This document shows, piece after piece, positions 1 to 24,020 of a stretch of DNA of 24,020 bases. Origin of the DNA: an uncultured Fusobacteriales bacterium (lineage in GTDB: Bacteria > Fusobacteriota > Fusobacteriia > Fusobacteriales > JAAYPW01); the NCBI GenBank assembly GCA_964506865.1, contig CAZDNU010000264.1, positions 1 to 24,020 on the forward strand, read 5' to 3'. A program made the translations under genes and the position numbers. The notes beneath the pieces are model-generated. The model searched no databases. It was not told the DNA's origin and was given only the letters and a program-made list of their open reading frames with translations. Each line of letters starts with the position of its first letter. Within the stretch, counting starts at the first letter, position 1.

Positions 1-3000
1 ATTATCTTTATCAGCTTTTACCAAAGTAACATAATGTTCTAAGTCAAACATTCCACTATCACCATTAGGATGACCTAGAGGTAATCCACTGATAATATCA
101 TTTGTAATTACACCACTTAAACCTTCATGCGTTAATACATCATAGTCTAAAAGATCAAATTCATGTATATCACCATTACTGTCTACATTGTCAGATAGTT
201 TAGCTCTTAAGATTAATGCAGCAATTTCTTCTGCATCTTTATCTCCATTAGCTGCATCTTCAAGAATATCCAGAAAATCTTTCTTAGATATTGAGTCTAT
301 ATTTTTATCGATTTTACTCTCTACTTGATTATCGATCTTATTCCTGCTATCTTCAGAGAGTTCTACAACAGCAGAATATTTGTATTCTTCCTCTAAGTTG
401 TATATGGTAGAAGTCTTAATAGCTGTATATGACTCTGTTTCTTTATCATATTTGATTATATCAGCATAATGATCTGTAAGATGATCTGTCAGATTTTTTT
501 TATATTTATCAAGAGCTCCTGCCTCACCATTTTGTTTTGCAGCATAATAGGCTCTTAATCCTGTATTCTGTGCATTAGTAATAGCATTAATCTGAGAAGT
601 AAGATCACTAATAATCTTTTTCTGTATTTTCTCTTTCTTAGTGTTATAATCTATACCTTGATAATCACTGGTAACTTCACTAAACATCTCTTCGTAATTA
701 TCACGTTGATAGATTAAATCCTGCTTAAGTGCTTCCATTTGAGTACTTAGTTCATCAACTGATAAATTTTTCCCTTTATTCAATAAGTTCATAACCAGTG
801 CAGGAGCCATTTTATCTGTTTGAATAGTGTTTGTATCACCAATCTTTACTTCGTGATAAGAGTACAGCTCTATAGAATCACGGATACCTTCATCATATTC
901 TAATTTTTCTCCTTCTTTAGATATAACCGTAAATTCTTCATATACTACTGTTTTAGTACCAAGTTCTGGATGCTCTTCTGAAATATTTTCTGTTTCTGTT
1001 CTAGTTGTAGCGAAGACAGAATCTCCTTCCATTGAAACCATTACCTTCATATTATTATCAGAAGCATCTAGGTCTGTAGTATTAAATACAGCTCCTTTAA
1101 TATCTATAAAATTACCAACTTTTTCATGTTCAAGACTGATTTGTAATACTTTACCATTTTCATCTTCACCAATTATTCCGGTATTTATATCTTCTTCGAA
1201 AGTACCCATCTCAACAATATTATCTAACATCTTTTCTTTGAAGTATTGAGTCTCTTCATAAGTTAAAGCTTCTCCTGTAACTATTTTTTTAGCAATAGCC
1301 ACTTCTTTACTACCTTCATTTTCCCATGATTTTACAAATTCATCTTTTACAAAACGTATTTGATCCCAGTCATTGATTAATGCATCTACATTTATTATAC
1401 CTCCTGCAGTAACATTGTTATATGCTCGTAGATCTTTTACTACATTATTTATTGTTGCTTGGTCTACATTACCTTGAGTATATATATTTTTCCAATTTCC
1501 AATCTCTTTTAATATATCAGCAACCTTATCTTCATCACTTAATGTTTTTACTTTCTTATGTACATTAAGCCCTTCGGATACTAATTGAGTAATATATTTT
1601 ACATCTGTAAAATCTGTTCTCACATGATGACCATCTTTTGGATTATAGTTATTTTGCCATAGATTAAATCCGTTATATGACTCTGCTTGATATTGTGATG
1701 TAGCATCAGAAACAAATGCTGTTCCTGACGCATTATGCTCATGCCTGCTAATATCATACACATATCCTACTTTTGCTCCAACATTAAAGTCAAGATATTC
1801 TGCATTTTCCTTATACTTTGCATCGGTTTTATCTGTATTAGCTTTAAACTTATACTGCGTTGCAAAGTCCATTCCAACAGCATTATAATAATCATCTGCC
1901 TTATCACCATATACATAATTTACTCCTGCAGTATTTATATATTTATCATTCTCATTTACTAACCAATTAACATCAGCTGCAACTTCTCGTCCACCATAAG
2001 TAACTGAAGCATTATTTGGCATCCAAGATGCATTACTGGAATTTGTTTCATATGTTAGTGATATACTAGAAGTTTCTCTTATGTTGGTCCAAGAGAATCC
2101 TTCCGATCTATCTATCATAAAATTAATATTTCCACCAAATCCCACAGTAGGGTCATATCCTGCTTCCAGACCAACCCCTCCTTTAGAAGTATCAAATACT
2201 AAACTACCGTACATAGAACTATTTCCAAAATCTTTTGAAAGTCTTAATTCACCTGCTGAATCAATTTTAAGTTTCATACCTTTATACTGTATTCCTCCTG
2301 CAACTGTTAGATCTCCACTGTCTAAGTTGTAGTTAAAACCTCCACCAACGTATTTGCTTACATTTGCAGAAGCTCCAACTGACTGTATAAACTGTCCTTC
2401 GGTACTTAATCCAATACTAAGATTCATAGTTTCATTTGCAAAAGGGAGAGGTATATTAAATTGTGCATTACCCATATCGATTAACTCTACAGTGGAAATA
2501 GCTGCATCTATTGCAGCAAACTTTAGTGTTGCCAGGAAAACATCTGCTGCTCCGGGAACTACAAACATAGAAGCAATAGATACTGCCGCATGAAGAGCTC
2601 CATACATTTTTTTCTTTTTTTCCAGTTTATTTTTTACTCTTACCAGATGATTAGACAGATTATCTAGTCTTAATTGTAAACCTTCATTTCTGCTATATTC
2701 CAACTCTTCTAATAAGTTGTCATATTCTGTTTGTAATCTATTTACTTCATTATTAATAAGGTCCACACTATTTTTTTCATCAAACATAAGAGCAAGACTT
2801 TTTAGATATAATCTGTAGTCTGCTTCTGTCATATCGTCAGCTGTAAGTTCATAGTTATTACTATTATTGATTGTATACAAGTAATTTTGTATCCAATCAT
2901 TATCAATAGGGAATACAGTCTTATTAATATTATCTATCTGTATGTTCTGATTGCTCTTGACTATACTGAAAAGACATACTATCCCTGATTCTGTACTAGT

Positions 3001-6000
3001 TGTTTTACCTGATCCTGTATTTATGGTTATAGCTGTTTCTGTACTACCCTCTATTAATCCTGTCATTACTTCACTTTGACCGTATTGGAAACTAGCTGTT
3101 TGTTTTGCTGGTTCAAATGAAGCTGATATACTATCTATAACAAAGAATCTACCTCTTACTCTTACTGGTGCCGGACGAATTGTCTTTTTATATGTAATAT
3201 CATACCAAAGAGAATAGTTAGCACCAGGAGGAGAGCCATATTGCTGACCGTCTGAACTATTAAAATCTTCTTCTCCTCTAATTAATACTGTACCTCCGGG
3301 TACATCTATCTCTATAGTTTTTCCTAGTGGATAAGGAAGTTGTGAAAGCTCTATAGGTCGGTAATTCTCTATTACTAGGTCTTTCCCATAAGCTGCGTTA
3401 TCGTTTTCCACTATTTTTTTCAAGAATATAGGGACATCTTCACCTTTTTTATTCTTTACAGTTCTGTAAATAGGGAATACTTTGGATATTTCATCTTTAG
3501 CATCTTGATCTCTATTATCTTTACTATTGTAATTATAAATTGCAACCTCATCATCGCCTACTTTTTCTACATCAATAATAGAACTACCGTCATAACTTAT
3601 CTTTGGTATAGGTATGGCATCATTATGGAATGTAAGGGTAGTCATACCAAAGTTTACTTCTGAATTATATAGATCTTGATACTCTGTAGCAAACTCTGTT
3701 GTAGACTTTTCATCAAAATCATATAGTGAATTCATTGTACTGTTAAATTCAGCTATATATGTAGGTGCTGTTTTTGCATCATAAAATTGTTCTTGGTTAT
3801 AGTCAGCAGTACCCTCTATTTTAAATAGATTTTCTTTGCTTCCTGTATTTCTATTTAAAGTAAGCTCGATCTCTTTTACCTTGTATGTTACCAGGGCATT
3901 TTCTATACCACTACCACAGAAATTCTCGTCACTATTACTATCTGCATCTATATCCAGTTGTTTCAAGAAATAGTTTTTAGCATAAGTATTAGCATTAACT
4001 ATATCATCTCGTGATGGGTTTAATATACCTGATCTTTTAGCCTTATCACTTGTGTATGATATATTTGGACTAGTCTCTTTTATATCCAGCTTTACTACTT
4101 GATGTATTGTCTCTACACCATTTACACTCGTCTTATATACTAACTTAGCATTATCTACAAAGTTTTCTATTCTATTGTAGTCAATGGCTCCACCTGTAAT
4201 ATCATCTGCTTCCAATTCCATTAATTCCACAAGATGAAACTTACTGTATCTTGCAGGAATATGTACTCTATTTAAGATTATATCTTTTGTAATAGATGTT
4301 TCTATATCCCAATTTGTATATACCGCAGCACTTGAAGTATATGTTCCGTTTTTAGTAGGTATATTTTGTAGCTCTATAATATACTTAGCATTTTCATCAT
4401 CTACATATGGAAAATATGACTCTGTATCAAGTGTAAGTGCTACATAGTTAAATCCAATACGTTTTAGTTCAAAACTATCTATCTTCTCCAGTGTTTTATT
4501 TACTATAGCAGGGAAATCGTCTCTTTGTACTACTACAAATCCATTCCTTGCATAAACTCCTTCACTAATAGAGTAATCAAACTCCTTTCTGGTATACAAG
4601 CTTAAATCAAATTTAGCATTATTACCATCTATTCTATCTAATTTCAAATCTCTGTTATAGTAATAACCATCTTGTACTGCCAAAGCATTATTCAATGCTT
4701 CAAAGGCTGTAGCTCCAGTAGGACTATCATATATATACTTGATATTTTCATCTGTAATATTAAGTTTTAATTTTAGATTTGAATATATTCCAGCAGGGTT
4801 ATCTTCTTTATTATAAGTAGATATATTTACTTTAGCATTAAAGTTAGACATAGCTTCTATAGGTCCTTGTTCCAAAACTATCTCTTCATCTACTATTCCT
4901 AATGCTCCTTCTGGTTGTAGTACAAATGAATTTACCTCTTTTTTCAGCTTAAAGAATATATCTTGTATCTCTCCTGCTACAGTTTGATATATTACCGCAC
5001 CCATAGTTGTAGGCTCAGAATTTAAATATTGGAAATTAAAATCCTCTTTTACAGTAATCTGTATACCTGATAGAGTATCAGTAAGCTTAATATTTGGTTC
5101 TATAGCAATGTATATATTTTTTTCTCCGCCTCCATCTTCACCATAGATAGAGTTAATATAGTTTCTATTCTCTTCCTCTTTAAATAAAGGGATCTCTACA
5201 AAGGTAGCCATAGGGCAGGCACTAAAATTTCTTCTTGAATAATTACTGATTAATCTACCAACAGATCCTTCAAATAGTACGCTGTCATCTGTATATATAG
5301 TTATCTTATCTTCATTATCATATCTGTCATAATTAACATATTGATCAAAGAAAGCTTGTGTAGAGCTTTGCGTCTCTAAGAAGTTTCCTTCTGATATACC
5401 GCTAAGTAAGTCTCTCGAATTAAAAGCTATTCTCAAGAATTGATTAGTTTCTTTATCCATATTAATTGGATATGTAATTATATTGCTTCCATTATTAGTA
5501 GTGTTATTTTTCATTTCATATTGTGAGAAACTAAGTGTATATCTTGAATTATTGTCTGCAGATAGTGATCTTCTTATAGAATTCACATTTACTATGATTT
5601 GAGGAAAGTTTTCTATCCCGTATACATTTTCATTATCTATATATTTAGTCATAGTATCTTGTATTATTTCCATTTCATCTTTACTTACTGCATCATCTAT
5701 AGATACAATCTCACTTTCGTCATCCACCAGTTCTACATAGTAATCTCTACTACTATATCCTGATATCTCGTCTGTTTCACATGCCAGGGAATAGTTTAAT
5801 ACTATTGTAGAATCATCTTTTAGACTAGGGTATTTTTCTAATGTAGTTTTTAACTTTGCTATCTCTATTACTATATAATAGTATCCATCTTCATCCGGAT
5901 ATATCTTATATAGGGTAGGGCTTCCATTAAAATCAATAAAGTATTCTCGTATACCTTGAGTAACAATACCGCCTTGTTCACCGTAAAATATAGAAAAATC

Positions 6001-9000
6001 AGATATTAATACGTTCTTTAAAGCTTTGTCATTATATTTATCTACTTTTATTTTGATATATTGTGTTTCATCTGTTTTTACAAGCTTAATTTTTTCATTG
6101 TCTATATCTCCACTTGGACTAGGCAAGATAATATCTGATGCAAAGTCAGTGGCAATCTGTTTATATATTCCAAAGATACGAATAGGGGAGTCAAAGTGAC
6201 TACTTACAGCACTTTCTACTTCCATATAATTATCCTGGAAATATTTACTTGTATTATTAAATTGATATTTTTGATTTATATCATTTTGTATTGCTTCTAT
6301 TATATTACTATCTGATACTTCATGGAACTGGTTTGTCACACCATCCATATTACCTGTATCTGTTTTCATACTGATAAAGTCTATATCTGTAACTTCTCCA
6401 TTTGTAAATTGGAACGGCATAATCTTTGTCTTTCCATCATTGGAGAAAGTATATGTTGGTGCAGGATTATCTTCATCAATATATGTTGTTCCCGGTAATA
6501 CACCATAAAATCCATCACTATCTTTAAACATAGGTATCGATAGGGGAATAATCTTATCAAGCAACTTAAATGGTTTTATTATTTCACTTCCATCTTCTTG
6601 TATCTGTTTGGCTATACCATAATATATTATTTGACTACCATAATCAAATGCACTATTTATCTCTACATCATCACATGGCAAGTTATTTAAGAATACTAAT
6701 TCTTTAAATTGTGTCTCTATAGCTTGGTAATTTTCTGTAGCTTCATCTTCAAAATTATGTTTTAGATTGAGTAGAGTGATTTTTGAATAGAAAGCTTTTT
6801 CAGGATCACCTTTCACTATTTCTGATACATTATTGTATGCTTCATTAGACTGGTTTGCATAGAATTTTTCTACTTCCAAAGCTTCTTGTACACTTGATAG
6901 GGGATTTTGATTCTCTATCTTATCAATATTTTCTATTTCAGATGCAATTGCTTTGGCTATTCTTGCAAAATTAATAGCTGTTTCTGCTGTAAGGGCATTT
7001 TGTCTTGCTGTTTCCAATCTATCTTTATAGTCTTGTAGTAGTTTATAGTAATTAGTTTGTGTATATAGATTAAAGTTAGCTTCTCTTGTCTCTTTATTTG
7101 GGTTTACAAAGTTTACAGAATACCCATATTTTGAAATATATTTCTTAGAAGAGTGAGCTATTATATCTACTAAGTTGATCATAGAAGTATTATTTTCATA
7201 AGCTCCTTCAGTTGCCTTCATTGATATCACTTTTGCAATATCTTCCATAATATTTTCTTTAGCTTTCTCTAAATTTATTTGAGGGTTCTCTTCTATGTAT
7301 ATCTCTTCCAGTACTCCTTCGCTATTTTTTTTATAAAAATAGAATTCAATCTCAAATTGAGGTATTATACCAACAGTGCTTTCTGCTTCCGGGGTCAGAC
7401 TTTTAAAGTTTACCTCATTACATTGATATACCACATATTCTTCTAGTGAATTACCCATACTATCTGTAAGAGGGATTTTACCTTTAATATATGTTTTGGC
7501 ATCATCCAGCAATACTATTCTTGTTTCTGTAAACTCTTTGCTGACTATATTGCTATCATCATGTATTAGGGTAGGTTTTGAATTTACTAACACAGATGGT
7601 ATCAATGCATTATTTAATGTTTCTTCCGAATCATCTATTAAGTCTAATACTTGTCGAGTATTTATATCTATTCCTATTATTTTTTTATAGAATGTATACC
7701 TATCACCAAAGTAGGGAATAGTATCTTGACCTACTGTATATTGTGATAAGTCATTCATAACAAATAGGGTATTTGGTAACTTAGTAAGACCTTTTTCTAT
7801 TGTGTTTAATGCTGTATACTCATCTGTTTGATTATCTCTTGCATGTAAACTTACTTTATTAAAGTCAAATATCTTATATCCTCTTAATGGTCCTGCTTTT
7901 TCGGTAATATAGAATTTCTTACACTCTTCCGGTATTATATCAAAACCACGATTGGCATCTGCTTTTTTCCAATGAGTATTTAGTTTTTCTGCATTATTAA
8001 AGATGTTAACAGATATACCATCAAATTTTGTAGAAGATAAGTTTTCTAATTTGTCAATATTTTCTTTTTTTGATACAGAGGGCATAATTGTATAAAATAT
8101 TTCTTCAGGGGTTTTTTCTATATATTCATCCATTGGCATTGTGTATACAAGGGCGCTATCAGTAGTAGCTGTACTTTTATCACTATATTCACTTCGTAAG
8201 CTTAAATTTAATAATGGCTCTCCAGGACCTATAGTTTGTTTTTCTAAATGTGAGTAAAATCTAATTTCAGCATTATCTTGAGTGTACCATATCCAATTAT
8301 CACCAAAGTATTCATCATATATTGATTGATTGCTATGTACTAAATCTTTAGATGAATCTATATTATTATTAAATTCTTTTTCCAGTATTTTTTGAAAGTC
8401 TTCATAATTAGCACTATTCACTTTGTTTAAATGGAAATTAGTTCTAATGCTAAAATCTATATCATATTTTTTACCTGGTATCATAGCACCTATTTTACTT
8501 ACTTTTAGATAATCGGCTAAAATATTTGGTAGGTAACATTCATTTAAAGTAGTATTTCTAATATCTATCTCCACGTCATAATCAAATATTAGATCATATG
8601 TTTTATTTACAACGTTTCGAAATTTATTTTTATATTCAAAGACAACATCATTGGCTCCATTTTTACTAAATGCTGTTCTTTCTATATTACTGTATGAGAT
8701 TCGATCCCATTGGTTTTTATCTTCTTGTGTTATAGTAGGCGGTTCAAATAGCTTTGTAGCCATATCACTTTGCTCTATAGTAGTAATATATAACGTATCA
8801 CTACTATATTCATCGGTACTATTCAAGGCATAGATACCGTAAGTATATGGATTATTGTAGCCAATAGGGGCTACAAATATATTTTGATTTGAAACAATTT
8901 CTTCTGTTTCTTCCAGTACATCATCCAAAGTTTTTTCTTCTTCGTCAGATATATTTCCTTGATCTTTTTCTACATTTATTGAAGGATTAGAACAAATTTT

Positions 9001-11088
9001 TGTTATGCTTTGAGCAAATTTTAATAAGTCCTTTGTTTTTCCTACTACTTCACCTAATAATTCACCATCTATTACTTCTATATATTTATTTAATAGCCTT
9101 TTTACTATAGGCTCTGCTTGTAAATTATATTGCTCTCTTATCTCATTAGAGTTATATCCAAAAGCAGCAGCTGAACCTGGTATTGTCTTGTTAATGTAAG
9201 AATTTAAATTGTTTGGCAATTTTGCTAATACGTGACTCTTTAAATTTATCCCTAACATACTAGGATTATTATAAATTAAATCTTCTGGCTCTTCTATATC
9301 TAGCGAATTTGGATCTTTTGAGTTGTATTGCTGTATTAAGGATAAAGCATTTACAAATTCATTATCTGTATTTGGTATATACACGTTTACTTCCAACTCT
9401 TCTATATTTGTATAAAAGAATTCTCTATTCATTTTTTGTAAATTAATTGTTTTATATATCGGTGCTATTCCATCTTCCTCTTTTATAAAAGTAAAAGTTG
9501 TATTGCCAGGACGAATAATATTATCTTGATTTTTATCCAAAACTAATCGATAACCTTCTAATTTAGCAGGGTTTCCGTTAATCAAAAAATCTGTTATATA
9601 TATTGTCTTATTTTCCGTCCCTTTGCCTACTACATCAAATACTACATTTTCAGGTATTCCTATAAAGTCTAAATTTACTATTATAAGTGGATAGTTTTTA
9701 AATCTTGTAAGATTATACATATTTTGTTTTGTTTCATATAAAAGGGTTTTGCTATTTTCAACAGGATAATTAATTTTTGATTTATTCATGCTTTCATTAT
9801 ATTCTATTAAAGTAGGAAAGATAAAGCATCTATTATCATCTAAACTTGAATTGAATTTACCATTAATTTTTTTGTCTGTATTTTTCAAATATACATCTGT
9901 ATTTCTAGTTTCTAATAAATCTTGTCTATGATTCATTATCAAGCTTTTTTCAGCCATATCAATTTCACGGCCATTTTGATGAAGGGCTACATCTCCTGTA
10001 CTTATAGTTAATATCTTTGAACCAGGATCATAACTAGCCTTATATCCATGATAATAACTTTTTCTTAAGACATAGATATCAGATATAATATTATCAAATA
10101 TATCTTCCATATCATCTATTAGTTTTTTTGTATCACCATAATTTTTTAGTGCTACATCTTCAATATATAGCTTCGTTACTTCATCCTGAGCAGACGAGAT
10201 ATATTGTCCTGTTACTTCAGATACTGAGAATTTTTCTGCTTTAAATTCATATGGAACATCTAATTCTTTAAAATATTCTCCCAAAAACTTAGTAGCATTA
10301 TGATTTACAAAGTTTATATCAAATATAAAATCTGTATAGTTTATTGTATTTGGATAATATGGAGTTCCATTAGGAGAATGCAGTAGAGAACTATAATCAT
10401 ATGCAGATACAGAATTTTGAGTATATTGTACCTCTAATTTTACATTTTCAGGGTTAAAAGTCCTTATTTCACTACTTTTTACAGGATTTTCTATATTACC
10501 TTTTATGTATAGCAAATTATCTTTTGCTTCCAACTCTTTTACAAATAGTAAAGTTTGTTTTTGTTCTCCTTGATGGTTTTTTATCTCGAAACTTTTCATT
10601 TTTGCATGTTCCAATGCTAAAGCAAGATTAAAAACCATATGTGTTGTATCTTGTAATTGGGGTAGGGCAAGCGAATCTATCCCCAAAGGCAGTTTAGCAA
10701 AGTTATTTTGAGAATATTTATTTAGCCCTATACTGTCATACGGACTTAAATATCTTGTATAGTATTCTCCCATAGTATCTGATGCATATTTTTCATCTCT
10801 ATCTTCATGTAATATTAGACTGGTACTTTCTTTTATATCAAACTCTAATTTCTTTTTCAAAAAGTAATCAAAGAATACCTTATATTCATTTTGACCTGTC
10901 CAATCATCTATTACCAAGTTATGAAATCTATCAGGGTTATTTACATCATTTCCTACAGCAGAAATATATTGATTTATATAGTAATCACTGCCCGGATTGT
11001 CCATATAGTCGCTTGGATTAAGTGAATCACTTGCCAAATTTATTACGCTTATTATTGTTAATAGGATCAAGATTAATAGTTTTTTCAT
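1..11088 (-). CDS. Giant secreted protein, at least 3,696 aa, C-terminus runs off the left edge; unknown function, polymorphic-toxin/adhesin-like architecture
   Basis: Manual translation shows no stop codon from ATG 11088 to position 1. N-terminus MKKLLILILLTIISVINLA-SDSL is a Sec signal peptide. SD AAGGAG at 11102-11097 lies 8 nt upstream, and the start overlaps the upstream stop (ATGA). The translation is protein-like throughout. Absent from the supplied ORF track. Confidence 0.95.
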   Translation of the reverse strand, partial: MKKLLILILLTIISVINLASDSLNPSDYMDNPGSDYYINQYISAVGNDVNNPDRFHNLVIDDWTGQNEYKVFFDYFLKKKLEFDIKESTSLILHEDRDEKYASDTMGEYYTRYLSPYDSIGLNKYSQNNFAKLPLGIDSLALPQLQDTTHMVFNLALALEHAKMKSFEIKNHQGEQKQTLLFVKELEAKDNLLYIKGNIENPVKSSEIRTFNPENVKLEVQYTQNSVSAYDYSSLLHSPNGTPYYPNTINYTDFIFDINFVNHNATKFLGEYFKELDVPYEFKAEKFSVSEVTGQYISSAQDEVTKLYIEDVALKNYGDTKKLIDDMEDIFDNIISDIYVLRKSYYHGYKASYDPGSKILTISTGDVALHQNGREIDMAEKSLIMNHRQDLLETRNTDVYLKNTDKKINGKFNSSLDDNRCFIFPTLIEYNESMNKSKINYPVENSKTLLYETKQNMYNLTRFKNYPLIIVNLDFIGIPENVVFDVVGKGTENKTIYITDFLINGNPAKLEGYRLVLDKNQDNIIRPGNTTFTFIKEEDGIAPIYKTINLQKMNREFFYTNIEELEVNVYIPNTDNEFVNALSLIQQYNSKDPNSLDIEEPEDLIYNNPSMLGINLKSHVLAKLPNNLNSYINKTIPGSAAAFGYNSNEIREQYNLQAEPIVKRLLNKYIEVIDGELLGEVVGKTKDLLKFAQSITKICSNPSINVEKDQGNISDEEEKTLDDVLEETEEIVSNQNIFVAPIGYNNPYTYGIYALNSTDEYSSDTLYITTIEQSDMATKLFEPPTITQEDKNQWDRISYSNIERTAFSKNGANDVVFEYKNKFRNVVNKTYDLIFDYDVEIDIRNTTLNECYLPNILADYLKVSKIGAMIPGKKYDIDFSIRTNFHLNKVNSANYEDFQKILEKEFNNNIDSSKDLVHSNQSIYDEYFGDNWIWYTQDNAEIRFYSHLEKQTIGPGEPLLNLSLRSEYSDKSTATTDSALVYTMPMDEYIEKTPEEIFYTIMPSVSKKENIDKLENLSSTKFDGISVNIFNNAEKLNTHWKKADANRGFDIIPEECKKFYITEKAGPLRGYKIFDFNKVSLHARDNQTDEYTALNTIEKGLTKLPNTLFVMNDLSQYTVGQDTIPYFGDRYTFYKKIIGIDINTRQVLDLIDDSEETLNNALIPSVLVNSKPTLIHDDSNIVSKEFTETRIVLLDDAKTYIKGKIPLTDSMGNSLEEYVVYQCNEVNFKSLTPEAESTVGIIPQFEIEFYFYKKNSEGVLEEIYIEENPQINLEKAKENIMEDIAKVISMKATEGAYENNTSMINLVDIIAHSSKKYISKYGYSVNFVNPNKETREANFNLYTQTNYYKLLQDYKDRLETARQNALTAETAINFARIAKAIASEIENIDKIENQNPLSSVQEALEVEKFYANQSNEAYNNVSEIVKGDPEKAFYSKITLLNLKHNFEDEATENYQAIETQFKELVFLNNLPCDDVEINSAFDYGSQIIYYGIAKQIQEDGSEIIKPFKLLDKIIPLSIPMFKDSDGFYGVLPGTTYIDEDNPAPTYTFSNDGKTKIMPFQFTNGEVTDIDFISMKTDTGNMDGVTNQFHEVSDSNIIEAIQNDINQKYQFNNTSKYFQDNYMEVESAVSSHFDSPIRIFGIYKQIATDFASDIILPSPSGDIDNEKIKLVKTDETQYIKIKVDKYNDKALKNVLISDFSIFYGEQGGIVTQGIREYFIDFNGSPTLYKIYPDEDGYYYIVIEIAKLKTTLEKYPSLKDDSTIVLNYSLACETDEISGYSSRDYYVELVDDESEIVSIDDAVSKDEMEIIQDTMTKYIDNENVYGIENFPQIIVNVNSIRRSLSADNNSRYTLSFSQYEMKNNTTNNGSNIITYPINMDKETNQFLRIAFNSRDLLSGISEGNFLETQSSTQAFFDQYVNYDRYDNEDKITIYTDDSVLFEGSVGRLISNYSRRNFSACPMATFVEIPLFKEEENRNYINSIYGEDGGGEKNIYIAIEPNIKLTDTLSGIQITVKEDFNFQYLNSEPTTMGAVIYQTVAGEIQDIFFKLKKEVNSFVLQPEGALGIVDEEIVLEQGPIEAMSNFNAKVNISTYNKEDNPAGIYSNLKLKLNITDENIKYIYDSPTGATAFEALNNALAVQDGYYYNRDLKLDRIDGNNAKFDLSLYTRKEFDYSISEGVYARNGFVVVQRDDFPAIVNKTLEKIDSFELKRIGFNYVALTLDTESYFPYVDDENAKYIIELQNIPTKNGTYTSSAAVYTNWDIETSITKDIILNRVHIPARYSKFHLVELMELEADDITGGAIDYNRIENFVDNAKLVYKTSVNGVETIHQVVKLDIKETSPNISYTSDKAKRSGILNPSRDDIVNANTYAKNYFLKQLDIDADSNSDENFCGSGIENALVTYKVKEIELTLNRNTGSKENLFKIEGTADYNQEQFYDAKTAPTYIAEFNSTMNSLYDFDEKSTTEFATEYQDLYNSEVNFGMTTLTFHNDAIPIPKISYDGSSIIDVEKVGDDEVAIYNYNSKDNRDQDAKDEISKVFPIYRTVKNKKGEDVPIFLKKIVENDNAAYGKDLVIENYRPIELSQLPYPLGKTIEIDVPGGTVLIRGEEDFNSSDGQQYGSPPGANYSLWYDITYKKTIRPAPVRVRGRFFVIDSISASFEPAKQTASFQYGQSEVMTGLIEGSTETAITINTGSGKTTSTESGIVCLFSIVKSNQNIQIDNINKTVFPIDNDWIQNYLYTINNSNNYELTADDMTEADYRLYLKSLALMFDEKNSVDLINNEVNRLQTEYDNLLEELEYSRNEGLQLRLDNLSNHLVRVKNKLEKKKKMYGALHAAVSIASMFVVPGAADVFLATLKFAAIDAAISTVELIDMGNAQFNIPLPFANETMNLSIGLSTEGQFIQSVGASANVSKYVGGGFNYNLDSGDLTVAGGIQYKGMKLKIDSAGELRLSKDFGNSSMYGSLVFDTSKGGVGLEAGYDPTVGFGGNINFMIDRSEGFSWTNIRETSSISLTYETNSSNASWMPNNASVTYGGREVAADVNWLVNENDKYINTAGVNYVYGDKADDYYNAVGMDFATQYKFKANTDKTDAKYKENAEYLDFNVGAKVGYVYDISRHEHNASGTAFVSDATSQYQAESYNGFNLWQNNYNPKDGHHVRTDFTDVKYITQLVSEGLNVHKKVKTLSDEDKVADILKEIGNWKNIYTQGNVDQATINNVVKDLRAYNNVTAGGIINVDALINDWDQIRFVKDEFVKSWENEGSKEVAIAKKIVTGEALTYEETQYFKEKMLDNIVEMGTFEEDINTGIIGEDENGKVLQISLEHEKVGNFIDIKGAVFNTTDLDASDNNMKVMVSMEGDSVFATTRTETENISEEHPELGTKTVVYEEFTVISKEGEKLEYDEGIRDSIELYSYHEVKIGDTNTIQTDKMAPALVMNLLNKGKNLSVDELSTQMEALKQDLIYQRDNYEEMFSEVTSDYQGIDYNTKKEKIQKKIISDLTSQINAITNAQNTGLRAYYAAKQNGEAGALDKYKKNLTDHLTDHYADIIKYDKETESYTAIKTSTIYNLEEEYKYSAVVELSEDSRNKIDNQVESKIDKNIDSISKKDFLDILEDAANGDKDAEEIAALILRAKLSDNVDSNGDIHEFDLLDYDVLTHEGLSGVITNDIISGLPLGHPNGDSGMFDLEHYVTLVKADKDN

Positions 11089-11273
11089 TTACTAATCTCC
11101 TTTCCTATTGTAAAGTTAGCAGATACACTTTCATTATATCCAAAACTGCAACTATATCCTGTAGAAGATGAGTATACTGCATTATAGTTTTTAAAATAAT
11201 TTGTAAGTTTTTTCATAATTGAATTATTTTTTTGAACTCTTTTTCTATATTTTCTTAAATTATTTTTATTCAT
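11085..11273 (-). CDS. 62-aa basic small protein of unknown function
   Basis: SD AGGAG (11289-11285) overlaps the upstream gene's TAG, 11 nt from the ATG. Its TGA overlaps the giant gene's ATG, so it is coupled on both sides. Confidence 0.7.
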   Translation of the reverse strand: MNKNNLRKYRKRVQKNNSIMKKLTNYFKNYNAVYSSSTGYSCSFGYNESVSANFTIGKEISK

Positions 11274-11287
11274 TTATTTATCAACTC

Positions 11288-12970
11288 CTACATCAATTCT
11301 GCTAGTCTTTTTTCAAAGTCTGTAAGGTTATTTAAACCACTTAGATCATTTCTAAAAGTGAAATTACCTCTTACTATTTTCATATGTTTTAAGAAGTAGG
11401 TGTTATCATACTCTCTTAGATAATCCACAGCAACAGGGAATACCCTCTCAAAATCATCTTTTGACTTTGCACAAGTCAAACTAAGTCCAATAAAAGCAGC
11501 TCCATATCTTGCATTCAAATCTTTATCTGATTTTACAAGAGGGGATAGGCTTATACAATAATTTACATTTTCTAGTAATAAAGCCATCTCTACATCCATC
11601 TGTTTATACTTTGATATCTCTTTTAAGATTATCTCTGCTTCACTCATTGATATTCGAGCCAGTGTAAGCATATATAGCTCTTTTAAGTAGGTATTATTTA
11701 TACTGGCTGTTTTTACAATAAGGTCACGTTGCCTCTTTATATTGAATTTATATCCGGCTTTATAATTCTTATATAGGCTTCCTACACCTTCAAATGCTAT
11801 CATGTCCATAGCCATTTTCGAAGACTTTATTAGACGGCCATAAACTTCTAAATATTCTATTATCTCATCGGGTGCATCTAACTTTGATTTTATCTCTTCA
11901 ATACTTACATTTTTACTACTCTTTGTTTTTCCATACTCAAGAGCTTTACTTGTTATCTCATTTAAGCTGTTTGCTAATTTACTTGAGAAAGCAGGGTAGG
12001 GAAGTAGTTTATATATTTTCAAATCAATTTGATTATCTTTTAATGATGCTTCTTTTAAAATTCTTGCATTTTTTTCTGTATTAGAGAAATTTGCAATTAA
12101 GCTGTACTTAAAAGTTAAAGGATTATCATTTGAGATATACTTTACAGCTTCTTTTATATCACCTTTATTTAGAATTGATAAGTATTTTGAGATTTTATCT
12201 AACTCTTTCTCTTTTGATAATTTTTCCAGTAAAATATTTGTACTGTCAGGTGTAAATAGGGTATCTATTGCAAAGTTTACATCTGTGTAAAATTCATCCC
12301 TATTTTTAAACTTTATTTGTTCTTTTAAAATATGTATAAATTTAGATACTTCATATTTACTACTTATTTTGTAGTCTTGACTACCTACACTGTTTCTAAC
12401 CTTATAGAAGCTATTTTCAGGGTAAGCAGTCAAGATTAAGAGGGGTTTGTATGTTAAGATATTTTCACTCAAGGCTACATTTGAAAACATAAAAGTTATG
12501 TAAGCTTTGTTTTCAACTTGAGAAAAATAATCATAAACAGTTCTTTCAATTTCTTCATTTCTTTCTGTTTTTAACGATAAATAGACTATCTTTTGAATAA
12601 ATAAAAATTCTTCTAAGTGAGAGAGATTATCTCGAAATTTTTTAAATGTTTTATAAAGTTTATTTGGATTGTTTTCATTAGAATGTTTAAAAAAATGTTT
12701 TAGATTTTCATTAGAAATTTGATATTCGTTGTCGGACAATTCAAAGATATTGTTTGGATTAATTCCTATTACGCCTGGTATTACACGAAAATATTCTCGC
12801 ACAGCATCTTTCTTTACACTATAAAATGGATAGGATATGTCTGGTTTTAATACCAGCTGTGATTCTTTAACTTTTAGTATAGTCTCTTTTCGAGGTATTA
12901 GCACGTTATACTCCTTGGAATAGCTTAATAAAGTTAATATTACAAAAAATAAGCAAAAAAAGTTTTTCAT
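11288..12970 (-). CDS. Secreted hypothetical protein, 560 aa, C-terminal half predicted largely alpha-helical
   Basis: Long ORF with SD AGGAGG 5 nt upstream (12981-12976) and a signal peptide MKNFFCLFFVILTLLSYS-KEY. No family motif recognised. Confidence 0.88.
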   Translation of the reverse strand: MKNFFCLFFVILTLLSYSKEYNVLIPRKETILKVKESQLVLKPDISYPFYSVKKDAVREYFRVIPGVIGINPNNIFELSDNEYQISNENLKHFFKHSNENNPNKLYKTFKKFRDNLSHLEEFLFIQKIVYLSLKTERNEEIERTVYDYFSQVENKAYITFMFSNVALSENILTYKPLLILTAYPENSFYKVRNSVGSQDYKISSKYEVSKFIHILKEQIKFKNRDEFYTDVNFAIDTLFTPDSTNILLEKLSKEKELDKISKYLSILNKGDIKEAVKYISNDNPLTFKYSLIANFSNTEKNARILKEASLKDNQIDLKIYKLLPYPAFSSKLANSLNEITSKALEYGKTKSSKNVSIEEIKSKLDAPDEIIEYLEVYGRLIKSSKMAMDMIAFEGVGSLYKNYKAGYKFNIKRQRDLIVKTASINNTYLKELYMLTLARISMSEAEIILKEISKYKQMDVEMALLLENVNYCISLSPLVKSDKDLNARYGAAFIGLSLTCAKSKDDFERVFPVAVDYLREYDNTYFLKHMKIVRGNFTFRNDLSGLNNLTDFEKRLAELM

Positions 12971-13089
12971 AATTTCCTCCTTGTATATAATATTTTATTT
13001 ATGGTTTCAATTAGTTTTTAATTATAAAAAAGTTTGAAAAGTTTAGATTTTTTATGAATTTATAGAAATTTTGAAATATCGCAGAAAAA

Positions 13090-13118
13090 ATTATATCACA
13101 ATCAGTTGTAATTTTCAA
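13090..13118 (-). promoter_or_regulatory. sigma70-type promoter for the 560aa/62aa/giant operon
   Basis: Minus strand TTGAAA (13118-13113), 17-nt spacer, TATAAT (13095-13090), with an extended -10 TG (TGaTATAAT). Confidence 0.7.
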
Positions 13119-13146
13119 TCTTTTTTTCTATAGCGTTTTTTTTTCA

Positions 13147-13175
13147 TTTACATTCTTCCAAAAATATGCTAAACT
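13147..13175 (+). promoter_or_regulatory. sigma70-type promoter for the peptidase/lipoprotein operon
   Basis: TTTACA (13147-13152), 17-nt spacer, TAAACT (13170-13175), with extended -10 TGc; about 55 nt upstream of ATG 13231. Confidence 0.6.
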
Positions 13176-13230
13176 ATTTAGGCAAATTTCAACTATTATT
13201 TATATCAAATTCTAAATCCGGAGTCGAATA

Positions 13231-13875
13231 ATGAATATCTTTCTTTTTAGCATACTTGCTATAATTCTTTTATTTTTATCAATTAAATACATTAATAATA
13301 CTAAAAATATCGAAATGAATTTATCAAAAAAGGTTCAATGGTATGAACTAGTAATACTGTTTTTTATTATCATAATTTTTTTCCTAACACAGGTTGCTAT
13401 AAATTCTTCTATAAATTTTCAAAATAAAGGTTATATTTTATTTTTGTTTCTATTATTTATAAGTTTTATAGATTTAAAACGAAAATATATTCCAGATATT
13501 TTTTCAATTTTACTTATAATTTTTGGAGTATCATATTCAATAATATCAAATCACTTAGAAATAGATCTCAAAAATTCTCTTTTTCTTGCTTTTCCTTCTT
13601 TAATTTTATATTTTTATGGAGATAAACTATTTAAAACTGAGTGCATTGGAGCAGGAGATATAAAATTGATTTTGGGATTAGGATTTTTTTTTACCGATAT
13701 CACAGTTTATGATGTATATATATATTATGCCTTGGCATACCTTATCGCCTTTCCAATTGCCATTTATTTACTTTTCAATCCCAAAAGTAAAAAGTTCATA
13801 CCTTTTGCTCCCTTTTTGTCAATTTCTGCTATCTATTTATACCATTTAAAAGGAGGTTTTTTATATGAAAATTAA
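13231..13875 (+). CDS. Prepilin peptidase, family A24 (GxGD aspartic membrane peptidase), lacking the N-terminal Zn/methyltransferase domain
   Basis: Multiple TM helices. Catalytic motifs FIDLKRKYIPD and GAGDIKL, C-terminal IPFAPFL. No CxxC pairs in the N-terminus. SD GGAG. Confidence 0.88.
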   Translation: MNIFLFSILAIILLFLSIKYINNTKNIEMNLSKKVQWYELVILFFIIIIFFLTQVAINSSINFQNKGYILFLFLLFISFIDLKRKYIPDIFSILLIIFGVSYSIISNHLEIDLKNSLFLAFPSLILYFYGDKLFKTECIGAGDIKLILGLGFFFTDITVYDVYIYYALAYLIAFPIAIYLLFNPKSKKFIPFAPFLSISAIYLYHLKGGFLYEN

Positions 13876-15058
13876 AATATTCATATTTGTTTTCTTACTT
13901 TTTATTTGTGCTTGTAAGAATAATTCAAAATCAAAAGCAAAACTTGTCCCATTACAGTCGACAGAAAAGCAAAATAATATGATTTATATAAAAAAAGGGA
14001 GTTTTGTAAATACACCATTAGAGATTCACCTAGAAGGCTTTTTTATCAGTTCACATATGATAAGCTACAACGAATATTACAAACTCTCCACAAAAAGTGT
14101 TTCATATGATCTTGATAAATCATTTGAAGCAATTAATAATCTCTCCTACTATGATATTGCTCAATTTTGCAACCAGAAAAGCCTAATTGAAAATTTAAGC
14201 CCCTATTACTACTTTAAAGGAAATAAAATATATGAAAATGTCAATAATAACGGATATCGTCTTCCAATAAAAGAAGAGTTTATTTATTTGTTTGATTATA
14301 ACATCAACAGTCTTTATACTACTCATATAGAAAAAAGTAAACTTTTTTTTGATACTATTCCATATTTTAATTTATCAATAAACTTGTTTCCCGATTTTCG
14401 GGGAAATGAGCTATGTAATAATGATTTGATTCAAAATCAAAAAAAATCTTATAATGGTTTTCGTATTGCAAGAAATTCAGATTATCCAAATACAAATGGA
14501 TTACGTTACACTACACGTGAAATTTATAAATTTCCTGAAACCTATGAATATTATAACGTCGATAAATATGGGATCAGTTTTCCATATCCTAAAGATTGGG
14601 GGACAAAGTATATTTATAAAAATTTAAGTATTCATTTTAGCCAAACTGATTTGGAAAAATACGAAAAAGGGATTCCTACTAGAGGAAATGGAGTTGTCTT
14701 CTATAAAGAAATTTATAATACAGATAGATTATATAGTCAAAATTTTTTTATTTATAATAAAGTCAATTTAAAATTGAAAAAATACAATCGAAAAACAAAA
14801 AAATATGAAATAAAAGATAATTTAAGTATCTTGGACTCTTTTTCTAAAAAATTTAATTTAAATTCAGATAATTATAAAATCCTACGGAAAAATGATGCTG
14901 TTTATATCTTCTCTAAAAATACAAATTTATATAAGGTAAATTTCTATATTATAAAAAACAATATTGTTTTTCTCCTTTCATTTGAAACAATTAATTCAAA
15001 AACTAAGATTCCTTTAGAGCTAATTGATTTTGTTTTTAACAATATAGATTTTTATTGA
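13865..15058 (+). CDS. Lipoprotein with a degenerate FGE-sulfatase/SUMF1-like domain plus a C-terminal PsbP/DcrB-like domain
   Basis: Lipobox LFICA-C after a basic and hydrophobic leader. FGE-like motifs MIYIKKGSF, LSYYDIAQFCN..LSPYY, NGYRLP.KEE, GFRIAR. YGISFPYPKDW is typical of PsbP-like folds. SD AAGGAGG; overlaps the upstream gene by 11 bp. Confidence 0.72.
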   Translation: MKIKIFIFVFLLFICACKNNSKSKAKLVPLQSTEKQNNMIYIKKGSFVNTPLEIHLEGFFISSHMISYNEYYKLSTKSVSYDLDKSFEAINNLSYYDIAQFCNQKSLIENLSPYYYFKGNKIYENVNNNGYRLPIKEEFIYLFDYNINSLYTTHIEKSKLFFDTIPYFNLSINLFPDFRGNELCNNDLIQNQKKSYNGFRIARNSDYPNTNGLRYTTREIYKFPETYEYYNVDKYGISFPYPKDWGTKYIYKNLSIHFSQTDLEKYEKGIPTRGNGVVFYKEIYNTDRLYSQNFFIYNKVNLKLKKYNRKTKKYEIKDNLSILDSFSKKFNLNSDNYKILRKNDAVYIFSKNTNLYKVNFYIIKNNIVFLLSFETINSKTKIPLELIDFVFNNIDFY

Positions 15059-15515
15059 TATAGACTTCCATGCTTTTTATAGCATCTTGCCTCGATAACT
15101 TTGGTTTATAAACTCTTTTAGAGGTTAACGCATCAAAAATATCATTGAAAAATAATATGCTCCCAAGAATATCTTGCAATATAATTTCTTGATTATGATG
15201 ATTCTTCACGAGGTACAATGTATCCAAACAAAATTGATTTGAATTTAAAATCCTAAAATATTTTAAAATTATTTTAACTGAAAGTTCAGGATGTTGTCTT
15301 ATTATTTTGTCACGTTCATAGCCACTTAGGCTACTTTTTTTAAATAAAATTCGCTTATCAATATTGAATTTTCCTATATCATGTAGCAAGCCGGCAAAAA
15401 AAACTATTAAAACTTCTCGCAATGGTAACTTAAATAATACAGCCATATTAACATTGGATATGGCAACTCTAAATGAATGTAGTATTATATCAAAAATGAT
15501 TTCTTTTATATACAT
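15036..15515 (-). CDS. HD-domain protein, HD-GYP-like but lacking the GYP loop
   Basis: Motifs HSFRVA, LLHDIGK, HPELS, HH, DIFDALTSKRVYK. Converges on the lipoprotein gene with a 23-bp overlap. Weak SD, so the start is uncertain. Confidence 0.8.
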   Translation of the reverse strand: MYIKEIIFDIILHSFRVAISNVNMAVLFKLPLREVLIVFFAGLLHDIGKFNIDKRILFKKSSLSGYERDKIIRQHPELSVKIILKYFRILNSNQFCLDTLYLVKNHHNQEIILQDILGSILFFNDIFDALTSKRVYKPKLSRQDAIKSMEVYINKNLYC

Positions 15516-15648
15516 TATCTCTAACTACTTATTTTTTAGTAGTTTCTTTCACCGCCTCCATACTTTGTTCAAAATTATATTGACATTATTTTGATTTTTT
15601 TCCCTCTATTATTTTGATTTTTTTACACTAAGCAAAGAGAAATAAAAG

Positions 15649-15677
15649 TTGAAAAAAAGAAAAAAATGTAATACAAT
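15649..15677 (+). promoter_or_regulatory. sigma70-type promoter upstream of the PIN-PhoH gene
   Basis: TTGAAA (15649-15654), 17-nt spacer, TACAAT (15672-15677). Confidence 0.55.
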
Positions 15678-15794
15678 ATACATGTAATTGGATAAAAATT
15701 CATATTTTTCTTGATTATCGCATAAAGATATGCTTCAATAGCTAGAAATTTCGAGCTTTACAAAGTCAAGAAATATTTTTAAGGGGGACATAAT

Positions 15795-17129
15795 TTGCAA
15801 AATTACATAGTTGACACAAACGTTATAATATCAAATCCATTATGTGCATTTAATTTCACCAATTCCAATATTATCATGCCAATCCATGTACTAGAAGAGT
15901 TGGATAAATTAAAAGTGAAATCTGATAACACAGGTTTTCGAGCAAGAAAATTTTTTAGATTTTTTAAAAAAATTGAACAAAAAGGAAATTTATTTGAAGG
16001 TATCTTAATTGATAATAATAATATTCTAAAAACAAAAATATTTTCACCTGAAGATAACTTACCTCAATCCTTTGATAAAGACTATACTGATAACAAAATA
16101 TTGAGTATGCTACTACAAGAAAAGTACAATTCATATATTTTACTCACTAATGATGTAAGCATGCGCGTAAAAGCCTCCGCCCTGGGTATAAAAACCAAGT
16201 TAATTGATTCATCAGAAAAACATAAGTTCAGTGAATTATATGATGGAATTTTAAAAATAAATGTAACAAAATATGCTCTCGATTCTTTTTATAAAAACAA
16301 AGAAATTTCTTTACATGATATTGGAGTTGATGAAATGCATCCAAATCAATTTTTTGTTGGTGAAAATGAACAAGGCTATGGAAAAATAATAGGTCGTTAT
16401 TCTGCAAAAGATGAAAAAGTTGTAAAACTCCATAATGAAAATATAGCGCCATATGGTATTGCTCCAAAAGATTTAAGTCAAAAATTTGCATATGAAGCTC
16501 TTTTACATCCTGATATTCCATTTATTACAATTACTTCTCGGCAGGGTTGTGGAAAAACTTTATTGGCTATGGCTGCAGCACTTGAGATGACTATTGAACA
16601 AAATATTTATTCAAAAATATTGATTGGAAAGGATACTGCTCCAATCGATAAATGGAACTATCAAGGTTTTACTACAGGGGATACTGAAGAAAAATTAATT
16701 ACACACTTCGGAAATTATATTACCACTTTGGAAAACATACAAAATATACAAAATAAGAGCACACGAAATGGCTTAGACATACTAAATGCTCTAAAAAATA
16801 GAAACAAATTAGATGTTTTAGATATATCTTCTATCTTGGGCTCTAGTTTTGTCAATAAAATCATTATAATCGATGAAGCACAGTCTTTTGACATACATGC
16901 AATGCGATCTATTATTACTCGTATTGGAAAAAACTGTAAACTAATCTTAATAGGCGATATAGGACAACAGACAATTGCACATGTCGATCCTGATAAATCG
17001 GGATTTTATGCTGCTATACAGTGGTTGAAAACCCTTGAAGAAACTGCTCATATAACTTTAAAAAAAGTGCATAGAGGTAGTTTTGTCGAGAAAGCCAGCA
17101 AGATATTTGATGATAATATGTTTGGATAA
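15795..17129 (+). CDS. PhoH-family protein with an N-terminal PIN domain (YlaK/PhoH2-like), divergent
   Basis: PIN motifs IVDTNVII, EELDKLK, DNKIL, LTNDVSMRVKA. Walker A SRQGCGKT, Walker B IIIDEAQ, LIGDIGQ. TTG start with SD AAGGGGG. Confidence 0.92.
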   Translation: MQNYIVDTNVIISNPLCAFNFTNSNIIMPIHVLEELDKLKVKSDNTGFRARKFFRFFKKIEQKGNLFEGILIDNNNILKTKIFSPEDNLPQSFDKDYTDNKILSMLLQEKYNSYILLTNDVSMRVKASALGIKTKLIDSSEKHKFSELYDGILKINVTKYALDSFYKNKEISLHDIGVDEMHPNQFFVGENEQGYGKIIGRYSAKDEKVVKLHNENIAPYGIAPKDLSQKFAYEALLHPDIPFITITSRQGCGKTLLAMAAALEMTIEQNIYSKILIGKDTAPIDKWNYQGFTTGDTEEKLITHFGNYITTLENIQNIQNKSTRNGLDILNALKNRNKLDVLDISSILGSSFVNKIIIIDEAQSFDIHAMRSIITRIGKNCKLILIGDIGQQTIAHVDPDKSGFYAAIQWLKTLEETAHITLKKVHRGSFVEKASKIFDDNMFG

Positions 17130-17278
17130 TTTCATAATAAATATCTTTTCTTTCCTGGAGATTAACCTTTACAAGGTTTTATTTGCAGGTTATTTCTTAT
17201 TTTTAAAGGATATTTTAAATGTTTTCAGTAAAAGTAATAGAGAAGTTTTATTTCTTTTTATTATATAAGGGGGCTAAA

Positions 17279-18976
17279 ATGAAAATAAAGCAAAAGATAG
17301 ATATTTATTTTATAATTGTAAATTTGATGATATTTTCTTTTTTTTATATTACATACAAAGCATTTACAGATAAGCTCTATTCTGCATTAGATGATAAAGT
17401 GAAAATATTGTCCGAATCACTTTTGGATGAGTATACAAATATGCGTTCAAGAGATAATTTTTTAACTAATCTTATTCTGCAAAACAATGATTTGGATAAA
17501 TTTTTGGATGCAAAATCTAATAAACGTGATTTCGAAACTACTTTGAAAAATATTCTAAAAAATTATAAAAATCATAATATAGAAAACATTTATATAACAA
17601 ATAATATCGGAAAAAATGTTTTTTCTTTATATAAATTAAATCACGAAAATTCGAAAAACATTTTAATAGAAAAATACAGACTTGCTGAAAATAATATTTT
17701 TTTTGTTATAAATTATGAAGATATTTTTGAAAATTCTTTAGCATCTATCGGTGAAGACTACAAGGTAAGCATATACGATTATAAAAATCAAGTTTTTGTA
17801 GATTTTAACAAAAATCTTGTAAAAATTTTTGATGTTGATCAAGTAAAAAATAAAAAAAAGCCTATATCAAATAAAAATGCTATGTATACTTCTATTAAAG
17901 ATGATATCAAAGTTGTTGTAAATTATAAAAAAAGTGCTGGTAATAGTTTTTACATGCTCATTATAAGTATTGTTTCCTTTGCAATTTTATTTATAGTTTT
18001 GAAAATAAAAATGAAACAAAGTATATTAAAACCTGTGGAAAGACTTACAGAGCATATGAAAAAATTAGCAGAAGGTGATATCAAAAATATTTATGAAATT
18101 CGAATACCGGAAAATCCGAATAAGAGAAATGAATTAGATGAAGTTTCAGTATACTATAATAAATTTTTAGCAAACTTTAAAACTGTATTAAACAAAATAA
18201 CTCATGGTGCAGATGCTATAATGGAATCATCAAAAGAAATAAACGCGGCTAATCAAAGTATTGCTGAAAAAGCATCTGTGCAAGCTAATTCTCTTGAAAA
18301 AACTTCTACTGAAATGGAATATATACGGAAAAGGGTAGCCTCCAATACAAAAGAGACTAATATGGCAAATTCTCTTACAGAAAAAACAAAAAATAATACT
18401 GCCAGAGCAGGAGTGCTTTCTACTGGTCTAAAAAAATCTATTTCTGCTATTACTGAAAGTTCGAAAAAAATAGAAAGCATTATAGATGTGATAAATGATA
18501 TTGCATTCCAAACCAATCTACTTGCTCTAAATGCCGCTGTAGAAGCTGCTAGAGCCGGAGAACAAGGAAAAGGATTTGCTGTTGTAGCATCCGAGGTGCG
18601 AAATTTATCTCAAAAAACAAGTTTAGCTGCAAAACAGATAAAATCCCATATAAAAAAAAGCGTAGAAAGAGTCGATGAGGGACAAATATTAGTTGACACT
18701 ACTATAGCAGGATTATCTAAAATAGTTAATGAAGTCAAAATGGTTAGTGATGTTATCAATAAGATTGCTATCTCCGCCGAAGATCAGTATAATAGCATAG
18801 AAAATGTGAATCGAGCAATTTTTGAGCTAGATGAAATAACTCAAACTAATGCTGGTGTGTCACAAGAAACTTCTGCCGCTACAACTATTTTATATAATCA
18901 AGCAAAAGATTTTATTAATATGCTGAAATTTTTTGATAGTACTTTAAATTTTACTGAAATAAAAGAAAAAAAATAA
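17279..18976 (+). CDS. Methyl-accepting chemotaxis protein (TM - extracytoplasmic sensor - TM - HAMP - MA)
   Basis: Signalling hairpin [36 protein letters not shown] and two TM helices. The start is moved from the track's 17219 to ATG 17279 because of the SD AAGGGGG. Confidence 0.95.
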
Positions 18977-19024
18977 AAAAATTTTGCTAATTCATTTAGA
19001 AATAATCAAATATAGTTTCACAAT

Positions 19025-19066
19025 ATAGAGTGTCTTAATACAAAATTTGACACTCTGTTTATGTTT
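19025..19066 (+). terminator. Probable intrinsic terminator after the MCP (or an inverted-repeat operator)
   Basis: AGAGTGTC (19027-19034) / GACACTCT (19049-19056) perfect inverted repeat with a 14-nt loop, followed by GTTTATGTTT. Confidence 0.5.
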
Positions 19067-19124
19067 CTAAAAATTCTTTGTCCGTATATATAGTAACTTT
19101 GTACTCCTGGTGTAGAAAAAATTC

Positions 19125-19153
19125 TTGTATAATATTTCACTTTATGCTATAAT
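19125..19153 (+). promoter_or_regulatory. sigma70-type promoter of purE
   Basis: TTGTAT (19125-19130), 17-nt spacer, TATAAT (19148-19153), with extended -10 TGc. Confidence 0.7.
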
Positions 19154-19204
19154 GGTATAAAGCGAGAGTATCTAAACAAAATATTATATATATGGAGGTA
19201 ATAA

Positions 19205-19723
19205 ATGTCTTTAGTTAGTATTATTATGGGGAGTGACTCCGATTTAAAAGTAATGTCAGAATGTGCCAAATTATTAGAGAGTTTTGATATTTCATATGAA
19301 ATCAACGTCTATAGTGCCCACAGATGTACAGAAGAAGCTCTAGGATATGTAGAAGATGCTGAAAAAAGAGGGATAGAAGTTATCATAGGAGCTGCAGGTA
19401 AGGCTGCACATCTTCCAGGTGTTTTAGCTTCTCACACAAATCTACCTGTAATAGGAGTACCAATGAAGACTTCTGATCTAGGTGGAGTCGATTCTTTATA
19501 CTCTATTGTACAAATGCCTACAGGTATACCTGTAGCTACTGTAGCCATTGGTGCCACAGGTGCTAAAAATGCTGCTATTCTTGCGTTAAAAATATTAGGT
19601 ATTAAGTATGACAAGTATAAAGAAAAAATAGAAACATATCGTGAAGATATGAAAAATGATACTTTAGAAAAAAATTCTAAGCTTCAAAAACTTGGATACA
19701 AAAAATATTTAGAACAAATGTAA
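19205..19723 (+). CDS. purE: N5-carboxyaminoimidazole ribonucleotide mutase
   Basis: IIMGSDSD, SAHR, AGKAAHLPGV, PVIGVP, SIVQMPTGIPVATV. SD GGAGGT. Confidence 0.97.
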   Translation: MSLVSIIMGSDSDLKVMSECAKLLESFDISYEINVYSAHRCTEEALGYVEDAEKRGIEVIIGAAGKAAHLPGVLASHTNLPVIGVPMKTSDLGGVDSLYSIVQMPTGIPVATVAIGATGAKNAAILALKILGIKYDKYKEKIETYREDMKNDTLEKNSKLQKLGYKKYLEQM

Positions 19724-19755
19724 TAAAGAAAATTAAAATGAAAGGAGTTAAATTA

Positions 19756-21636
19756 ATGACAAAACAAGAATTAATGAGTAAAATGATTTTACCAAAAGAG
19801 CTTGAGGCAGTTTTAAAAAATTCAAATAAAAATATTATAATCCCAGAAAGCAGAGAAGAATTATTTGAAATGGCAACGGGAGGTAAAGATAATGATTTTT
19901 TTGAAGTTGCATATGATGTAGAAGGCAAAGGAAGAGTAGTGGAAGCTACTGTAGCAAAATGTAAAAATGGAGCAGCAGTCAATTACTTGGAAGCATATAT
20001 GAGAAGAAGAGATCCTGAATGTATGAAAATTGCAGATGACTTACCAACTGATAAACCTAAATTCGAAGATACTTATGGTGAAAAATTTGATAGTTTAAGA
20101 GCAGATACTTTTAAGTGGTTCGAAAGTCAAGATTTGATTGTAATGCCATTTATGTCTGGAGGGAAAAAGCTTGGTTACGATTCATTATTAGTAGCTCCGG
20201 CAAATGCTGGGTTCTTTGCAGCTGGGTTAAGCGATCTTCAAGAGTTTATTCCTGCAAGTGAAATCCAAGAAGGATTTAAGCCAAGAGCTATACTTTATCT
20301 TGCACCTACGTTTAGACATACTTATTTCAATGGTAAACAAGCAGTTATACATAATAGATTGGATCAAATGCATGAAGAATTTTGCTACAATCTATATCCA
20401 GGACCAAGTGCAAAAAAAGGAGTATATGGAGTACTTCTAACAATAGGAGAAGAAGAGGGCTGGGTAACTAACCATACATCAGCTGTTCGAATAAAAACTC
20501 CTTACCAAAACACATTAAATATAATGCATGAAGGTGCTAGTGGTGGTGGGAAAAGTGAGATGTTAGAACCAATCCACAAACAGCAAGATGGTAAAATATT
20601 GCTTGGTAAAAATGTTATAACAGGAGAAGAAGAGATAATAGAGTTACAAGAAGAAAGTGAATTGGAACCATTAGCAGACGATATGGCTATGTGTCATCCA
20701 AGTATACAAGATGGAAAGAAAATAGTACTAACAGATGCAGAAGCTGGTTGGTTCTTAAGAATAGATCATATACAACACTATGGAACTGATCCGTATTTAG
20801 AAAGACTTTGTACAGAACCTAAAAAACCATTAATCTTTTTAAATATGGATGGAGTACCTAATTCAACTTGTTTGATATGGGAACATACAATGGATACTCC
20901 TGAAAAAAGATGTCCAAATCCAAGAGTAGTTATGCCAAGAGATCTTATACCAAATATAGTAAATGAGCCTGTAGCTATAGATGTAAGAAGTTTTGGAACT
21001 AGAATGCCGCCTTGTACAAAAGAAAAGCCAACATACGGAGTTATGGGTATGATGCATATAATTCCACCTGCTTTAGCATGGATATGGAGATTAGTCGCTC
21101 CAAGAGGATTTGCTAATCCAAGTATAGTAGATACAGGAGCTATGAGCAGTGAAGGTGTTGGATCATATTGGGCATTTGCTACTGGAAAAATGGTAAAACA
21201 AGCAAATTTACTGTTAGATCAAATTTTAAAAACTCCAGAAACTAGATATATTCTACTTCCAAATCAACATATAGGAAGTTATAAAGTAGGATTTGCTGCT
21301 GAATGGTTGACAAGGGAATACCTATCTAGAAAGGGTGGAGTAAAATTAGAACATGAAAAAGTATCAGCAGCAAGATGTTCATTATTTGGTTATTCGCTAG
21401 ATGCTATGAAATTAGATGGTCACAAAATTAGAAAAGAGTTCTTACATCCTGAGTTGCAGCCAGAAGTAGGAATAGAAGCATATGATAAAGGAGCTTCTAT
21501 TTTAACTAATTTCTTTAAAGAAGAGTTAAAAAAATTCAATACACCAGAATTAGACGAACTAGGACAAAAAATAATAAACTTAGTAATGAATGATGCTCCA
21601 GTTGAGGAATATGAAAAATTAACACCAATGAAATAA
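19756..21636 (+). CDS. DUF4914-family protein with a P-loop-like motif; PEP carboxykinase-like fold suspected
   Basis: Recognised family motifs YMRRRDP, PTDKP, YNLYPGPSAKKGVYG, HEGASGGGKSEM, CPNPRVV, PRGFANPSI. The start is moved from 19738 to ATG 19756 because of the SD AAGGAG. The fold assignment is inference. Confidence 0.82.
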   Translation: MTKQELMSKMILPKELEAVLKNSNKNIIIPESREELFEMATGGKDNDFFEVAYDVEGKGRVVEATVAKCKNGAAVNYLEAYMRRRDPECMKIADDLPTDKPKFEDTYGEKFDSLRADTFKWFESQDLIVMPFMSGGKKLGYDSLLVAPANAGFFAAGLSDLQEFIPASEIQEGFKPRAILYLAPTFRHTYFNGKQAVIHNRLDQMHEEFCYNLYPGPSAKKGVYGVLLTIGEEEGWVTNHTSAVRIKTPYQNTLNIMHEGASGGGKSEMLEPIHKQQDGKILLGKNVITGEEEIIELQEESELEPLADDMAMCHPSIQDGKKIVLTDAEAGWFLRIDHIQHYGTDPYLERLCTEPKKPLIFLNMDGVPNSTCLIWEHTMDTPEKRCPNPRVVMPRDLIPNIVNEPVAIDVRSFGTRMPPCTKEKPTYGVMGMMHIIPPALAWIWRLVAPRGFANPSIVDTGAMSSEGVGSYWAFATGKMVKQANLLLDQILKTPETRYILLPNQHIGSYKVGFAAEWLTREYLSRKGGVKLEHEKVSAARCSLFGYSLDAMKLDGHKIRKEFLHPELQPEVGIEAYDKGASILTNFFKEELKKFNTPELDELGQKIINLVMNDAPVEEYEKLTPMK

Positions 21637-21648
21637 TATATTAATAAT

Positions 21649-21681
21649 GGTCGCTTAAATTAATTTTTAAGCGACTTTTTA
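21649..21681 (+). terminator. Intrinsic terminator after the DUF4914 gene
   Basis: GTCGCTTAAA (21650-21659) / TTTAAGCGAC (21666-21675) 10-bp stem, 6-nt loop, followed by TTTTT. Confidence 0.85.
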
Positions 21682-21689
21682 TATTATAC

Positions 21690-21719
21690 TTGATTTTTGC
21701 ATAATATATATATTACAAT
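21690..21719 (+). promoter_or_regulatory. Possible promoter of the ferredoxin gene
   Basis: TTGATT, 18-nt spacer, TACAAT; about 38 nt before the ATG. The AT-rich context makes a chance match possible. Confidence 0.4.
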
Positions 21720-21756
21720 AGAGTAGACTATTAAATTGAAAAAGGAGGTTACAAAA

Positions 21757-21933
21757 ATGGCACATGTAATTAATAAAGAGGAATGTATAGGTTGTGGAGC
21801 TTGTGAACCAGTTTGTCCAGTATCTTGTATTTCGGAAGTAGAAGATGAAAAAAGAGTTATCGATGAATCAGTTTGTATTGATTGTGGAGCCTGTGCAGGT
21901 GTTTGTCCAGTATCTTGTATTAGCCAATTATAA
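21757..21933 (+). CDS. Clostridial-type 2[4Fe-4S] ferredoxin, 58 aa
   Basis: Two CxxCxxCxxxCP motifs (CIGCGACEPVCP, CIDCGACAGVCP). SD AAGGAGGT places the start at ATG 21757 rather than TTG 21736. Confidence 0.96.
   Translation: MAHVINKEECIGCGACEPVCPVSCISEVEDEKRVIDESVCIDCGACAGVCPVSCISQL
21811..21921 (+). repeat. 21-bp perfect direct repeat within the ferredoxin gene, 90-bp period
   Basis: GTTTGTCCAGTATCTTGTATT at 21811-21831 and 21901-21921, encoding VCPVSCI twice. Confidence 0.9.
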
Positions 21934-21943
21934 CCTGATATTT

Positions 21944-21983
21944 AATTCAGTGGGATTTTTCCTAATCTCCCACTGAATTTTTT
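21944..21983. terminator. Terminator between the convergent ferredoxin and kinase genes, possibly bidirectional
   Basis: AATTCAGTGGGA (21944-21955) / TCCCACTGAATT (21968-21979) 12-bp stem followed by a T-run on the + strand. The right arm lies in the last codons of the kinase. Confidence 0.8.
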
Positions 21984-23347
21984 GGCAATACAACTGTAAA
22001 ACTAGTTCCAATCCCTTCATTACTTTCAATTAATATTTTTCCTTTATGCAGTTTAACTACAAATTCAGCTATTGCTAAGCCTAAGCCAGTTCCTGATTTT
22101 TTAGTAGTTCGAACAACATTTTCACGATAAAATCTCTCAAATATTTTTCCAACGTTATCAGCCTTTATTCCAATCCCATTATCTTCTATTTTTATGTACA
22201 CATTATAATCATCTTGGTATGAGCTTACCTCTACAAATCCACCTTTTTTATTGTACTTTATACCATTAGAAATTAAATTTATAGCTACTCGCTTTAATTT
22301 GTTTATATCCCCTTGATATACGATAGATTCAATATTATCTCCAACTAACTTTATTTCATTTTCCTCTGCAAAAAAGTCCATTAATTCCAACACATCTTCT
22401 AACATATTTTTTATATCAAAATTTTCCACAGATAAATTAGCTTTACCCGATTCCATGCGTGTCATCAAGAGTAAATCATTTATTATATTTACCAACCAGT
22501 TAACTTCTTCTAATATATCAATTAAAGCTTCTTTGTATTCCTCAGAACTTCTAGTCTCTATAAGTTCTACTTCTATTGTATTTTTTATTGATGTAATTGG
22601 AGTTTTTAGTTCATGCGACACATCAGAAGTAAACTGCTTTATTCGAGTAAAGCTAGATTCCATTCGATCCAGCATATTATTAAATATATCAATCATTTCG
22701 TCAATCTCTTTTGTATTATACTTTTCCTCTATTCTATACTGAAAATTATCTTTTTCAATTTTTTGTGCAACATTTCCTACTTTATTTACAGCACTTAATA
22801 CTCTTTGAATAGCAAAATTAGATGACGATATAAATATTACAAATAAGGTTATCATAATTATTGTAAAAAGCAAGATAATCTTATTTAATGTATCTTTTAG
22901 ACTGCCAATCTCTTTTGCTACTATCAAAAAATAATCTCTTCCATAAAATTTATATGGATAAATTATTACTCTACTATTATTATATGTTTTCAAGATAACT
23001 TTTAAATTAAAGATTGTCTTCAATTCTTCATTTTCAAACGCAACCTTGAAATCAGGATTATTTACATATAAAGGTCTTCCTTCTCTATTTAAAACGGCTA
23101 CATTTAAATTTTTTGGAGTAATACCTTCAAGTTCTCCAAAAAAAAGATCAATAGGAGTAAATTTTTCTTGAATACTATTTTTCAATATTTCAGCCGAAGT
23201 AAGTAAATTTGAATCAACATCTGATAAAACATACTTTTCTAAAAAATGATAAAAACTAAAACTAAGTATTATTAATATAAAAAAACTAAAAATAGAGTTT
23301 ATTAATAATATTTTACCTCTAATTCCTAAGCTTTCTATTCTTTTAAT
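21962..23347 (-). CDS. Sensor histidine kinase (TM - TM - HAMP - HisKA - HATPase), CusS/CzcS/ArlS-like; probable non-canonical ATT start
   Basis: H-box FTSDVSHELKTPIT, N-box NLISNGIKYN, G-boxes DNGIGI, FERFYR, GTGLGLAI. The frame stays open upstream of TTG 23185 and encodes the missing first TM helix. SD GAGGAG lies 10 nt before ATT 23347. The start position is inferred. Confidence 0.85.
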   Translation of the reverse strand: MKRIESLGIRGKILLINSIFSFFILIILSFSFYHFLEKYVLSDVDSNLLTSAEILKNSIQEKFTPIDLFFGELEGITPKNLNVAVLNREGRPLYVNNPDFKVAFENEELKTIFNLKVILKTYNNSRVIIYPYKFYGRDYFLIVAKEIGSLKDTLNKIILLFTIIMITLFVIFISSSNFAIQRVLSAVNKVGNVAQKIEKDNFQYRIEEKYNTKEIDEMIDIFNNMLDRMESSFTRIKQFTSDVSHELKTPITSIKNTIEVELIETRSSEEYKEALIDILEEVNWLVNIINDLLLMTRMESGKANLSVENFDIKNMLEDVLELMDFFAEENEIKLVGDNIESIVYQGDINKLKRVAINLISNGIKYNKKGGFVEVSSYQDDYNVYIKIEDNGIGIKADNVGKIFERFYRENVVRTTKKSGTGLGLAIAEFVVKLHKGKILIESNEGIGTSFTVVLPKNSVGD

Positions 23348-24003
23348 ATGTATCCAACTCCTCTCACAGTATAAATTAATTTTTCATCAAAATTTTTATC
23401 AATTTTTTTTCTTAAATGATTTACATATACATCAATTACATTAGTATCAGTAAAAAAATCAATATTCCATACTTTTTCAGAGATCATTGTTCTAGTTAAA
23501 ACCAAATTTTTATTACGAATAAAATACTCTAAAAGTGAAAACTCTTTTGAAGTTAGATCAATTATTGTCCCAGCTCGTTTTACTTCTCGATTTAAAAGAT
23601 TCACTTCTAAATCCTTCACTTTTAACATACTATCCTTATCATCACTTCCTCTTCGCAGGACAGCTCGCACTCGTGCTAACAATTCTGCAAATGCAAATGG
23701 CTTTGTAATATAATCATCTGCCCCTGCATCTAGTCCTACAACTTTATCTTCTATTTTATCTTTTGCTGTAACTAATATTATATATGATTTATTTTGTGCT
23801 TTTCTTAGGGTTTTACACACCTGTATTCCATCTATCTTAGGTATCATAATATCCAATAAAATAAGATCATAATCATTAATCGAAGCGAGATAGACTGCTT
23901 CCTCTCCATCCAACGCTATATCCACATTATATCCTGATTCATTTAATCCCTTTTTTAAGTAATTTGCTATATTTTCTTCATCTTCTACAACCAATATTCT
24001 CAT
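23335..24003 (-). CDS. OmpR/PhoB-family response regulator, CusR/CzcR-like
   Basis: MRILVVEDE, LLDIMIP (phospho-Asp), GADDYITKPF, winged-helix NVIDVYVNHLRKKID..TVRGVGY. SD AGGAGG. Confidence 0.97.
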   Translation of the reverse strand: MRILVVEDEENIANYLKKGLNESGYNVDIALDGEEAVYLASINDYDLILLDIMIPKIDGIQVCKTLRKAQNKSYIILVTAKDKIEDKVVGLDAGADDYITKPFAFAELLARVRAVLRRGSDDKDSMLKVKDLEVNLLNREVKRAGTIIDLTSKEFSLLEYFIRNKNLVLTRTMISEKVWNIDFFTDTNVIDVYVNHLRKKIDKNFDEKLIYTVRGVGYILKE

Positions 24004-24020
24004 AAATTCCTCCTAAATAT

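Follow-up and report, generated by a model that had tools for sequence, protein, structure and literature searches.

An intact giant gene for a repeat-free exported protein in an uncultured Fusobacteriales bacterium, with a possible outer-membrane anchor inside the protein

The window analyzed here, a stretch of 24,020 nucleotides from an uncultured Fusobacteriales bacterium, opens with 11 kb that are apparently empty, and the question raised by this locus is what such a region holds. A preliminary description of the DNA proposed a hidden giant gene, and the reading frames bear this out. Across positions 1-11088 of the minus strand a single frame of 3,696 codons, the largest ORF in the window when open ends are allowed, runs from an ATG start with no stop, whereas each of the other five frames over the same 11 kb contains 157-543 stops. 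Since, in addition, GC contents at codon positions 1/2/3 of the frame are 43/30/18%, it is not a chance opening. The start was also correctly anticipated: a Shine-Dalgarno sequence read from the DNA, AAGGAG (11097-11102, minus strand), precedes the start codon at 11088 by 8 nt, and the N-terminus combines MKK, a hydrophobic core and a small-residue site, as expected of a Sec-type signal. The predicted signal peptide (aa 1 to ~20; 11029-11088, minus strand) contains no lipobox Cys, and the complete homologue P0002, described below, starts at the same position with an equivalent N-terminus.

The 3′ end of the ORF is open at window base 1. This is also base 1 of contig C264, which belongs to a metagenome-assembled genome (MAG) of 2.22 Mb in 530 contigs, 85.6% complete, so that the frame is cut by the assembly and not by biology. 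P0002 is collinear and 3,971 aa long, which implies that the window protein lacks about 278 C-terminal residues; these were looked for elsewhere in the MAG and not found, nor was a paralogue of the gene. We conclude that the locus, from a freshwater bacterium of low GC, carries an intact chromosomal gene for a Sec-exported protein of about 3,970 aa, cut by the contig end alone.

Could the frame nevertheless be an artefact, that is, a pseudogene, a chimera of the assembly or an open frame that codes for nothing? The fragmentation of the MAG and its incompleteness would leave some room for this, as would the leftmost 550 bases, which are polymorphic and show a 2- to 10-fold excess of depth with several variant unitigs in metagenomes, a behavior that probably explains why the contig ends at base 1. 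Against it, the window DNA is present in two runs from different studies, an aquatic (X1) and a freshwater (X2) metagenome, and Logan contigs from the independent freshwater run tile positions 551-13200 with 0-1 differences. Moreover, a sediment metagenome (X4) carries a relative that is 90-95% (~92%) identical; between 4420 and 4996, 25 of the 33 listed differences from the window fall at third codon positions and 22 of the 33 are synonymous. Finally, two full-length homologues are collinear with the window protein. In-frame stops and misassembly, named in the preliminary description as the points on which the gene might fall, are thus answered by a re-translation free of stops and by independent re-assembly. 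With such a combination of open frame, independent assembly, third-position bias and collinear homologues, an artefact is extremely improbable and effectively ruled out: the gene exists and is maintained by purifying selection.

The search for homologues suggested at the outset was productive, yielding two detectable relatives, P0002 and P0005, among ~15 billion proteins. In a word-indexed search of 5.8 billion protein clusters, P0002 was the sole match, with the full-length protein as well as with pieces 1-1000 and 1000-1960; it was again alone when an HMMER profile of aa 1960-3099 was run against 1.84 billion representatives. P0002 is a complete protein ending at a TAA stop, its gene lying on a Logan contig of 12 kb with 25% GC. 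It is 39% identical to the window protein and collinear with it from aa 22 to 3692/3693, identity being highest (~60%) at aa 1800-2400, intermediate (~47%) at aa 2700-3100 and lowest (~22%) at aa 300-600. When 190 genomes from the phylum were searched in six frames with a profile, one further member emerged, P0005, a complete ORF of 3,166 aa in a ~1-Mb MAG from another family of the same class. Two collinear blocks are shared with it: P0005 1108-1618 corresponds to aa 1711-2246 of the window protein (23% identity, E 4e-8, hhalign probability 93%) and P0005 1917-2166 to aa 2723-2994 (25% identity, E 1.5e-13). Since P0005 scores 31 bits, it is invisible to the global HMMER search, and the family may therefore exceed three members, as other distant members of this kind would lie below its reach. 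Scans of metagenome and viral contigs gave no relative. With three members known so far, the orphan family that the giant protein founds is thus very small.

Giant exported proteins are usually betrayed by repeats or by known adhesin, toxin or barrel domains. Here, a composition of alpha/beta mosaic type goes with a complete lack of repeats, self-BLAST at E<=10 returning the identity match alone, and the protein contains exactly 10 Cys; both features had been noted in advance. RTX, RHS, filamentous-haemagglutinin, LRR and Ig-type sequences, also declared absent, were not matched in Pfam, in which neither the whole protein nor tiles of 500-700 aa gave anything at E<=10. NCBIfam and PADLOC likewise gave no match, PHROGs a single marginal one (E 0.011 over 66 aa), PDB sequences none with the protein or with 2- and 3-sequence profiles, and the ESM Atlas nothing usable with the beta module and the core. 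HExxH, Walker A, CxxC and conserved GxSxG motifs are not found in the protein; no adhesion domain was recognized, and Pfam and PADLOC yielded neither a toxin nor an immunity nor a polymorphic C-terminal family. The initial statement that the protein cannot be assigned to any family therefore stands, and we matched it to no described family, paper or structure.

In spite of their divergence, the three proteins share a common layout, in which a variable N-terminal region enclosing a core of ~540 aa is followed by a coiled-coil hairpin, a helix-turn-helix and a beta segment. In the window protein, the N-terminal region (aa 21-1710; 5959-11028, minus strand) is non-repetitive, 22-49% identical to P0002 and devoid of a detectable P0005 match. 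A helical bundle proposed at 7260-6700 (aa ~1276-1463) gains weak support from an alpha-type amphipathicity that exceeds the beta-type there. The family core follows (aa 1711-2246; 4351-5958, minus strand), common to P0005 and overlapping the best-conserved stretch, aa ~1800-2400. The next region (aa 2247-2752; 2833-4350, minus strand) is 35-60% identical to P0002, matches no family and is modelled with pLDDT < 50. Then come an antiparallel coiled-coil hairpin (aa ~2755-2843; 2560-2826, minus strand), a helix-PGA turn-helix rich in small residues (aa ~2834-2873; 2470-2589, minus strand) and a Gly/aromatic beta module of 263 aa (aa 2878-3140; 1669-2457, minus strand) kept in all three members. 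The last region, acidic, charged and mainly helical, is incomplete (aa 3141-3696; 1-1668, minus strand). At least 556 residues follow the beta module here, 839 in P0002 and ~900 in P0005. P0005 thus has two parts in common with the window protein, the ~540-aa core and the block of coiled coil, helix-turn-helix and beta module.

The structure modelling and fold searches proposed at the outset were informative for the coiled-coil hairpin, which AlphaFold2 models with a pLDDT of 66-79 and which is the sole element of the protein modelled confidently. On 2-row alignments, mean pLDDT was 44 for aa 2740-3696, falling to 20-35 over the beta module, and 28.8 for aa 1700-2770, which contains the core; with such low confidence on two sequences, no fold is established. 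Fold searches with these models gave nothing beyond generic coiled-coil hairpins or noise: the hairpin retrieved IpaB, colicin Ia/E2/E9 and TcdA4 at Z 10-12, that is, generic helical hairpins in the noise range for helical models. A transmembrane hairpin at aa ~2834-2873 was considered and not accepted. Its hydrophobicity (Kyte-Doolittle 1.82 over 19 residues) reaches the level of a membrane segment in the window protein alone, the P0002 hairpin staying below the threshold, and the element is loosely conserved in P0005.

The beta module stands apart from the rest of the protein. In the family this segment spans 240-290 aa and is made of short dyad-amphipathic strands rich in Gly and aromatic residues. 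Across the three members, Gly amounts to 11-13%, aromatics to 11-13% and the ratio of beta to alpha amphipathic moments to 1.15-1.47. Corresponding means for 12 autotransporter barrels of the same order are 12.5%, 13.2% and 1.48, and the BamA barrel of the host gives 13%, 12.7% and 1.25, whereas outside the module the window protein shows 4.6% Gly and a ratio of 0.93. Among 260-aa windows over the entire protein, the best one for barrel-like properties begins at aa 2861. The composition shift is sharp, specific to the module and matches that of real barrels. In length (~263 aa) the module equals a 12-strand translocator, and AlphaFold2 models helices directly before it. The host itself is two-membraned (diderm) as judged from its gene content, the source MAG having three Omp85 matches, one of them a BamA-like ORF. 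On the other hand, soluble beta sandwiches and beta helices can be dyad-amphipathic and rich in Gly and aromatics as well. Outer-membrane families of Pfam were not matched at E<=10 on tiles. As hhalign comparison of all 330-aa tiles with an alignment of the 12 autotransporter barrels gave probabilities of at most 0.4% and pLDDT over the segment is 20-35, we infer the barrel from composition, the level on which the mechanism proposed below also rests.

Since the protein has two relatives and no known domain, its function can only be inferred, and a surface or envelope role appears the best inference. Among more precise readings, we tentatively favor that of an envelope giant held in the outer membrane by the barrel-like module within its chain, with the N-terminal part at the surface and the part after the module in the periplasm, a reading that is quite possible if still short of an even chance. 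According to this model, the protein would be exported by Sec, after which BAM would insert its beta segment, about the size of an autotransporter barrel, into the outer membrane, where the resulting barrel would anchor the whole molecule. The N-terminal part (1,900-2,750 aa, non-repetitive) would then be displayed on the surface as an adhesin-like or contact module, while the charged helical part of 560-900 aa after the barrel would be kept in the periplasm. Overall, it would work like a self-anchoring type V protein, outside any described type V class.

The same composition and amphipathicity could also serve a barrel-anchored protein of opposite topology, of the inverse autotransporter or OmpM/SlpA type, in which the N-terminal part is periplasmic and the part after the barrel is exposed or acts as a tether. 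OmpM/SlpA tethers combine a coiled coil with a barrel, and intimin and invasin have a domain after the barrel; the coiled coil next to a barrel-like segment here recalls the former and the post-barrel domain the latter. Yet Pfam searches gave no SLH, LysM, IAT_beta or Ig-like domain, a periplasmic domain of 300 kDa would be unusual, and the coiled coil is an antiparallel hairpin rather than a long parallel stalk, all of which makes this arrangement quite improbable. Somewhat less remote, though unlikely, is a structural envelope protein lacking a barrel altogether, such as an S-layer-like, sheath or matrix protein with a soluble beta domain, released through a secretin or in vesicles. The signal peptide, the repeat-free alpha/beta mosaic and the core chromosomal contexts (P0005 lies beside dnaA-rnpA-yidC-mnmE) would agree with it, and the MAG encodes a secretin and the corresponding ATPases. 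It would however leave unexplained a composition shift so sharp, specific and close to that of real barrels, and neither SLH nor another envelope domain was matched in Pfam, tiles at E<=10 included.

A soluble giant released from the cell, either a toxin or a contact-dependent effector, has a similarly small chance. Here the coiled-coil hairpin and the helix-turn-helix would form a device for membrane insertion or translocation, comparable to those of colicins, T3SS translocators or large clostridial toxins, with a beta module that is either soluble or turns into a pore in the target only. The succession of a coiled-coil hairpin and an Ala-rich hydrophobic hairpin, which reaches the Kyte-Doolittle value given above, is suggestive in this respect, as are the structural neighbors IpaB, the colicins and TcdA4, generic as they are. 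The MAG contains one secretin and two GspE/PilB-type ATPases, by which a giant protein could be exported, and a prepilin peptidase gene lies divergently upstream; a secretin route is therefore possible judging from these genes. But the P0002 hairpin is too weakly hydrophobic and that of P0005 too loosely conserved for such a device, the helical-hairpin matches do not leave the noise range of helical models, HExxH, Walker A, CxxC and GxSxG are not conserved, and the family searches named above returned nothing of toxin, immunity or polymorphic C-terminal type.

Outer-membrane anchoring by an internal module invites comparison with type V secretion. The Fap2/RadD class comprises giant type Va autotransporters of Fusobacteriales-type bacteria. 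With these the window protein shares the order, two-membraned cells, a Sec signal on a giant of similar length, and a Gly/aromatic amphipathic beta segment of ~265 aa preceded by helices. The signal peptide and the Omp85/BamA genes of the MAG agree with the Sec and BAM route of type Va. As to a membrane barrel with a pore-spanning helix, composition and amphipathicity of the module resemble those of real barrels, but the AlphaFold2 model has a pLDDT of 20-35 there. The window protein differs from these autotransporters in showing no sequence or profile similarity (PF03797, the type Va translocator, was not found on Pfam tiles at E<=10, nor by hhalign) and in having no beta-helix repeats. Furthermore, a type Va barrel forms the C-terminus and has an aromatic as its last residue, whereas here the beta segment lies inside the chain, with 560-900 aa behind it; we know of no type Va protein with a domain of this size after its barrel. 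Two-partner secretion (type Vb, TpsA/TpsB) with the adjacent 560-aa protein gene was considered and rejected: the giant has no TPS/haemagglutination domain, the neighbor has no Pfam or NCBIfam match, Omp85/POTRA families included, and is not conserved. Type Ve proteins and OmpM/SlpA tethers resemble the window protein by an internal barrel-like segment, a large domain after it and an adjoining coiled coil. They are distinguished by their IAT_beta, LysM, Ig-like or SLH domains, none of which was matched here in Pfam; the largest part of the window protein comes before the barrel-like segment and not after it, and its coiled coil is an antiparallel hairpin. The Ig-like or lectin repeats at the C-terminus of type Ve proteins find no counterpart either (no Pfam match, no internal repeats).

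Outside type V, several other kinds of protein were compared. Tandem repeats of RTX/MARTX, RHS/YD or filamentous-haemagglutinin type were seen neither in self-BLAST at E<=10 nor in Pfam. Large clostridial and Tc (ABC) toxins gave no Pfam, PDB-sequence or motif match and are without a Sec signal, unlike the window protein, and the match to TcdA4 is limited to a generic helical hairpin. Colicins, T3SS translocators and large toxins do have in common with it a long helical hairpin followed by a hydrophobic helix-turn-helix. This fold is generic, however, its hydrophobicity is not conserved in the family, and the window protein displays a Sec signal and no toxin or catalytic domain. An origin among phage or defence giants agrees poorly with the single marginal PHROG match, the empty PADLOC and viral-contig searches and the chromosomal housekeeping contexts. 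The largely unannotated giants of Omnitrophota and other uncultured bacteria are reported to have many transmembrane regions and mostly SecA-like DEAD domains, some of them also repeated CBM- and dockerin-like units (bioRxiv 10.1101/2023.11.21.568195). Like the window protein, they derive from metagenomes and contain long domain-less stretches, and genes for type II secretion or pili occur close by or elsewhere in the genome (bioRxiv 10.1101/2023.11.21.568195); the window protein, in contrast, shows one signal peptide and neither repeats nor a recognizable domain.

Two-membraned bacteria with giant proteins exported to their surface are already known in general. Nevertheless, a protein of ~4,000 residues that is repeat-free, domain-less and under purifying selection is an unusually large piece of protein space still to be explored, and its architecture, in which a large domain comes after an internal barrel-like module and neither repeats nor known domains occur, would be new if confirmed. 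In sister families of the order, each genome encodes 7-18 PF03797 autotransporters, many of them 2,000-4,300 aa long, whereas the two genomes of the host family have none, which might weakly suggest a different solution to the same task. Extending this idea, one could imagine an unrecognized class of self-anchoring outer-membrane giants whose internal barrel is unrelated in sequence to type V, which would expose a huge non-repetitive part and keep a large post-barrel domain in the periplasm, and which replace autotransporters in deep-branching autotransporter-free lineages of the phylum; we consider this generalization doubtful at present. If the anchor is real, it would add an architecture to autotransporter-like export routes and could reveal how the cell surface is built in relatives of Fusobacterium-type bacteria that have no autotransporters. 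Even if the barrel reading is wrong, the giant gene is a well-validated target for structure determination.

It had also been suggested that a secretion, toxin or surface system not yet described exists here, with the protein as its likely core. The gene neighborhoods do not favor this: neighbors are not conserved in the family and no toxin or enzyme motif is conserved, and since there is no conserved partner gene, neither a dedicated multi-gene system nor a two-partner pair is supported. In the window, a putative coding ORF of 62 codons (11085-11273, minus strand) overlaps the giant ATG with its TGA (ATGA). Upstream on the same strand lies the gene of the 560-aa protein (11288-12970), which carries a signal peptide, gave nothing usable in the ESM Atlas (best score 0.84) and is not conserved beside the other members. 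One strong promoter-like site was seen upstream of the group formed by these two and the giant gene, and no terminator-like site between them. Prepilin peptidase and lipoprotein genes are divergent, upstream of the giant gene. The neighborhood comparison advised in the preliminary description showed no resemblance between the neighbors of P0005 and those of the window. The P0002 contig, with 88 nt upstream and 82 nt downstream, is too short to show neighbors; P0002 lies between hairpins, each within ~85 nt, and resembles a lone gene. A genome of the same family provides a short contig with different neighbors, and the window neighbors include a DUF4914 gene. P0005 itself is located in an origin region, where gyrA, gyrB, dciA and dnaA are followed by rnpA, yidC, mnmE and then the giant gene. 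Three unrelated genes for exported proteins lie downstream of it, the first of which overlaps the P0005 stop by ATGA and encodes an HELMH motif.

The last 550 bases of the truncated giant gene (window 1-550) were covered, in two metagenomes, at a depth 2- to 10-fold above the remainder, and several variant unitigs with 3-8 differences and small indels map to the same segment. Because of this raised depth and these variants, our data suggest that the 3' part of the gene either has a second copy or includes a polymorphic or recombining cassette, which is probably the source of the contig break. At its other end, the giant gene is abutted by a putative Lys/Asn-rich ORF of 62 codons (window 11085-11273, minus strand), whose TGA overlaps the ATG of the giant gene (ATGA). 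This ORF has no homologue for comparison, and no counterpart was present in the 88 nt 5' of the complete homologue P0002, which are all the upstream sequence on that contig.

In the locus of the distant family member P0005, an ATGA overlap joins the stop of the giant gene to the start of a 292-aa signal-peptide protein with an HExxH-like motif, HELMH (L053:12630-13508 on contig G061:C37, plus strand). This protein has no Pfam match (E<=0.01); it may be a secreted metalloprotease co-translated with the giant gene. The P0005 gene itself (9.5 kb, L054:348-9834) lies in a reduced genome of about 1 Mb, directly adjoining the replication-origin genes gyrA, gyrB, dciA, dnaA, rnpA, yidC and mnmE, an odd site for a 9.5-kb gene without assigned function.

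PF03797 autotransporters are absent from both genomes of the window's family (G000 and G001). The order includes two further small families that also lack them, whereas each sampled genome of the two large sister families (f2 and f4) carries 7-18.

The window also encodes a 397-aa lipoprotein-like protein (13865-15058, plus strand) without Pfam match, in which the motifs GYRLP... and GFRIARN, read by eye, are similar to FGE-sulfatase/SUMF1-type domains.

Follow-up and report, generated by a model that had tools for sequence, protein, structure and literature searches.

In classical (type Va) autotransporters, a Sec signal and an N-terminal part of very large size are followed by an Ala/Ser-rich helix and by amphipathic Gly/aromatic strands spanning about 270 aa, and the same layout is found in the giant protein described here. 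Their α-helical linker lies directly before the strands, and both the fusobacterial autotransporters compared and the internal module of the giant protein have an Ala/Ser-rich helix at this place (aa 2802-2842 and 2847-2862 are helical in AlphaFold2 models of the module). However, the giant protein has two helices joined by Pro-Gly, compared with one linker helix in type Va proteins. The type Va barrel, a closed one of 12 strands, is located at the extreme C-terminus with an aromatic last residue, and we know of no classical autotransporter with about 830 aa after its barrel. In contrast, the candidate barrel of the giant protein lies within the chain, with a part of about this length behind it. 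Neither the protein analysed here (P0001) nor its orthologue (P0004) shows the type Va terminus, and P0004 ends in ...GFTLE, whereas the fusobacterial autotransporters compared all end in Phe. PF03797 had no match at E-values up to 1 in P0001 or P0004, and hhalign of the module alignment against 14 fusobacterial autotransporter barrels with linker gave a probability of 0.4%. A first-pass annotation of this DNA had remarked that the architecture does not fit classical type Va autotransporters, and these results agree with it. Many giant classical autotransporters occur in Fusobacteriaceae and Leptotrichiaceae.

Type Ve inverse autotransporters (intimin, invasin) resemble the giant protein in having an internal barrel with a large C-terminal part after it. 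However, the helix of the giant protein precedes the strands instead of following them, 2,770 aa would need to remain periplasmic, and PF11924 (IAT_beta) had no match in P0001, P0004 or the host genome. OmpM/SlpA-type proteins consist of a coiled coil followed by a barrel. The giant protein likewise has a helical stalk directly N-terminal to its barrel-like region, but it lacks an SLH domain, shows an intramolecular hairpin in the model and has 2,765 aa before the helices. In OmpA-type proteins and in AtaA-TpgA, a periplasmic part follows or accompanies the barrel and fastens the anchor to the envelope, as may be the case here, and a periplasmic partner reinforcing the anchor of a giant adhesin has published precedent (PMC13082670). 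The C-terminal part of the giant protein differs in that it has no known domain (no OmpA_C, LysM or other wall-binding family), and its periplasmic location is presumed.

CdiA, TPS proteins, polymorphic toxins and TIGR04388 proteins are also giant and secreted, with a β-rich stretch ahead of a less conserved C-terminus. The first-pass annotation had compared the module with the TIGR04388-type toxin layout, but the corresponding model ('Lepto_longest') matched nothing in an NCBIfam scan at E-values up to 1 or in a genome search. Pfam and motif scans identified no TPS domain, FHA repeats, VENN motif or adjacent TpsB for the giant protein. With regard to RTX/MARTX and Rhs proteins, there were no GGxGxD or YD repeats, no DPxGL motif and no Pfam match, and a toxin domain was not recognisable.

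The giant protein, its orthologue and its host

The window, i.e. the whole stretch of 24,020 nucleotides analysed, belongs to a metagenome-assembled genome of an uncultured diderm member of the Fusobacteriales from sediment, with an RpoB 74-80% identical to those of Cetobacterium and Fusobacteriaceae. The giant ORF occupies positions 1-11,088 of the minus strand and encodes at least 3,696 aa, with an open 3' end. Because the ORF runs off the contig, the C-terminus of P0001 is incomplete by about 275 aa, as estimated against the 3,971-aa full-length orthologue P0004. The contig of the orthologue locus, like that of the window, ends at the giant gene. The tail of P0004 had no match in other contigs of the assembly, and an independent JGI contig, identical to the giant ORF over 9,801 nt, stops earlier than the window contig.

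A Sec-type signal peptide could be read directly from the sequence (aa 1-20; positions 11,029-11,088, minus strand). It has two lysines (K-K), a hydrophobic core (KD19 2.17) and NLA|SD, and lacks a lipobox Cys. The following 2,745 aa (positions 2,794-11,028, minus strand) form a candidate surface-displayed passenger, for which Pfam, NCBIfam and PDB searches revealed no known domains. P0001 and P0004 are 41% identical overall, with the highest identity (57-63%) at aa 1800-2400; conservation of the module (47%) is below that of this region. The truncated C-terminal part (aa 3138-3696; positions 1-1,677, minus strand) is K/E-rich, helical by eye and the least conserved region (30-35%). It comprises 559 aa in the window, where more than 560 aa had been stated earlier, with approximately 275 aa lost off the contig; in P0004 it has about 830 aa. 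Between P0001 and P0004, these 560 C-terminal residues are collinear and not swapped.

With three loci worldwide, each having a secreted helical partner of 560 aa, the family is essentially an orphan. Related strains occur in sequencing runs from sediment and hypersaline settings. P0004 was the single full-length orthologue found, and no other relative was detected by word-indexed searches (near and shorter lengths), by exhaustive HMMER over 1.84 billion representatives, or by back-translated scans and an invariant-motif DNA pattern over genome and metagenome contigs. Searches of 40 relatives, plasmids and phages likewise found no homologue beyond P0004, and a profile search of 190 Fusobacteriota genomes gave two weak matches, which were restricted to the helical part and taken as chance. 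At E-values up to 1, no family matches were found in P0001 (Pfam and NCBIfam) or in P0004 (Pfam). The PDB profile search had no match below E 0.1, the PDB sequence search nothing significant and the PHROGs search nothing meaningful. In addition, neither the module nor the C-terminal part had a usable match in an ESM Atlas feature search, and no signal was obtained in an internal-repeat search of the giant protein.

A gene for a 560-aa secreted protein, helical by eye (P0002; positions 11,288-12,970, minus strand), lies co-directionally upstream of the giant gene, and a gene of this type was directly upstream in both loci in which upstream DNA is covered. P0002 had no Pfam family and no POTRA or Omp85 match; the ESM Atlas feature search gave sub-threshold leads only. 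A divergent prepilin peptidase gene adjoins the operon. Elsewhere in the host genome, we detected a secretin, TamB and three Omp85-family matches, the best of which is a full-length BamA-type protein.

Helices and strands of the module

The module comprises aa 2766-3137 (positions 1,678-2,793, minus strand) and is located three quarters along the chain. A helix-turn-helix comes first, followed by a pair of Ala/Ser-rich helices and then by Gly/aromatic amphipathic β-strands over about 270 aa; the module is kept in P0004. The position and all the peptides quoted in the first-pass annotation were found on the minus strand. Their first residues are aa 2777 (position 2,760) for LINNEVNRLQ, 2824 (2,619) for KKKK, 2828 for MYGALHAAVS, 2903 for SVGASANVSKY, 2970 for GGVGLEAGYDP and 3100 (1,791) for DFNVGAKVGYVYDI.

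The module had been thought to begin with a heptad helix forming a coiled coil. Instead of one continuous helix, AlphaFold2 gives a helical hairpin (aa 2766-2823; positions 2,620-2,793, minus strand), in which two confident helices, 2766-2798 and 2802-2842 (pLDDT 74-88), meet at an invariant SRNEG turn within the motif SRNEGLQ. The KKKK patch reported next (aa 2824-2827; positions 2,608-2,619, minus strand) is present but not conserved, being KREA in P0004. The subsequent segment (aa 2828-2867; positions 2,488-2,607, minus strand) contains an Ala/Ser/Gly-rich helix, a P-G-A turn and a second helix (2847-2862 in AlphaFold2, low confidence). It carries the invariant motif AAIDAAIS-x-V-x3-DMG and provides candidate lumen or linker helices. 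A hydrophobic Ala-rich hairpin had been described here; the helical pair and its turn were recovered, but the segment is too weakly hydrophobic for a transmembrane helix. On a Hessa-type scale it sums to about +5.6/+6.1 kcal/mol, and it is therefore not a membrane-spanning helix. Apart from the signal peptide, KD19 is at least 1.6 only in windows starting at aa 2834-2842, which would suit an inner-membrane stop-transfer anchor, with the N-terminal part in the periplasm and everything after aa 2850 in the cytoplasm. We consider such an anchor highly improbable: the segment is interrupted by Pro-Gly after 16 residues, its KD19 in P0004 is only 1.32, the Hessa-type sum disfavours insertion, and the basic patch would be on the exported side, contrary to the positive-inside rule, besides not being conserved. 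A Gly/aromatic β-region would also be odd in the cytoplasm.

The β-region, a candidate outer-membrane barrel (aa 2868-3137; positions 1,678-2,487, minus strand), has about 14-17 amphipathic strands of 6-16 residues, mostly with Gly turns of 2-6 residues between them. BAM-assembled barrels generally have an even number of membrane-length amphipathic strands with aromatic girdles; here several predicted strands are too short for a membrane span, and the strand count is uncertain. As observed in the first-pass annotation, the module is compositionally unlike the remainder of the protein, with more Gly (10.8 vs 4.7%) and Ala (9.0 vs 4.8%) and less Ile (4.7 vs 9.3%); Gly reaches 0.20 in the 100-aa window from aa 2893, compared with a protein mean of 0.051 (SD 0.028). 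Dyad coverage, i.e. the fraction in 10-residue alternating apolar/polar windows per 270-aa window, was 0.29 for the module in P0001 and 0.30 in P0004, but 0.03 ± 0.04 (maximum 0.13-0.14) in all other 270-aa windows, which places the module about 7 SD above the remainder of the protein. The module is the sole membrane-like stretch in the giant protein: in P0004, C-terminus included, no other 270-aa window exceeded 0.144.

As positive controls, the 14 fusobacterial autotransporter barrels gave dyad coverages of 0.13-0.28, and the module was at or above all of them. Helical membrane proteins interfered with a first version of the dyad rule, which was replaced by a stricter one; by the latter, the module ranked 7th among 1,368 ORFs of the genome. 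According to Pfam, the eight other ORFs in the top nine were two with weak porin-like matches (BBP2), MipA, two family-less proteins with signal peptides, and CARDB, TamB and FHIPEP, which are not barrels. In the dyad segments of the module, the polar face contained 20-24% Gly and 9-12% K+E and the apolar face 28-37% aromatic residues. These values are inside the range of the 14 type Va barrels (G 10-32%, K+E 0-24%, aromatic 24-50%), whereas non-barrel false positives (CARDB, TamB, SecD and homoserine dehydrogenase) had G 3-16%, K+E 26-29% and aromatic 10-23%. The earlier comparison of the alternating Gly/aromatic strands with membrane β-barrels is supported by these sequence statistics: the strands are long and dyad-amphipathic, with much Gly on the polar face and many aromatic residues on the apolar one. 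Both the dyad and the composition measure were devised ad hoc and have false positives (a CARDB β-sandwich lipoprotein and TamB for the former; lipoproteins and Big-like surface proteins for the latter). A four-feature filter was passed by only 5 of the 14 true autotransporter barrels and carries no weight, because it was insensitive and tuned on the values of the module itself. P0004 keeps the apolar/polar alternation strand by strand; the two proteins differ by four small indels, none of which falls in a long strand. The invariant ..QYKF.. and ..GYVYDI.. resemble the β-signal that BAM-assembled barrels carry in the last strand; their position is internal, and the pattern is common.

AlphaFold2 was run on aa 2765-3165 and aa 2868-3140, each with a two-sequence alignment. 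Mean pLDDT was 38 and 35, respectively, and the helical hairpin alone was confident; in both runs the β-region was below 50 and no closed barrel was seen. The low-confidence models drew a meander of 14-19 strands, many of them long, with 2-6-residue turns, including nine consecutive strands across aa 2889-2993.

A possible outer-membrane anchor and its alternatives

Given the diderm host with BamA and TamB and the autotransporter-like strand statistics, we prefer, tentatively, to regard the module as a barrel in the outer membrane, with a helix as linker or in the lumen. The barrel would anchor, and perhaps export, the 2,770-aa N-terminal part, with about 830 aa behind it. Other points in favour are the lack of classical autotransporter matches in the host genome and the published precedent for reinforcing the anchor of a giant adhesin. 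In view of the lack of recognisable relatives and of a confident fold, this is a reasoned guess. By analogy with type V secretion, Sec would carry the chain across the inner membrane, and both a Sec signal and a BamA-bearing host, as expected for BAM-assembled barrels in general, are present. Residues 2868-3137 may then form a single-chain barrel of about 12-16 strands, which BAM would assemble in the outer membrane of the producing cell. The small-residue helices (aa 2828-2867) would be in or just under its lumen, and the helical hairpin (aa 2766-2823) would form a stalk ahead of them. After insertion of the barrel, the 2,745-aa N-terminal part could be threaded out and displayed on the surface, while the C-terminal part of about 830 aa might be kept in the periplasm as a tether, similar to the OmpA C-terminal domain or to TpgA for AtaA.

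Nearly as likely, the module is a soluble Gly-rich β-meander domain (sandwich, open sheet or small up-down barrel) outside any membrane. Its hydrophobic face would pack on the Ala-rich helices, which are amphipathic and could make up the domain core, and the module would be one more domain of a secreted or surface fibre. Since the genome has a secretin, a soluble Sec-exported protein could exit by another route, such as a secretin-based system, and the prepilin peptidase gene beside the operon is in keeping with this. The false positives of our measures also point to a soluble domain: the dyad rule selects CARDB and TamB as well, and the autotransporter-trained composition puts lipoproteins and Big-like proteins beside the module. 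The same is true of the HMM and profile-profile comparisons, which detect no barrel family, and of the long chain that comes after the module. However, strands in which the alternation continues unbroken over 12-16 residues are long for a soluble sandwich, and the Gly-rich polar face with little K/E looks like a barrel lumen, whereas the other dyad-covered polar faces of the genome (non-barrels, porin-like proteins and MipA) carry 18-31% K+E. Moreover, P0004 is complete and has no other anchor.

The interpretation in the first-pass annotation is partly supported overall, but its toxin-delivery component appears improbable. According to this idea, modelled on proposals for the CdiA FHA-2 region and for delivery domains of large toxins, the hairpin and the β-strands would enter a target-cell membrane and carry the C-terminal part across. 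A helical hairpin, a moderately hydrophobic helix pair and then β-strands would be a plausible insertion unit, the C-terminal part behind the module shows the lowest conservation, and its last residues are absent from the assembly, with the P0004 tail unmatched. On the other hand, none of the toxin-associated motifs, domains or toxin families was found in either orthologue, TIGR04388 did not match, the C-terminal part was collinear instead of replaced, and the upstream partner P0002 is not a TpsB. In addition, P0004 lacks the Lys patch and has only a weak hydrophobic hairpin.

If the module is a true barrel, very large passengers can be anchored or exported by a barrel located away from the ends of the chain, and the separate periplasmic reinforcement of the AtaA/TpgA type can be built into one chain. 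It would represent a new class for type V secretion and offer a handle on surface-building in an uncultured branch of Fusobacteriales; if merely soluble, it would be an unexplained domain of limited interest in an orphan giant protein. Beyond the barrel anchor as such, an undescribed form of self-export may be envisaged, an internal-barrel autotransporter in which one barrel, three quarters along a chain of roughly 4,000 aa, exports a 2,770-aa N-terminal fibre, the 830-aa helical tail serves as a periplasmic tether and the 560-aa partner assists, but we regard this fuller scheme as rather unlikely. Such a protein would sit in a lineage in which no classical autotransporter was found. PF03797 had no match in the host genome, classical autotransporters were also not found in the single genomes searched from three small families, and they were present in all 17 genomes searched from the two large families.

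A compositionally distinct module in a giant protein

A single minus-strand ORF of 3,696 codons, open at the contig end, occupies bases 1-11,088 of the window, a complete 24,020-bp contig that belongs to a fragmented genome bin (2.22 Mb in 530 contigs, 31% GC, 86% complete). Its product (P0001) carries a Sec-type signal peptide at the N-terminus. No match to P0001 was found in Pfam and NCBIfam at E values up to 1, and a PDB sequence search using its orthologue P0004 as query also returned nothing at E up to 1. In three metagenome runs, one contig each runs past the ends of the stretch. A contig from one sediment run reaches 434 nt beyond the first base of the window, indicating that the giant gene continues past this point.

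The first-pass annotation had placed an unusual module at window positions 1680-2780. In the protein these positions are aa 2770-3137, and all of the peptides quoted were found at their places. The compositional oddity noted there is more than chance by three measures: Gly, hydrophobicity and amphipathic-window coverage. The highest Gly content, 20%, falls in the 100-aa window that begins at aa 2893 (protein-wide mean 5.1%, SD 2.8%). Signal peptide aside, the only hydrophobic windows (KD19 >= 1.6) in P0001 are at aa 2834-2842. The module has a dyad coverage of 0.29, measured by 10-residue windows in which apolar and polar residues alternate so that one face is wholly apolar; all other 270-aa windows of the protein give 0.03 +/- 0.04 (maximum 0.13).

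Details of the earlier description required revision. The proposed heptad helix is helical, but instead of one continuous helix AlphaFold2 gives a helical hairpin: helices 2766-2798 and 2802-2842 are both predicted with confidence (pLDDT 74-88), and the turn between them, SRNEG, is invariant. The KKKK patch (2824-2827) is replaced by KREA in P0004 and is hence unconserved. The adjacent segment (2828-2867), described as a hydrophobic hairpin, does contain the sole strongly scoring site besides the signal peptide, but it is weak and its hydrophobicity is not conserved. It is rich in Ala, Ser and Gly, with Pro-Gly interrupting it after 16 residues; a P-G-A turn and the motif AAIDAAIS-x-V-x3-DMG are invariant.

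Strand statistics and the host envelope

Neither PF03797 nor PF11924 matched the giant protein, and alignment of the module with 14 fusobacterial autotransporter barrels and their linkers by hhalign gave a probability of 0.4%. A suggested link to TIGR04388 was not borne out, as this model (named Lepto_longest) had no match; TPS/FHA families and VENN, RTX, YD and DPxGL motifs were likewise not found in the protein. Two AlphaFold2 runs gave only low-confidence models for the beta region (2868-3137; pLDDT 35-38), in which long strands meander and are linked by turns of 2-6 residues. Given these outcomes, the case for a barrel rests on sequence statistics.

By a stricter dyad rule, the module ranked 7th among 1,368 ORFs of the genome. 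According to a Pfam check, the eight other ORFs in the top nine included MipA, two proteins with weak porin-like (BBP2) matches and two that have signal peptides but no family, together with false positives (TamB, FHIPEP and a CARDB beta-sandwich lipoprotein). When composition was trained on autotransporter barrels, the module ranked 3rd of 1,368; however, lipoproteins and Big-like surface proteins ranked alongside, so composition alone cannot separate barrels from extracellular beta domains. In dyad segments of the two orthologues, the polar face contained 20-24% Gly and 9-12% K+E, and the apolar face 28-37% aromatic residues. The corresponding values were 10-32%, 0-24% and 24-50% for the 14 autotransporter barrels, and 3-16%, 26-29% and 10-23% for non-barrel false positives. 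Thus, in face composition the module departs from the false positives toward real barrels. In addition, several strands in both orthologues showed unbroken alternation over 12-16 residues, which is long for soluble sandwiches. A four-feature filter let through 5 of the 1,368 ORFs and placed the module first, but it was given no weight: its settings were chosen post hoc, and only 5 of the 14 real barrels passed it.

The host represents its own family within Fusobacteriales, its RpoB being 74-80% identical to those of Cetobacterium and other Fusobacteriaceae. It is diderm, and its genome has three Omp85-family matches (the best a full-length BamA-type match), TamB, MipA, porin-like proteins and one secretin. 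The classical autotransporter barrel PF03797 was not found in this genome or in the single genomes searched of three small Fusobacteriales families (f1, f3 and f5), whereas all 17 genomes searched of two large families had such autotransporters (3-21 per genome).

A putative outer-membrane anchor and its alternatives

We tentatively favor a reading in which the module is a barrel in the outer membrane, equipped with a small-residue helix and a hairpin stalk, that anchors and probably exports the N-terminal part. The beta region would form the barrel, the small-residue helix would lie in or under its lumen and the helical hairpin would serve as the stalk. The 2,745-aa N-terminal part would be anchored, and probably exported, by the barrel much as in type V secretion, with the ~830-aa tail staying in the periplasm. 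The N-terminal portion of this layout would follow the passenger-helix-barrel order of type Va autotransporters, and its C-terminal portion the barrel-then-periplasmic-domain order of OmpA. There is a published precedent, AtaA/TpgA, in which the anchoring of a giant adhesin is reinforced by a periplasmic protein (PMC13082670). The sequence features, their conservation and the host envelope are observed here, and fold, topology and export are inferred. Should the barrel fold be right, the giant protein would add a new variant to type V-like display.

Almost as probable is a soluble beta-meander domain, given that barrel statistics have false positives, that no barrel family is detectable and that the secretin of this genome offers an alternative exit route; the face composition and strand lengths point instead to a barrel. 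The earlier proposal that the module serves for translocation across a target membrane appears unlikely. Although conservation within the protein is lowest in the tail (30-35%), whose last ~275 aa are absent from this assembly, no toxin, immunity or polymorphic-toxin marker was found in sequence that ends at the giant gene in both orthologous loci, the tail is collinear in both orthologues, and neither hairpin hydrophobicity nor the Lys patch is conserved. Least probable is an inner-membrane stop-transfer anchor: KD19 of the only hydrophobic segment besides the signal peptide drops from 1.82 in P0001 to 1.32 in the orthologue and its sum is about +5.6/+6.1 kcal/mol (approximate Hessa-type scale), so it should pass through Sec without stopping in the inner membrane.

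Family distribution and neighboring genes

Searches of 5.8 billion clustered proteins, and of 1.84 billion representatives exhaustively by HMMER, identified P0004 as the sole full-length orthologue. Its 3,971 aa are encoded in full, stop codon included, on a Logan contig of 12 kb and 25% GC. Identity to P0001 is 39-41% over the whole protein and 47% within the beta region, and P0004 shares the module architecture, the apolar/polar alternation strand by strand and many Gly residues. A third locus, L114 (NCBI assembly, 24.5% GC), encodes the first 1,118 aa of another giant homologue (42% identical). No further homologue was detected by any search, including those of the 190 available Fusobacteriota species genomes, of plasmids and of phages. 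All three loci of this orphan family come from uncultured bacteria of low GC. Aquatic and sediment metagenomes sequenced by others contain fragmentary contigs with 90-99% identity to the window. In one sediment run, the stretch at 2590-2981 (aa 2703-2832) differed from the window by 2.3% and adjoining pieces by ~9%, in a small sample of single low-depth contigs. The best-conserved stretch between the two orthologues is aa 1800-2400 (window 3889-5688, minus strand; 57-63% identity, with a peak of 68% for the sliding window beginning at aa 1882), which exceeds the module in conservation. No known domain lies in this stretch, which probably forms the functional core of the N-terminal part.

The gene immediately upstream, in the same orientation as the giant gene, encodes a 560-aa secreted protein (P0002; window 11288-12970, minus strand) that appears helical by eye and has no family match. 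Its only relative, P0005 (48% identical; L114:1356-3038), is likewise directly upstream of a giant gene; thus, the pair is conserved wherever upstream DNA is available. P0002 could serve as a dedicated chaperone or anchor partner. A 62-aa ORF between the two genes (window 11085-11273, minus strand), called as a gene by JGI, overlaps the ATG of the giant gene. At L114 the large genes are 12 nt apart and lack this ORF, which is therefore unconserved and may not be a gene.

Adjoining the operon, a divergent pair on the plus strand (window 13231-15058) encodes a prepilin peptidase (Peptidase_A24) and a 397-aa lipoprotein-like ORF of no family; the same pair was found beside the operon in two other contigs with an identical partner protein. 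A 632-aa DUF4914 protein (window 19738-21636, plus strand) is patchily distributed, and its closest relatives (53-62% identical) belong not to Fusobacteriota but to Clostridia and Cellulomonas-type Actinomycetes.
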